Assembly (NCBI GenBank): GCA_964583985.1
Contig: CAZOYD010000003.1
Coordinates: 35,128-99,127, forward strand
Direction of reading: 5' to 3'
Source: an uncultured archaeon
GTDB taxonomy: Archaea; Asgardarchaeota; Lokiarchaeia; Sigyniarchaeales; SOKP01
DNA: 64,000 nt
The notes below the pieces were generated by a model, which ran no database searches, had not been told where the DNA came from, and saw nothing but the letters and a program-made list of their open reading frames with translations. Positions 1 to 64,000 of the stretch are shown piece by piece (position 1 is the first letter of the stretch; the number at the start of each line of letters is the position of its first letter). Both the position numbers and the translations under genes were made by a program.

Positions 1-543
1 AAGATTGAAGAAGATTCTAAATCTGAAACAAAACTAAAATTAAAGAGTCTTAAAAGTGAAAAAAAATTACAAGATACCTGTCCTCACTGTGGTATCTTGG
101 TAGACTTATCTGATGATAAAGAATACTGTCCTTCGTGTGGCGGACGAATAACTCTTCCTGAATTATCTATAGAATCAGGGGGAACCCCATCAAAAGCTAA
201 TATAATTGATGGAAAAGTATTTTGTCCTAATTGTAATAAATTAATTGATGATTCAACTTCAATATTTTGCCCATATTGCGGTGCGAGTGTTCAATCATTT
301 GATCCACCTGAATTTATGGCAAAAAAGATCAATCAGACAGTTCTTGCTAAGGAATTTTCTGGATTTTACGATTCTGTTGAAGATGTATTAAGGTATTTTG
401 TTCCTGATAATCTTCAATATGCAATATTCAATGGTGCTGCTATTTTAGGAAGCTTACCTTCTTTTCTCCGATTATTTGTATCCCATCAGCAGTTTACTGA
501 AAATAATGATCTTTTATATAAAGATATAAGCGAAATTTTCTAA
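1..543 (+). CDS. Zinc-ribbon repeat protein, 3' part (gene starts before the window)
   Basis: Frame is open from base 1. CPHCG, CPSCGG, CPNC and CPYCG knuckles form double zinc ribbons. Confidence 0.7.
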   Translation, partial: KIEEDSKSETKLKLKSLKSEKKLQDTCPHCGILVDLSDDKEYCPSCGGRITLPELSIESGGTPSKANIIDGKVFCPNCNKLIDDSTSIFCPYCGASVQSFDPPEFMAKKINQTVLAKEFSGFYDSVEDVLRYFVPDNLQYAIFNGAAILGSLPSFLRLFVSHQQFTENNDLLYKDISEIF

Positions 544-716
544 ATTCATTTTTTAAGAATGATAAATAGTCTACTTATATTATTTTTTTTAATTAAGAGT
601 ATTCGTTATAAATTAAAGATTAAAAACAACTCTCTCGAAATACCGATAATTTTTAATTTCAAGTTGAATTTAAAAAATTAAATTCTATTTAAAACCAGAT
701 CGAGGTTTTTAGTTAA

Positions 717-1820
717 TTGAGATATAAAAATAGGTATTTAACGTTTAGCTTAATGTTCTTAGCAATATTTATCCTTATTATTCCTCTTGCTTCAGCGAAA
801 CAAAGAGATTCTTATTTAGTCGATTTTATTTATTCAGAACAAGTAGGAAATCAAGGTTTTGGCGATTCTTATCAAGAAACTGCTCAAGCTTTAGAGATTT
901 TGAAAAATTTTGAAGCTTTCACGATAGAAGGAATATTTGGTGTTGAGAACAAAGTCGATGTCCCTACTTTAACAAATTATCTCGTTGATAAACTAACAGA
1001 TATGTTTGAAGATGAAACAGTGAATTTGTATGATCTCTATGGCATTTTAAAATCACTACATTATCTCGATCCCGTGATAGATTCCGATTTAAGCAAGGAG
1101 ATTTATAATTATGTCAACACTTCTGGACTTCCTAGCGGTGGTTTTACTCCAACGAACATTTCAAAGGCAGTAAATGTGGTCTCTACATTCTATGCCTTTC
1201 AGATCTATGATTTACTTGGAATTGATATGCCAAATAAAACGATCCATGCAAACTGGCTTCTCTCGTGCAATAATGCTGATGGTGGATATGGAGGTAATTC
1301 TTCTTTATCCTCTACTTTACTAACAACTTACCAAGTTGTATACTTAATTAATGAATTAACAGGAAGTGTTGATAACTTAGTTAATAAATCTGCCACGCTG
1401 GAATATTTGACATCTTTTTATCAGGGTGATGCTAATGATTTTAATAACTATGGTGGTTATCTCCCTGATCTCACTGCTCTAGTGGTGTTATTAAGTAGCT
1501 CTTTTATATGTCTAAGCTCAATTGGATTAATCGATTCAACAGAATTACATCAAGATCCGACCATAAATTTTGTATTATCTCGTCAAAATTTTCGGGATGG
1601 AGGATTTAGTGATAAAGTTATAGACTATTATCAAGAACTCTCATCAATAACGGCCTCCTATTATGCCTTCAAGATTTTAGATGTGTTTAAATCAACTGAT
1701 TTATTAAATGAAGAGATATTTATGGTGGAATTCAATTATATCTTTTTGATTATCATGTTATCTGCGATTGGTATAATTGTATTTGTTGCATATTTGATGT
1801 GGCGAAAAAGAAGAATTTAG
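717..1820 (+). CDS. Prenyltransferase/squalene-oxidase repeat (alpha/alpha barrel) protein with signal peptide and C-terminal membrane anchor
   Basis: Repeats WLLSCNNADGGYGG, SGGF, YGGY and SRQNFRDGGF. Hydrophobic N-terminus; C-terminal TM followed by RKRRI. Confidence 0.7.
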   Translation: MRYKNRYLTFSLMFLAIFILIIPLASAKQRDSYLVDFIYSEQVGNQGFGDSYQETAQALEILKNFEAFTIEGIFGVENKVDVPTLTNYLVDKLTDMFEDETVNLYDLYGILKSLHYLDPVIDSDLSKEIYNYVNTSGLPSGGFTPTNISKAVNVVSTFYAFQIYDLLGIDMPNKTIHANWLLSCNNADGGYGGNSSLSSTLLTTYQVVYLINELTGSVDNLVNKSATLEYLTSFYQGDANDFNNYGGYLPDLTALVVLLSSSFICLSSIGLIDSTELHQDPTINFVLSRQNFRDGGFSDKVIDYYQELSSITASYYAFKILDVFKSTDLLNEEIFMVEFNYIFLIIMLSAIGIIVFVAYLMWRKRRI

Positions 1821-1937
1821 TCTTAATAAGGCTCGAACATATTCTGAGAAGATTTTTAATAAACATCTAATAATATTTATTTAATTCGATCCTATATTAC
1901 TATTTCATAATATATTGTAGAATATACCAAGATTATT

Positions 1938-2807
1938 ATGGAAAAAATCTTAGATGGAAAGGCACTCGCCCAAAAATTAAACATGGAAATAAAATCCGAA
2001 CTTAATCAATTGTATAACATATCCAAAATTAAACCTAAACTCGCTACAATATTAGTAGGAGAAGATCCCGCTTCACAAGTATACATTAACATTAAAAGAA
2101 AAACATGTGTTGAAGTTGGGATTGAATCTATCTTCATTAAACATCCTGCTTCCATCAGTAAAGATGACTTAGTCGCGAGTATTAAAGAACTCAATCAGGA
2201 TGATTCAATTCATGGAATTCTCCTTCAAATTCCCCTTCCTGATCACTTAAAACCTTACATTCCAATCTTTGTAAATCAAATATCGCCTTTAAAGGACGTT
2301 GATGGATTACATCCAATTAATAAAGGAAGATTGTTTGATTATGATGAAGAATATGCTCCTTGTACTCCAAAAGGGATCATTGCACTTCTGGAACATTATA
2401 AAATAAATTTAAATGGAATGTTTACGGTGATTATAAATCGTTCAAATTTAGTTGGGAAACCTTTAATCTTCTTATTTTTAAAAAGAAATGCCACAGTGGC
2501 AATATGCCATACTTCTACGAAAGAGCTTGATAAATTTATAAAAATGGCAGATATTTTAGTAGTTGCCGTTGGTAAACCGCATTTTATATCTAAAGAAAAC
2601 ATAAAGGAAGGAGTTATTATTATAGACGTTGGTGTTAGCAGAATAAATGGTAAATTATGTGGAGACGTTGATTTTGATGATGTATTTGAAAAATGTGGAA
2701 TGATAACTCCAAATCCAGGCGGTATTGGCCCTCTAACAGTCTCTTTTTTAATGAGGAACACATTAATAGCTTATCGAAATCAGATAAACTCAAATTTGAC
2801 TCAATAA
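1938..2807 (+). CDS. folD: Bifunctional methylenetetrahydrofolate dehydrogenase/cyclohydrolase
   Basis: Motifs ILDGK, YxxxK, KDVDGLHP, PCTPKG, RSNLVGKP, PGGIGPLT. Confidence 0.95.
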   Translation: MEKILDGKALAQKLNMEIKSELNQLYNISKIKPKLATILVGEDPASQVYINIKRKTCVEVGIESIFIKHPASISKDDLVASIKELNQDDSIHGILLQIPLPDHLKPYIPIFVNQISPLKDVDGLHPINKGRLFDYDEEYAPCTPKGIIALLEHYKINLNGMFTVIINRSNLVGKPLIFLFLKRNATVAICHTSTKELDKFIKMADILVVAVGKPHFISKENIKEGVIIIDVGVSRINGKLCGDVDFDDVFEKCGMITPNPGGIGPLTVSFLMRNTLIAYRNQINSNLTQ

Positions 2808-2900
2808 CAACAAAAAATATAAAGCAAATGTATTAATATACCCTACAACGAAATTGAAATTAGTTACAATCGAATTAATAAATCATCTTAAAGCCGAATT

Positions 2901-3356
2901 ATGGCAATTCTTGAAATAGGAATAAATTGTGGCACACGGAATCTAATAAACATAAAATATTATAATTCAGATACCGGGTTAGGCTTAGATCCAGAGTTAA
3001 GAGCTGGATTTCTCTCTGCCCTTGAAAGTTTTACTTCTGAAGTATTTGGAGATGATATTAACGTAGTCTCGTTAGCATCTTTTAAATTAGTTTGCTATTG
3101 CGATTTAATTGCCTTACCTAATGATCCTCAGAACAAACAACCTCTAATAGCATTTGCCATTATTGAAAAAGGAACCGATCCAGAGATTGTTAAAAAACAT
3201 TTACACGAAATTAATTCACATTTTCTCAATAGATTTTCTCTAAATGACATATTCTCCAAAAAAGAAAAAGCGTTTGCAAAGTTTGAGAGTAGAATAGATG
3301 AAGTGATTGGAGATCTTAAACTAAAAACCGAGGATCGCTTTCGGTCAATCTTTTAA
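2901..3356 (+). CDS. Longin-like (profilin/sensor-fold) small protein
   Basis: LRAGFLSALESFTSEVFG helix following an N-terminal beta hairpin, a pattern typical of Asgard longin-like domains. Confidence 0.55.
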   Translation: MAILEIGINCGTRNLINIKYYNSDTGLGLDPELRAGFLSALESFTSEVFGDDINVVSLASFKLVCYCDLIALPNDPQNKQPLIAFAIIEKGTDPEIVKKHLHEINSHFLNRFSLNDIFSKKEKAFAKFESRIDEVIGDLKLKTEDRFRSIF

Positions 3357-3473
3357 CAACCTTCATGAATATAAAAAGAAATTAGTTGGAATTAATCTAT
3401 TTCAACGAAAAAACCTTATTAAAATCAGTTCAATATTATAATTACGGTTTGAGTTCATTCGAGGAATATAATC

Positions 3474-4664
3474 ATGAGTTCGAATATAGGTCCTGAAGCA
3501 TCTGCAGCTTATGATAGATATTTAGATGCTAAAACAATCGAAGAAAAAATCAGGTGCCTTGAAGAATTTCTTTCTATCGTTCCAAAACACAAAGCAACAG
3601 AAAGAATTGTAGCTTTAAACAAATCCCGACTTTCTAAATTGAAAAGAGAACAAGAAGAAAAAAAAGAAAAGGAAAAAGCCGGGAAAAAAATAAGTCCATT
3701 TTCTATAAAAAGGGAAGGAATCCAAATAATCTTGATTAGTGATTATCACGTACCTGGAGTTGGTAAAACTTCAATATTAAACTTATTAACTGGAGCTGCA
3801 AAAAAAAAAATTGGTAAATTCACGTCTTTACCCGAAATTGGGATATATAAAGAGCAAAAAATCAAATTTCAGATAGTAGATATGCCTTCAATTATGGTTG
3901 GGGCTTCTGATGGAGTGGCAAATGGCAAGGAAATTCTATCTCAGATTAGATCTTGCGATCTAATAGTAATTTGCATTGATTTATCCAGAAATATAGATGA
4001 TCAAATTTGCATGATAGAAAAGGAGTTACACAAATCAAATATTAGATTAAACCTTCAATCTCCTCCAATTTCAATTGAAAAAACGGGATCTAATAAAATT
4101 CAAGTCTTCTATCTCACTGAAGAAGCAAAAAGCGTTGAAGAATTATCAGATTTTTCAGAAAAAATAAAAGAGATTGTACATGCTAGTGGCATTAGGAATG
4201 GGATTGTAAAATTATATGGGAAAGTAACAATAGATCAAATTGTTGATGCTGTTAACCCCTCAGTTGTATATAAAAAGGCACTCATCTTGGGAACAAAGGG
4301 AGATCTCCCTTATACTCAAGAAGCTTTCGATGATTTAAAAGAACGATATTCAAGTAAATATCCCTTAATACTCGCTAGTAGCTCAAAAAAAAAAGAATTT
4401 ACTCCCGAATTTGGGAAAATTATCTTAGATTTTTTAAAAAAAATTAAGGTTTTTACAAGTCATAAGGGAGTAATAGCAGAAAAACCTTTGATTTTGGATT
4501 CGAATGTGACCATAAGAAATGTAGCAATAAAAATCCATCGCAGTTTTTATGAGAAATTTGATTATGCCGTTGTAATTAGAGAAGGAGCAAGACAATATCG
4601 AAAGAAGGTAGGATTAGATTTTAAAGTTGAGGATAATGATATCATAGAATTATTTACAAAATGA
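3474..4664 (+). CDS. DRG/OBG-family GTP-binding protein with C-terminal TGS domain
   Basis: N-terminal PKHKATE, GVGKTS P-loop and TGS tail (AIKIH...KVGLDFKVEDNDIIE). Confidence 0.85.
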   Translation: MSSNIGPEASAAYDRYLDAKTIEEKIRCLEEFLSIVPKHKATERIVALNKSRLSKLKREQEEKKEKEKAGKKISPFSIKREGIQIILISDYHVPGVGKTSILNLLTGAAKKKIGKFTSLPEIGIYKEQKIKFQIVDMPSIMVGASDGVANGKEILSQIRSCDLIVICIDLSRNIDDQICMIEKELHKSNIRLNLQSPPISIEKTGSNKIQVFYLTEEAKSVEELSDFSEKIKEIVHASGIRNGIVKLYGKVTIDQIVDAVNPSVVYKKALILGTKGDLPYTQEAFDDLKERYSSKYPLILASSSKKKEFTPEFGKIILDFLKKIKVFTSHKGVIAEKPLILDSNVTIRNVAIKIHRSFYEKFDYAVVIREGARQYRKKVGLDFKVEDNDIIELFTK

Positions 4665-4668
4665 ATAA

Positions 4669-5616
4669 TCAATCAAGATATTCTTCAATGTCATCACTCA
4701 TGACTAAAATATTTTGAATTGTTTGAGAGATTTCTTCTTCAGGCACATTTTCCTTATCAATCAGTTTATTTGCCATATCTCTATAGAGTTCCCATCCCTC
4801 TTCTTTTAATAATCGTAATTTTGTGCTAAATGAATATAGACTTAAATAAGTATCTTTATAATCTCCTGCTGAAATGAGTTTAGATCCTAATTTTTCAATT
4901 GCATCATTTAATGTTGCCTTCATGTTTTTCAAGTAGTATTTTAATTTAAATTTGGCATCTTTGATTTCATTTTTTATACGATTTACCTCATTTTGATATT
5001 TTAGAAACGTGTTCTCATCATGTAATTGTTCTGATAGTTCTACCACTTTTTCTGATAATGCCAAGTTCCTGGGTAATAATGGAGACTTTTCAATTTTATA
5101 AATTAATAGATCTCTTTCTTGAATTAAATTTTCACGAGCTTCTTCAGATAATTGTTTTCTGTGCGCCCACATTGATTTTAAAACTTGATCAGGCTTTTCT
5201 AAAAGTGTTTTTCTTACATTTTTAATATTTTCTAATACTAATTCAGTTAGAGGAAGTTCTAAAATATCAAACTCCTTACGATCTCCATCCCATGAAAGAA
5301 ATTGAGCTTCAAATTTATTTAATAATTTCAGTAATTTAGGGAGGAGCTTATTAACTGTCTTGATATCTTCCTTATCAGTAATTATTACTACATCAACATC
5401 AATTCTCTTAATCGAAGATAAAACTATGCTATATTCTCCTAAATCAATATTTTTTAACTTATTAGCTTCATCAATTATTATCTCGGAAACAAATGATTTT
5501 ATAGCAGCAAAGAAAGAACCAAATAACTCTATTTTTCCCGTGTTTAATTCTTGAAAATTTTGATCGTAGATTAATAATCCACTGCTAGCTTGGTAGAGAA
5601 AGATCGAGTAAATCAT
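4669..5616 (-). CDS. Longin-like N-terminal domain protein with helical C-terminus
   Basis: SSGLLIY...LFGSFFAAIKSFVSE longin-like pattern followed by a coiled/helical region. Confidence 0.55.
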   Translation of the reverse strand: MIYSIFLYQASSGLLIYDQNFQELNTGKIELFGSFFAAIKSFVSEIIIDEANKLKNIDLGEYSIVLSSIKRIDVDVVIITDKEDIKTVNKLLPKLLKLLNKFEAQFLSWDGDRKEFDILELPLTELVLENIKNVRKTLLEKPDQVLKSMWAHRKQLSEEARENLIQERDLLIYKIEKSPLLPRNLALSEKVVELSEQLHDENTFLKYQNEVNRIKNEIKDAKFKLKYYLKNMKATLNDAIEKLGSKLISAGDYKDTYLSLYSFSTKLRLLKEEGWELYRDMANKLIDKENVPEEEISQTIQNILVMSDDIEEYLD

Positions 5617-5854
5617 GAGATAATGCCATGAAAAAACTTTTTAAGATTAGGAATGAATAATATTCATGTCTATTTTTATAAATCAATTAATTACTAAATA
5701 TGTTATTTTATTTTTTTTTAATTTTTATGGATCTATTATGATTAATTTATCATACATTTTTTATTGGAGGATATCAACAATAAATTTTCATAGTTAATTA
5801 TTTTAAAATAATTTTCTATAAAACAGTTAGAGAATAAAAATAAAATTAAATAAG

Positions 5855-6376
5855 GTGTATATTACGCGCGTACCTTCATTCCTTTTAAAAAGTTTTATGA
5901 AAATAGAATTAGATGGAGAGTATATAGAATTTTCCATAAAATTTGCATCCGTAAATCGTAATTTAGAAGAAGAATTAATGGGGTTAAATATAACAATAGA
6001 TGGAACTGTCATTTTTGATATAGACCTCATCCCTAATAATTTTCATATAAGATTGAACGATATCTTTTATAATAATCAAGATCTTTTTAAAATTTATAAT
6101 AAAAAAATATCTACATTAGATAAATTCGTTTTAATTATCCCTAATAGTTCAAATATTATAGCAGGTAAACATAAAATATCTTTTTATAGTAAAATATCGA
6201 ATTTGACAGTGACAACCAGACTAATAATAAATGAAAAACCCGAATATTCTCCAATTCAAGAAAAATTTCAAAATGAATTACATCATCATAGATATTGTCC
6301 ATTATGTAAAAATATGGTTACTGAAGAAAATCAGAAGTTTTGTGAATTTTGCGGGTATGAACTCATTAAAAGTTGA
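5855..6376 (+). CDS. Hypothetical protein with C-terminal double zinc ribbon
   Basis: YCPLCK...KFCEFCG at the C-terminus; start uncertain. Confidence 0.55.
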   Translation: MYITRVPSFLLKSFMKIELDGEYIEFSIKFASVNRNLEEELMGLNITIDGTVIFDIDLIPNNFHIRLNDIFYNNQDLFKIYNKKISTLDKFVLIIPNSSNIIAGKHKISFYSKISNLTVTTRLIINEKPEYSPIQEKFQNELHHHRYCPLCKNMVTEENQKFCEFCGYELIKS

Positions 6377-6426
6377 GTATAAATTTCAAACTTTGAAGAT
6401 ATAAGCGAATTCCACGTTAAATTTCT

Positions 6427-9090
6427 TCAATTCTTAATTCTTTCAATAATTTCTGGAATCTCAATAAGTTCCCTCTTATAATCAGGATCCAAATTAGGAA
6501 GACCTTTAGAAATGTTAAACAAGCTCTCAAATGAATATATTAGACTCTCGAGGTAATCGATGATATCACCTTTAAACACTTGGATGCTATATTCCTCCAT
6601 CAAGTAATCACTTATATCATCAATAGATAAGTGATTTTTAGTGCGCAAGTTTAAAATTATCTTTTCTAGATTGAGTCTTCCACATGCGCAATAAGGATTG
6701 TCCTTGCAACTACAATTAAAAAAATCTGAAGTCCATTTAATTATTAAATTTATGAAACTCTCCGAAAATTTCTTTCTTTTACGCACGTATTCAGCATTCA
6801 TTAGACTTAGCACGCTATTACTGAAAAAATTATTGGAAAAGTATTTCATATTCACATTTCGGGATAAATCAGCAACTATTTTCTTAGATAGATATACATT
6901 TTTCAATGGTTTAAGATCTAATACGATCTCGATGATTGACTCTTTCTTATTTCTTAACTTATTAACTAAATCTAATCCTTGCTCTATTGTTAGAAAAGAT
7001 TTTGCTACTGCTATTCCTAAATTTGTAATTTTAAAAGAGGCTTGTTTTCTTTCAATCAATTTCATTTTATCTAATTCTTTGATAAAAGAATCTAAATCAT
7101 AATTTCCATTGAGTAAATAATTATTAAATCTTAATACATCTGTTTTTTCAATACAATCTTGGAAGATAGAGAAAAATGCAAGTAATTCAGTAAGAGAGCG
7201 ATCTGCATTAGGATCTAATTGGTAATCTTTTATTTTACCATTTAACAACGAAATTGCAATGTTTTCTTCTGTCAATTTCAATTTAGGAGAGTAAATTTTA
7301 CTAGGTTCAATGAGAAGATAAGCCAATCCTTTTTCATGTTTCTTCAATCTTCCAGCTCGACCCAACATCTGTTCGAATTCAGCAACAGTCAGAATTTTGA
7401 TCCCCATCCCTAATGATTCAAAAATGACTTGCTCTGCGGGAAAATCCACTCCTGCCGCTAATGCTGCGGTTGCTACTACAGCAGAGACTTTCTGCGTTTG
7501 AAATTCAAACTCTACACTTTTACGTTCTTCGTATGTTAAGCCAGAATGATAAGGACGTGCATTAATTTGTTTAGTAAGCAAATAATTCGCTAAAGCTTCA
7601 CATTTTTTCCTAGTGTTGGTAAATACAATAGTCTGACCTTTAAATCCATATATTGATGTTCTGGAATAAGCAGACCTAATAAGCTTAACAATATACTTAT
7701 ATTTCACGCTTTCATTTAGACATAATAACAAGTGTCGTTCAATCGGGACGGGTCTATTGTTATATCTAATTAAAATGCATCCCAAATTATCAGCAAGATC
7801 TTGAGGCGCTCCAATTGTGGCACTCAGATACAAAAATTGACTTTTAGGGTATAAAAATTTTAAACGAGCAATTAATCCATCCAAAAGAAAACCTCTCTCA
7901 TCATCGATTAAAGTCTGAATCTCATCGATAATAATTGTACCAATTTGTCCTAAAAATTGCTTATTTCCGCTTCTTAAAATGTAATCTATAGCCTCATATG
8001 TAGCAATTATGATATTAGCGTCCATTAAATCATTTAGATTATCGTTATCACGGTTTTCAAGGATAGATTCTCCAACTTTTTTAATTATTTTTAAATTTAA
8101 ACCATTGTATTTCTTATTAAATTCTTCAGTTCTAACATTTGCAAGTGCGACGATTGGGACTAAATATAACATACTGTTTTTATTAGTGAGAACACGTGAG
8201 ATACCGGCTAATTCAGCGACTAAAGTCTTTCCTGCTGATGTAGGTGCCATGATCAACTGATTTATCCCCTCATATATCAATCCTTTATCAATAGCAATTG
8301 CTTGAATCGGTAAAAGGGTATTTATATTCTGTTTAATTAACAGTTTCTTAAAATCATCAGGTATCGACACATCTGCAATTTTTAAATTCAGATACTTCTT
8401 ACTCACGGTAGGTGTTTTCTCTATATCATATAATGTTAATTCTTTATTCTTGATTGGATCAAATCCCATTTTAAATGATTTGATTACTTTATCCACATTC
8501 CTGAATTTTAGAATCATGTGATTAAAAAAATTCTTTAGTTTAGGATCCAATTTATCTTGACCAACTAATCCTGAAAAAACTGCTTCTTTTATAATTAATT
8601 CAAGAGCACAATTCGAACAAATGATTTCATTATGATATGATTGTATCTTCTGTTTCTTACTCAGAATTTTAAATTTTCTTTTGTTCAAACAAGATTTACA
8701 AAACGTCAATTCAATAATCATTCTTTGATCAAACTGTAAGTTCTCAAGCATGCTAGCAACTGGACTAAAATCATTTCTATCAGTTTGACTTGAAAATGCC
8801 ACAAATCGATTTTTATCTGCTAATAAAAATTTCTTAAATAGGCGTGGATCAAGAGGCTCAGTAGAACCATCCTTTTGAATCTTCGTAAAATTAACAGGTC
8901 TCATTTTATTTTTAAAATCTAACCCAAATACAACAGATCCTTGAAAAAATGGCTTATTTATGTACGAAAAAGTAAAATTCTTCTCTTTAAATGATTTCAA
9001 GTAGAAAAAATTGATATCAAATAGAGGATCCTGCAAATTTGCTTGATTTCGATTTAATACAATAAAAAAATCCCTTGAAACCAAGCTCAT
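6427..9090 (-). CDS. Archaeal Ski2-like DEAD/DEAH helicase (ASH-Ski2/MJ1401-like, Cys-rich C-terminal domain)
   Basis: APTSAGKT, DEIQ, SAT and QMLGRAGR motifs; C-terminal CSCKDNPYCACG. Confidence 0.85.
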   Translation of the reverse strand: MSLVSRDFFIVLNRNQANLQDPLFDINFFYLKSFKEKNFTFSYINKPFFQGSVVFGLDFKNKMRPVNFTKIQKDGSTEPLDPRLFKKFLLADKNRFVAFSSQTDRNDFSPVASMLENLQFDQRMIIELTFCKSCLNKRKFKILSKKQKIQSYHNEIICSNCALELIIKEAVFSGLVGQDKLDPKLKNFFNHMILKFRNVDKVIKSFKMGFDPIKNKELTLYDIEKTPTVSKKYLNLKIADVSIPDDFKKLLIKQNINTLLPIQAIAIDKGLIYEGINQLIMAPTSAGKTLVAELAGISRVLTNKNSMLYLVPIVALANVRTEEFNKKYNGLNLKIIKKVGESILENRDNDNLNDLMDANIIIATYEAIDYILRSGNKQFLGQIGTIIIDEIQTLIDDERGFLLDGLIARLKFLYPKSQFLYLSATIGAPQDLADNLGCILIRYNNRPVPIERHLLLCLNESVKYKYIVKLIRSAYSRTSIYGFKGQTIVFTNTRKKCEALANYLLTKQINARPYHSGLTYEERKSVEFEFQTQKVSAVVATAALAAGVDFPAEQVIFESLGMGIKILTVAEFEQMLGRAGRLKKHEKGLAYLLIEPSKIYSPKLKLTEENIAISLLNGKIKDYQLDPNADRSLTELLAFFSIFQDCIEKTDVLRFNNYLLNGNYDLDSFIKELDKMKLIERKQASFKITNLGIAVAKSFLTIEQGLDLVNKLRNKKESIIEIVLDLKPLKNVYLSKKIVADLSRNVNMKYFSNNFFSNSVLSLMNAEYVRKRKKFSESFINLIIKWTSDFFNCSCKDNPYCACGRLNLEKIILNLRTKNHLSIDDISDYLMEEYSIQVFKGDIIDYLESLIYSFESLFNISKGLPNLDPDYKRELIEIPEIIERIKN

Positions 9091-9201
9091 TTAAAAAACC
9101 ATTTTACTCATTACTATTATGAGATACAATGAACCAATCTAAATCAACTTTATGATATAATAACAATGAAAAGAAGAAAAAGAAATTCTATTTGTAAAGA
9201 A

Positions 9202-9369
9202 TTAAAATCCAAATACTTTTTTAATTTTATCATAAATTTCTTTAATCTGACGGAGCTTTGCCTCATCTCCTTGAGTAAGATAATAATTAATCCAGTCTGC
9301 AAGCCCCCCGCCGTTAGGTTGCATCCATTGGATAAAATACTCCACTGCTTGACGTTCTTCTGCTGACAT
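9202..9369 (-). CDS. Small hypothetical protein, 55 aa (MSAEERQAVEYFIQWMQPNGGGLADWINYYLTQGDEAKLRQIKEIYDKIKKVFGF), absent from the ORF track
   Basis: Translated by hand from ATG at 9369 to TAA at 9204-9202. The stretch is visibly GC-richer than its flanks, with a TATA-like TTTATATA upstream and a pyrimidine/T-rich tract downstream on the minus strand. Confidence 0.65.
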   Translation of the reverse strand: MSAEERQAVEYFIQWMQPNGGGLADWINYYLTQGDEAKLRQIKEIYDKIKKVFGF

Positions 9370-9583
9370 GGCTTATACTCAGAAATTTACTCTATAATTA
9401 TTTAATAATTATTTTTTCAATCTATATAAATTTATAAATTATTCCAATTTAACTATTTACAATTCGAAATTTAAGTCGATTCTACACATATTAGTATAAA
9501 TAATTTTAAAATCAAGATCGTATTCTATATCTTTACTATTTGAATTCAAGTATAAAACATAGATTAATAGAGGTCCAATAATA

Positions 9584-10540
9584 ATGTCAGTAAAAATAAA
9601 AACTCCCAATCTAGACGCTATCTTCGAAAAGTGGAAACAAACTACTGTTCGCAAAGACCGAAAAAAGATGGAGAAGCAGTTCGGTACTAAAGGGGCCGTT
9701 TTCACTTTGGACGCAATAAGTGCTGCTGAATATGTTAAAGACACGATGAAAGAAGCAGCAATTTATTTTGCTGTTAAGAAGTCTCTAGGTCCTGTTGCTG
9801 AAGGAAAGGATGAAAAGACTGTAGTTGCTTCAAAAGTAGCTCGAGGTGAATATTACTCTCTCAAGGGATCTGGACAAGTCACCAAGGATAATTGGAAGGG
9901 CGATGAGTTAGTTCCGATGTATGAAACGATTCAATCAGTTACATGTAAGAAGTGCAATGGAAAGGGTTATATAGAAGACAAATGCAAAGCGTGTAATGGA
10001 ACGGGCAAAATTCAAGAAGATGTACTCGTATATGTCGGTGAGGAACAAAAAAAAGAGAAAAAAACATTTACATATCCTTGTGGTGCATGTTACGGAACTG
10101 GAAATCGAACTGAGCATTGTAAGGAATGTGATGGGCATAAAAATTTGTATAAATACCAAATTCTTCCGGTTCCGTTTAAAACAGTTATTACCGGTGTCCC
10201 AGTGCTACATAGTAGTGCTCAAACGAAATATGAAAAGGAGATGGGTGATGATTTACATAAGATGCTTGAAGAAGTCGAAGGAATTAAATTTTCAGATTTC
10301 AAGACTTTAGATTCTAAAGCTGAAGCATCCTTGGGTTACTGGAATAAAAACATAAAGAAAACAATCTCCTCTGCGGGAAGCGATTATAAAACTCATGAGA
10401 AGGACAAGGATTCCCAAATTACTACACAAATTTATCTGTTTCCGATGATTCAAATGTTCTGCGAAACCAAAAAAGGCAGTAAGTTCGAGATCTACTCGAT
10501 TGGGTCTGATACCAAATTTATGATATACTCTAACTTCTAA
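9584..10540 (+). CDS. DnaJ-type Cys-rich zinc-finger protein without J domain (SSUH2-like)
   Basis: Four CxxCxGxG-type repeats: CKKCNGKG, CKACNGTG, CGACYGTG, CKECDGHK. No HPD motif. Confidence 0.65.
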   Translation: MSVKIKTPNLDAIFEKWKQTTVRKDRKKMEKQFGTKGAVFTLDAISAAEYVKDTMKEAAIYFAVKKSLGPVAEGKDEKTVVASKVARGEYYSLKGSGQVTKDNWKGDELVPMYETIQSVTCKKCNGKGYIEDKCKACNGTGKIQEDVLVYVGEEQKKEKKTFTYPCGACYGTGNRTEHCKECDGHKNLYKYQILPVPFKTVITGVPVLHSSAQTKYEKEMGDDLHKMLEEVEGIKFSDFKTLDSKAEASLGYWNKNIKKTISSAGSDYKTHEKDKDSQITTQIYLFPMIQMFCETKKGSKFEIYSIGSDTKFMIYSNF

Positions 10541-10638
10541 TTTTTTTATTATTTTTAAATATTAATTTAATTTTTAATAGATATTTTTTAAGTAAATTGA
10601 AATTTATAGAATTAACTGCAAAATCTAGTTGATCTAAT

Positions 10639-11808
10639 GTGAATGATTTTAATTATTATCATCCCACTCGAATTCAATTTGGATGGGGTCGAATAAATGA
10701 GATTGGAAAAAATGTTGTTCGAAATGGGAAAAAATGCCTTTTAGTTACTGTAAAACCATTTCCGGCTATGGAAGGTTTATTCACTAAGGTGAAGCGATTA
10801 TGTGAAGAAGCAGGAGTTGATGTTATTCATTATGATGGAGCTATTCCAGAACCTAATGATGAATGCGTGAACATTGGATCAGAAATTGCCATAGAAGAGA
10901 AGGTAGATATGATTGTTGGGGTTGGAGGCGGGTCAACGATTGATACTGCAAAAGCGATTGCTGTCGGTGCTACTCATGATGGAAGTGTATGGGATTATAG
11001 GCTTGGTCAAAAAAGAATTGATGGCAAGAAAATACTGCCCATAATTGCAGTGCCTACAACGGGTGGTACAGGTTCAGAAGTGACTAATATGGCAGTAATA
11101 AAAAATAAAGAAGATAAAATTAAATCTGCTCTTGCAAGCTGGGATCTTACTCCAAGTATAGCTTTAATTGATCCTGAACTTACATTAACAGTACCCCCGA
11201 ATATAACTGCTTCGACAGGTTTTGATGCATTTACTCACTGTCTTGAAACATTTATCAATATAAATTCCTCAGATTTCATAGATCTCTTCGCTCTGGAAGG
11301 ATTAAAAAAAACAATTAAGTATCTCCCAATTGCAGTTAAAAATGGGTCCAATCGAGAAGCAAGAGAAGCACTCTCGTTTGCAGCAAATTTAGGTGGACTT
11401 TGCATCTCGAATATAGGAACCACGCTCCCTCATGGAATCGCAATGGCGCTTGGAGGGCATAGCTCAGGAATTTCTCATGGTCAATCTCTGGCAATTTTAT
11501 ACCCTGAAATAAATCGGTGGACTTGGAAACATGCTATTAAAAAATATGCCATTATTGGACGCTTATTTAATCAAGATTTGGAGAATGTAAATGAGAAAAC
11601 AGCGGCTGAAAAATGTTGTGAAGAGATTGACTCATTCTTGAAAATAATCGGCTTATGGAGTAACTTAGAAGATAAAAATGTCTCTATCCATGAATTCGGA
11701 AGTATAGTAGAAGATACTCTAAAATTACGTAATTATAGTCTTCATCCAAAAATCGCGACATCTGAGAATGTTATGGATTTACTCAATCGAAGTTATAAAA
11801 GAAATTGA
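10639..11808 (+). CDS. Iron-containing alcohol dehydrogenase
   Basis: GGGSTIDTAKA, PTTGGTGSE, DAFTH, and metal-binding His in PHG and HG. Confidence 0.92.
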   Translation: MNDFNYYHPTRIQFGWGRINEIGKNVVRNGKKCLLVTVKPFPAMEGLFTKVKRLCEEAGVDVIHYDGAIPEPNDECVNIGSEIAIEEKVDMIVGVGGGSTIDTAKAIAVGATHDGSVWDYRLGQKRIDGKKILPIIAVPTTGGTGSEVTNMAVIKNKEDKIKSALASWDLTPSIALIDPELTLTVPPNITASTGFDAFTHCLETFININSSDFIDLFALEGLKKTIKYLPIAVKNGSNREAREALSFAANLGGLCISNIGTTLPHGIAMALGGHSSGISHGQSLAILYPEINRWTWKHAIKKYAIIGRLFNQDLENVNEKTAAEKCCEEIDSFLKIIGLWSNLEDKNVSIHEFGSIVEDTLKLRNYSLHPKIATSENVMDLLNRSYKRN

Positions 11809-11879
11809 TATATTTCAAATCCTTAACGTTCCAATGAGCCTTATTTCAAATTCGATGGATATTAACTCAAATGAGTTCT

Positions 11880-14477
11880 TTATTCTAAAATGCCATATCT
11901 ATTAAAAATCTTGACCGTGAGTTTTACTAACCATCTTAATTTTGCAGGGGTTTTGCTAAAGATGGTATTAAATGACGCTAGATATTCATTTTCCTTGGAA
12001 TGTAATCCTTTTTCAAAATTTGGATAAGTGAGACCGCCTGTCAACTTTGGAGGTTTTCCAAAACTTTTAACTTTTTTCCACCCTTGAGAAGGATCTTTCG
12101 AACCTGACCACGTTTTATCTGTTTTAACTCGAAGGGTCTCTCCAGAAATGAATTTAATCTCTCCATATAAATTGACCAATCCCAAACCTCCGATATAATC
12201 GGTGTTTTTTAAGAGAACTTCATTCTCTCCTTTTTTTAAAAATGGTTTTATATCAAAGATTTGAATATTATTTTCAAGCACGACATAGTTGAGTGTATGG
12301 CGTGTAATTACTTTACCTATTAAGGAGTTGTTGATGTAGATTTCACAAAAAGTTCCACCTATGACTTGAATGATCGCATCTTGAATTTCTTCCTCCTCAA
12401 TTAATATGTTTTTTTTAAAATAACTAATTTTAAAAGAATTATTTCTGCGATCTCTTGTATATATTGATTCACTAGGTATGTTTGGGTCTTTCCACTCTAT
12501 ATTTTCTTTTAAATCTTGTATTTTATCTTCATAAAATTGGATTAGCCAAAGATACTGTTGTTTAATTGAAGAAAAACCATCTGATTTTGACATCTTCAAC
12601 CATAATTGTTCATATTCTTCTAATAAATTTCTCAATTCGTCCCGAATGGTTACAATCTCTTTTATAATAGTACTTTTATACTTTTGACTGGCATGTTTAA
12701 CGGAAAAATCAACAAGTTTTTTGGAATTAATTCTTTTTAAGCAATAAAATCGCATATGCTTTAGAACAAATGCAAGAGACTGAATAAGTAATTGGTTATC
12801 CTGAAAATTTCCAACATTTTCATCAAATATTTGGATCATGTTATCTAATTCTTTAATCAACTTGTCAAATTGATTGGTTTTTATGTTCCGTTTATATTTT
12901 TTAGTATTACTTGCATAGGGATGGCTAAAGAAATGATTGTAATAAAAGGTAGGTCTCACTCGTAATTTTTTTTTATCTTGAATTGTTCTAATTTTATTGA
13001 ATACGGTTAAAAGTTGGGCATGATTTGCACCAAAGAGATACAGAAACGCTCCTTTCCAAAAGTTTAATAAATTGATCGTTTTTTTTGGATTCCATCCTAC
13101 TTCTGCTGAATATACAAACCCAAAAAGGCGGTTTTCTCTTAATTCTTTATTCTTGTAGTCTCCCCAACTCGAGGTAACTTCTCCTTCTATTCCCCTCATA
13201 TAACCATATGAAACTAAATTGCTAATATTTTTTTCGAAATTAGTGATTGCTGGAAAAATCCTATTATAATCCCAAATTGAGGGGCATACCAAAACTGGAA
13301 ATTTGAATTCACGTAATGAATCAATGATTGGATGTTCCTCTTTAAGGTTATATTTCCAATACATAATTATCATGTCTTCAGGTAAATTCTTCAAGATTTC
13401 TTTATATTTATATAAAATATCATGGTAAATGATGATTTTCTCATATCCATGCTTCTTAGCAATATCATAAACTTTGTTATAATGTTGAAAGTAAGCTTCT
13501 CCTTTACCAATTTTTGAAATATAATCGTGAGACGCTCCTTTTCCGACATCCCAACTTTCATCCGCTGCCATGTGGAAATATTTTGAGATAAAAACAGTGC
13601 TTAATTCTCCTATCATCTCGTCTAATAAGTCATAAATTCCATTGTTGGCAATATTCAAGCTATTGGAAGCAGGAAATTCTCCATATTTCCAATACTTTTC
13701 TTGATATAATATATTTTCCCAATGTCCTATTGTTTGAAATATGGGTATGATATCAACAAATCGTTTGCTTGCAAATTCTACTAAGTCTTTAATTTCCTCT
13801 TTAGTATATGCTCCTCTACCTTTCCCAATCTCTTCATAATTTTTAAAATGGAACATATCTTGCATGTAAACGAGATAATATTGATTGATTTTGAAGCTAC
13901 TTAAAATTTGAACAAATTTTTTTAAATTTTCTATGGTTGCTGCTTGTCCACGAGAAATGTCATCAGAGATTCCACGTATTTGTAATAAAGGGTAATCAAT
14001 GATGATGAATTGATCAATTATTGGGTTATTATGATGAGCTATTAGAATTTGTGTAAGAGTTTGTATGGCGTAAAATAATCCTTGCAAGGATTTCGCTATA
14101 ATCAAGATAATAGAACCCTTGGAAATGATGATATAACCTTGTTCTTTCATATTTTTAATATTCATTAAACTTTCCAGATTTAGATTTGGGAACTCTCGTG
14201 AACAGGTTACAAGAGGATCCTCTAAATAATTAATATCTTTCAAATTACTGAGGAAATTTTCATCTAATTTCTTTTTTAAACCACAAGAAAATAGTTGGTC
14301 TTGGAACTGTTCTAATAAAAATGAGTGATTTTGAGGAATATCTGAGTATATTATTGTTTCTTCCACAATTTTATACATAATATTGTCAAATCGTTTAAAA
14401 TGTCTAGGTCGTGGAATTAAAAATGGTTCTTCCCCATCATTTTTAATTTTGATGAGATTTTCGAGGTAGATAAACAT
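11880..14477 (-). CDS. Glycoside hydrolase family 20 (beta-N-acetylhexosaminidase-like)
   Basis: [19 protein letters not shown] catalytic motif, SSWGD; GH20b-like N-terminal domain. Confidence 0.85.
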
Positions 14478-14522
14478 AATTTGATATATTGAAGGAGCTA
14501 AAATAAGGATTTGGAGTTATAT

Positions 14523-16061
14523 CTAATCAATTGCTTCCTCAATTAATATCACAAAATTACTTCCTTTATTATGGATGCCTTTAACCTTATCCTCTACCCA
14601 AATTTGACCATTATATGATTCAATTAATTTTTTTACTAAAGATAATCCTAACCCCAATCGATCAAAACTCTTCGATTCAATAGTACCTATTTGAAAAATA
14701 GTTGTTTTTTGAGTATCTGATATACCTATTCCGTTATCAACAAACTGAATTTGAATATTCGGCTTGTCATCTATTCTTTTCTTATCAATTATAATATCAA
14801 GTTCTACGAATTTATTTCTATTATGCTTGAAAGCATTATATACGACATTTTGGAACACGTCCAGTAATAATTCATTAGCTCTCACGAAAATATTCTCAGA
14901 AGGTGAAATTAATTGGAAATTTAATTTCTTCTTTGGAAAAATTTTCCGGACTTCTTCAACGGCTTTTTTTATATACTCGCATGCGTTTATGGAAAGTAAA
15001 ATCTTTTCCTTATAATCAATGGAGGAGATTTTTCTTATATTAGAAATTAAATTTGCTCCACGATTTACCTGGTTCTCAATGATGTCATATAGCTTTTCCA
15101 ATTCGGATAGATCTTTTTCTTCCGTACGACATAATTCTACTGAAGATAATATCCCCTGCAAAATATTACTAACATCATGAGCAAACACATCTTTATAAAA
15201 TTCAGCTCTATCATATGCCTCTCTATAATTTTTCTCTGAGTTCTTCAAATCCGTCTCTGCTTCTATCCGTTTAGTTATATCTTCGTAAGTGCATAAAATT
15301 CCGACGACTTCGCCCGCAGAATCGTGTAGTGGAATTTTGTTAGTATCCAACCATGCCTGTTTCCCATCTGCTTGTAACTGTGGTTCTATGATATGATATT
15401 CTGGTTTGTCCGTATCCATCACTAATTGATCAATTTCATAGAATGATTCTGATTCACTTATTTTCCAAGGAAGTTCATAATCAGACTTCCCGATTATGTC
15501 CTCCGGATTATCTAGTCCAGCAACTCTTGCAAAATTTTGATTACATCCTAAATATATTGAATTAATATCCTTCCAAGAGATTAATTGAGGAATATTGTCC
15601 ATTATGAGCTGAAACATGTTTTTGCTTTTTATGAGTTCAATTTCAATCGTTTTCTGATTAGTAATGTCTCTCATAATCCCAAATAAAAAATCATTACTTC
15701 CCTTTTCATCTTGAATTATACTCAAACTTAATTCTCCTACAAAAGTTTCGCCATCATTTTTCAAGAACTTGAATTCTTCCATTTTAAAGAATTTATTTTC
15801 TCCTATTTTGGAAAGCTGCTTTAAAAAAGAATTCTTATCTTCTTCAAGGATAAAATCGACTAAAAGCTTTCCAATAAAACTTTTAGCTTCGTCTTCACTA
15901 AATAATTGAATGAAATTATCAGAAACTTTTATTATTCTTCCATCTAAATCCAAAATTAATATAAAGTCTGGATAAGTCCTCAATAAAGTGTCATAGAGGA
16001 TTTCTTTGAACCCATTGTTAAAGACATCGTTCATATTAATCTCAGAATTATTATATCTCAA
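14523..16061 (-). CDS. PAS-domain sensor histidine kinase
   Basis: Two PAS/PAC domains, H-box FAHDVSN, N-box NVVYNAFKH, DNGIG and GLGL. Confidence 0.9.
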   Translation of the reverse strand: MRYNNSEINMNDVFNNGFKEILYDTLLRTYPDFILILDLDGRIIKVSDNFIQLFSEDEAKSFIGKLLVDFILEEDKNSFLKQLSKIGENKFFKMEEFKFLKNDGETFVGELSLSIIQDEKGSNDFLFGIMRDITNQKTIEIELIKSKNMFQLIMDNIPQLISWKDINSIYLGCNQNFARVAGLDNPEDIIGKSDYELPWKISESESFYEIDQLVMDTDKPEYHIIEPQLQADGKQAWLDTNKIPLHDSAGEVVGILCTYEDITKRIEAETDLKNSEKNYREAYDRAEFYKDVFAHDVSNILQGILSSVELCRTEEKDLSELEKLYDIIENQVNRGANLISNIRKISSIDYKEKILLSINACEYIKKAVEEVRKIFPKKKLNFQLISPSENIFVRANELLLDVFQNVVYNAFKHNRNKFVELDIIIDKKRIDDKPNIQIQFVDNGIGISDTQKTTIFQIGTIESKSFDRLGLGLSLVKKLIESYNGQIWVEDKVKGIHNKGSNFVILIEEAID

Positions 16062-16142
16062 ATTTTAAAACTTGTCAATTTTGATAATTATGTCGATTGA
16101 ATTTATAAAGTCTTTGGCTTGATATTATTTATATTGACTCAT

Positions 16143-16922
16143 TTATTTTTTTTTCTTATTAAGTTGTGTCTTAATAAGATTAATTAATTCTTGCTCAGTG
16201 AATTCCTTTTCAATTACAATTTTGTATCCTTTATTGAAGCGATTTTTTAGCCAACTAGGCATTAACCAAGCTAATCCAAAACCAATAGCAAAAATCACTG
16301 CAAGAATAGCCGTTACTCCAAATACCGCTAAACTAAGAGGATTGCTAGGATCTCCCCACGTAATACCTTTTGGTTGGAAGAATTCAGGAATGTTATTAAA
16401 ACCAATGATAAACGAAAAAATAGCAATCAAAATATAACGAATTTCAATCCAAGGTTGAACATCTTCATTTTTTAGCTTTTTATATGAAGAATAGGAAGCC
16501 CAAGCCATCCAATCGAAAACAATCATTGTATAGGGAACATCTAAAGAAACATGTATATAATAAAGATCAGGAACGCCTCCAAGACTTAGAAATATTAAAA
16601 CTAATTGAATAATTCCTAAACAAATTACACTAGACAACATAATTATTCCAATTTTCTTCTGATTTCTATAGAATGTCAAGTATGTAAATGATGTGGTTGA
16701 AATAAAAGAAATAAATACAAAAACCTCTAGATAGCCTTCATGGAAATTAAATAGAAAATCGCCAATAAATCCAAGACACAATGAAATAAAACCTACACCA
16801 GCTACTAATAGGTTAATCAATTTATGTTGTATTCCCTTTATCAGAAAAAAAATTCCCACAATAATTAAAACTCCAATAAATATCATTAAAAAGCTTAAAA
16901 ACACTAAATATAATGAGTTCAT
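16143..16922 (-). CDS. Seven-transmembrane hypothetical membrane protein
   Basis: About seven hydrophobic segments and a charged C-terminal tail. Confidence 0.6.
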   Translation of the reverse strand: MNSLYLVFLSFLMIFIGVLIIVGIFFLIKGIQHKLINLLVAGVGFISLCLGFIGDFLFNFHEGYLEVFVFISFISTTSFTYLTFYRNQKKIGIIMLSSVICLGIIQLVLIFLSLGGVPDLYYIHVSLDVPYTMIVFDWMAWASYSSYKKLKNEDVQPWIEIRYILIAIFSFIIGFNNIPEFFQPKGITWGDPSNPLSLAVFGVTAILAVIFAIGFGLAWLMPSWLKNRFNKGYKIVIEKEFTEQELINLIKTQLNKKKK

Positions 16923-16926
16923 TTTC

Positions 16927-17202
16927 TCATATCTCTGCTATTGTTATTAAAGATTGATTTGAATTTAATTCATCCAATAATTTTTTTACTACTTCTTCAG
17001 TATTTGGCACTTTTAAATCCAGGAGTCGCTTTTTAAGAGAATTTTGAATGACTTCTACTAATCTTTCATAATTTAATTGATTAAATGGATAAAAAGGACC
17101 CAATTGATCCTTTATTGCTAGCTTGATTAATCCTCGACCCGCTGGAAGACCTAATTCAATATACTCAGACAATTTACTGCCAAGATATTTAATGATTTCC
17201 AT
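16927..17202 (-). CDS. Small helical hypothetical protein, co-transcribed with the 7TM gene
   Basis: 91-aa ORF ending 4 bp before the 7TM start. Confidence 0.6.
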   Translation of the reverse strand: MEIIKYLGSKLSEYIELGLPAGRGLIKLAIKDQLGPFYPFNQLNYERLVEVIQNSLKKRLLDLKVPNTEEVVKKLLDELNSNQSLITIAEI

Positions 17203-17401
17203 GATTAAACGTTAATTTTGATGTATTTGATCGAAGCACTATTTTCTTAAAAATCAAATCCTTATTTAAAAATTCCTTATTTAAAAATTAATCTTTGAAT
17301 TTTCTAATAAATATGATCAGAAGAAAAGGATTACTCGATATTTACTGAATAAGTTTTTAAAATTTATTTTTTTATTCTAATTAGTAAGGCGTAAATACAT
17401 C

Positions 17402-18010
17402 ATGAATGAAACTAAATTGATCAGAAAAAATTTCAAAGGATACTTTTTCCCTACCGATGCTATTGCACTCTCGATTACTAGTATATTTGCAGCAATAGCT
17501 TGTGTTTTAACGATGACAGTATCAATTCCCGTTCCTGCAACAGGAGGATACATAAATATTGGAGAATTAGCTGTGATGCTTTCAGGTTTAATTTTTGGGC
17601 CCATTATTGGATTTTTATCTGGAGGTGTTGGTTCAGCATTGGCGGATATTTTTCTAGGATATCCTAACTGGGCATTCTGGACTTTTTTAGTTAAAGGATT
17701 AGAAGGTTTTTTGGTAGGATTAATAGCAAACCCACGCATCTTTCATGGAAAGCGTACATACAAAGATATAATAGGTGTGATTGCTGGGGGTTCATTAATG
17801 GTATTTGGTTATTTTATTGTTGAGTTATTTGTGTTTAATTTTGGAATTGTGGCATCTTTAAGTGAAGTTCCTGGTAACTTTTTTCAATTCATCTTTGGAG
17901 CAATTGGTTCCATCTTATTAATCGTAATCTTAAGAATTAGCATTTTGAATTCAAATCCTCAAACATTCGAGAGGATATTTGTTATTGAGGATAAAAGAGA
18001 TCAACCATAA
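17402..18010 (+). CDS. ECF transporter S component
   Basis: IPVPATGGYINIGE, GSALADI..GY and VKGLEG motifs. Confidence 0.88.
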   Translation: MNETKLIRKNFKGYFFPTDAIALSITSIFAAIACVLTMTVSIPVPATGGYINIGELAVMLSGLIFGPIIGFLSGGVGSALADIFLGYPNWAFWTFLVKGLEGFLVGLIANPRIFHGKRTYKDIIGVIAGGSLMVFGYFIVELFVFNFGIVASLSEVPGNFFQFIFGAIGSILLIVILRISILNSNPQTFERIFVIEDKRDQP

Positions 18011-18054
18011 CTACATTAAGACTCATAAAATTGAGATTTTATTAAATTAAATGC

Positions 18055-19002
18055 TTAATCTTTATGATCGTGATTTTTAATTTCATCTTCAATAGCACAT
18101 AACGCACATTCCCCTTCAATCTCGGCTTTTTTACACGTTTCACAAATCTCAAAATGTTGTGAGCCAACAGCTTTACCAGCGCGACGTTTTGGTGAAAAAA
18201 CCATAGAAATTACAAAAACAATGCTTACAGTTATAGTAATCGTAGCACCTGAAGGTAAATCTAATTCATATGAGAAAAACAACCCTAAGAATGAGGATAG
18301 TGCTCCAAATAATACTGAGAGTAATATAATTCTATTTAATTTATAACTCCATTGATAAGCAGCAGCAGCAGGAGTAACAATCATGGCAAAAACTAAAATC
18401 GCCCCTATTGCTTTTAAAGAAACAACAATAGCTAGTGAAATTAATATTAAAAACAAATAGGATAAAAATCTTACAGGTAACCCAGTAGCGCTTGCCATTT
18501 CTTCGTCAAAAGTCATAAAAAATAATTCTTTTTTCATAAAATATATAATTCCAAGAATGAAAATACTGAATAAAATTAATAAGATGAGATCTTCGGTCGT
18601 AACTACAAGAACATTTCCAAATAAAATTGCATTTACACCGGCATTATAGGTTTTTATTAAACTAATAAACAAGACGGCTAACGCCATGGTAAATGAAAAT
18701 ATAATTCCTACTGCAACGTTATTATCTTCTACATAACCTTTTTCATTAATAAATCCAATTGTAAATGCAGAGCCTGTCCCAAACAAGAAGATAGTTAAGA
18801 AAGGGTTAACTCCAAGAAGTATCCCTAGAGCACCACCTGCAAAAGAAGCATGTGCAATTCCCGCTCCCATAAATACAAGTTGTCTTAGAATTATATACAC
18901 TCCAACTAATCCACAGATAACCCCTACCAATATTGATGTGATTAATGCCCTTTGTAAAAAGGTGAATTCCATTAAAGCTTCAAAAAAATTTTGATAAATC
19001 AT
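18055..19002 (-). CDS. Zn/Mn ABC transporter permease (ZnuB/MntB family)
   Basis: GIAHASFAG, LFGN, FDEEMA..G and GAILV...TPAAAA motifs. Confidence 0.9.
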   Translation of the reverse strand: MIYQNFFEALMEFTFLQRALITSILVGVICGLVGVYIILRQLVFMGAGIAHASFAGGALGILLGVNPFLTIFLFGTGSAFTIGFINEKGYVEDNNVAVGIIFSFTMALAVLFISLIKTYNAGVNAILFGNVLVVTTEDLILLILFSIFILGIIYFMKKELFFMTFDEEMASATGLPVRFLSYLFLILISLAIVVSLKAIGAILVFAMIVTPAAAAYQWSYKLNRIILLSVLFGALSSFLGLFFSYELDLPSGATITITVSIVFVISMVFSPKRRAGKAVGSQHFEICETCKKAEIEGECALCAIEDEIKNHDHKD

Positions 19003-19122
19003 TATTTACCTATTTTAATATATTCACTTTGATTTTATTAGTTTTTATTATTATTAATTTTATTTCAATCCAATTTCATTTAATTTCATATCATAAGAAT
19101 ATTTAAATAAATTCAAACTTAT

Positions 19123-19154
19123 TTACGATCTATCGTAATTACGATCAATCGTAA
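19123..19154. promoter_or_regulatory. Two tandem 7-2-7 palindromes TTACGAT-N2-ATCGTAA; candidate operator for the DtxR-family regulator
   Basis: TTACGATctATCGTAA (19123-19138) abuts TTACGATcaATCGTAA (19139-19154). It lies just downstream of TATA-like TTTAAATA (19102-19109) and 19 bp before the solute-binding gene. Confidence 0.7.
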
Positions 19155-19173
19155 AAATAATCTTATAAAATAG

Positions 19174-20232
19174 ATGATCAAGATACAAACCCATTCAAAA
19201 AATCGATTATTAGCTCTTTTATGGATCGTTTCTCTAGTCATGGGAATGAGTTTTGTTAAAATAATTCCAAAGGAACTCATTTCAGGAGAAAAACCATTAA
19301 ATTCTACGATTAATCCATCCACTACTACTTTAAAAATAGTTACATCTATTACAATAATAGAAGATATTGTGGAAAACGTGGTTGGACAAGATGTTGAAGT
19401 AGTAGTAAGTGGGACAGAAGATCCCCATTCATATGAACCAACTAGTAGCGAGATATTAGCATTGGAAAATGCGGACATTATCTTCCGAATGGGAATAGAG
19501 GATTTAGAACCATGGTGGAGATCAGAATGGGACGATTCCATTGTAATAAAATTAGTAGATCCATCAATGATCAAAATAGATCCATTATTAGGATTTGGAA
19601 ATCCTCATGTATGGATGGATCCTAATAATGTTAAGAATTTTACAATGAGAATTAATGGGACTCTTTGGGATAATGAACCTCTTCAATCTAACAAGTGGTT
19701 ATTTTCTAATAATACAGTAACTTATCTAAATACTTTAGACTCATTAATACTTGAAATAGAAAGCGTTAAGAGTAGTTTTCAAGGGTTAAAATTAATACTG
19801 AATCATCCTGCCTTTTTCTATTTATTTCAAGAGTCTTTGCTTAATATTTCAAGGTTAGCTACAATTGAAAAAGGAGAGGAACAAGAACCTTCTGCTGTAG
19901 AAATAGCAAATATAATTGCTTTAATGAAACAAGAAAATTGCCATCTAATTGTTACCGATCCACAACACAAGACTGAAAATGTATACGAAATTGCGAGAGA
20001 AACTAACTCTAAAATTGCTTTATTAACTGCCCTATTAAATGTAGATGTTGAGTGGGATGGTAATGCTGTCAACATTAATAATTATACTCAGATGATCGAA
20101 TATGATATATGGGCATTAGCACACCCGCTAGACCCTCCTCCATTAATAGACTTATGGTTAACAATTTTAATAATAGGAATGGCTATAGCAATCATTTTTA
20201 TTATAGGGATAATTTTAAGAAGGAGAAAATAA
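19174..20232 (+). CDS. Zn/Mn ABC transporter substrate-binding protein (ZnuA/TroA family) with C-terminal TM anchor
   Basis: DPHSYEP, NPHVWMDP, HPAFFYL and EPS motifs. Confidence 0.9.
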   Translation: MIKIQTHSKNRLLALLWIVSLVMGMSFVKIIPKELISGEKPLNSTINPSTTTLKIVTSITIIEDIVENVVGQDVEVVVSGTEDPHSYEPTSSEILALENADIIFRMGIEDLEPWWRSEWDDSIVIKLVDPSMIKIDPLLGFGNPHVWMDPNNVKNFTMRINGTLWDNEPLQSNKWLFSNNTVTYLNTLDSLILEIESVKSSFQGLKLILNHPAFFYLFQESLLNISRLATIEKGEEQEPSAVEIANIIALMKQENCHLIVTDPQHKTENVYEIARETNSKIALLTALLNVDVEWDGNAVNINNYTQMIEYDIWALAHPLDPPPLIDLWLTILIIGMAIAIIFIIGIILRRRK

Positions 20233-20948
20233 TGGATCCAATTATAAGTCTGAAAAATATTCAAGTAGGGTATCAAAATACCATCGCACTTAATAATATT
20301 AATTTGGATATTTTTCAAGGAGAATATATTGGCATTTTTGGACCAAATGGTTCGGGCAAAACCTCTTTATTAAATACAATACTAGGATTGAAAAAACCAA
20401 TTAAAGGTACAGTGAAATTATTTAATTCAGATAATTTAAAAAAAATGAGGGTCAATATTGGCTATGTACCTCAAAATCCAAAGGCTAAAAAAACTTTTCC
20501 AGCCTCAGTTGGTGAGGTTGTTGAAATGGGATTATATGGGAAAATTGGATTTTTAAAACCTCTAAGAATTGAAGATGAAAGACAAGCTGAAAAAGCTTTG
20601 CACGATGTTCACATGGGAAAGTTCAAGAATCGACCAATTGGGCATTTATCTGGAGGAGAATTGCAAAAAGTTATGGTGGCACGAGCTTTAGTTTCTGAAC
20701 CGAAAGTAATTCTTTTAGATGAACCAACAAGTGCTTTGGATTTTTTGATGGTGAAAGAGTTAATGGAACTACTTACTGAATTAAATGAAAAATTCAATAT
20801 TACAATCATAGTTATTAATCATCATTTAGATTTATTGACTCCATATTGTTCAAGATTATTGTTAATGGACGGTACTATTGTATTTGATGGAAATCCGAAT
20901 GATAAGAAAGTAAAAGAAATAATAGATGAAATATTTATTAAACATTAA
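20232..20948 (+). CDS. Zn/Mn ABC transporter ATP-binding protein
   Basis: GPNGSGKT, LSGGE and LLDEP. Likely start is ATG 20232, overlapping the upstream stop (the track starts at 20109). Confidence 0.9.
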   Translation: MDPIISLKNIQVGYQNTIALNNINLDIFQGEYIGIFGPNGSGKTSLLNTILGLKKPIKGTVKLFNSDNLKKMRVNIGYVPQNPKAKKTFPASVGEVVEMGLYGKIGFLKPLRIEDERQAEKALHDVHMGKFKNRPIGHLSGGELQKVMVARALVSEPKVILLDEPTSALDFLMVKELMELLTELNEKFNITIIVINHHLDLLTPYCSRLLLMDGTIVFDGNPNDKKVKEIIDEIFIKH

Positions 20949-20977
20949 TAAAAATATGAATTTTTAACTATAAAATC

Positions 20978-21406
20978 ATGATGGATTTGGATTACAAGGT
21001 CATAAAATTAATTTTTCGTTTAGAAGAACCAGTTAAAATTAGTCATCTCTCAAAAAAAATGGTAATCGCACACTCAACGCTAGGTAGTTGTATTAAAAGA
21101 CTAAAAAATGAAGGTTATGTGAATTACGAAGCTTATCATGAAGTCAAGTTGACATCTAAGGGGAATAATTTAGCAAAAGAACTAATTAGGCATGCTAGAC
21201 TTATTGAAATCCTATTATATTCTGAATTAGGAGTAAAACCAGAACTTGCACATAAAGAAAGCGAAAAATTAAATCTACTGTTGTCGTGTGAGACTATAAA
21301 TAAAATTTGTAAGAAATATGGACATCCCAAAAGATGCCCTTGTGGTGAAGAGATATTAAGTTCAAGTCATTGCCTATGTGAAGATGAGGTAGGAAACAAA
21401 GCTTAA
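20978..21406 (+). CDS. DtxR/MntR-family metal-dependent transcriptional regulator
   Basis: wHTH followed by LTSKG...ELIRHARLIE...AHKESEKL...GHPKRCPCG. Confidence 0.88.
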   Translation: MMDLDYKVIKLIFRLEEPVKISHLSKKMVIAHSTLGSCIKRLKNEGYVNYEAYHEVKLTSKGNNLAKELIRHARLIEILLYSELGVKPELAHKESEKLNLLLSCETINKICKKYGHPKRCPCGEEILSSSHCLCEDEVGNKA

Positions 21407-21440
21407 AAAGTTAAATTATTTTAAATTTCCCTTTGAACGT

Positions 21441-21689
21441 TTAAGGCTCGAAGGATCTATTATGAATCACTTTATCAATTGCTTCTAGGCAAGCTTCATC
21501 CCAATCATCATTTGGTGATATATCCTTGCAACAATCTGGACACCAATCATCTGGATATGCATCATCCCGATCCTCAAATTCAATATCTCCATTTAAAGTT
21601 CCCCCACAATATAAACATGATCCTTCTTCATACCGTTCTAAAATTTCAAGAATTAACTCAATTTTCTTCTTATTATTCATGTTAATCAT
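21441..21689 (-). CDS. Small acidic CxxC zinc-binding hypothetical protein
   Basis: CLYC and CPDC motifs; Asp/Glu-rich. Confidence 0.55.
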   Translation of the reverse strand: MINMNNKKKIELILEILERYEEGSCLYCGGTLNGDIEFEDRDDAYPDDWCPDCCKDISPNDDWDEACLEAIDKVIHNRSFEP

Positions 21690-21729
21690 AATTGATATAT
21701 GTTTTAAATTAAAAAATTAAAAAAAAAAA

Positions 21730-22764
21730 TTATTTTAGGAATTTTGCTGCATTCGCTAGATTAATTTCTGCACCTTTAATGATATCTTCAAAAATATCTT
21801 TAACGCTTTCTATTGAATTAATAATACCAATGCTTTGACCTAATAAAACAGCTCCATCTACAATGTCTCCCCCATATACCATTTCATAATGCTTCTGATC
21901 CGCTAAGGCTTTTTCTGGAGTTAACATTTCTTCTTCAGCTAATTTTTCTTCCTTGCTTGAGACCACACCATGATGAAGTGAATAATTATTTTTCCAAAGA
22001 CGTATTGGACCTAAAACACCAGTCACATATCTGGTATCTTGAGCTTTAGCTGGTGGAATAATGTTTTTATAATTTTCATGGAATTCACTTTCTTTTGCAG
22101 CAATAAATCTTGAACCCATCGCTATCCCTCCCGCACCCATTGCTAAAGCTGCAGCCAATCCTTCTCCCGTCGCAAAACCTCCACAAGCAATAACTGGAGC
22201 TTTGGGGAAGTTCTTTCTCACTTGTTGTAATAAGACTAAGGTGCTTATCTTCTCATAGGATTGATGACCACCACCTTCCCATCCTGTAGCGACCATTCCA
22301 TCTACTCCTGCTGCTTGGCATTTTCCAGCTAACCATAATGAAGGAGCGACATGAAAATGCTTGATTTGAGAACCGCTCTCCTTTAGCTTCTGGAATGAAG
22401 CATTTTGAATCATTTTAGGAGTTCCAGCACTCGTGACTACATAGACGCATTGATCTCTCAATTTGGGATTATCTCGAATGAATCTTGGAATTGCTCGACA
22501 TAATGAAGGGGCATCTACCTGTAATCTAGACGTCCTGATATTGAATCCAAATGGTTTATCCGTATGTTCAATTACATATTCCATGTTTTTCTTCATTTCC
22601 GCCAAACTACTCTTTCCAAACAAGTTAGTATGACTTAATACGCCTAGACCTCCTGCTTCTGAAACTGCAACAGTGAGTTCTGTAGTGTAGAATGGACCCA
22701 TAGGAGCAGCAATAATTGGATGTTTAATTCCAAACATTTTTGTTATGTTAGTTTCTAAAACCAC
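21730..22764 (-). CDS. Nitronate monooxygenase / FabK-like FMN-dependent oxidoreductase
   Basis: HPIIAAPM, AVSEAGGLG, EGGGH, IACGG and MGSRF motifs. Confidence 0.88.
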   Translation of the reverse strand: MVLETNITKMFGIKHPIIAAPMGPFYTTELTVAVSEAGGLGVLSHTNLFGKSSLAEMKKNMEYVIEHTDKPFGFNIRTSRLQVDAPSLCRAIPRFIRDNPKLRDQCVYVVTSAGTPKMIQNASFQKLKESGSQIKHFHVAPSLWLAGKCQAAGVDGMVATGWEGGGHQSYEKISTLVLLQQVRKNFPKAPVIACGGFATGEGLAAALAMGAGGIAMGSRFIAAKESEFHENYKNIIPPAKAQDTRYVTGVLGPIRLWKNNYSLHHGVVSSKEEKLAEEEMLTPEKALADQKHYEMVYGGDIVDGAVLLGQSIGIINSIESVKDIFEDIIKGAEINLANAAKFLK

Positions 22765-22951
22765 GATTTTTTACCCTTTTACCCTTATATTTAAAAATTT
22801 CTTAATATACTAATATTCGTAGTATTGAATTTAAAGGTTAATTTAGTTTAAATACTAAAATTTGTATAATAGCAAATTATCTAAAAGAAACCAAAAATGT
22901 TATAAAATTATATAGATATAAAAAACTCTTCAAATTATTCAAAAGATTATC

Positions 22952-23917
22952 ATGAAATATCCCAACATTATCAGCATAGGAGAATTATTAGTAGAGATTA
23001 TGCGGACAGAAGTTGATATTCCTCATGGTGCCTCAGCAGAACTATATCGTGGACCATTTCCAAGTGGTGCTCCTGCTATTTTCATAGATTCTGCAGCTCG
23101 TATGTCCAAGCAATTCAATTTAACAACGGGATTTATAGGAGTCAAAGGTTCAGACGAATTTGGTGATTGTATTATTTCAAAATTAGAATTCGATGGCGTG
23201 GATGTTTCTCAGATAAGAACCTCAAATGATAAAACAACGGGAATTGCTTTCAATCAATATAACAGTGATGGATCCCGCAAGTTCATCTTCGTTGCTGGAG
23301 CAGCTGGCGAAACATGTCAAGACGATGTAGACGAAGAATATTTTTCAAATATAAGAGCTCTCCATATTATGGGTAGTTCTCTTTCAATAAGCGAAACTTC
23401 AAGAGAAGCTTGTTATAAGGCTATTAGAATAACTCGGAAAGTAAATCCGAAAGCAATTATTTCATTTGATCCTAACCTTAGACCTGAAATGCTTGATATT
23501 AACACCATTTTAAAAATTTCTGAACCTGTTTTAGATGAAACTAATATTTTATTACCCAGTGGAGAAGAAGCTGAAATGTTAGCAGGAGTTGAAGGTGAAA
23601 AAGCTGCTTGTTTAAAATTATTGGAGAAAAACCCCGCTATTGTAGTATTAAAACAAGGAAAAAGAGGTGCTTCAGCCTTTATCGAAGATCAAGAGACGGA
23701 AATTCACGTTCCTGCATTTAATGTTGATGAGATAGATCCTACTGGAGCAGGAGATTCATTTGGAGGTGCTTTTATTGTGGGATATTTACAAGGATGGAAT
23801 TTAGAACACGTTTTAAAGTTTGCTAATGCAAGTGGTGCTTTAAAAGTGAATCATTTCGGTCCAATGAGTGATAACTCGTATTCTGATACTATTAACTTTT
23901 TAGAACAATCTCGATAA
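22952..23917 (+). CDS. PfkB-family carbohydrate kinase
   Basis: SFDPNLR and DPTGAGDSF signatures. Confidence 0.9.
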   Translation: MKYPNIISIGELLVEIMRTEVDIPHGASAELYRGPFPSGAPAIFIDSAARMSKQFNLTTGFIGVKGSDEFGDCIISKLEFDGVDVSQIRTSNDKTTGIAFNQYNSDGSRKFIFVAGAAGETCQDDVDEEYFSNIRALHIMGSSLSISETSREACYKAIRITRKVNPKAIISFDPNLRPEMLDINTILKISEPVLDETNILLPSGEEAEMLAGVEGEKAACLKLLEKNPAIVVLKQGKRGASAFIEDQETEIHVPAFNVDEIDPTGAGDSFGGAFIVGYLQGWNLEHVLKFANASGALKVNHFGPMSDNSYSDTINFLEQSR

Positions 23918-23927
23918 TTTAATTTAT

Positions 23928-25934
23928 TCATTTCAAATGTAAGGAATAGACATCTACTTTGCTGATTTGATTTTTTAAAATAGATATATAACGAAAACCG
24001 GGGGGTTTAAATTCATAACTGGCTGAAAGTGGACCAAGAGCTTGTGTTTGAAAGATAAAAGGTTTATTAACATCAAACCAAATCTGTAGATTTTTTGCAT
24101 CCTCACTTGTTTTGAGAATCTTTCTATAGCATGAAGTATAAATTTCACTAGGAACAGTGATATAGAATGGGAGTAACCAAAATCCGTGATTTATCATTTC
24201 AGTATCTTGAGCTTCCTTTAACCTATATTCTTTTAATGTATGTGTATGACCACATAAAACCATGCTTATCTTTCTCCGTATCACCTCATCTGAACCTGTA
24301 ATTATTTTCAAAAAAGTAGCCCAATGATACATGACTGTCTGGTACTTGAAATTAAGAAGTTTATCAACTCTTCCTGTATCGTTATACTTCTGTAATTTTT
24401 CTTCAAAAAAGTCAGACCATTCAATTTCTCTATTCTTGATGTTTAGTTTCTTCTTGTAAATCCGCTTTTTATGAGAACTAATATTGGGTGAAATTGGTGG
24501 AGCATGCATTATAATGATGATTTTTTCATCATGTGATAATTGGATATATGATCGCAAGAGATCAAGTTGAAATTCTTTGAATCCTTTTGTACTAGGACCT
24601 CCCTTCAATAGATCGTGGATATCAGCAATAGAATCATGACCTGTATCTAAAAAGATAAAATTGAAATATTCCCCAATTTTAAGGTTATAATTCAGATTTG
24701 GATTTATAAATCTTAAATAATCTTTAAGAGTTTTGTCCTTGGAATAAAATGCAATGAAATAATCTGACAATTTGATGTCATCATACCCATTTATATCTGA
24801 ACGAGTTAATCCAAATTTATTATAAAATTTCAAAAAACGTAATCCATAATGTCCCCAATGATAATCATGATTTCCAACTATGGTGAAAATTGGAACTAAA
24901 ATTTCTCTTTTGTTGATAAACTCATCATCTTTTCCCAAGTAGGGCGGTTTATCTAATCCCTTATTAAGTCCAAGAATAATGTCAACAAAAACTTCGAAAT
25001 TATTCTTATAGGAGTTATTATCTTTTGCAATTTTTACATAATCAACAATATCTCCAGAAAAAATTACAAAATCACATTCATCAATTGAGGATTTATGATT
25101 AACAAAACTTATTAATTTCCTTAGTGAATAATTAAAATTATATTTCGCCTTTCTCAGATTTTCATATCGATCCTCTTGAAATTCTTCCTTAAAGTCAAAA
25201 TCACGATCTAAGACGAATTTATCGACCTTCTTAAGTTTTTTTTCATTATTCTTGCATCGAGCTATTTCTTTTCTTTTCTTTTCTTTAATAAAACTAATAA
25301 TAAAGTCATTTCTACGCGCAATATGAAGGTCGGTGGCATGTATAAACTTAAAATTTGTCCAATCTTTATTAAAAATGGCTATACTATGATAATTAATCTT
25401 CGATTCGTTCGTATTTGGAATATTATGAACGATATCGAATAGTATGATTTTTTTTTTTATTTTTTCGAAAATCTGAATGATATTATTTATGATTGGATAT
25501 GGAATTTCAAATTTAATTTCATAAAGTGCCTCTCTTTTTCCATAAATGCCCTTTATGTTTAATGCTGTTTTGTATATATCCAATTCGTTGCATTTTGCTT
25601 CAGTTAATAATGGTTGCTTTTCTAAATCATCTTTATCAATTTTTTTTATTTCAATGGCTCTTAATGGATATTTCTCACCCCTTCTTTCTGAGAAATTGCC
25701 AGTATCTTTCAAAACAGGTTGAATAAATAAATTCGAATGAAATTGTTCTAATATGCGTTCGATAGAATGAGTCTTCATTGTAACAACTAATGTACTAAAA
25801 GTGATTTTTTCTTCATAAGAAATGGCATTACCAATAAAATCTCTAAGATTCAGTAATGTAGGTTGCCCAATATTTGGCTTAATGATGATTGGGAATGTTC
25901 CTTGAGATATATCAAAAAATGTATTAATTTCCAT
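23928..25934 (-). CDS. Large calcineurin-like metallophosphoesterase
   Basis: TDLH, GDIVD, GNHD, MH and GHTH motifs are intact. Confidence 0.8.
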   Translation of the reverse strand: MEINTFFDISQGTFPIIIKPNIGQPTLLNLRDFIGNAISYEEKITFSTLVVTMKTHSIERILEQFHSNLFIQPVLKDTGNFSERRGEKYPLRAIEIKKIDKDDLEKQPLLTEAKCNELDIYKTALNIKGIYGKREALYEIKFEIPYPIINNIIQIFEKIKKKIILFDIVHNIPNTNESKINYHSIAIFNKDWTNFKFIHATDLHIARRNDFIISFIKEKKRKEIARCKNNEKKLKKVDKFVLDRDFDFKEEFQEDRYENLRKAKYNFNYSLRKLISFVNHKSSIDECDFVIFSGDIVDYVKIAKDNNSYKNNFEVFVDIILGLNKGLDKPPYLGKDDEFINKREILVPIFTIVGNHDYHWGHYGLRFLKFYNKFGLTRSDINGYDDIKLSDYFIAFYSKDKTLKDYLRFINPNLNYNLKIGEYFNFIFLDTGHDSIADIHDLLKGGPSTKGFKEFQLDLLRSYIQLSHDEKIIIIMHAPPISPNISSHKKRIYKKKLNIKNREIEWSDFFEEKLQKYNDTGRVDKLLNFKYQTVMYHWATFLKIITGSDEVIRRKISMVLCGHTHTLKEYRLKEAQDTEMINHGFWLLPFYITVPSEIYTSCYRKILKTSEDAKNLQIWFDVNKPFIFQTQALGPLSASYEFKPPGFRYISILKNQISKVDVYSLHLK

Positions 25935-26043
25935 AAAGTGAAATATTCTCTTTTTCGTTAATATAATTTGAATTTTTTAGTTAAAGTAATTTATTGTTTA
26001 AACCTATCAATCATATCCATTATAGATTATTAAATGAATTGAC

Positions 26044-27531
26044 ATGGAAAAATTATATCTACCAGACTTCACGTGTATTTTTGGTCCTAAATTTGCCAAT
26101 CCATTTCTTTTTAAACAAGTAGATACGATGGTTTGGCCAATTATAAACGATATTAAAGCCTCGAAATCTTTAATAACTTTTTTAGAACTTAAAAATTTGC
26201 AAGATAGACAATATTTCTATCATCGTAAAATCAGTTTAGACGATCTCAGAGTTGAATTAAACTGTAGCGGTATAGAAAAAGCACTCATACAAGGAATGAA
26301 TTTAGGACGAGAATATGGAATTGATAATTCGGACGTTTTAAACATGGTTAAACAAGATTCCAATTTATTTTCAGGAATTTTATCTTTTGATTTATCAAAA
26401 TCATCCTCAAATTCAGAAGTGATACCCGAAATAAGGAAAATTTCATCTCAAATTCCAATTTGTGGAATCGCTCTTTATCCCTCCTTCACCAAGCAAGATC
26501 TAAATGAAAGTAATAACCATGTTTTTAACTCCATAATAACATATTGCCTTGAAAATGGTTTTTTCATCAAAATTGATATTGGGAACTCATTTCTACCAGA
26601 GAATTTTCCAGAGTATACTTCCTTTGAATCGTTAAAAGAATTCCTTTCCAATAATCAAGCCATTCCCGTTGTTTTGAGTGGATTAGATGTGTCCAGTGAT
26701 TTTTCATCATATTATCAACTATTAAAGTATTATAACAATGTATGGATTGAACTGGACCCTCGTTCATTTGGTGGAATGACACCTAAGGATGCATTTCTTC
26801 AGATTTTTAATATAAAGGGATTTATTCAAAATTCTTGGCATAGAATAATGATTGGAAGCGCTACTCCTACTCTTGAATCTTCCCAGATGGTGCGAGGATT
26901 TTTAGAAGCTACTGAGGAACTTCCTTTTGCTCAGAAATGCGTATTAAGAACTTGGGCATTCCGAAATGTAAATCGATTGAACGAATCTGTGTTTAAACCA
27001 ACAAGAGACATTAAATTGAACTTATTTAATCCTGTTATTAACCATAAAATTATTCAAACGGATGAAAATAGCTGTGAAGTAAATATTACTCATGAAATCA
27101 CGCTTCGAAGTTATAGCATTACTCAATTAATATTTTTAACGAATTTAATTAAGAAAATTTATACAGAAACCAAACAAAATTACCCAGACTTGAAAAATGG
27201 AGAACTATTTTTGAGATCATATCATACTACGATTAGTTTTATTATCAATGAACATGAATATGGAAATTATCTTGATTTACACTATCATTTTGTAGAGATC
27301 TCTAAAAAAGAAAGTTCTCGATTTTTGCATACTGTACGTGCTTTGGAAAATCGTGCAGATTTCAATCATTATGATCACGAATTAGCATCAACATTTGGTT
27401 CAAGAGATTTAACAATTCCAATTTTAAATGATAAATTGGCAATAGGAAGTCGTGAGAATTTCTATGTAATAGCTACTTTTGGTCCAAGATCATTTAAAAT
27501 CCTGATCAATATAAAACTTAGAAAAAAGTAA
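26044..27531 (+). CDS. Amidohydrolase-fold domain fused to a YjbQ/UPF0047 domain
   Basis: N-terminal part resembles an Amidohydro_2 barrel (GIALYP, NVWIEL, RIMIGS). C-terminal HTT.SFIINE...H...TIPI...L.IG...GPR is the YjbQ pattern. Confidence 0.65.
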   Translation: MEKLYLPDFTCIFGPKFANPFLFKQVDTMVWPIINDIKASKSLITFLELKNLQDRQYFYHRKISLDDLRVELNCSGIEKALIQGMNLGREYGIDNSDVLNMVKQDSNLFSGILSFDLSKSSSNSEVIPEIRKISSQIPICGIALYPSFTKQDLNESNNHVFNSIITYCLENGFFIKIDIGNSFLPENFPEYTSFESLKEFLSNNQAIPVVLSGLDVSSDFSSYYQLLKYYNNVWIELDPRSFGGMTPKDAFLQIFNIKGFIQNSWHRIMIGSATPTLESSQMVRGFLEATEELPFAQKCVLRTWAFRNVNRLNESVFKPTRDIKLNLFNPVINHKIIQTDENSCEVNITHEITLRSYSITQLIFLTNLIKKIYTETKQNYPDLKNGELFLRSYHTTISFIINEHEYGNYLDLHYHFVEISKKESSRFLHTVRALENRADFNHYDHELASTFGSRDLTIPILNDKLAIGSRENFYVIATFGPRSFKILINIKLRKK

Positions 27532-27535
27532 AAAT

Positions 27536-28477
27536 ATGTCTTCTATAAGTTCTGGAAGTAACATAAAGGTAAGGACTTTGGAGTTTTGTTCTAAAATAAA
27601 AATAAATTCACCAGAAATTTTTAAAGAAAAACGTCGTTTTTCAGAACTAATTGCACAATTTATTCAACAAGAATATGATCTAATTCCTTCTAAAGAAAGA
27701 ATCGGAAAAGGAGTTGTTTATATTTCAAAACATATAGTGAAAGCACTTTTTCAATATTTGGGGGAAAATTCTCTCTATAAAATAGAGGATTATTATGAGC
27801 TTGGGAAGATAGCTTTTGATTCGGGGGAAATGAATGGAAATTCACGATTACAACATTTTGCTCTAATATTTCTTGCAGAATATGTATTTAATTATCCCGA
27901 ACAATTTGATTCTATTCTAAAAGATGTCTTATATTATGCCACTAATGAAAATTGGGAGATTAGAGAAACTACAGTTTTCATTATTAATTTAGGTATGAGA
28001 AAAATGCCTGATCACTTGTTAAATGTTTTATCTCGTTTAATTTAGGATAAAAATGAAAACATCAGAAGGTTAGTTGCTGAAAGCCTTAGACCAAGTTCAT
28101 CTTTAAAATGGTTAAGAAATCCCAATAAAAATGATCGAATTCTTGAGATACTAACTTCTCTAAATAACGATCCATCCATTTATGTTAGAAAATCTGTAGG
28201 AAACAATCTTAAAGATTTATCAAAATATATGCCTGATAAAGTATTAAAATTAATGATGGATTGGATAGAACGTTCCAATATAAAAGTTCATGATGAGTTG
28301 GCATCAGAAAATGATTTGGATAAAAACCAAAAACGATTATTATGGACAATAAAATATGCTCTAAGATGGTTACAAGAAAAAAATCCAGAATTTCATCCTA
28401 AAATTAAATAAATCCTAGGAGAAAATTATATTTTATATTTTGATGAAAAAAAGAATAGATTTGCGAAGCCTTTTTAA
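27536..28477 (+). pseudogene. HEAT-repeat DNA alkylation repair (AlkC/AlkD-like) gene interrupted by in-frame stops
   Basis: Reading through TAG 28043-28045 gives DKNENIRRLVAESLRP...DPSIYVRKSVGNNLKDLSK in frame with the 28229 ORF. A TAA at 28409-28411 is followed by 21 more sense codons to TAA 28475-28477. Confidence 0.7.
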
Positions 28478-28872
28478 AATTGATATAATCTGGATGAAAT
28501 TTATAAATTCTAAGACCTTGTTCTTAAATCAGAATTAACATGGACTAAATTTTTTAAATTCAAGCTCAGACTAATAAATTATATTTTTATGAAAAAAAAC
28601 TTTCAAAATGTAACTCCTTTATAAATTTATGTGTCAATAACCCTTCCATTTTCAGCAATACTGAAGAAAACTTAAAAGTTTAAATATTTAAAAAGGGTAT
28701 AAATCATAAGGAATTTTCTAGATGGTTGAAATGGTATTTTATTTATGTCAATATTTATTTGAGCAAATTCATCTCATTAATTCCTATATAGACAAAAATT
28801 AACTTTTAATAGTTAAACTTGATTTTTAACTAGCTAAAAATAAAATAAATTCAAGATCCAAAATCCTAGACT

Positions 28873-30345
28873 ATGCCGAACTCAGACGAATTAGAAGAGG
28901 AAAAAACGGAGAAATCTGAAAACAAGTCAGAAAAGGATATTACTAGAGTTGATAAGGAATTTTTATCGAAAGCAAAGGATTCTAGAGACATAATTGATAA
29001 AAAATTACGAACATTTGAAGATAGTATTGAAAATATTGCTGATACGATAAAAAATGGAAAATCAAATGAAGAAAGAAAGGATTCTGATAAAAAAGATGAA
29101 ATGGAGATTTCTCAAGAATTAATTGAAGCGAAAGAAAACCTTGAGGCTGTTAAGAAAAGGGTTGATGATAAAGTAGAGTATTTAGCAGCTCTTCAAGAGG
29201 AAATTAATAATTTACAGCAGAAATATAATCGAAACACTGAAGAATTGCAAAATTTAGAAGAACGCATAGAATTAACTGAAGAAAGTAAAGATAAAATGGA
29301 AAATGAATACCAAGAACTCTTAAAAAGTAATGAACAGCTTGTAAAATCTTATGAAGCCCGACAAGTCGATTTAATTGTATTAACAGATAGCGTTAAAGAA
29401 AAGGTTTCATTACAAGAGGAACTTAGAACTAAAATAGCCAAACAAAAACAAACTATCCAAGATAATGAATATTTACTTGATAAACAAAGAGAGGACGCAA
29501 TTTCATTAGAAAAGAAAATTAAAAGCCAAACAGCTGAAAACGAAACGCTTAAAGTTTCCATTGAAAAGAATAAATTTGAATTAGATCATTCTAACAAAGA
29601 AATTGAAGCAAAGGATGAAGAAAAGAAAAATTTAAACGAGCAAATTGATAAAAAAGAACAAAGACTTAGAACTATCGAAAAACAAATAGAAGACTATAAA
29701 CAAGGATTTCCCGAGATGGAAAAACAGACTACAACTTACGAAGAACTCCTTGCTAAATATAAGGTCCAACTATCTGAAAAACAACAAGATTTGATAACAT
29801 TAGAATCCCGTATTCAAGAATTGAATGATACTTTTATATCAATTCAAGAACTAATTGCAAACAAAGAAAATTTACTTGAAGCAAATGAAAAACGGTTACA
29901 AGATATTAAACAAAACATTGAATCTACTAACTCAGAATATATTGAACGTGAGGAACGATTAAATTCTTTAACAGAAAAACTGCAGTATATGCAAAACGAT
30001 CATGATAAACTGATAAAAGCAAAGGAAATTATTGATGAAAGTACAAATGCTTCTAGAGCTGTATTACAAAAATTAAAAGTGGATCTAGACAATCAAGAAA
30101 ATGAAATTAGAGATAAAGAAAGTAGGATTCATAGATTAGAATTATTATCCACAATTTATAGGATTTCTAAATATTTTGGAGGGATTTTAATTGCAATGGG
30201 TATTTTATTCGTCATATTAAGTTTTGGATATCTGACAAATATCATTGATTTTGGAGATTTAAATTCTCCAATCCTTGGAGCTATTTTATTAATTGGAGCT
30301 ATTTTTGCATTAGCCTCAGGTATTTTTCATTTAGAAAAATCCTAA
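28873..30345 (+). CDS. Long coiled-coil protein with two C-terminal transmembrane helices
   Basis: About 350 aa of E/K/Q-rich heptads, then a hydrophobic hairpin at the C-terminus. No Walker motifs. Confidence 0.75.
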   Translation: MPNSDELEEEKTEKSENKSEKDITRVDKEFLSKAKDSRDIIDKKLRTFEDSIENIADTIKNGKSNEERKDSDKKDEMEISQELIEAKENLEAVKKRVDDKVEYLAALQEEINNLQQKYNRNTEELQNLEERIELTEESKDKMENEYQELLKSNEQLVKSYEARQVDLIVLTDSVKEKVSLQEELRTKIAKQKQTIQDNEYLLDKQREDAISLEKKIKSQTAENETLKVSIEKNKFELDHSNKEIEAKDEEKKNLNEQIDKKEQRLRTIEKQIEDYKQGFPEMEKQTTTYEELLAKYKVQLSEKQQDLITLESRIQELNDTFISIQELIANKENLLEANEKRLQDIKQNIESTNSEYIEREERLNSLTEKLQYMQNDHDKLIKAKEIIDESTNASRAVLQKLKVDLDNQENEIRDKESRIHRLELLSTIYRISKYFGGILIAMGILFVILSFGYLTNIIDFGDLNSPILGAILLIGAIFALASGIFHLEKS

Positions 30346-30388
30346 TTTTAAAATTATCTATATCAATTTAATAATTATTAGAAATAAG

Positions 30389-32257
30389 TTGAAAATCTTG
30401 ACTGAATCCAAAACTGAAAATCCTATTGGTCAAAGAACTTTAAAACCCTCTCAAGGTATTCTATATGGTATAGGTTGTGGTATAGGAGGATCAATATTCG
30501 TTCTTTTAGGAACAGGAATTGATATTGCAGGCTCGGGAATCCTTCTAAGCATATTTTTAGCAGGAATTTTAATTTTTTTTACTGCATTAAATTATGCTGA
30601 ATTATCAACAAGCTTACCTATGGCAGGAGGGTCGTATAATTTCAGCAAGGAGGGATTAGGAGGTTTTTTAGCTTTTATAATTGGGTTCTTTTTATGGATA
30701 GGAAATATTTCAGCTTGTTCTTTTTCAGCTCGAGCTTTTTCTTTAACAATTGAAGAAGTATTAAAAAGATTGGGAATATTCATTCCTTCTTTCTATTATG
30801 TATTATTAGCAATTATTGTAATCATTTTTATAAGTTTGGTACTTTTCAGAACTCAAAAAATAGCAACTAAATCACTTATATATTTGACAATAATTCTACT
30901 TGCAATATTTGGAATTTTTATATTTTCAGGATTAGTCATATCACAATTTATTTATAATTTTAATCTCACTATCCTCTCACAACCACTAAATCCAATTGGA
31001 ATTGTCTCTGCACTCCCTTTACTTTTTATTTTCTTTATTCCTATAATTTCTAATTTAGCTTACTTAAATTCTAGTTTAAAAAATCCATCAAAAAATATCC
31101 CAAAAGTTAATATTTTAGCTATTGTATTAGCATTAATGATTTATCTAACAATTGCTTTTGTCGTTTTAGTGAATATTACTTATCCGCATTCTGAATTAGC
31201 TGATGCTCCATTATTATTACCTATAATATTGGAAAATATTTTAGGTCCCATCGGTTTTTTTGTAATGGTTTTTGCAGCTTTAATATCTACAATGATAGCA
31301 ATTAATGGAGCTTTAGGATCTGGCGTCAGTATCATTACAGCTTTAGCGCGCGATCGTTTTCTTCCAAAAAAATTTGAAGAAGTAAAAAAGAGAACTCAAT
31401 CACCTGTGTTTGCATTGCTTCTTACAGTGGTGATAGCAATAATCTTTACTTATTTTGCTGGAATCGGATTAGCAGCCGAAACTACCACCTTTATTTACTT
31501 TTTTGGTCTTGCTTTTGTGAATTATGCTGCGTTAAAATTGAGAAAAAAGAGAAAAGAATTAGATAGACCCTTTAAAGCACCTTTTTTTCCAATACTACCA
31601 TATATCATTAGCGGAACTTTCTTGATATTTGCATTATTTTTCTTTTCTACTGAAGCAGTTATGTTAGGATTGATCATTCTTTCTATTGGTATAGGATATT
31701 TTCTATTAACTATTAGTGATAGGGCATCAAAATCCTTGACTTTGGCGGGAATTAAATCATTATTGGCTATTATCATCAGTTTTATCATTTGGGCAATTAA
31801 TAATTTTACTACTCCTAGTCTTCAATTTTTAATAATTAATAGAGTCCTGGTAGGGATAATCATCTTCATAGTTGGAACTGTCATTTTTGATATCATTCCA
31901 CTAAGAGAAGTAGTATATTTTTTCATTAAGAAAGTTGATAAAGGAAAAGTCGCAATCAATCTTGGAAGTAGTCAAATCATAGAACCCGGGAAAACACGAT
32001 CCAAGTTTATCAACATGATAAATTACGCTTTTGCCCTATTGGAAATCATTTCTGGTATCATCATTTTTACACTTGCTTTTCTAATATTTAATGGAGAGAT
32101 TATTATTACAGAACTCACCATTGGATCCACAATCATCCCTCAAATAACCATAAATTACCTTTTCAATTCAATTTTAGTTATTTTTGGCATTGTGCTTATA
32201 TTAAGTGGCATATTGTTATGGTATACTAATAGGGAATTAAAATCAATTGGAATCTAG
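30389..32257 (+). CDS. APC-family amino acid permease with extra C-terminal TM helices
   Basis: GIGGSIF, YAELST..P.AGGSY, ALARD..LP and RPFKAP motifs. Confidence 0.88.
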   Translation: MKILTESKTENPIGQRTLKPSQGILYGIGCGIGGSIFVLLGTGIDIAGSGILLSIFLAGILIFFTALNYAELSTSLPMAGGSYNFSKEGLGGFLAFIIGFFLWIGNISACSFSARAFSLTIEEVLKRLGIFIPSFYYVLLAIIVIIFISLVLFRTQKIATKSLIYLTIILLAIFGIFIFSGLVISQFIYNFNLTILSQPLNPIGIVSALPLLFIFFIPIISNLAYLNSSLKNPSKNIPKVNILAIVLALMIYLTIAFVVLVNITYPHSELADAPLLLPIILENILGPIGFFVMVFAALISTMIAINGALGSGVSIITALARDRFLPKKFEEVKKRTQSPVFALLLTVVIAIIFTYFAGIGLAAETTTFIYFFGLAFVNYAALKLRKKRKELDRPFKAPFFPILPYIISGTFLIFALFFFSTEAVMLGLIILSIGIGYFLLTISDRASKSLTLAGIKSLLAIIISFIIWAINNFTTPSLQFLIINRVLVGIIIFIVGTVIFDIIPLREVVYFFIKKVDKGKVAINLGSSQIIEPGKTRSKFINMINYAFALLEIISGIIIFTLAFLIFNGEIIITELTIGSTIIPQITINYLFNSILVIFGIVLILSGILLWYTNRELKSIGI

Positions 32258-32266
32258 TTTAAAAAA

Positions 32267-33010
32267 ATGAAAATTCCAAGAATTAACCTACATATTCATT
32301 CTACTTATTCTGATGGTAAAAGCACTATTGAAAAGATTATAAAAAAGGCTTTATCAGAATGTTTAGAATGTATAGCAATAACTGATCATTTCACCAATTC
32401 ATGGAAAGCTAACATAATTCCAAATTTAGATACAATTTCGAAAATTAATAAGTATCGAAGCGAAATTTCATTATATCAATCTAATTTAGAGAAACGAAAC
32501 GAAAAGCTTCAAGTACTTACTGGAGTTGAAATTGATTTAGGAAGCTCTAAGGAATATATCTTGAAACATATAAAACCAGAAGTTTACGATATCATATTGT
32601 TTGAATATCTCGAATCCCTTGAGTCGATTGCATTTATTAAATCTCTTTTGGGTTCATGGAAAAAACAAAAATCATTAAATAAACGATTTCCTTTATTTGG
32701 AATTGCACACATCGATCCCTCATATTTTCTTCATCAAGGACTCCAAGTTTTGATGAATTTTCTACTAGAGAATGATATTTTTATTGAATTTAATTCCAAC
32801 TATTCACAATATTATTCTAGAACATATAGTTTGTTTTATGAAAAAATAAAAGAAGCAGGAATCCTAGTTTCAATTGGTTGCGATTCTCATGATACAAACC
32901 GACTTGTTGATATCAATGGACCTTGGGAAGCAATAAATGATTATTTGCTTCAAGATAATTTATTTAAACTGATCAAAAAAGTAAATAGTATTGAAAGAAT
33001 GCGGAATTAA
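32267..33010 (+). CDS. PHP-domain phosphoesterase
   Basis: NLHIHSTYSDG, ITDH, GVEID and GCDSH motifs. Confidence 0.85.
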   Translation: MKIPRINLHIHSTYSDGKSTIEKIIKKALSECLECIAITDHFTNSWKANIIPNLDTISKINKYRSEISLYQSNLEKRNEKLQVLTGVEIDLGSSKEYILKHIKPEVYDIILFEYLESLESIAFIKSLLGSWKKQKSLNKRFPLFGIAHIDPSYFLHQGLQVLMNFLLENDIFIEFNSNYSQYYSRTYSLFYEKIKEAGILVSIGCDSHDTNRLVDINGPWEAINDYLLQDNLFKLIKKVNSIERMRN

Positions 33011-33017
33011 TGATAAT

Positions 33018-33410
33018 TTAATTTAAAAATCTTTTTAAATTTTCAACGAAATTTTTAAACCCTCTTTCAAAAGCTATATCAAGTAATAATTCGCTTTCAT
33101 CCTTTGGGGTTTTTAGTACTTTTTTTGAAGTTTTGTTGCATGAAGCAAAAATTTCTTTTGTGGCTATTATTTTTTCATTAAGAGAGGTATTAGCTATTTC
33201 TGAGATTGTTTTATTGTTTTTCTCCTGCCATTTTCCTAAAGAATGACAAATAATCCCTTTTAACGCTAAAGGAGGAATAGAAATATAATTACTAATTTCT
33301 TTTGATATCCCTTGGATCCATTTAATATTGTCTGGATTCAACTTTACTTTGATATAATCATATTCGATATTTTTTAAATCAGTCTTATTAAAATTAATTG
33401 CATAAGTCAT
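33018..33410 (-). CDS. Hypothetical protein
   Basis: 130-aa ORF filling the intergenic space, with an AGGTG RBS-like motif upstream. Confidence 0.55.
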   Translation of the reverse strand: MTYAINFNKTDLKNIEYDYIKVKLNPDNIKWIQGISKEISNYISIPPLALKGIICHSLGKWQEKNNKTISEIANTSLNEKIIATKEIFASCNKTSKKVLKTPKDESELLLDIAFERGFKNFVENLKRFLN

Positions 33411-33605
33411 ACATGTACACCTAACCCAATACTCTAAATAGAGTAGTAATTATATATTGATCGTTGTTAAATATAAAGATTAAGGAACAAGAGTTCCCAA
33501 TTAACAATAATGTTAAATGTATATAAATATCCCTATTTTATTTGCCATATTATTAAATATTGCGAAAATAAGAATATTTATTTTTCTCAAATTTATACTC
33601 GTCAT

Positions 33606-34361
33606 ATGGAATTAGAAAAAAGGATAGATTTAGCTGCAAAATGGATTTTTGAATCACATAATTTAGTTATTTTTACTGGAGCGGGAATTTCAACGGATAG
33701 TGGATTACCCGATTATAGAGGACCAGATGGAGTATGGACTAGACGAGATATGGGTTTACCTCCTCCAAAATCTCCACCATGGGATCAAGTAAAACCAAAT
33801 CAAGGGCACTATCTCATTGTAGAACTCCTTAAAATGGGTAAATTAGACTACTTAATATCTCAAAATGTTGATGGATTACACGTAAAATCAGGGATACCTT
33901 TTGATAAAATAGGAGAACTACATGGAAACATGTATTTTATGAAATGTTTGGAATGTAACCAAAAAATGACTTTTGAAGAAGTTGGATGGGATAAACAAAA
34001 ATGGGGTCAAGGGTATCTCTCAAATAGGGTGAAAAATGGTCAACCAAACTGTCCTAAATGTGGTGGAAGAGTCGTATCAAGTATTGTAAATTTTGGAGAT
34101 CCATTACCTGGAGATGTATTAGAAGAATCATTTAGAAGATCTGAGAAATCAGATGTTTTTTTTGTAATTGGTTCTTCTTTAGTCGTGAGTCCTGCAGCAC
34201 TAATGCCAAGAAATGCCCAGCAGAGTGGTGCTAAATTAATAATTTTGAACCGTGGAGAGATTCCTCCATACTTTAAGCCAGATCTAAGATTTAATGAAGA
34301 TATTGTCGAAGTCCTTCCGTTAATTGTCGATAAAGTCAAAAAAAAGATGGTATCAACCTAA
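33606..34361 (+). CDS. NAD-dependent deacylase, sirtuin (class IV/SIRT6-like motifs)
   Basis: [30 protein letters not shown], ELHGN, CxxC/CxxC and GSSL. Likely start is ATG 33606. Confidence 0.9.
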   Translation: [251 protein letters not shown]

Positions 34362-34510
34362 ATTCATGAAATTGAAATTGATCGATTAACAAATTTTAAA
34401 AGCTTGCTTTATATTATAGAAATAAAATTTGATAGAGTGAGAGTTTTTAAGAAGGCGGAATTGATTAATTGACGTAGAATAACACAGTTCTAAAGTTATA
34501 GATGATGGAG

Positions 34511-36154
34511 TTAGATGAGTTTCCCATAAATATCTGCATTTTTATTAAATTCTTTAGCTACTTTTCTTCCATCCTTACTTGATAATGAGAGTGACATTTC
34601 AGCATTCCTACTCAATGATCCAGAAAAAATTAATCGATCTCCCGAATAAAGCACAATATTTTTACTCGCATAAACCTGGTCTGCTCTAATCTTAACTTTT
34701 TGATTAAACACTTGAATATCCAGTTCGATATGATTATCATTGTAATTTCTATCGTAATCATCAAACCTATTTTGTCTTCTTGAGCGCGAAGGATTTATTG
34801 GATTGACTACAATATCTTGTCCGAAAGAATACATTTCATATTCCAATTCGTTCGTTAAGAAATCCCTTACTTCAATAACCGGTCTTGCAAGGTCCTTATC
34901 ACGGAATCCATGGGGGACTTTTACCGTCATCTTAATGGTCAATACTTTTGCAATATCTCCGGATTCAATAAAAATGATCGTATCTATTATTGAGGGAAGC
35001 ATTCCAAGTTCAATTCTCCCTATAAATCTTTGGATGGCATCAATAGCAGAAGCAGAATGCACAACTCCCACCATTCCCACTCCGGATAATCTAAAATCAG
35101 AGAAGATCTGGAAATCTTTTGTAGTACGTACTTCATCAAAAATCGTGAAATCAGGACGCACGAGAAGTAAAATATCTGCTGAATTCTCAAGACTCCCTTC
35201 TAACTTGGTATATTGTGTAATTTCGGGATCAACTTGCAGATCTCTCACGCTTTCAAGAGTTTTTACAATTTTACCCTTCTTTGAGTAATAATTAGCTAAT
35301 GCTGCTGAAAAGGTGCTTTTTCCTGCACCTGGTGAACCAGCAACTAAAATTCCTTCAGCCTTAGTTAGGCGTTTCTTAAGTCTACTATTGATTGTATAAT
35401 CTTTTAACGTCAAGCTGACTATTGGTCGTACTGCTGTTATTTCGATATCTTTTGAAAAAGGAGGTCTTGTTATTACAATCCTGAATTCTCGTAATTGAGC
35501 GACTACAGCTCCAAATTTTTGTATTTCTAAAAAAGAATGCGGATCTTCCCGTACATATTCTACAATTTCTATAGCTATTTCTTCAATCAATTTTTTGTTA
35601 ATAATATCTAATCCTACTTGTTCCATGAACCAATTTCCAGGACTACCTTTTTTAGCATAAGCTGGTAACCCTCTCTTTAAATGGATGCTCATCGTATTTT
35701 CATCAAAATAATCCAAAATTTTCAAGCGCGAAGTTCCAAATTTTGAAGGAGATCTTTTTTCTTTGACTTGCATTATCTCCATTCCTTCAAAGACCCCAAC
35801 ATCTCCTTGAATTCTATCAGCAGTAATTAATATGGCATTATTTTCACGAGCTCCAATTCTGATTAAAGAATCTAATTCTCCTCCTGGTGCCATCTTTATC
35901 TCTTCTCGAGTGGGGCGATGACCAATAAGATTAAGAGTTATTATTCCCTCATTGTGAAGCTGTCTTAATTTTTTTAGGACACTTAAACCAAAAAAGCCTA
36001 TTTCTTTTTGAACATTCGTTCGATATTCAACCTCAGCTACTACGATATTTGAGACGTAAATTTCAGGATGTTCTCCGAGATCACCATCTTCAATTAAATC
36101 TATAATTCTCCCGTTAAAAATCACCGATGTATCGCAAGCAAATTTATCTGGCAT
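34511..36154 (-). CDS. PINc/VapC-family ATPase (PINA, Holliday-junction branch-migration ATPase)
   Basis: N-terminal PIN (DTS), GSPGAGKST, LLVRPDFTIFDEVR, GVGMVGVVH and DLARPVIEV. Start is 36154 or 36166. Confidence 0.88.
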   Translation of the reverse strand: MPDKFACDTSVIFNGRIIDLIEDGDLGEHPEIYVSNIVVAEVEYRTNVQKEIGFFGLSVLKKLRQLHNEGIITLNLIGHRPTREEIKMAPGGELDSLIRIGARENNAILITADRIQGDVGVFEGMEIMQVKEKRSPSKFGTSRLKILDYFDENTMSIHLKRGLPAYAKKGSPGNWFMEQVGLDIINKKLIEEIAIEIVEYVREDPHSFLEIQKFGAVVAQLREFRIVITRPPFSKDIEITAVRPIVSLTLKDYTINSRLKKRLTKAEGILVAGSPGAGKSTFSAALANYYSKKGKIVKTLESVRDLQVDPEITQYTKLEGSLENSADILLLVRPDFTIFDEVRTTKDFQIFSDFRLSGVGMVGVVHSASAIDAIQRFIGRIELGMLPSIIDTIIFIESGDIAKVLTIKMTVKVPHGFRDKDLARPVIEVRDFLTNELEYEMYSFGQDIVVNPINPSRSRRQNRFDDYDRNYNDNHIELDIQVFNQKVKIRADQVYASKNIVLYSGDRLIFSGSLSRNAEMSLSLSSKDGRKVAKEFNKNADIYGKLI

Positions 36155-36761
36155 AGTCTTCTTCATTTATTTCTACGTTATTTATAATTTCGAACTTATT
36201 AACGCTATAATATATTGCTCTACTCAAGCGATCAACTGTAGCAACTATGAGATCTTTTCTCGAACTAAGGGCTACTCTTGAAATCTTGTCAAGATCTCGT
36301 AATTCGATAGGACTCCCCTCAAATACAGGATAAATGAGATATCGAGCGGATTCATTTTCAAAATCGGCACCTCGCTTGAAAACTCGAAATTCAATACCAT
36401 CTCCATATCCGCTACGCACAAGATAACCTCTTTTTCTTAAATCCATGTAAATGATATATTTATGCCATAAATGATCATCATATTGTGAAAAATGTGTTAA
36501 AAGAGCTTCAAAATCGTAAACATCATTGTTTTTATCATTATCAATATAAATTAATAATCGCTTTCTTTCAGATAATAATAAGACTTCGACAGGATTAAGA
36601 CTCAACTTTTCGGTATCTGGTTCTTCCTTTTCTAATTCTCCTATGTAAGAATTATAATAGAATTCTTGAATTGCTTCAGGATCAGAAACAATAACTCTAT
36701 CTTTGCTGAGAATCCCTTCTACTTGCGTTTTCTCAGCTTTGTCATTTAATTTTTCTGTCAT
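36144..36761 (-). CDS. endA: tRNA-splicing endonuclease subunit
   Basis: LSLNPVEVLLL, YMDLRKRGY.VRSG and RVALSSRKDLIVA motifs. Confidence 0.75.
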   Translation of the reverse strand: MTEKLNDKAEKTQVEGILSKDRVIVSDPEAIQEFYYNSYIGELEKEEPDTEKLSLNPVEVLLLSERKRLLIYIDNDKNNDVYDFEALLTHFSQYDDHLWHKYIIYMDLRKRGYLVRSGYGDGIEFRVFKRGADFENESARYLIYPVFEGSPIELRDLDKISRVALSSRKDLIVATVDRLSRAIYYSVNKFEIINNVEINEEDYAR

Positions 36762-36836
36762 TATCTATGTATATCAATAATACTTCATGTCTAAAGAATT
36801 TTATCTATAGAGATTATTTAGCACAAAGAAAAAAAA

Positions 36837-37718
36837 TTATAGGGATCGCTTTAAAATAAAATCTACCATAGGTCCTAATTTTTTCACGTTGTCATAAATC
36901 TTGGGAGCTTTTTCAATCAAATAATCTTTAAAAGCATCCCAACTCTCGATCTTATCACTTGGAGCTTCAGAGATAAGGGATTTTATCTCTTGAAAATCAC
37001 TGGTATTGACCAACTGGTCATTTATTCTGTTTGATAAATCAGTCATGAAAAAGAGATAATAATCGTTAAGATCCCAGGGATTCATGACATTATCGGGTTT
37101 ATTTCCATCACCAGTTTGTCTTCCTCGTAATAACCTCGTATCGACCATTGTCGGTAGAATTTGATTAAACGTGATATTTTCTTTTTTATACTCCAATACC
37201 AAGGATCTTTGTAAACCAATCGTCGCATATTTACTAGCCGTGTACGCAGCAAATTTTGGCATCGCATTAGGATATGCTGCGCTACCAGTAATTAAAAAGC
37301 GTGCTTTAAAATTTTTATCATCTTTTTTCATATAAGGATAGCAAGCTTTAAATGTATAATATACGCCAATAATATTGACATTAATGATGTTAGAAAATCT
37401 CTCATTATCAAATTCATGAGTAGATCCCATTCTTGATGCTCCAGCATTAGCAATCACTCCATTAAAGAATCCTAATTCCTCATTAAAAAATGCAAAAGCT
37501 GAAGCAACGTCCTCATATTTGGTAATATCTGCACTTTTTATTGATATTTTTATATTTAGGGATAGCTCTTCTATCTCTTTTTTAGTTTGTTCGAGTTCTT
37601 CGATGGTTCTTGACAATAATCCTAGGTTTGATCCTTCTTTAGCACAAGCTATAGCGACAGATTTTCCGATTCCTCGACCAGCACCAGTGATAACAATATT
37701 TTTTTCTTTCAAAAGCAT
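36837..37718 (-). CDS. Short-chain dehydrogenase/reductase
   Basis: TGAGRGIG, NAG and YTASK motifs. Confidence 0.9.
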   Translation of the reverse strand: MLLKEKNIVITGAGRGIGKSVAIACAKEGSNLGLLSRTIEELEQTKKEIEELSLNIKISIKSADITKYEDVASAFAFFNEELGFFNGVIANAGASRMGSTHEFDNERFSNIINVNIIGVYYTFKACYPYMKKDDKNFKARFLITGSAAYPNAMPKFAAYTASKYATIGLQRSLVLEYKKENITFNQILPTMVDTRLLRGRQTGDGNKPDNVMNPWDLNDYYLFFMTDLSNRINDQLVNTSDFQEIKSLISEAPSDKIESWDAFKDYLIEKAPKIYDNVKKLGPMVDFILKRSL

Positions 37719-37800
37719 AGTAATTTATTTCAAATTTTTCCAAAATTTAAGATTTACTTTCATTTAATTAAATTAGCATACTTCATTTATCATATTACAA

Positions 37801-38364
37801 ATGGATGATTTCTTTCGAAGATTATCAAGTAGATTAGCAAATGCTTCTAAAATCGTTTTTATGGGGATCGGGGAGGAAAAATTAACAGATGATGGTGTTG
37901 GACCATATATAATTAGTGAATTATTGCACCACAATAATGAAAAAATACTGTTTATTAATGCAGGCATAGATCCCATGTCTCGCGTCGAAGATGTGGTTAC
38001 ATTTGCACCATCACATCTTGTCTTGATTGATACTTGTACATTAAATGAGCCTCCTGGTACTGTTGCGATATTGACGAGAGAAAATATAAGCGAATACGTG
38101 CCGATTTCTAGCCATACGATACCTGTTCACATCGTAATTGATTTCATACTGGAACAACTACCAGACTTGGATGCTTTCATGATCGGGATCGTTCCTGAAA
38201 GCCTTGAAGGTTTTGTAGAATTGAATCAATTTGGTGAAGGTGATATATCTTTAGAGGAATTTAGTAAAAATATAGATTTGCCATTTTTCAAGATTAATCT
38301 CACGGAAACTATTCAAAAGGTTGCTGATCAATTAATACAGATGATTAAAAAATTAGTTAACTAG
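37801..38364 (+). CDS. Hydrogenase maturation protease (HycI-like)
   Basis: GIGEEKLTDDGVGP, LID and SSHTIP motifs. Confidence 0.8.
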   Translation: MDDFFRRLSSRLANASKIVFMGIGEEKLTDDGVGPYIISELLHHNNEKILFINAGIDPMSRVEDVVTFAPSHLVLIDTCTLNEPPGTVAILTRENISEYVPISSHTIPVHIVIDFILEQLPDLDAFMIGIVPESLEGFVELNQFGEGDISLEEFSKNIDLPFFKINLTETIQKVADQLIQMIKKLVN

Positions 38365-38383
38365 TAATTTCATTTATTTCAAG

Positions 38384-38560
38384 TCACTTTTGATTTGTAA
38401 ATCTGTTTACGATTATATCAATTGTTTTTGAAATAATCTCTTTGTTTATTTCGCTTACATCTTCTTTAAATTTCTCTAGAAATTTTATTACATTATCAGC
38501 TTCTCTTAGTTGTCTTATATGATCAGAACCCTCTTTTGATAAATTACCTCCCCACGTCAT
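38384..38560 (-). CDS. Small hypothetical protein
   Basis: Likely start ATG 38560, 4 bp after the upstream stop. Confidence 0.45.
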   Translation of the reverse strand: MTWGGNLSKEGSDHIRQLREADNVIKFLEKFKEDVSEINKEIISKTIDIIVNRFTNQK

Positions 38561-38564
38561 TAGT

Positions 38565-39950
38565 CTACTTCCTCGGATCTTCAAGTACTTTTTTAAATGG
38601 TCTTAAAAATTCTTGTTTCATGTTAATTTTTTTTCTTACTTTATCAATTTTAAATAAAGGAATGAGTTTCGCATTCAGTTTTTTGGCTCTTTCATCATTT
38701 TGAGGGAATGAATCATAATAGCCGTGACATTCATAATATTCATGATCTGCTTGAAAAACAAAACGATTTCTGCCATAAATGTCATCTCGAAATATTTTTT
38801 TCCCTCCTTCACCTAAAAATGTTATTGGTTTGTAGTATTCTATTTTTGAAAATGATACAAGTCTCCTTGCAAAATCATGCAATAATGCATCAATTTCTTC
38901 CGAAGTTCCGAATTCATCCGTAATGATATCAACAAGATTAGATCCCTGAATCTCAATATGAGCTTGAAACATCTGAGTAAGATCTGGAATTTGACTTAGG
39001 GGTCCAGAAATAAGATAACCCATTTGTTTATCTGTAAGAGTTGGTGTGTGAGTCATGTAAAAAGCACGATCTAGTGCCATTTTCCATCTTGATGAAAGAT
39101 ATCTATCCTTGATAATACCAGCAAATACAAGAATATCAGATTTCATTACAATCTCTTCCCAAAATTCAATAAACCCATCTTTACCAATATAGGAGCATTG
39201 ATGATCATATCCACATTGTAAGCACGATATACATCCTCCTTTGATATCAATATCGTATAAGTTCACAACCTCAATTTCACTTGAGAATGATTCTCTAAAC
39301 CTCTTTATCATTTTTCCTAAGTTAGTGTTCTCGTCAGTTTCATCACTAACAACGAGAATTCTTTTACCAAGCGTGTCTATCTTCTCAGTTGTTACTTTAC
39401 CTGGAGCATACTTGAAATCTCGCTCTTTTAGTGGACCATAATGCTTTGAGGTGGGGTATCCCTTTTCAATATGATGAAAAAAATCTTCCACAAAGAGTAA
39501 CCATCCTGCTCTTCGTTTTGGATAGAGTAAATCCCAAGAATCTGCTGGATAATTACCCACATATTTCATGTTTAAATCATCACATATACTTTGCATGTAA
39601 TTCTGAGCTGTATGATCATAGAAATGGATAGATGTCGAAATTACAAATGTATATTTGTTTTCGAAAATAATTTCCACGTTTCTTTCAAAAATGAGCTCAA
39701 TAAATCGCTTTAATTGCGAACATACTAACATTACATACAATGGAAAACCCCATATTACTCCGTCTGATTCTTTAACTATATCCAAAATATTATTGAATCT
39801 TTCTTCATCTTTTTCGATTTTTTTAATTTGCTGCGCGACGTTGATGATATTGTAATCATGTTCTGGATGCTTTTTCTTAATGTATAAGATATATTGCATC
39901 GTCACACTCTCAGCGCCTTTAGGACTCCCGTTTATTACACAAAACTTCAC
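38565..39950 (-). CDS. Tandem flavodoxin-fold NAD(P)H:FMN oxidoreductase / iron-sulfur flavoprotein
   Basis: INGSPK N-terminal flavodoxin domain; second domain carries the GCISCLQC..DHQC Isf-like Cys motif. Confidence 0.8.
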   Translation of the reverse strand: MKFCVINGSPKGAESVTMQYILYIKKKHPEHDYNIINVAQQIKKIEKDEERFNNILDIVKESDGVIWGFPLYVMLVCSQLKRFIELIFERNVEIIFENKYTFVISTSIHFYDHTAQNYMQSICDDLNMKYVGNYPADSWDLLYPKRRAGWLLFVEDFFHHIEKGYPTSKHYGPLKERDFKYAPGKVTTEKIDTLGKRILVVSDETDENTNLGKMIKRFRESFSSEIEVVNLYDIDIKGGCISCLQCGYDHQCSYIGKDGFIEFWEEIVMKSDILVFAGIIKDRYLSSRWKMALDRAFYMTHTPTLTDKQMGYLISGPLSQIPDLTQMFQAHIEIQGSNLVDIITDEFGTSEEIDALLHDFARRLVSFSKIEYYKPITFLGEGGKKIFRDDIYGRNRFVFQADHEYYECHGYYDSFPQNDERAKKLNAKLIPLFKIDKVRKKINMKQEFLRPFKKVLEDPRK

Positions 39951-40054
39951 AATTTTCCCTCTTCTGATTAAATTTAATTTAGTTCTTAAAATAATTTAAT
40001 GTATAAGAATTTTTAAATAAGAATAGTATGAATTTTATGCCATTTGTAATTTTG

Positions 40055-41278
40055 TTATAACGTGGAAATCCAAATGAATAACAACCATATTGCTGCTATT
40101 CCAGCTAATAATACGACCGGGAACCATGAAAAAATCACGTTCTTAGCATAATTTATTTTAAAGTTTACTGCTTCATGGGGACATAATTCCACGCAACAAT
40201 AACACGTTATGCATTTTTTCTTGTTCCATCTTGGAATATTTCCTTTCTTAATTTCTTCTGGAGGAGTAATCGCATTTGCAGGACAATTTTCCCAACACGT
40301 AGCGCATAACTTGCATTTATTTGGATTGAATTTTACTGTTGCTTTAAAAATAGTTTTTCCAATATAATTTGCTAACCAGCGAGGTAAGGGCGCAGATACA
40401 GGTCTGATTTTGGGTAGTTTAAATTTTCGAAATACCTCTTTCACTTGGGATCCCAAAACTTCAATTTCTTCCAAGTTCATTGTGCCTAATCTTTTTTCTA
40501 CTGCTTTTCTTAAGTGGACTACATCTTCTGGATTAATTCCAATAATCTTACAAACGATTGTATCCAATGCAACGGGGTCATATCCTGCTAGAATTAAGTC
40601 CATCTTAACTACATCTCCAGCTGATGGCCCTTGGCCTTCTTGACATAGATATCCATCAATTACCATCAATTGAGGTTTAGATACAGAAAAGATATCCGCT
40701 AAAGCAGCAGAAAAATGGTCAAGTATCGCTGCTTGAGCGTGAGTTTTTGCTTTATTTCCGAGTAATAACGTTCCAAACATGTTTTTTATGCAACACGTGA
40801 GCAAGCATTGACCATGAGTTTTTATTTTTGGAAGATTAATGATGAGATCTGCGTCCTCTAAAAGGGTAGAGCTAGTGATCTCTTCAAGCTCTAAAGGATC
40901 TGGTACCTTATAGATCCTACGCTCCGTTTTTTCAAAAGGTATGCATTCAACCCCTTCTTTATCACATAGAGCTTTTATTTCACTTACTTTCATGGCAATT
41001 TCCGTCGTTCCTGGCTTTTGTGTCCCAGATGAATCGCATACATATACTTTCTTTGGATTAAATTGTTTTATCCAATGGATAACAGCTTCAATCACTTTTG
41101 GATGCGTGGTTACCCCACGTTCAGGTGGTTTAGCCCCTAAAATATTCGGTTTTAAAAGAATTGTTTGCCCTTCTTTCATTAGGGATTGAGCATTTATTAA
41201 CTCGAGAGCACGAAAGACTGCGCTTTCGACATCTTCAGCGCTTATTTTCTGTACAGCAACTTTAGCTTTATTAGACAT
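40055..41278 (-). CDS. DUF362 family protein with C-terminal 2x[4Fe-4S] domain and TM tail
   Basis: LLKPN, TTHP, PKIKTH, KNMFG and EGQGP motifs; two CxxCxxCxxxCP. Confidence 0.88.
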   Translation of the reverse strand: MSNKAKVAVQKISAEDVESAVFRALELINAQSLMKEGQTILLKPNILGAKPPERGVTTHPKVIEAVIHWIKQFNPKKVYVCDSSGTQKPGTTEIAMKVSEIKALCDKEGVECIPFEKTERRIYKVPDPLELEEITSSTLLEDADLIINLPKIKTHGQCLLTCCIKNMFGTLLLGNKAKTHAQAAILDHFSAALADIFSVSKPQLMVIDGYLCQEGQGPSAGDVVKMDLILAGYDPVALDTIVCKIIGINPEDVVHLRKAVEKRLGTMNLEEIEVLGSQVKEVFRKFKLPKIRPVSAPLPRWLANYIGKTIFKATVKFNPNKCKLCATCWENCPANAITPPEEIKKGNIPRWNKKKCITCYCCVELCPHEAVNFKINYAKNVIFSWFPVVLLAGIAAIWLLFIWISTL

Positions 41279-41446
41279 GAGAATTTTCTTTTTTTTCTGT
41301 TAAACTCATATACAGTATGTTCATGTTTATTAGCATTTTAAGGTTGCTTTTAAGATTTAAAACTTAGATTGAAATTTCTCTTAAAATATCTTATTATATC
41401 TTTTTAAAATGAAATAGAAAAAGAAATTAAAATTACGTTATGATTT

Positions 41447-41710
41447 TTAAAATCCGCCAGCTTGGGTTGCCATTACGGTGATTACATCTTTCTTTGGATG
41501 AATTCCTATTTTAGCGAACTTTAGCTGGTCGGGTAAGACTTTTCCTTTGAAGATAAACTGGATTGCCAAGATTGGGTTAAGTTTATACTCTCGTTGGACG
41601 GTCTTCTTAATATCTGCGATGCTTTGATTTGGATCGACTTCAATTAATTTGATTGCTTGATCTGGTGGAACTCCAGTAAGCCTAAATCTGTATTGAGACA
41701 CTTTTTTCAC
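41447..41710 (-). CDS. Ubiquitin-like (beta-grasp) protein with C-terminal Gly-Gly-Phe
   Basis: EVDPNQSIADIK...QFIFKGKVL ubiquitin-type pattern; ends TQAGGF*. Confidence 0.75.
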   Translation of the reverse strand: MKKVSQYRFRLTGVPPDQAIKLIEVDPNQSIADIKKTVQREYKLNPILAIQFIFKGKVLPDQLKFAKIGIHPKKDVITVMATQAGGF

Positions 41711-41854
41711 TTATTTCTTTACATTGTAAATTTAGTATTAAAAATATAATAACAAATTTTTTTTTTAAAGTCTTTGGTAGTTTTTCATACTAATTTTAAT
41801 ACTAAGTTTGAGTATATGTAAAAGTATATATATGCATATTTTTTTTAAATCATC

Positions 41855-43177
41855 ATGAGTGTTTTTCCAATTTCTTCCCGTTCAGTGGAGCAGATATTAG
41901 CAGATGCAGGAAAAATTAGTAGAAAAGACATGCGTATTCTATATTTATTACGTAATATAGGTCCACAAAAATTTACAACTGTTATTGAAAACTCTGGATT
42001 AAGTAGATCCACGGTTTCTAAATACTTACAATATCATCTAAGCCAAAATAATGTTGAAAAACGATTGTATATAAATCAATCACAGAATATACAAGAAACG
42101 AGGTATTTTATAACGGATCTAGGTATCGAAAAATTAGGGTCTGAGCTGTATCTAAATAAAGAAATTATCTTCTTTAACGAAGCAAGTGGAGTAGTTTCAA
42201 GATTAACAGGTCTAGTTAAATTTTACGTAAGTATTGGAGTTGCTGATTCAATCATCAACCAAATCATAAAAGTGATCTTGAATGTTGGTGAAAAGTACTT
42301 CGAATTAGAGCAAAATCATGACCTCTACCTTTCATTATTCTATATATATCTCAACTCGGTGCTTACGCGAGATTTTAAGTTTGAAATCAACGAATTTTGT
42401 AAGCATTATAATGTAAAAAAAATAAAAATAGATTATCATATCGATAAGATAATGTCCAACAAGCTAGGTTTTTACATGTTTAGTAGAGGAGATGACATCT
42501 TCTTTTTTCATGAGGAAGACATATTGGGAATAAATACCATGCAATTGATTAAAGATAGATTGACGACCGAAATTATACGAGTAAATTTAGATTCAAAAAA
42601 ACAATCCATTAATTTAGATTTAGACAAGCTCTCAGAGGATATTTCTTGTGAATTGATTAAACAAGACTATATTTGGGAAGCCATAAAAGAACCATTTGAA
42701 ATTTTAATTGAAAAAATGGTTATTAAGTTCGCATTGGATTTAGGGGTTCCCAAGACTTCATTATGGGACATGTCATTATTATCTGCCAAATTATCGAAAC
42801 CAGTAGGGGGAACTCTTTCAGTTATCAATATAATTGAAGGATCTAAGCGTTATGAGGATCTAAACCTGGTATCTATATCAGAACCGGAAGACTCTCTTTT
42901 AGATAATGTTTTGGGCGATATTGAGGGATTCTGCAGTAATTGTGGTAAAAGCATCTGGAAAAAGGATATAACCAACCCTTGTCCGAGATGCGGAATAAGT
43001 TTTGACGCGATTCAATTGACTAAAGATATTAATAAAGCAAGTGAAATAAGTGTAGAATATCGACAAAAATCTCTTGTAGAAGAACAGGAAATTGAATGTC
43101 CAAATCCAAATTGTACTTATCGAGTAAAGATAGGATGGGGCGAATGTCCTCAGTGTGGTACCTCCTTAAGATTTTAA
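41855..43177 (+). CDS. Winged-helix DNA-binding protein with C-terminal zinc ribbons
   Basis: SGLSRSTVSKYL HTH and YFITDLG wing; CSNC, CPRC, CPNPNC and CPQC. Confidence 0.7.
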   Translation: MSVFPISSRSVEQILADAGKISRKDMRILYLLRNIGPQKFTTVIENSGLSRSTVSKYLQYHLSQNNVEKRLYINQSQNIQETRYFITDLGIEKLGSELYLNKEIIFFNEASGVVSRLTGLVKFYVSIGVADSIINQIIKVILNVGEKYFELEQNHDLYLSLFYIYLNSVLTRDFKFEINEFCKHYNVKKIKIDYHIDKIMSNKLGFYMFSRGDDIFFFHEEDILGINTMQLIKDRLTTEIIRVNLDSKKQSINLDLDKLSEDISCELIKQDYIWEAIKEPFEILIEKMVIKFALDLGVPKTSLWDMSLLSAKLSKPVGGTLSVINIIEGSKRYEDLNLVSISEPEDSLLDNVLGDIEGFCSNCGKSIWKKDITNPCPRCGISFDAIQLTKDINKASEISVEYRQKSLVEEQEIECPNPNCTYRVKIGWGECPQCGTSLRF

Positions 43178-43277
43178 AGTACTTCTTTTATCAGTTTTTG
43201 GTGGAATTTAAATAAAAAAGTAAATAAAAATTTACGATTATAAATCCATTCCAACACAAACTGAACTCACTTTTAAA

Positions 43278-44822
43278 ATGGTTTCCAATTCACATTATGC
43301 AGTTAAGGAATTCACGGTTAATGATTTTATAAAACTGAGGCTGGAGTCTGATAGAACTAATATTTACGTAAAGAATAAAATATTTACGCAATGCATGTAT
43401 CTTCTATTAAACATTCCTGTAGATAATATTAGAAAGTACGATGATATTGATTCAATCGATGAAGCAGCAGAAAATTTAGATAGATCCATGGAAGGTGGTG
43501 GTAGAGGATTATATCATATAGATCCCGAGGAGGAATTTATGGGTCATTGCTCTAACATGCAAGCTTGGGCAGAAAATGATTATGATACAAGGATATTGCA
43601 TCGAAATCTAGCATTTCCTCTTTTGAAACGATTATCCGATGTTGGTGATATCTTAGCTAAAAACCGGATAAAAGAAGAAATTATTTTGAGATATGCAAGT
43701 GGTCATGAAACCGTGATGACTTTTTTGGCAGATAATGGATATCTTAAATACTTGAGTAGAGATGAGCTAGAATATTTATTAGATGACAATAAACTTCCAC
43801 TTATAAGCACTTTAGCGAGAAATTCGATTGACATTAAGCTTTCTTTAGAAATGGGCACCGTAAATCCTCAATTTATGAGATTAGTTAGAGAGATATCACG
43901 TTATATTGGATTTCACAATATTCCATTTATAGTCTCTCATCTAAATGAAGATCTTTCGGAAAAAGGTCAAGAGATGCTCGTAAAGTTCATATACGCTAAC
44001 TTTCGAAATCAAAAAGATTTCCCCTTAATTGAGTTTTTAAATAGCAATATCAAATATTTTCAAGATATTGATATGAATTCTATCACGTATGATGAAAAAA
44101 TAATCGGGTTTTTAGGGGGATCTATCTTAAATCTACGTGAAAAAGGGGTAAAAAATGTTAATGATATTAAACTACCCGAAGATGAGTACGTGAAAATCGA
44201 AGAAATTGATTTAAGTTATAATCTAATAAATCATTTGAATGGAATTCAAAGATTTAGTAATATTCGAAGATTAAAATTGAACAATAATAAAATCTCTAAT
44301 ATCGAAATGTTAAATAATTTAGAGCTCCTTCAAGATCTTTCTCTAAGAAATAACTTGATCTCTAACGCAGAAACCACGATCTCATTGCCTAATCTTGAAT
44401 TTTTAGATCTTTCTGGAAATCGAGAATTGACTAAAATTCCCGAATGGCTGAACAGCCTACCTGCATTAAAATCCGTAAAATTTATGAATTGTAATTTAAA
44501 AGAATTTTCGGATTCAACATCAAACTATTTTTGGATGAACCAAAATTATAGATTTTACTCTAATCATACGCTTGAGGAAATAGAATATTACGAGGCACAT
44601 TATAATAAAAAAGCGAAATCTAATAACCAATGTTATAAGCATTTTGTTGTTTGGCTTTTAAAGATGAAGCATCTTATGAAAAATCTTAAAATATCTTATG
44701 AAGATTTGCATAAATATGAAGAAATAACTGAAAAAAGGGGTATTTGGAGCGGTAAAGTAACAAATGATTTTTTAAAATGGTTAGATCTTAAAAATCAAAA
44801 GAAAATTACTGATTATTTATGA
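43278..44822 (+). CDS. Leucine-rich repeat protein with uncharacterised N-terminal domain
   Basis: LxxLxLxxNxI-type repeats (IDLSYNLI, LKLNNNKI, LSLRNNLI, LDLSGN). Confidence 0.8.
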   Translation: MVSNSHYAVKEFTVNDFIKLRLESDRTNIYVKNKIFTQCMYLLLNIPVDNIRKYDDIDSIDEAAENLDRSMEGGGRGLYHIDPEEEFMGHCSNMQAWAENDYDTRILHRNLAFPLLKRLSDVGDILAKNRIKEEIILRYASGHETVMTFLADNGYLKYLSRDELEYLLDDNKLPLISTLARNSIDIKLSLEMGTVNPQFMRLVREISRYIGFHNIPFIVSHLNEDLSEKGQEMLVKFIYANFRNQKDFPLIEFLNSNIKYFQDIDMNSITYDEKIIGFLGGSILNLREKGVKNVNDIKLPEDEYVKIEEIDLSYNLINHLNGIQRFSNIRRLKLNNNKISNIEMLNNLELLQDLSLRNNLISNAETTISLPNLEFLDLSGNRELTKIPEWLNSLPALKSVKFMNCNLKEFSDSTSNYFWMNQNYRFYSNHTLEEIEYYEAHYNKKAKSNNQCYKHFVVWLLKMKHLMKNLKISYEDLHKYEEITEKRGIWSGKVTNDFLKWLDLKNQKKITDYL

Positions 44823-44829
44823 TAATATC

Positions 44830-45774
44830 TCAAGACATCTGAAGCATCTTTTCTAATGGTAATATTGCTTTTTTAGCAATTTCAGGTGGAACCTTTACTT
44901 CGAACATTGGATCGTCTAAGTTCTCAAGTACATGTTTTATTAGTTCGAGAGTATGCTTTTTCATGTTATAACATATTAATTTGTCCCTTACAGGATAGAA
45001 TTGTTTTTTGGGAAAATCTTTAGCCATCCTTTGCAATAAACCTTCCTCCGTTCCAATAATAAATTTATCTTCTTCAATTTGCGAATTTTTAACCCGATTA
45101 TACATTTGGGCAGTAGAGCCCACAAAATCCGCCAAATCTCTAACCTCTCTGACGCATTCTGGGTGTACTAATACTAATCCCTTTGTGAACAATTCTCTTG
45201 ATCTTTTTAAATCCTCTACTGAAATTTGAGAATGGACGTAACAATGTCCATTTTCAGGCATCTTTATGCACCTTATATTTGATTTCTGTTCAGCATAATC
45301 ACCAAGATTGCTATCAGGTCCAAAGAGAACTGAATTTACATTAAACTCTTTTGCAATGCTTTTTACAATTTTTACTGCGTTTGAAGAAGTGCAACATACA
45401 TCAGAATCGGCTTTCACTTCAGCCGTGCTATTCACATATGTTACGACGGGTAAGCCGGGATATTTCTTTTTGTATTCTCTAACCATTTTAGCATCAAGAT
45501 AAGCTGCCATTGGACAACAAGATTCTGGATTTGGGAGTAGAACGTGTTTTTCTTGATTTAGAATCGATGCCGTTTCAGCCATAAAATCGACACCAGCAAA
45601 TATAATATAATCCGAATCTGTTTTTTCTTTAGCTATTCTTGATAATTCTAAAGAATCACCCAAAAAATCAGCTATATTTTGAATTTCAATAGATTGATAA
45701 TAATGAGCTAATATGGTTACATCTCTCTTTTTCTTCAAGACGCTAATTTCATTTAATAATTCACTATCTTTCAA
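44830..45774 (-). CDS. nadA: Quinolinate synthase
   Basis: LAHYYQ, GDSLELS, FMAETA, CPMA, YVNS.A.VKA, HPEC and C..MK motifs. Confidence 0.95.
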   Translation of the reverse strand: MKDSELLNEISVLKKKRDVTILAHYYQSIEIQNIADFLGDSLELSRIAKEKTDSDYIIFAGVDFMAETASILNQEKHVLLPNPESCCPMAAYLDAKMVREYKKKYPGLPVVTYVNSTAEVKADSDVCCTSSNAVKIVKSIAKEFNVNSVLFGPDSNLGDYAEQKSNIRCIKMPENGHCYVHSQISVEDLKRSRELFTKGLVLVHPECVREVRDLADFVGSTAQMYNRVKNSQIEEDKFIIGTEEGLLQRMAKDFPKKQFYPVRDKLICYNMKKHTLELIKHVLENLDDPMFEVKVPPEIAKKAILPLEKMLQMS

Positions 45775-45893
45775 AATAAAATCAAATCTTTCAGTTCTAC
45801 TAATTGTTTAGATATAAAATTCAAGAGCATATTACTTTTATGCTAAGGAAGATTTAATTAGAATTATAATTATTTTAAATAAGGTGAGGAATA

Positions 45894-47570
45894 TTGACCG
45901 AAAATCTACAATTTATGTTAAAACAAGTGTTCTATTATGTTAGTGCTTTTATAAATTCGGAAAAAGTCGATGGAAATCAAATTAGCGAAGAAATTGAAAA
46001 AGCAGTTAAAGAAAAGCTGAATAATTTATCAGATAAGGATATTTTCAGAAAAGATCTCAAGGATCGAATTGTTGAAATAGCGAAAAACACCATAATTGAT
46101 TGTTTATGGGTTCCCTATATAGAACAATTTCCCTATCAAGACGAAAATTCGGATAGAAAATTCAATACGCTGGGATATTTCCAATTTAATGTGGATCATT
46201 ATAAAGATAACCCCTTAGAAAAAGAAAAATTATCACCCATGCTCCTTCAACAGATTCCCTACTTGATCTTAGGTGTTTTAGTAGAACTATCTAAAAAGGA
46301 AGAATATAAATCTGTGTTTTTGGATCTTGAAAGCCCTCTTTACATATTTGCTACATCCAACGAAAGCAAACCCGTAAACATTCAATGGACATCAGAAAAT
46401 ATCGAAAAATATAAAAAAGTAATTTCCTATTGGACAGTGATATACTCTGGTCAGTGGGAAGATTATTCTGATGATCTTTATGATCGAAGAATTCAAAACA
46501 ATCTTTCTAATAGGCTTTCTGAGCTGCATTTTATTCATAGAAACTCTGGATTCATCTATATGGCAGAAGAAAACTATGAAAATTTTTTCGAATCTTATAT
46601 GATGAAATTTGTGATTGAACCTACTCCTAAAATGAGGGCAGTTCAATTTTCATTAAGATCTATTAATGAATCATTAGATCTCTTATTTTTAAAAACCCAA
46701 ACAGGTGTTTTTGAGAATTTAGACTATATTGAAGAAAAGATAAAGAATTTGCGATTATTACGTGGGCTGATACAGACTCGGCTAAGTATTATTTATAATG
46801 AACTTGATTATAATAGAAGAGAGCACTACACAACTGTACTAAAACATCTTTTAAACGAATTTGATATCAACGGAATTGTTGAAAGAATTAAAACTAAATT
46901 TGAAACAATTTATGAAGCGATTCAGGATTTATATCAAAAACAAAACGAACAAAATCAAAAGAGAACTGAAAAAGGGTTAAACCTTCTCAATCTACTCTTT
47001 GGAGCTGGAATTCTAGCCGACTTAGCGGGTGTCATAATGGTAGCTTTTACATTACAAGAAGGAGCTCTTCCAACAGTTTTATTGAATAGCATTATAGGTC
47101 TTATAATTATCATAATATTGGGTACAACTGTTAGTTATTACATATATTCTCGAATTATGATAAATAAAAAAAATATTCAGATAGCAGTAGATGCAATAAT
47201 TGATGATAAACAAGGAAATATCATATTAATAAAACGCAAGTATCCGCCATATAAAGATTACTACGCCTTACCTGGTGGTGCCGTGGAAAAAGGAGAGACT
47301 CAAAAACAAGCAGTCATAAGAGAAATCAAGGAAGAAACAAATTTAGATATAGAAATTGTTGACAAAATCGGAGTCTATGACAGACCAGGAAGAGATCCAA
47401 GGGGAGATGTTCACTCCACTGTCTATAAATGCCGTATTATAGGTGGAAAAGACAAAATTAAAAGTGGAGATGACAGTAAGGATGTATTCGTAATTTCTTT
47501 TAAAGAGTTGAAGAATATAAAATTAGCATTTGATCATAAGGAAATGCTCAAAGCTGCGGGTTATATCTAA
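45894..47570 (+). CDS. CorA-like cytoplasmic/2TM domain fused to an ADP-ribose pyrophosphatase-type Nudix hydrolase
   Basis: Long stalk-like helix and two TM helices, then Nudix box GGAVEKGETQKQAVIREIKEETNL, RDPRG and LAFDH. Confidence 0.7.
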   Translation: MTENLQFMLKQVFYYVSAFINSEKVDGNQISEEIEKAVKEKLNNLSDKDIFRKDLKDRIVEIAKNTIIDCLWVPYIEQFPYQDENSDRKFNTLGYFQFNVDHYKDNPLEKEKLSPMLLQQIPYLILGVLVELSKKEEYKSVFLDLESPLYIFATSNESKPVNIQWTSENIEKYKKVISYWTVIYSGQWEDYSDDLYDRRIQNNLSNRLSELHFIHRNSGFIYMAEENYENFFESYMMKFVIEPTPKMRAVQFSLRSINESLDLLFLKTQTGVFENLDYIEEKIKNLRLLRGLIQTRLSIIYNELDYNRREHYTTVLKHLLNEFDINGIVERIKTKFETIYEAIQDLYQKQNEQNQKRTEKGLNLLNLLFGAGILADLAGVIMVAFTLQEGALPTVLLNSIIGLIIIIILGTTVSYYIYSRIMINKKNIQIAVDAIIDDKQGNIILIKRKYPPYKDYYALPGGAVEKGETQKQAVIREIKEETNLDIEIVDKIGVYDRPGRDPRGDVHSTVYKCRIIGGKDKIKSGDDSKDVFVISFKELKNIKLAFDHKEMLKAAGYI

Positions 47571-47602
47571 TAACCTTTTATTTTTTTAATCAAGTTAAAT
47601 TT

Positions 47603-48157
47603 ATGAATAATGTGAAAAAAATGATAATACCTAGTCCAAGAAACGGAAAAGAACCTCAAATACATGAATCGGTATATATTGCACCTACCGCAGTAATAAT
47701 TGGAGATGTTACAATCGGAGAAGGATCCAATATTTGGTTTGGAGCGGTGCTCAGGGGTGATTGGGGAACGATCATAATTGGAAAAAATACAAGCATTCAA
47801 GAAAACGTTACGATCCATAATGAAGTTGGCTCTACTGTAGAAATAGGTGATGATTGTATTATTGGGCATCACGCAATGATTCATGGTCCTTGTAAGATTG
47901 GGAATGGGTGCTTGGTGGGAATCGGTTCAAATGTTTTGCATAGAACAAAAATGGGAGAGGGATCCATGATTGGTGCTGGAGCGGTTTTAGTGAATAAAGA
48001 AATTCCCCCCAGAATGTTAGCAGTTGGGGTTCCCGCAGAGATTAAAAAGGAACTCTCTCCAAATGGAAAACCTATTGGAATGCAATCATCTGGGATATAT
48101 GCTAAAAATGGTGCAATGTTCAAAAAGTTCTTTGAAGATCATCCAAACTTCTTATAA
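47603..48157 (+). CDS. Gamma-carbonic anhydrase family (hexapeptide repeat) protein
   Basis: IIGDVTIG, VLRGD, QENVTIH and IGHHAMIHG motifs. Confidence 0.9.
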   Translation: MNNVKKMIIPSPRNGKEPQIHESVYIAPTAVIIGDVTIGEGSNIWFGAVLRGDWGTIIIGKNTSIQENVTIHNEVGSTVEIGDDCIIGHHAMIHGPCKIGNGCLVGIGSNVLHRTKMGEGSMIGAGAVLVNKEIPPRMLAVGVPAEIKKELSPNGKPIGMQSSGIYAKNGAMFKKFFEDHPNFL

Positions 48158-48359
48158 TTTTTTTTCTATTTTTATGAAGAAGATTCCACTTACTTCTCTT
48201 GATAATATGTTGTTTAAAAAATTTTTAGGAAAAAAGATCATTAATTTTATTCATATCATCTTTCTAATAAATTTATAAACAAAAGTAATATATATAAGAA
48301 GTATAGAACAAGAAATCTTATATTTTAAAAAAAAATAAAAAAAATCGAGTTTAACGAAA

Positions 48360-48881
48360 ATGAACTTCCTAAAAACATTTATAATATCGTTAATAATCTA
48401 TTTAGGGCTAAATACCATCTTTATGCTGATCGCGATGTTCACCGTACCTGGTTATCCTGCCACTGACGCCATGTATCTCCTTGTTGCTGTTTTTGCTCCA
48501 ATATACACGTATCCTGGAGCTGCCTGGGTGGATTACGGCATAGTACCACTTCTCTCAACAACAAATCTGGTTACAGATCTAATGTACTTCCTTTCGTTAG
48601 TCGTACCACCTATAGTGACAATAATTGTAGCATCCTTCCTAGGTGAAAATAATCTCACTGGTTTTGGTTCTTGGTTTTTAACTGCCTTCCTCTCCAGTAT
48701 TTTATTTGGATTATTTATTGGTGTTGGACAAGGAACATCTGCCTATCTCTATCTCCAATGGGTAGCAATGACTGCAACACTTGGACTGGTTGGTACGATT
48801 TTAAACATAATGATGGCGGGAATCGTAAACGGGTTCTTCTACGGATGTATTTGTATACTGTTAGCAAAAAAGTTTTTATAA
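48360..48881 (+). CDS. Hypothetical integral membrane protein
   Basis: Four to five hydrophobic segments. Confidence 0.65.
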   Translation: MNFLKTFIISLIIYLGLNTIFMLIAMFTVPGYPATDAMYLLVAVFAPIYTYPGAAWVDYGIVPLLSTTNLVTDLMYFLSLVVPPIVTIIVASFLGENNLTGFGSWFLTAFLSSILFGLFIGVGQGTSAYLYLQWVAMTATLGLVGTILNIMMAGIVNGFFYGCICILLAKKFL

Positions 48882-48921
48882 CATAATTCAAAATACTACT
48901 CTTTTTTTTCCTTTTTATTTT

Positions 48922-49662
48922 TCACAATTTTATTGAACATGAGCAGTTTTCATTTTTAACTAAATCTATAGAATCAAAGGATAAATTTAATAAATTAACC
49001 ATCAATAATTTATTCTCTAAATTAGGTAATCCTAGCGTTGTTTTAATGACTTCTAATGCTTCTAAAGTACCTAAAATGCCTGGGGTGACTCCAATAACAG
49101 GTAGGGGGCCATCTTTACCTGAAAATTTTTCTGGTTCATTAAACACGCATTCATAACAAGCAGTTTTACGGGGTATAATCGTCATGATTTGACCATAGAA
49201 ATCTTTAATACCCGAAATAATGCATTTCATGTCATATTCAATGGCAGTTCGATTAACTAAGAATTTAGTTGCTGAACTATCGCTGCAATCAACGATGAAA
49301 TCTTGACCGTCAACATACTTCTTGATAGTTTTATCATCAATATGGTCTTTATGAACCTTGATATAAACGTCCGAGTTGAGTTTTGAAAGGGTCTTCTTAG
49401 CCATCATAACCTTATCTTTGGCAACTTGGTGTTCATTGTAGAGAATTTGACGTTGTAAATTAGAGATTGAAACTGTATCGTTATCAATAATAGTTAACTC
49501 TTTTATCCCTGAAGCTACAACATAAAGAGAAAAGGGAGAACCTAATCCCCCCACTCCAATTTGCAGAACTCTCACTTTTGATAGCTTTTCTTGCCCTTGT
49601 TCACCAATTGAAGGAGAAATTATTTGTCTGGAATATCGTTCTTTTTGTTCATTTGTCAACAT
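48922..49662 (-). CDS. ThiF/MoeB/HesA-family E1-like adenylyltransferase
   Basis: RYSRQI, GVGGLGS, DNDTV.ISNLQRQ, DCSD and CYEC motifs. Likely start is ATG 49662. Confidence 0.9.
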   Translation of the reverse strand: MLTNEQKERYSRQIISPSIGEQGQEKLSKVRVLQIGVGGLGSPFSLYVVASGIKELTIIDNDTVSISNLQRQILYNEHQVAKDKVMMAKKTLSKLNSDVYIKVHKDHIDDKTIKKYVDGQDFIVDCSDSSATKFLVNRTAIEYDMKCIISGIKDFYGQIMTIIPRKTACYECVFNEPEKFSGKDGPLPVIGVTPGILGTLEALEVIKTTLGLPNLENKLLMVNLLNLSFDSIDLVKNENCSCSIKL

Positions 49663-50041
49663 TTTTATCACTCTTAATTATTTCTTGGATGACGTTAAGA
49701 GATTCCTCGATTTCAATTAATGTAATGCCTAAATCTATGTTATACTCGATTAATGCAACCAAAATCACTTGATTAGTTGCTTCCATTGCTACTAATTGAT
49801 AGTCATCATATTCTACAGTAATATTAATTATTTCTTCATGTAATTCTTCTATACCAGTTTCCATTGCTTCATACATTGTTGCTGATAAAGCACCTATTTT
49901 TTTCTCATTAATAGTCCGTGGCACTTGGGAAGTAATCGTAAGACCATTTCTATTGACTAACACGGTTCCAATAACACCTAAAACCGACTCAAGTTTGCTA
50001 AGCTCTTTTGACAGTTGTCCAATTTGTATGGAATCCATCAA
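49649..50041 (-). CDS. Roadblock/LC7 domain protein
   Basis: GVIGTVLVNRNGLTITS...IGALSA...DLGITLIEI roadblock pattern. Confidence 0.85.
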   Translation of the reverse strand: MMDSIQIGQLSKELSKLESVLGVIGTVLVNRNGLTITSQVPRTINEKKIGALSATMYEAMETGIEELHEEIINITVEYDDYQLVAMEATNQVILVALIEYNIDLGITLIEIEESLNVIQEIIKSDKNVDK

Positions 50042-50166
50042 CGTTCATTATTCTCATGGAATTAATTTGAACTAATATGATATAAGAAATATAGCTAATT
50101 TGAAATATAAAATATGTGGTAATAAGAGATAAGGTTTTTCGATTATTATAAAACCTTAGAAATAGA

Positions 50167-50367
50167 TTATCGATAGAATCCTTTATTGCCATTAAAAGGT
50201 CTGTATCGATTACGCCATGATGGCTGTCTTAATTTTGCGGTTCTACCAAAACCACAACTGGCACAATATCGCTTACGCCGATGATAGGAATGCTTTCCGC
50301 ATCGTCTGCAAGTTTTATGACTACTTGCTTTATTTTTCTTTCCCTTGCTTGGAGTTCCTTTACCCAT
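50167..50367 (-). CDS. rpl37e: 50S ribosomal protein L37e
   Basis: MGKGTPS, CRRCG..SYH and CASCGFG motifs. Confidence 0.95.
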   Translation of the reverse strand: MGKGTPSKGKKNKASSHKTCRRCGKHSYHRRKRYCASCGFGRTAKLRQPSWRNRYRPFNGNKGFYR

Positions 50368-50387
50368 ATTATCACCCTAAGAATCTT

Positions 50388-50696
50388 TTAGTCTCCTTCA
50401 AATTCTTCTCTGTACATCAATTTATCTTCGCTATTTTCTTGAAATATTAATTTTTCTCGATCCTGTCCGATAAAGATCACTGAAGCACCGCGTATCATGA
50501 CCGTCCCTAAATCCTTGCTTCTCTTCCCTCCACGACCGAAATAAATCTCTTTCGCATCGTCAACTATTAAATTCATGTAATTATCGAATTTAACAAGTTT
50601 TCCCGTCAGATAGGTATTCCAGATTTTTAATTTAATTCGTACTTCTGGCTTTAAAATTGCTTTACTTAGAGTTCTTGAAATTGTATGTTGCGACAT
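50388..50696 (-). CDS. Sm/Lsm-family RNA-binding protein
   Basis: Sm1 motif GKLVKFDNYMNL and Sm2 motif IRG. Sits upstream of rpl37e, the usual archaeal arrangement. Confidence 0.85.
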   Translation of the reverse strand: MSQHTISRTLSKAILKPEVRIKLKIWNTYLTGKLVKFDNYMNLIVDDAKEIYFGRGGKRSKDLGTVMIRGASVIFIGQDREKLIFQENSEDKLMYREEFEGD

Positions 50697-50828
50697 GGTA
50701 AGAAATCACGTAGATTCTCAATAATAATAGATAGAAATGTATTGAAAATATAAATATTTTTTTATTCTTGAAGATTTAATTTGTCACTAATAATAAAGTG
50801 TGCAATTAATTTTCCATGGGAGCAAATT

Positions 50829-51866
50829 ATGAAAAAAATAGGGATATTTGATAGTGGTGTCGAAACCCCGGAAGAAATTATAATGGCAGCAGGATTCGTA
50901 CCTTTCAGGCTTTTTGGAGATCCCACCATTCAACCAGAAAAAGCAAACGAACACATTCCACCGACTCACTGTATCTGGACTAGAAACCTTTTAGAACTAG
51001 CAATTGCAGGTTTAGACGAAGACATTGTTGGGATAGTTTCCAGTCATGGTTGTGATAGAACAAATCGCGAGTTCGATATCTGGTTAGAATGCTTAAATTA
51101 CAAGTTTATGTTCTTTCTGAATTCTCCTCGGAAACGCGACGACGTCGCTTTAAAATTCTTTATTGATGATTTAAATGAATTTAAGGATCAATTACAGGAT
51201 ACATTTAATATAGAAATTACTAATGAAAAATTGAAAGCATCCATACATAAAATGAACAAAATTCGAGCGTTACTTAGAGAAATATCAGAATATCGAACCA
51301 AATACATGTTAAAAGGCTCTCAATTTCATGCGTTAGTAAAAAAAATCCAGCAACTCCCTAAAGATGAAGCACTTTCCTTGTTAGAAATACGATTGAAAGA
51401 TCTAAAAGCTTCTAATGATTTAATTGCCAAAGAAATGAAGCCAATATTAATAACGGGATCCGATATCGATGACACTGAAATTATCGTTCTACTCGAATCT
51501 CTGGGATTTCACGTGATAATCGATGATTTGGGGGTGGGTACTAAGTATTTTTGGAATTCGGTAAATGAAAATGAACCTCCAGTAGAAGCCATAGCAAAAT
51601 ATCATCTCTCCAAACCAATCCTTTCCACTAAATTTCCTTCATATGAACGATATAACGTGCTCGAAAACCTTGCTAAAAAGTATGAAGTTGCTGGAGTTAT
51701 TAATATCGCTCAGAAATTTTGTGAACCTGTCCTCTATGATCATCCCTATCTAAAGAAGAAATTCAAGGAACTTGGGGTTCCATATCTCTTTGTCGAAATG
51801 ACTTATAATCGTGAGTCATATTCTCAATTAAATACTCGTTTCTCAGCATTTGCTGAAATGATTTAG
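50829..51866 (+). CDS. 2-hydroxyacyl-CoA dehydratase / benzoyl-CoA reductase family subunit (HGD-D, beta/BzdN-like)
   Basis: PEEIIMAAG, CD, LITGS, DDL and KFCEP motifs. Likely start is ATG 50829. Confidence 0.85.
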   Translation: MKKIGIFDSGVETPEEIIMAAGFVPFRLFGDPTIQPEKANEHIPPTHCIWTRNLLELAIAGLDEDIVGIVSSHGCDRTNREFDIWLECLNYKFMFFLNSPRKRDDVALKFFIDDLNEFKDQLQDTFNIEITNEKLKASIHKMNKIRALLREISEYRTKYMLKGSQFHALVKKIQQLPKDEALSLLEIRLKDLKASNDLIAKEMKPILITGSDIDDTEIIVLLESLGFHVIIDDLGVGTKYFWNSVNENEPPVEAIAKYHLSKPILSTKFPSYERYNVLENLAKKYEVAGVINIAQKFCEPVLYDHPYLKKKFKELGVPYLFVEMTYNRESYSQLNTRFSAFAEMI

Positions 51867-51877
51867 GAGGGAAAAAA

Positions 51878-53152
51878 ATGTCAGCAACAGAAAAATCGGG
51901 AAAAACACAACATAATAAGATGTTAAATGCCACCCAAGGGTTAAAAAACATAATGGGAAGGCATTTTTTAGCTATCGAGCAAGCATATCGAGATGGAAAG
52001 CCTACTGCATGGGCAACCTCTGGAAGCCCCGTAGAAATGCTTTATACGATGGATGTGCAACCCATGCTTCCTGAAAATTCGGCTACCGTCTCAGCCGCTC
52101 AAAAATATTCGCAAAACTTTATTGAATTAGCTGAAGCTGAGGGATATTCCTATGATCTCTGCTCCTATTTCAAAACAAACGTGGGTGCCGTGTTAAGCAA
52201 CGCAGGAATGGCTGAAGGTGGAACGCGAAAGCCAACATTCATGCTATCAACTGACGTCATTTGTGATACTCATGTGGATTGGTTTCAAGTTCAAGCAGAA
52301 AAATTTAACGTTCCTCATTATAGCATTGACGTTCCTCACGTCGTAAGCAATACTACTAATCGCCAATATAATTATTTTAAAAAATATGTCACGGAACAAC
52401 TCTATGAATTCATCGAGTTCATTCAAGAAGTCACTGGACATGAGTATAATGAAGAAAAAGCAAAACAAGTATCTGAAAATTCATGGAACTTAAGTAAAGT
52501 ATGGCAGGACATCTATGAGTTGAGAAAATGCATTCCTTGTCCTATTTCAACTCGAGATACATTCGGTGGATTATTTCCCCTTTTTACAATGCCTGGATTG
52601 AAGGAACCTATCAAATTATACAAGAGAATGTATAAAGAGGCAAAGGAAAGAGTTGATAATGGAGTTGGGGCGTTGGAGAAAGAGGATTTTAGGCTTATGT
52701 TCGAAGGCATACCTTTTTGGTACAATTTGAAATACTTCGGACAACTTGAGCGATGGAATGCCATAATTGTATATGAACCTTATACATATGCTTTCAGCAA
52801 ATACATGAATCCAAAAGTGACCAAGGAAATGGTACTAAACAAACCCATTGAAGCAATGTCAGAATTAATGTTAAGTTTTTGGTATGTTTACGATTTAGAA
52901 ACCCGCATCAAGAAATTTGAGGAAACAGTAAAAGATTGGAGCATTGATGGGGTATTACTTCATAACAACTTATCATGTCGCCCGAATTCTTGTGGAATGT
53001 ACGATTTAAAGCGCCACTTGATGGATGATTATGATATACCTTGCCTTATCATCGATGCCGATATGAATGATCCCCGGAAGCTAAATGAAACCCAAACACT
53101 CAATCAGATTGAAAGCTTTATTGAGATCTTGCGACAGAGGAAAAAAGCTTAA
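51878..53152 (+). CDS. 2-hydroxyacyl-CoA dehydratase / benzoyl-CoA reductase family subunit (HGD-D, alpha/BzdO-like)
   Basis: PEN, DLCSY, ICD, SCRP and D.DM.DPR motifs; GGAGG RBS upstream. Confidence 0.85.
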   Translation: MSATEKSGKTQHNKMLNATQGLKNIMGRHFLAIEQAYRDGKPTAWATSGSPVEMLYTMDVQPMLPENSATVSAAQKYSQNFIELAEAEGYSYDLCSYFKTNVGAVLSNAGMAEGGTRKPTFMLSTDVICDTHVDWFQVQAEKFNVPHYSIDVPHVVSNTTNRQYNYFKKYVTEQLYEFIEFIQEVTGHEYNEEKAKQVSENSWNLSKVWQDIYELRKCIPCPISTRDTFGGLFPLFTMPGLKEPIKLYKRMYKEAKERVDNGVGALEKEDFRLMFEGIPFWYNLKYFGQLERWNAIIVYEPYTYAFSKYMNPKVTKEMVLNKPIEAMSELMLSFWYVYDLETRIKKFEETVKDWSIDGVLLHNNLSCRPNSCGMYDLKRHLMDDYDIPCLIIDADMNDPRKLNETQTLNQIESFIEILRQRKKA

Positions 53153-53189
53153 TATACAAATATGAGCATACATCAGGTTGAAGTTATAA

Positions 53190-53236
53190 AAAGGTAAATT
53201 CAGAGTCCGTTTCTAATGAAAATTCCTTTGAAAAAA
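53190..53236 (+). repeat. Dispersed direct repeat, copy 1 (30-bp core plus 17-bp extension)
   Basis: AAAGGTAAATTCAGAGTCCGTTTCTAATGA-AAATTCCTTTGAAAAAA. Confidence 0.9.
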
Positions 53237-53274
53237 TAATACATAAATTTCGGAATAAAGGGGAAGGATCATTT

Positions 53275-53805
53275 TTGGTATTTCTAGAAGGTCTATCGAT
53301 GTATCCATTATTTCAACCAAGTTCTCGAGTTCCGGTAAAACTCATGCCCAAGGGGACTGAATATGAAATGGGTGATATTATCGTGTTCAAAGGTTTTGAT
53401 TCCTATATCATCCATGTAGTTATAGATAGCTACGTTTATAAAGGTGTGACTTACTATGTTACAGGCGGATTAAATCAAGAATTTGATGAGCCAATAAGTG
53501 AAATTATTTTAGGATTTTTAGTAGATATAATTGACAAAATAGATGAAAATCCTGATCAAAATCCTGATCAAATAATAAATGATTATCTGGCAAAATATTA
53601 TGAAAGAAGGAAGCCAGTAGAACATTCTTTTAGTGATGCTTTAATTGAAATTGTCAAAAATGATATTATTCTCAATATAATAGAAGGGAATAAAGAAAAA
53701 TTTGAAAATGTTAGTCAACCTGTAATGAATAAATTAATCATGTTTTTCAAAGATTTTTTTATAGATGGATTCCATAAATACAAAAACATTGAAGTAAGCG
53801 ATTAA
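53275..53805 (+). CDS. Degenerate signal peptidase I (S26/Sec11-like) domain protein, probably a 5'-truncated fragment
   Basis: GLSMYP, GDIIVF, IIHVV and YYVTGGLN resemble S26 motifs. The frame stays open upstream through repeat copy 1 with no ATG. Confidence 0.45.
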   Translation: MVFLEGLSMYPLFQPSSRVPVKLMPKGTEYEMGDIIVFKGFDSYIIHVVIDSYVYKGVTYYVTGGLNQEFDEPISEIILGFLVDIIDKIDENPDQNPDQIINDYLAKYYERRKPVEHSFSDALIEIVKNDIILNIIEGNKEKFENVSQPVMNKLIMFFKDFFIDGFHKYKNIEVSD

Positions 53806-53944
53806 AAGAGCTTTATTTTATTTAATCTCGTATTTCAATTTATTTTCTCCCTCCCCCGTGGTGCCCCCTCCTGAAGAATAGATTATAACTTTAGAAACTA
53901 ATTCTAACAGCCACATCGCTAATTTTATGATAAAGTTGGATTTT

Positions 53945-54244
53945 CTAAACTCTATTTTTCCAATAACCTGGCTTTCTTTTCTGATGTGCTACGGCAATGA
54001 TTACTATTTTATCTTCTTTTTTCTCGAATTTATAATATAAAGAGAAAGGAAATCTCTTGGTATTAAATTTACGAATATTTTTCTTATAGTGAGACCATCT
54101 TTCTGGAGCTCGTACTATCTCCTGAAGTGACTTCTCTATTTCTTCTAAAAAATCGAATCCTAATCCTGATGCCTGTTGATTATAATATTGAGCAGAATAA
54201 TTCAATTCTTCTTCTGCTTCTAACAAAAAAGTGATTTCTGTCAT
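53945..54244 (-). CDS. Type II toxin, RelE/ParE family
   Basis: AEEEL...YY...GLG.DF, RFPFSLYY and IIAVAHQKRKPGYW motifs. Confidence 0.9.
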   Translation of the reverse strand: MTEITFLLEAEEELNYSAQYYNQQASGLGFDFLEEIEKSLQEIVRAPERWSHYKKNIRKFNTKRFPFSLYYKFEKKEDKIVIIAVAHQKRKPGYWKNRV

Positions 54245-54486
54245 TTCAGATTGGTCCTTGCGTCCTTTAGTACGTCATCCGCAGGTTTATCTGATACTTT
54301 TTTTTGTTTAAATTGAGAATATCTAGATTCAGCTTCTTTAATCCATAACTCATCGGCATTTTCCTCTTCTGAGTCCTCATCTAAACTCTGGAGTAATTGT
54401 CGAATTAATAACGCACGCTCTTCATTTGAAAGTTCTAATGCTTTTTTTTCAATTTCTCTAATATCTGATGTCATATCAATCCACAT
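54241..54486 (-). CDS. Addiction-module antitoxin (unstable antitoxin, TIGR02574-like)
   Basis: ALELS.EERA.L...LL.SLD...W..EAE.R pattern; ATGA overlap with the toxin. Confidence 0.85.
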   Translation of the reverse strand: MWIDMTSDIREIEKKALELSNEERALLIRQLLQSLDEDSEEENADELWIKEAESRYSQFKQKKVSDKPADDVLKDARTNLK

Positions 54487-54738
54487 CTGGTAACTTATTT
54501 TTGCACTATATTATTAATAGAATATGAAAAAATAAATGTAATGCTAAACTTGTAATTCTGTTATTATGAATTTTCAATATTTCTTTCTTATACCCATTTC
54601 TTTCAAATTGAATGGTTTATGGAATAATTTGAATTCAAATCGTTTAAGTTTTTAAGCTCTTCTTTTTCCTCCGTTTTAAGAGACACAAGGTTCGAGCCTT
54701 TTTAAATTTTGTCCCAATTTCCTTTGAAATTGGGTTGA

Positions 54739-54785
54739 AAAGGTAAATTCAGCGTCTGATTCCAATGAAAATTCCTTTGAAAAAA
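54739..54785 (+). repeat. Dispersed direct repeat, copy 2
   Basis: AAAGGTAAATTCAGCGTCTGATTCCAATGA-AAATTCCTTTGAAAAAA; 43/47 identical to copy 1. Confidence 0.9.
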
Positions 54786-54874
54786 CGAAGAAAAATCAGG
54801 AATGATTATTATAATCAATTATTGAAAAAATTTTCCATATGTATCATTGATTAAAGTATCAATGACGAATTTTA

Positions 54875-55165
54875 CTAAAGTTTGAGATTGAGTCTTCGAC
54901 TTCCATGAATAACAGAAATAATTTCTATATGTTCATTTTTAACCAAATAAATGATGCGATAATTTTTATAAAGGACTTCTCTCAAATTAGGATCATCATA
55001 TTCTGGGATCCTTCTCCCAAATTTAGGAAATTGTTGTAAATGACTTACCATTTCATAAATTTGTTTTACTAAAATTTGGGCATACTTTGGAGAATCTTTT
55101 GAGATATAATTCGCAATATCGTCTAATTCCTCAAGAGCATTGTTAGTCCATTTTATTTCAACCAT
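54875..55165 (-). CDS. Type II toxin, RelE/ParE family
   Basis: WT..A..EL..IA.YI..DS, FP..GR.IPE, LRE, YRIIY and VIHGSR motifs. Confidence 0.9.
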   Translation of the reverse strand: MVEIKWTNNALEELDDIANYISKDSPKYAQILVKQIYEMVSHLQQFPKFGRRIPEYDDPNLREVLYKNYRIIYLVKNEHIEIISVIHGSRRLNLKL

Positions 55166-55353
55166 TTTGCTAAACGCTCTTTCGCTTCTTCATGTGTGAA
55201 TAATCTTCCTTCCTCAGAATCTTTTAAACCCTTCTGTATTTTTTGTCTTACATATATTGCTTCAATTATGTCCTCCATGCTCACATCATTAGGAAGAGTT
55301 TTTATCATTTCTATAATATTTTCCTTTTCTGTCGCCACGAGCATTACCTTCAT
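55153..55353 (-). CDS. Antitoxin partner of the RelE/ParE toxin
   Basis: LP.DVS.EDI...IY.R.KI.KGL.D.EEGR..THEE.K.R..KW; overlaps the toxin start. Confidence 0.85.
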   Translation of the reverse strand: MKVMLVATEKENIIEMIKTLPNDVSMEDIIEAIYVRQKIQKGLKDSEEGRLFTHEEAKERLAKWLK

Positions 55354-55555
55354 TTAATTTAAAGAACCTATTAGATATATAATCTCGATCTCTATAAATT
55401 TTTTGGTCTTCTTATAATGACAGATAGAAGAAGAGGAGAGAATATATATGGTCATACAATCACGTTATCTTTAATTTTGCTTTAAAATCTCATTAAGGAA
55501 GAGGAAAAGCTAAAATTCTAAATTTTTCATTAAAATATATTGAATTTTAGGTTGG

Positions 55556-55585
55556 AAAGGTAAATTCAGCGTCTAATTTCAATGA
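55556..55585 (+). repeat. Dispersed direct repeat, copy 3
   Basis: AAAGGTAAATTCAGCGTCTAATTTCAATGA, followed by a degenerate extension TTCTTCTGAGAAAA. Confidence 0.9.
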
Positions 55586-55659
55586 TTCTTCTGAGAAAAA
55601 TTATATAATTTTACATTAAAATACTTCCGAGGGAAAAGTATAAAAGAATAAATGACAAA

Positions 55660-56226
55660 TTGTCATTTATAAGTAGTGAGCTAATTGATATAGAAGGTGT
55701 AAATAATCTGTGGATAAAAAGAAATTATGAAAAATGTAGTGGATGCCGAAGGTGTGAGATTGCGTGTTCTCTCTATCATGAAGGAAAAATTTGGCCGGAA
55801 GCTTCGAGGGTCAGAGTTTTCATGTTTGTTCCAGGAGTTGAGATACCCCATCTCTGCTTTCAATGTAATGATTACCCGTGTGTTGAGGCATGTCCCGAGG
55901 AAGCTCTCTCAGTTAACGTACATACAGGAGCTGTAATCACTGATAAATCGAAATGCACCGCATGTGGAACCTGTATTAATGCATGTCCTGGACGAGTCCC
56001 GCATTTACACCCTCAAAACGATTACATAGTGATTTGCGATTTATGTGGTGGGAACCCGAAATGTGTAGTGGCTTGTCAGGAAGGTAAGTGGGATGCTTTG
56101 AATCTCTTAAAGGGTATAGATGTAGAAACGGAAAAAACTCCTGCTAAAATCCCTAAGAAACTCGCATATGAAACTGCCAGAATACTATTGGGTGAAAAAA
56201 CAACTGAAGAGGTGTATGAATGGTGA
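55660..56226 (+). CDS. Polyferredoxin (4x[4Fe-4S]) small subunit, WOR5S-like
   Basis: CSGCRRCEIAC, CFQC.DYPCVEACP, CTACGTCINACP and CDLCGGNPKCV..C. Confidence 0.88.
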   Translation: MSFISSELIDIEGVNNLWIKRNYEKCSGCRRCEIACSLYHEGKIWPEASRVRVFMFVPGVEIPHLCFQCNDYPCVEACPEEALSVNVHTGAVITDKSKCTACGTCINACPGRVPHLHPQNDYIVICDLCGGNPKCVVACQEGKWDALNLLKGIDVETEKTPAKIPKKLAYETARILLGEKTTEEVYEW

Positions 56227-58097
56227 ATGGTTTTGCGGGGAAATTTCTGGAAATAGATCTGACAAATAAGAATATTAAAGAAATTACATTTTCAGATAAA
56301 ATTCTTCAGGATTACATGGGAGGAAGGGGTTTGGGAGTAAAGATATTGTGGGATCGGCTTGGAAATAAGTGGGAGACGATTGATCCTCTAGGTCCTGAAA
56401 ATATTTTACTCATGCTTACTGGTCCTTTAACGGGTTATTTTCTTGGTGCGAGAATTTGCGTGACTGGAAAATCCCCACAAGGTAATGGAATTGTAGGTTC
56501 AACAGTCGCGGGAGAATTTGGTGTGGAATTGAAATGTGCAGGATATGATGGAATAATTTTTACAGGAAAGGCTGAAAAACCGAGTTACGTATTTATTTGC
56601 GACGATCACGTGGAGATTAAAGATGCTTCATACATATGGGGAAAAACTAGCAGAGAGTCTTTGCGTTATCTCGTAAAACAATCGATTAACGACATCAAAA
56701 AGATTCATCCTAATTATGGGGAGTTTAAGGAACCTTCGGTTCTTTACATTGGTCCTGCTGGAGAAAATAAATCCAGAGTAGCAGCAGTGGAAGCAAAATA
56801 TGCACACGCTGCTGGTTACGGAGGATACGGTGGCGTGATGGGCTCTAAAAACTTAAAAGCAGTGGTTGTAAAAGGTTTTAATTCTTTACCAGACGTAATG
56901 GATCAGGATAAAATGCTCGAGCTATCACAGGAATTTTCAGATAATTGTTTTAGAATAGAATTTTTTAGACGTTGGGGTACTGGATCGGGAGGATATACAT
57001 TTGGAGCTGATTCAAGTTCAGAACCAGTTAGAAATTGGCAAGAAGAATGGCATGATGAGAAAAGTTATAAAGGGGAAGAATTCGACAAATTTTGGGTAAA
57101 AAAATACTGGGGAGATTATGGTTGTCCTGTTACGTGCCTAAAATTGGCAGTGTTACGAGATGGAAAGTACGCTGGAGCAATCTGTGATAATCCCGATTAC
57201 GAGCTTGAGGCTTTCCTGGGGGCAAATTTGGGCATTTTTTCACCAGAACAGAACATTTATCTCTCGTATATCATCGAAGAATTAGGATTTTGTGGTATTC
57301 AAGGTGGCGCAATTTTGGGTTTTACTGGAGAATTATTCCAAAGAGGCATCCTTTCAAAAGAAGATTTAGGAGGGATTAATCTTGAATGGGGAAATGTTGA
57401 TGCATTTGCAGAATTAACCAGAAAAATTGCGTTTAGAGAAGGTATTGGGGATGTACTAACAGAAGGTATATATCGGGCGGCTTTGAAACTTGAAGAAATG
57501 AAAAAGACTGAAGTTCTCAAATATGCAGTTCAGCTCAAAGGCATGGCAATCGGAGCTCACGGCCTTAAAAGCGGTAAGGATATGGTTACAACAACTTCAA
57601 TTGGATATAGCGTATCAGTTCAAGCAGGAGACCATACATCGTCGGCTTCTCTTCCTATTGATGGAGATGGAAGTGAATTATATTCAATTCTTAGTGATTC
57701 TGGAATATATTGTTTCTTTACCACCTTTACCTTAGAGTTTGATCAAATTGCATGTTTCTATCAAGCAGTTACAGGTTGGGAATTACCAAAAGAAAGCTGG
57801 TTCAGCGAAAAAGGGTTAAGAATTTTACAATTACAGAGAGCTGTATCGCTGCTTGGAGGACCGGATGCTGAATGGAGATCAAAGCAAGATGATAGCCTAC
57901 CTTCAAGATTTTGGGAACCTTTACCATCGGGACCATATAAAGGGGAATCAATAGATAAAAATGAATTCGAGAAATTAAAATCTGAATATTACGCAGCAGT
58001 GGGGTGGAATGAAGAAGGTGTACCCACCTCTGAAATATTGCAAAAGCTGGATTTAAAAGATGTTGAATTGAAGCTTAAAAAAGAAGGTTTGTTATAA
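56220..58097 (+). CDS. Tungsten-containing aldehyde:ferredoxin oxidoreductase family protein, WOR5-like
   Basis: GGRGLG, DPLGPEN, KSP, AGYDG, HAAGYGGYGGVMGSKNLKA, PDYE and EYY...GWNEEGVP motifs. Confidence 0.88.
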   Translation: MVNGFAGKFLEIDLTNKNIKEITFSDKILQDYMGGRGLGVKILWDRLGNKWETIDPLGPENILLMLTGPLTGYFLGARICVTGKSPQGNGIVGSTVAGEFGVELKCAGYDGIIFTGKAEKPSYVFICDDHVEIKDASYIWGKTSRESLRYLVKQSINDIKKIHPNYGEFKEPSVLYIGPAGENKSRVAAVEAKYAHAAGYGGYGGVMGSKNLKAVVVKGFNSLPDVMDQDKMLELSQEFSDNCFRIEFFRRWGTGSGGYTFGADSSSEPVRNWQEEWHDEKSYKGEEFDKFWVKKYWGDYGCPVTCLKLAVLRDGKYAGAICDNPDYELEAFLGANLGIFSPEQNIYLSYIIEELGFCGIQGGAILGFTGELFQRGILSKEDLGGINLEWGNVDAFAELTRKIAFREGIGDVLTEGIYRAALKLEEMKKTEVLKYAVQLKGMAIGAHGLKSGKDMVTTTSIGYSVSVQAGDHTSSASLPIDGDGSELYSILSDSGIYCFFTTFTLEFDQIACFYQAVTGWELPKESWFSEKGLRILQLQRAVSLLGGPDAEWRSKQDDSLPSRFWEPLPSGPYKGESIDKNEFEKLKSEYYAAVGWNEEGVPTSEILQKLDLKDVELKLKKEGLL

Positions 58098-58101
58098 TTG
58101 C

Positions 58102-58131
58102 AAAGGTAAATTCAGAGTCTGATTTCAATGA
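58102..58131 (+). repeat. Dispersed direct repeat, copy 4
   Basis: AAAGGTAAATTCAGAGTCTGATTTCAATGA, 4 bp after the oxidoreductase stop codon. Confidence 0.9.
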
Positions 58132-58290
58132 AAAAAAAAAAATAAAACCGACTATATATGACAAATAATTTTGGTGTGGATAGATGAAAAAGAAATTAAT
58201 AGAAAAGTATGATGTAAAACCTGATCAAAAAGCCTTAGAGACCAATTGGAGTTACTCAAATTGGAGATGCTGGAGGTGTTGGATGACATA

Positions 58291-59628
58291 ATGGATGATT
58301 ATTATGATATAGTGATTATTGGATCAGGTTTGGGTGGATTAACAGCAGCAAGTTTACTCTCCCGCAAGGGATTTAAAACTCTTGTGGTGGAGAGTAGAAG
58401 TCGGATAGGAGGGAGATTTTCCACTTTTGAGTATGAAGGGTTCAAATTACCTACTGGTGCGATTCTTATCCCAGATGGGTGGGTGATAAAATTACTTGAG
58501 GAGATGGGAATCAGGACTGATAATTTAAGACCAATAACACGAGTTTATTATAGAATTGACGGTAAAAGTTATGACATCCCATCTGAAATAGGAGTACCAA
58601 AGGCGCTTGATATAATGGATAAGCTTGAAAGAAAAGATGCTGAAGAGAAGAAACGTCCAACGATACCTGTCGAATTGAGTAAGATTATGCGTGGTTATTA
58701 TAAAAAAATGCGAGGAATAAATCAAGAAGAAATTATAACTGTGCGAGATTGGCTTCTTCAATATACTGAGAATGAAAAAGTGCACGATGCTTTTGATACT
58801 CTCTGTACAGGATTGATGATGGCTCATTCTTGGGAGCTACCTGTTTCAAAATTTTTCCTCTTCCAAGAAATGACTAAATTTTACATATCGCCTGACGGAA
58901 ACCTCAGCATAGCACAAGAACTTGCTAGAATAGTTGAGAAAACTGGTGCTGTATGGCCTAATTCCCCTGCGAGGAAAATAATCATCAAAGAGGGAAAAGC
59001 TACAAGTGTAATTGTTGAAAAAGCAGGAAAACAAATTGAAATAAAATGCAAGATGGTTATTAGTAATATAGGGGCTAAATCGACGGTAAATCTGGCAGGA
59101 AAAGAAAATTTTGATAATGAATATCTTGAAAAGATGCGTATAAAACTCCGACCAAGCCCCTGTATACTGGTTCTAATCGCAAGCGATAAGCCTCTGTGCT
59201 TGGAAGGATTACATGATGGGTTGGAAATAATCATGGGATCACGAAGAATTAAAACTGTTATTCCTATTAGTAATATCTGTCCGGAACTTGTTCCTCCAGG
59301 CCACCATCTTATTTATACTTCAGCTAAGTCCGAATCAACCCTCCATCCTATGGATATAAAATACGAAATGCAACAAGTTAAAAGTGATATTAAGGAATTT
59401 TTTCCAGATTTCGAAAAACACGGTCGAATTTTAAAAATGAGAGCATGTGGTATTATCAATGAATGGCCTGAAGGTCGAACTTGGCTTGGTTATGGTATGC
59501 CATTAGAGACGCCGATATCTAATCTATTTAACGTAGGAGATTCATGCATCGCTCCAGGTCTTATAGGAACTCCTGGTTCTGTAGAAAGTGGTTACCGGGT
59601 GGTTGATAGTGTTGAAAAATTATTATAA
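58291..59628 (+). CDS. FAD-dependent oxidoreductase, phytoene desaturase-like
   Basis: IIGSGLGGL, E...IGGR, TGA and NLFNVGD motifs. Likely start is ATG 58291, after GGAGGTG. Confidence 0.85.
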   Translation: MDDYYDIVIIGSGLGGLTAASLLSRKGFKTLVVESRSRIGGRFSTFEYEGFKLPTGAILIPDGWVIKLLEEMGIRTDNLRPITRVYYRIDGKSYDIPSEIGVPKALDIMDKLERKDAEEKKRPTIPVELSKIMRGYYKKMRGINQEEIITVRDWLLQYTENEKVHDAFDTLCTGLMMAHSWELPVSKFFLFQEMTKFYISPDGNLSIAQELARIVEKTGAVWPNSPARKIIIKEGKATSVIVEKAGKQIEIKCKMVISNIGAKSTVNLAGKENFDNEYLEKMRIKLRPSPCILVLIASDKPLCLEGLHDGLEIIMGSRRIKTVIPISNICPELVPPGHHLIYTSAKSESTLHPMDIKYEMQQVKSDIKEFFPDFEKHGRILKMRACGIINEWPEGRTWLGYGMPLETPISNLFNVGDSCIAPGLIGTPGSVESGYRVVDSVEKLL

Positions 59629-59659
59629 TCCAATTTGAAGAAATAAAAAATTTGATTTT

Positions 59660-60784
59660 ATGGACATTAGTGATCTTAAGATAGGAAGAGAGGGAACATT
59701 TATACCCCCATTTAAAAGTAATATCGCCACAGTTAAAAGTTATGAAAATGAGGGGTATGATTCCATATTTTTTGCCGATCATATCTTAAATTGGATACCG
59801 GAATCTATATGGACTCCAGATATTACTGATCTTGCTAAAGTTTATCCCAGTCCCCATCTAATATATGATGTTTTTACTATGATGACTGTTGCTGCCTTAA
59901 ACACAAAAAAGATTTACCTCGGAACAGGAGTAACCGAAGCTTTTAGAAGGAATCCCGCGGTACTTGCGCAAACCTTTATGACTTTAGATGAATTATCCAG
60001 AGGAAGGGCAATATTGGGAATAGGAGCAGGCGAAAAAGAAAATACCATTCCCTACGGAATTAAATGGGAGAAGCCTGTAAGTAGATTAGAAGAAGCCGTT
60101 ATCATAATTAAAAAATTATGGGAAAGTGATGAAAAAGTAAATTATGATGGAAAAATTTGGAAGTTAGAAAATGCTCTCCTCAGATTAAATCCTTTTAAAA
60201 AAGGAAAATTTCCTCCAATATGGATTGCCGCTCGTGGTAACAGAATGCTAGAAATAACAGGCAGATTAGGTGATGGCTGGTTACCCATATTTTTAAAACC
60301 AGAAATATATAAAGAAAAACTAAGAATTCTCCGAAAATACACGCAAAAAGCAGATAGAAATATAGATGAAATTACTCCTGCGGTTATTTTAGGAGTTATC
60401 ACCGATGAGGATAGGAAAGAAGTCGATAAAATGCTCAAAAATCCAATTACCAAAAATAACTTAATTCCATTATATAATGAAGATTTTAAACCATATGGAG
60501 TATCACATCCTCTTGGAGAAAATATTGATGGAACTTTAGAATTTATACCTACACATTATGATAAAGACTCATTGCTGCAAATACTTGAAAAGATCCCTAA
60601 TAAAATGTGTCATGATTTTTACTTGAATGGTAGTCCTGATGAAATTATCGGTCAAATTGAAAATTATAGCAAAATTGGAGCAAAACACATAATTCTATTT
60701 AATGTATCAATATTATGTGGTTCTAAATATATTCCACGTTCAAATAAATGCATGAAAAAAATAATTTCATATTTCAAAAATTAA
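59660..60784 (+). CDS. LLM-class (luciferase-like, probably F420-dependent) oxidoreductase
   Basis: DSIFFADH, GTGVT, RNPAVLAQ, GRAILGIGAGE and PPIWIAA...GDGWLP motifs. Confidence 0.9.
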   Translation: MDISDLKIGREGTFIPPFKSNIATVKSYENEGYDSIFFADHILNWIPESIWTPDITDLAKVYPSPHLIYDVFTMMTVAALNTKKIYLGTGVTEAFRRNPAVLAQTFMTLDELSRGRAILGIGAGEKENTIPYGIKWEKPVSRLEEAVIIIKKLWESDEKVNYDGKIWKLENALLRLNPFKKGKFPPIWIAARGNRMLEITGRLGDGWLPIFLKPEIYKEKLRILRKYTQKADRNIDEITPAVILGVITDEDRKEVDKMLKNPITKNNLIPLYNEDFKPYGVSHPLGENIDGTLEFIPTHYDKDSLLQILEKIPNKMCHDFYLNGSPDEIIGQIENYSKIGAKHIILFNVSILCGSKYIPRSNKCMKKIISYFKN

Positions 60785-60864
60785 AAAAATAGGGGTTCTT
60801 CTCCAATCTAAAATTCTCTAATAAAAATTATTATCCAATAAAAATATAAGATTATTAGATAAAA

Positions 60865-61794
60865 ATGATAATAAACTCTCAAAAAATTGATGTTCACCAT
60901 CACATTGTACCTAAAGAATATCTTGCAGCTTTAGCCTCAGTAGGTATTAAAAATGCTGTTGGTGAACCATTCCCTCAGTGGGATATTGAAAATACTCTTG
61001 CTTTTATGGATAGGCAAGGGATAGCCATAGCTATTAACTCAATTTCTGCACCAGGTATATATTTTGGAGATAATGATTTTACTCAAAAGTTAGCACGCAA
61101 TTGTAATGAAATCTCTGCTCGTGTGGTGAATGAATACCCAAATCGCTTTGGTGCGTTTGCTATTTTACCTTTACCAAATATAGAGGCATCAATAGTTGAA
61201 TTGGAGCATGCCTTAGATACCTTAAACCTTGATGGGGTGGTTTTCCTTACAAATTTTGGGGGGATATACCTCGGAGATGCTTATTATGATGATCTTTTTT
61301 ATGAATTAAATCGCAGGAAAGCTGTAGTTTTTGTACATCCAAGTGTGCCCGCTTTAGATACATTACCCATGATAATAAAACCCGCAGTTTTAGAATTCGT
61401 TTTTGATACCACAAGGGCAATTGTTAATCTTATACATAGAGGAGCAACAAAACGCTTTCCGGATATACGTTTTATATTCTCACATGGAGGAGGAACTGTT
61501 CCCTTTATAACTTGGAGAATTACTTTTGGAAATCAAAAGATAATTAATCAGTTAAAACGCTTTTATTATGATACAGCAGTGTCAGCAACCCCCTATTCTT
61601 TAAGTTCCTTGATGAGTTTAGTGGAACCAACGCAAGTATTATATGGGAGTGACTATCCCTTTTTGCCGGAAAGGGTTGTAAAACTAATGAATGAAGGTCT
61701 TCAAAATTATAATTTTGAAAGAGAAGTCCTCTCGAAAATTGTCCAACAAAATGCTGTTACTTTATTTCCAAGGTTTAAGGAAATAATGTTTTGA
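60865..61794 (+). CDS. Amidohydrolase-family decarboxylase (ACMSD/6-methylsalicylate decarboxylase-like)
   Basis: IDVHHH, FVHP, FDTTRA, SHGGG, YYDTA and YGSDYPF motifs. Confidence 0.88.
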   Translation: MIINSQKIDVHHHIVPKEYLAALASVGIKNAVGEPFPQWDIENTLAFMDRQGIAIAINSISAPGIYFGDNDFTQKLARNCNEISARVVNEYPNRFGAFAILPLPNIEASIVELEHALDTLNLDGVVFLTNFGGIYLGDAYYDDLFYELNRRKAVVFVHPSVPALDTLPMIIKPAVLEFVFDTTRAIVNLIHRGATKRFPDIRFIFSHGGGTVPFITWRITFGNQKIINQLKRFYYDTAVSATPYSLSSLMSLVEPTQVLYGSDYPFLPERVVKLMNEGLQNYNFEREVLSKIVQQNAVTLFPRFKEIMF

Positions 61795-61900
61795 CAATTT
61801 TAAAAAGATTCTTAAGATTCTTTTAATCATTAAGCCTTTAGTACAAATTGGAAACTATTCTATAAAAATAACAAAATAATTAAAATAATCTTAATTTTTT

Positions 61901-63637
61901 TTATAGTTCAGGGTCTTTAATTCCAAACGGTATCATCTCATCAAAATAAGAGAGGATCATTCCAAGTTCAGGTTCTTTAAGCTCAAAATTAATGAGATCA
62001 ATCACGCTCTTTACGGTAAGGATATCATTTAAATAGGAAATCCTTAAATCACCAATACCAGAATCAAGGACAAGAATTTTGTCTTTTCCTTTAGTATTAT
62101 CCCAAGGATTCCAATTAGTTAAACCTTCTCCGTTTGGATTTCCCGTTCTTGCAAAATTGGCTAGATAATTCATGCACAAATCTGTTAGTTTTTCTCGACC
62201 AAGTTGATTACGCTTCGTGTGTGTTTTACCAATCAACATGAATATAGAACTATTACCCATCCCTAAAAAAAACGGAATTTCTGCTGCGTGATGGGCACCT
62301 AAGTTTCGTCCCATCCCTTTAGGCAGAACACTCATTCCATCTTTATCTGGACTTCCCCAATCAAACCGGTAAGCATAAATGGGTACGTTAGTCTTTGAAT
62401 TCATCTTGGATACTAAGGAATCAAGCCCACTCACGCGCCATAGTAGGGATCTATACCTCCATACTAAATCATATTTTCTGGTATTCTTGGGAGGATCTTT
62501 TCTAAAATTACCAAAAAGCTTCAATTCATCTTTCGTGCAACCGATAATTAGTGGTACCTTATTTGCCCAATCTCCAGTCGATAATATATCATATCCTTCT
62601 TTTGGTATTACCATACCATCAGTAAAGATATTTCGCCATTGAGCCATTCCAAAATCCATTTTGGGGATACATTTCAAAATTTTAAACGCCGATTTTGAAC
62701 GAAGATACTCATCAACATCTTTTCCCGACATTTTATCTAGAATTCGCTTCGCTTCTTCTTGGTTTTTTGCTTTATGATCCTTTATGAGGAGACTAATAAG
62801 AAGATCGACACTTTGAGATTCTGCTAATTTAGTACTTGAAATGAGAGATAATCCGCTTTCAGCGATAGCATGATGGAAGAGTCCTTTTGCGGATGGAGAA
62901 ATCAGGAGTGAGAAAACGTTAAAAGCACCTCCTGACTCACCTGCGATTGTAATATTATTAGGATCCCCTCCAAATGCTTCTACATTGCCATGTACCCATT
63001 CTAAGGCTTTTATCAGATCAAGAGTACCAAAATTTCCACTTTTATCTTTAGGAGAACCAGTATTTGTAACAGCAGGATGTATAAACCAACCCATTGCTCC
63101 AAGACGGTAATTTACTGAGATATAAAGTAAGTTAGATTTCTCAACAACCGCATTACCATAATAAGCAACCTCCGCAGATGAACCAATTGAATTTCCTCCC
63201 CCATGGATATACAGATAGACTGGTAATTTTGTCTTTGGAGTCTTGGGACGCCATATATTAAGATAAAGACAATCTTCTGAACCAATTGGACCTAAAAAAA
63301 GCATGACTTGTGCTGCAGAATTTCCAAATTTTTTTGTTTTACGTATTCCGTTCCACGGGATTGGATCTAACGGTGCTTTCCAACGAAGTGAACCAGTTGG
63401 AGGAATCGCATATGGAATCCCCTTCCAGCACCAAGATCCTTTATCAGAAAAACCTGATACTAAACCATACTTCGTTTGGACAAGAGCATTATCATTCCAT
63501 GAACCTAGTTTAAAGGTAGTACTAGATGGCTCTAACGCGCCAATATGACTAATGTAGGAAGATACAATCCTTTTAATCAAATTGATTAATCTAATAAAAG
63601 GAGCAAACAAATAAGCTAGCTTTATTATTAAACTCAT
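61901..63637 (-). CDS. Type-B carboxylesterase (p-nitrobenzyl esterase-like)
   Basis: GIPYA.PP.G.LRWK.P, SEDCLYLNIW, HGGG, GESGG nucleophile and HAAE. Confidence 0.92.
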   Translation of the reverse strand: MSLIIKLAYLFAPFIRLINLIKRIVSSYISHIGALEPSSTTFKLGSWNDNALVQTKYGLVSGFSDKGSWCWKGIPYAIPPTGSLRWKAPLDPIPWNGIRKTKKFGNSAAQVMLFLGPIGSEDCLYLNIWRPKTPKTKLPVYLYIHGGGNSIGSSAEVAYYGNAVVEKSNLLYISVNYRLGAMGWFIHPAVTNTGSPKDKSGNFGTLDLIKALEWVHGNVEAFGGDPNNITIAGESGGAFNVFSLLISPSAKGLFHHAIAESGLSLISSTKLAESQSVDLLISLLIKDHKAKNQEEAKRILDKMSGKDVDEYLRSKSAFKILKCIPKMDFGMAQWRNIFTDGMVIPKEGYDILSTGDWANKVPLIIGCTKDELKLFGNFRKDPPKNTRKYDLVWRYRSLLWRVSGLDSLVSKMNSKTNVPIYAYRFDWGSPDKDGMSVLPKGMGRNLGAHHAAEIPFFLGMGNSSIFMLIGKTHTKRNQLGREKLTDLCMNYLANFARTGNPNGEGLTNWNPWDNTKGKDKILVLDSGIGDLRISYLNDILTVKSVIDLINFELKEPELGMILSYFDEMIPFGIKDPEL

Positions 63638-63669
63638 GATTTCAGATCAGAAACATTATTCAAAGCTTT

Positions 63670-63775
63670 AATAATTTATTATGGCGACTAAATTCTTGAG
63701 GATGTATTATTTAAAATGATACTTGATGGATGATTTTGATATCCCTTGTTTTATCGTTGATGGGGATATGAATGA
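63670..63775 (+). pseudogene. Decayed fragment homologous to the 3' region of the dehydratase alpha gene (52964-53070)
   Basis: Hand alignment gives about 84/107 identical bases. Translates NNLLWRLNS*/MYYLK*YLMDDFDIPCFIVDGDMNE versus NNLSCRPNSCGMYDLKRHLMDDYDIPCLIIDADMND. Confidence 0.8.
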
Positions 63776-64000
63776 GCATTTTTACTAAAACCTTTACTTC
63801 ATATTTTCTACCAATTTCATTAATGTTAGACGTTATTAGGATAATTTTTTGAATATTAGCATGTATTCTCGTAATTCTCATGATGGTTTGATCGCTTTCA
63901 ACTTTTGGGTTTGATTACATGACAGTAATTTATTAATATTTTTTAAATCATATACTTTTTTTTAAGGCTTAAACTAATATATTTAATTTTCAATTTATTA

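Follow-up and report, generated by a model that had tools for sequence, protein, structure and literature searches.

The 64-kb window, which is the whole stretch of DNA that was analysed, raises the question of what kind of system has assembled the genes that follow HGD-D, a host gene for a 2-hydroxyacyl-CoA dehydratase subunit. A preliminary description of this locus had reported four copies of a repeat in the same orientation, and interpreted these as recombination sites or target duplications of an integron-like gene-capture system. Exact matches to the 14-bp start of the repeat were indeed recovered at 53190, 54739, 55556 and 58102, all on the + strand and spaced by 1549, 817 and 2546 bp, as had been reported. 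Scoring with a profile built from 221 site variants of relatives gave the following copies:

53189..53234, + strand: site copy 1, a 46-bp attachment-like site, 58 bits, whose reading frame continues into an orphan protein tip
54738..54783, + strand: site copy 2, 71 bits, the best preserved copy, attR-type, with a promoter remnant to its left
55555..55600, + strand: site copy 3, 45 bits, with a decayed 3′ tail
58101..58146, + strand: site copy 4, 38 bits, with the 3′ tail gone past ~58133

Copies 1 and 2 were 92% identical across 48 nt. The repeat, previously given as 30-47 bp long, is real, but its consensus length is ~46 bp and the shorter copies reflect decay of the 3′ tail, which was partial in copy 3 and complete in copy 4. 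The inner TCAGA-type dyad of copy 4 was present as described, and so were the gaps of 37 bp between the hgdB-type stop codon and copy 1 and of 4 bp between the stop codon of the aldehyde:ferredoxin oxidoreductase (AOR) gene and copy 4. When the profile was run against the 3.8-Mb genome that contains the window (G000), no other full-strength copy was found, and the only further match above 8 bits was weak (15 bits, on C15); the reversed-genome control gave none above 8 bits. Two more matches to the 14-bp start in the window carried 2 mismatches each, which is chance level (expected 2.04). An upstream "long form" of the repeat was rejected as part of it, as it represents the promoter of an integrase operon. 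No tRNA was found in the 64-kb window, and a sigma-70 promoter and terminator scan of the DNA, using a model ill-suited to archaea, remained at chance level.

Around these sites, the locus is composed as follows:

51878..53152, + strand: HGD-D, hgdB-type host gene, left boundary of the array
53191..53805, + strand: frame of 204 codons that lacks a start codon and is opened by copy 1, with an S26 signal-peptidase-like pre-tip domain and the 3′ part of another gene
53945..54486, − strand: module 1 cargo, ParE toxin (53945-54244) and addiction-module antitoxin (54241-54486)
54663..54737, − strand: promoter/ribosome-binding remnant of an RHH-integrase operon, identical to L110 at 71/75 bp, the operon itself being deleted
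54875..55353, − strand: module 2 cargo, ParE/RelE toxin (54875-55165) and small antitoxin (55153-55353)
55660..58097, + strand: module 3 cargo, 4Fe-4S protein and aldehyde:ferredoxin oxidoreductase (AOR family; AFOR_N/AFOR_C), hereafter Fd-AOR
58139..61827, + strand: module 4, FAD oxidoreductase, luciferase-like monooxygenase and amidohydrolase, right-hand site lost here
61893..63674, − strand: module 5, carboxylesterase (61901-63637), both sites lost here
63669..63775, + strand: decayed duplicate of the 3′ region of the hgdB-type gene, 79% identical to 52963-53070

Pfam and NCBIfam confirmed the reported interval contents, namely two toxin-antitoxin (TA) pairs, the 4Fe-4S protein with AFOR_N/AFOR_C, and an S26/S24 peptidase-like fragment. 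The four reported sites stand, but the array continues to ~63,775 with two extra modules whose own junction sites are lost. All five modules were found elsewhere beside other neighbours: module 2 lies between two sites in L082, a 91% identical copy of module 4 is flanked by two sites in L090, and module 5 is flanked by sites in L184, L158 and L174. The pre-tip domain of the 204-codon frame was 85% identical over 97 aa to the element tips L097/L258 and matched TIGR02228 at E 3.8e-9, below the cut-off, while its 3′ part was 95% identical at the nucleotide level to L182:9435-9765, a gene that follows tips elsewhere. The frame is best read as the product of a deletion that joined a pre-tip domain to the end of a tip-following gene. 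Without an integrase, module 1 retains both ends of an element, since a tip begins at its left side and the operon's promoter survives at its right; this finding covers module 1 and not modules 3-5. At its right end the array is a mosaic of gene fragments. The same joint between the carboxylesterase gene and the hgdB-type fragment, followed by a site, occurs in G011, and this joint and the fragment at 63669..63775 probably go back to an array that was circular or had been duplicated. The array in the window is putatively a stack of five modules that lacks the enzyme and has decayed in part.

A phylum-wide search, for which the reversed-pattern control gave 0 matches, detected the site in 92 of 133 genomes (~70%) of one Promethearchaeia (Loki) family and in 3 of 266 other Asgard genomes, counts that are not independent as they come from related metagenome-assembled genomes. 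The three out-of-family genomes may be misbinned. A wide spread, as suggested by record titles naming Hodarchaeota, Hermodarchaeota and Borrarchaeota, was rejected because the search returned only these three. The exact site was absent from the IMG/VR viral contigs searched. Adjacent sites were co-oriented in 138 of 138 pairs at a median spacing of 1.36 kb, and the modules were mostly 0.7-3.4 kb in size. The idea that cargo is stacked at one locus needs amending: arrays occupy many unrelated loci, five of them in the single-contig genome G106, and among relatives an array at the hgdB locus is a sporadic occurrence.

We then asked where the sequences flanking the site are exchanged. Pairs of sites shared the left flank only in 36 cases and the right flank only in 63, and in no case both. 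Site variants at positions 0-7 tracked the left flank (9/30 versus 1/72), variants at positions 36-45 tracked the right flank (65/192 versus 21/161), and the exchange point mapped to positions 4-19, with the core positions 12-16 being the most variable. The Fd-AOR module, which was chosen by its cargo, was present at 85-91% nucleotide identity in 19 other genomes and in nearly as many distinct neighbourhoods (17 left groups and 20 right groups). Among these close homologues, 13 of 19 carried the site or a remnant of it at the end of the module, and in most of the other module-carrying genomes, too, a copy-4-type site begins 4 bp past the AOR stop codon. An outgroup at 68% identity lacked the site. 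As far as sequence comparison can tell, modules pass from one genus to another and settle at unrelated loci, and the breakpoints coincide with the site. Module order varies among relatives, with modules exchanged at the repeat among genomes, and this agrees with the earlier proposal of recombination sites of a gene-stacking system, recombination itself being what the exchanged flanks suggest.

The preliminary description had also proposed that a recombinase acts in trans. No cognate integrase was found in G000, which likewise lacked any PF00239 (serine recombinase) match. In relatives, the site adjoins an operon encoding an RHH regulator and a tyrosine recombinase. At loci chosen by integrase and not by site, 12 of 19 operons with at least 61% identity had the site at exactly 79 bp, and 2 more had a variant site at 78-79 bp; at 53% identity or less the site was found at 0 of 8. 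The integrase occurs in 23 of the 133 family genomes and within the class is restricted to the family, like the site. It matched PF00589 (E 1e-22), and the catalytic residues R151, R245, H268, Y278 and K175 were at least 98% conserved across 111 homologues. Its nearest solved relative is Thermoplasma XerA (PDB 5HXY, E 1.5e-14), and it shares ~24% identity with the host XerA and stays far below the XerA cut-off. The intact element that carries this operon spans ~9-12 kb in one Loki-type Asgard family and reads, in order: site, start-less protein tip, LRR and small immunity-like genes, cargo, AAA/primase-helicase gene, conserved G-rich motif, tyrosine integrase, RHH/wHTH regulator, promoter and site. 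Tandem intact elements were present in L261, L263 and L286, and the promoter-type left flank was retained at 72 of 283 sites. The G-rich motif downstream of the integrase, which is absent from G000, was considered as the other end of the element and rejected, since its position between the integrase and AAA genes makes it internal.

The site was also found in frame inside giant genes, the longest with 11,800+ codons, where it precedes tips that vary. Frames of at least 100 codons opened by the site used one and the same reading frame at 24 sites, compared with 3 and 0 in the others. At five giant-gene loci the site occupied the same codon with different tips beyond it, one of these frames comprising 11,803 codons. 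Giant genes occurred in 40 of the 133 family genomes, with the same restriction to the family within the class; their N-terminal body is conserved, their C-terminal tips vary, and small or LRR genes lie downstream. Copy 1 opens an orphan tip of this type. A weak deaminase match in 2 of 25 tips (E 0.0014) leaves the toxin identity of the tips weak, and an ESM Atlas search with the giant protein gave no usable match. Full copies of the element seem to exchange one giant-protein tip for another.

Taken together, the site is probably the attachment (att) site of an undescribed integrative element, and the array a tandem stack of its enzyme-less derivatives, comparable to a CIME. The integrase would recombine two copies of the double-stranded site, and integration would leave a regenerated site at both ends, so that the next arrival enters the previous junction; this would account for the co-oriented tandem arrays. 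Derivatives that have lost the integrase and kept both ends would travel as cassettes when a visiting element supplies the enzyme, and so would cargo genes that have acquired a site. The origin of the site on ordinary cargo such as Fd-AOR is a point counted against this reading. In a giant gene, integration would replace the C-terminal tip and leave the old tip behind as an orphan. Also counted against the att reading are the 5 of 19 close operons without a site, the absence of the integrase from most site-bearing genomes (23 versus 92 of 133), the many giant genes without a site at that position, and a further pair of sites, in L351, that face in opposite directions. Whether a single integrase and a single site are active, both in a programmed replacement, in frame, of toxic tips of 10,000-20,000-residue proteins and in an integron-like capture and shuffling that spreads cassettes for metabolism, defence and TA functions among genera without attC or IntI, is a bolder idea to which we give somewhat less than even chances. 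A literature search, mostly beyond subscription journals, retrieved no description of this site system. It would give the prokaryotes most closely related to eukaryotes a concrete way of passing on accessory genes to which attC-based screens are blind. The site is borne by ~70% of genomes of the family, and metabolic modules, the AOR pair among them, travel between genera with it. The enzyme-site pair named here is directly testable and, if the tips are toxins, this would be an instance of polymorphic toxins diversified by a site-specific recombinase whose att site is itself coding sequence.

Conceivably, the arrays could derive from an att site and yet be inert scars today, in which all reshuffling comes from deletion or homologous recombination across 46-bp repeats that are nearly identical. 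The missing cognate integrase of G000, the decay of copies 3 and 4, the loss of two junction sites and the mosaic right end fit such a history, which may describe this particular array at present. Nevertheless, it is an improbable account in view of modules with 85-91% identity at unrelated loci of other genera with the breakpoint at the site, a site core that is near-invariant in hundreds of non-coding copies, and variants that switch flank allegiance inside a narrow interval. The known pdif sites of Acinetobacter alternate in direction. A dif-like site recombined by the host XerA, as for IMEX elements or such pdif modules, with an incidental element recombinase, seems quite improbable to us. 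G000 has no tyrosine recombinase other than XerA (235 bits, cut-off 220), which is present in nearly all genomes of the genus and would account for enzyme-less arrays. However, the site was near 0 of 30 XerA loci, it forms arrays at five loci in G106, does not alternate in direction and is fixed beside another recombinase. Moreover, in line with the reported lack of an 11-6-11 dif layout, no clean palindrome was found. Spacers of 6 bp and odd 5-7 bp spacers alike gave only ~5/11 arm matches.

Either a very small non-autonomous transposon of MITE/REP type or the operator of a transcription factor would also be short, multi-copy, imperfectly dyadic and often located near gene ends. Such an origin is very doubtful, as the orientation and distance of the site relative to genes were random, some copies lie inside reading frames, only 4-5 copies exist in G000, Rfam gave no match, and flanks were never shared on both sides. 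Target duplications did not exceed the control level, which together with the strict co-orientation speaks against the end of a known IS or MITE and removes the target-duplication option of the preliminary description. Equally hard to sustain is a true integron-type system, with single-stranded folded cassette sites at a primary site beside the integrase. Its layout matches in the divergent recombinase, the adjacent site, the co-oriented array and the TA cassettes, and integrons are reportedly enriched in Asgard genomes (PMC9668308). In contrast, attC ends (RYYYAAC...GTTRRRY) were found in 0 of 283 sites, in line with what had been noted for the window; neither strand gave a better fold than shuffled sequences did (z −0.7 to +0.2), the recombinase scored 53.7 bits against TIGR02249 (IntI; cut-off 265), it has no extra domain, with an R-to-HxxR distance of 91 compared with 93 in XerA, and it resides within a tandem, replication-gene-bearing element. 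The label "integron-like" thus stands for the layout and the co-oriented, exchangeable modules, but not for attC, hairpin or IntI.

The att reading can finally be compared with known systems. Archaeal XerA shares the tyrosine recombinase fold and catalytic residues with the integrase, and its dif is one terminus site, whereas here there are many sites per genome. Aloposons and other Asgard elements, as far as covered by the portions of PMC8813620 and PMC11529989 consulted, share the giant-protein link or tyrosine integrases; these portions describe twin giant genes and integration at tRNAs for aloposons and other motifs for Atabeyarchaeia elements (e.g. 11 bp for Yucahu-i), and neither this site nor cassette arrays. 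With integrons and CALINs, including archaeal ones (PMC9668308), the system shares a divergent recombinase by the site, co-oriented small accessory modules, TA pairs and the frequency of enzyme-less arrays, but it differs in its near-identical sites, an enzyme on a mobile element, and cargo genes that point both ways about equally often. In CIMEs and tandem ICE/IME accretion (PMC5704250; ICESt1-related), as here, integrase-less derivatives keep att ends and newcomers enter the previous junction, yielding composite co-oriented islands, and here the same site indeed bounds an autonomous, integrase-bearing element. Unlike CIMEs, the Asgard system uses a ~46-bp site at many loci per genome and not at the end of a tRNA or housekeeping gene, its modules are small, and its site doubles as coding sequence of giant genes; no conjugation gene was noticed on plain inspection of elements L261-L287. 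Polymorphic toxin systems with standalone cassettes (PMC3482391) likewise combine a very large protein, a conserved peptidase-like domain and a variable C-terminal tip with small or LRR genes after the tip and orphan tips downstream. In that review recombinases are mentioned only as neighbours of polyimmunity loci, whereas here the exchange of tips, which are candidate toxins, coincides with a putative in-frame att site of a recombinase.

The four copies of the ~46-bp, attachment (att)-like site that the preliminary description had listed were confirmed on the + strand, at window positions 53190, 54739, 55556 and 58102 and with the spacing claimed. With a profile built from relatives, these four proved to be the only strong copies in the 3.8-Mb genome (G000); a reversed-genome control gave zero profile matches. 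The repeat is a real feature. One weak full-length site at C15:647 (+) and a 15-bp left half-site at C79:2124 (-) in the same genome are possible decayed junctions. The contents described for the intervals were also borne out, comprising a peptidase-like fragment with a ParE TA pair, a ParE/RelE pair, and a 4Fe-4S protein with an AOR-family oxidoreductase, while the enzyme set beyond copy 4 was identified as an FAD oxidoreductase, a luciferase-like enzyme, an amidohydrolase and a carboxylesterase.

The site was present in 30 of the 35 genomes of the genus searched first, and a phylum-wide search with zero control matches located it in 92 of the 133 genomes of one Promethearchaeia family versus 3 of 266 genomes outside it. 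Alignment of copies yielded a consensus of ~46 bp, in which a 35-bp core hardly varied and a single central base was variable. Copies were grouped into arrays at many unrelated loci, five of them in one single-contig genome. Adjacent copies were co-oriented in all 138 pairs (median spacing, 1.36 kb), with one opposite-facing pair found later, outside this set; neighbouring genes pointed either way about equally often. Target duplications, proposed earlier as an alternative reading, were not found at the sites tested. Nor is the locus of the hgdB-type host gene left of the array a fixed platform, since among 25 such loci a full site lay behind the gene only in G000 and a half-site in one other.

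Comparison of 283 distinct sites revealed 36 pairs sharing the left flank only, 63 sharing the right flank only and none sharing both. Rare site variants at positions 0-7 tracked the left flank, and variants at 19, 24 and 36-45 went with the right one, which places the exchange between site positions 4 and 19. Half-sites ended just past position 14 in 10 cases versus 0 in the control, a result partly built into the threshold, and element-linked variants diverged most at positions 12-16. The strongest test of shuffling was a search starting from cargo, the Fd-AOR pair (module 3), which was found at 85-91% identity in 19 further genomes belonging to three genera. Its homology stopped at the site, the stop codon was followed by a site or remnant in 13 of the 19, and its neighbours formed 17 groups on the left and 20 on the right. 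The suggested shuffling of inter-repeat genes was thus seen as flanks exchanged at the site, and module order was not invariant: all window modules were found again in relatives, with differing neighbours.

Recurrence of the other window modules in relatives
Second TA pair (module 2), locus L082: flanked by two sites
Three-enzyme block (module 4), locus L090: flanked by two sites
Carboxylesterase (module 5), loci L184, L158 and L174: flanked by sites
First TA pair (module 1), genome G116: located behind a site

A co-occurring recombinase, as had been anticipated, was found beside the site in relatives and not in G000. In the locus L110, an operon transcribed away from the site encodes an RHH/wHTH-type protein of 172-182 aa (weak NikA-like match) and a 302-aa tyrosine recombinase with retained catalytic residues; by family comparison the latter is neither IntI nor XerA. 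When loci were fetched by recombinase rather than by repeat, 12 of 19 close operons had the site at a distance of exactly 79 bp and two more had a variant site at 78-79 bp, as against 0/8 distant recombinase operons and 0/30 XerA loci. G000 was found to contain neither the integrase, its regulator and the AAA gene nor a match to a serine recombinase; its one tyrosine recombinase is XerA, encoded beside cdc6 (contig C46, locus L173, between cdc6/orc1-like and thioredoxin reductase-like genes). Variant sites whose 5-base core differs (L263:2340 and 13138 (-), L269:445, L280:5409) possibly form a second specificity class; both in L263 adjoin ~70%-identical integrases. At L238, a distant (45%) integrase relative adjoins a tRNA-like sequence upstream of the regulator and has no such site there, which suggests that other family members use tRNA targets.

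On longer contigs, units of ~9-12 kb, sometimes in tandem, ran in the order site, start-less tip (a variable protein C-terminus), LRR/small genes, cargo, AAA or D5-type primase-helicase gene, integrase, regulator, site. A G-rich conserved motif of ~90 bp between integrase and AAA gene (L110:5927-6010 and equivalents) is possibly a replication origin or terminator. Promoter-type remnants of the operon lay beside 72 of 283 sites. Of the 75 bp adjoining window copy 2 on its left, 71 match the promoter region of the L110-type operon, and copy 1 opens a tip that a deletion has joined to a portion of a downstream gene; module 1 therefore has both element ends without the machinery.

Of 290 copies of the site, 268 can be read through in one frame (VNSES motif), and in 24 copies the site opened at least 100 further codons in that frame versus 3 and 0 in the others. 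In eight copies it lay within a long upstream frame, and the encoded proteins were mutually homologous. This giant-protein family, whose frames reach 20,600 codons, occurred in 40 of the 133 family genomes and was not found in G000; G132:C35, G016:C74, G111:C3 and G124:C13 are among the members with 11,000-20,600 codons. For one member, neither a Pfam comparison covering 2,932 aa nor an Atlas search with part of that protein returned a match. In five giant-gene loci the site occupied the same codon and the tips that followed it differed; many others had no site there. Tips typically began with an S26-peptidase-like (~140 aa) or ubiquitin-like domain before diverging, and were followed by small or LRR genes. 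This arrangement matches the architecture of polymorphic toxins (PMC3482391), toxin domains in tips giving weak matches only. The window encodes a stand-alone ubiquitin-like protein of 87 aa (41447-41710, -) ending in GG plus one residue, and its 44% identity to the ubiquitin-like domain with which some element-borne tips (L263) begin suggests that tips recruited, or mimic, a host modifier. Elsewhere in the window, a 558-aa protein (45894-47570, +) that has two hydrophobic segments and, at its C-terminus, a Nudix-like motif is encoded divergently from a nadA-like gene.

At the right end, the carboxylesterase is followed by a decayed duplicate of the 3′ region of the hgdB-type gene (63669-63775). 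G011, a related genome, has the same joint, then a 37-bp spacer and a site. The simplest inference from these sequences is that the array, together with part of the neighbouring host gene, was once circular or tandemly duplicated. Positions 63781-63942, which directly abut the hgdB fragment close to the contig end at 64000, share 92% identity with a stretch of a membrane-protein gene (contig C34, 35779-35940).

Association, gene order, distances, reading frame and flank exchange are directly supported by the sequence data. Mechanistically, the integrase would recombine double-stranded sites, each integration regenerating the site; arrays would grow through accretion, enzyme-less modules would be mobilised in trans, and giant genes that receive an integration would have their tips exchanged. 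The window array is a partly decayed, enzyme-less example of this system.

Literature searches, with most subscription journals outside their scope, found no published description of the site. The array works like an integron array (PMC9668308). Membership was rejected, as the system failed every integron-specific test (attC ends, single-strand fold, IntI); the reported absence of attC ends held at all sites tested. Aloposons and Atabeyarchaeia elements also differ. The best fit is the CIME/accretion scheme of integrative elements (PMC5704250), from whose usual form the present system departs in that its modules are very small, numerous and at many loci, and in that its att site doubles as coding sequence in giant genes.
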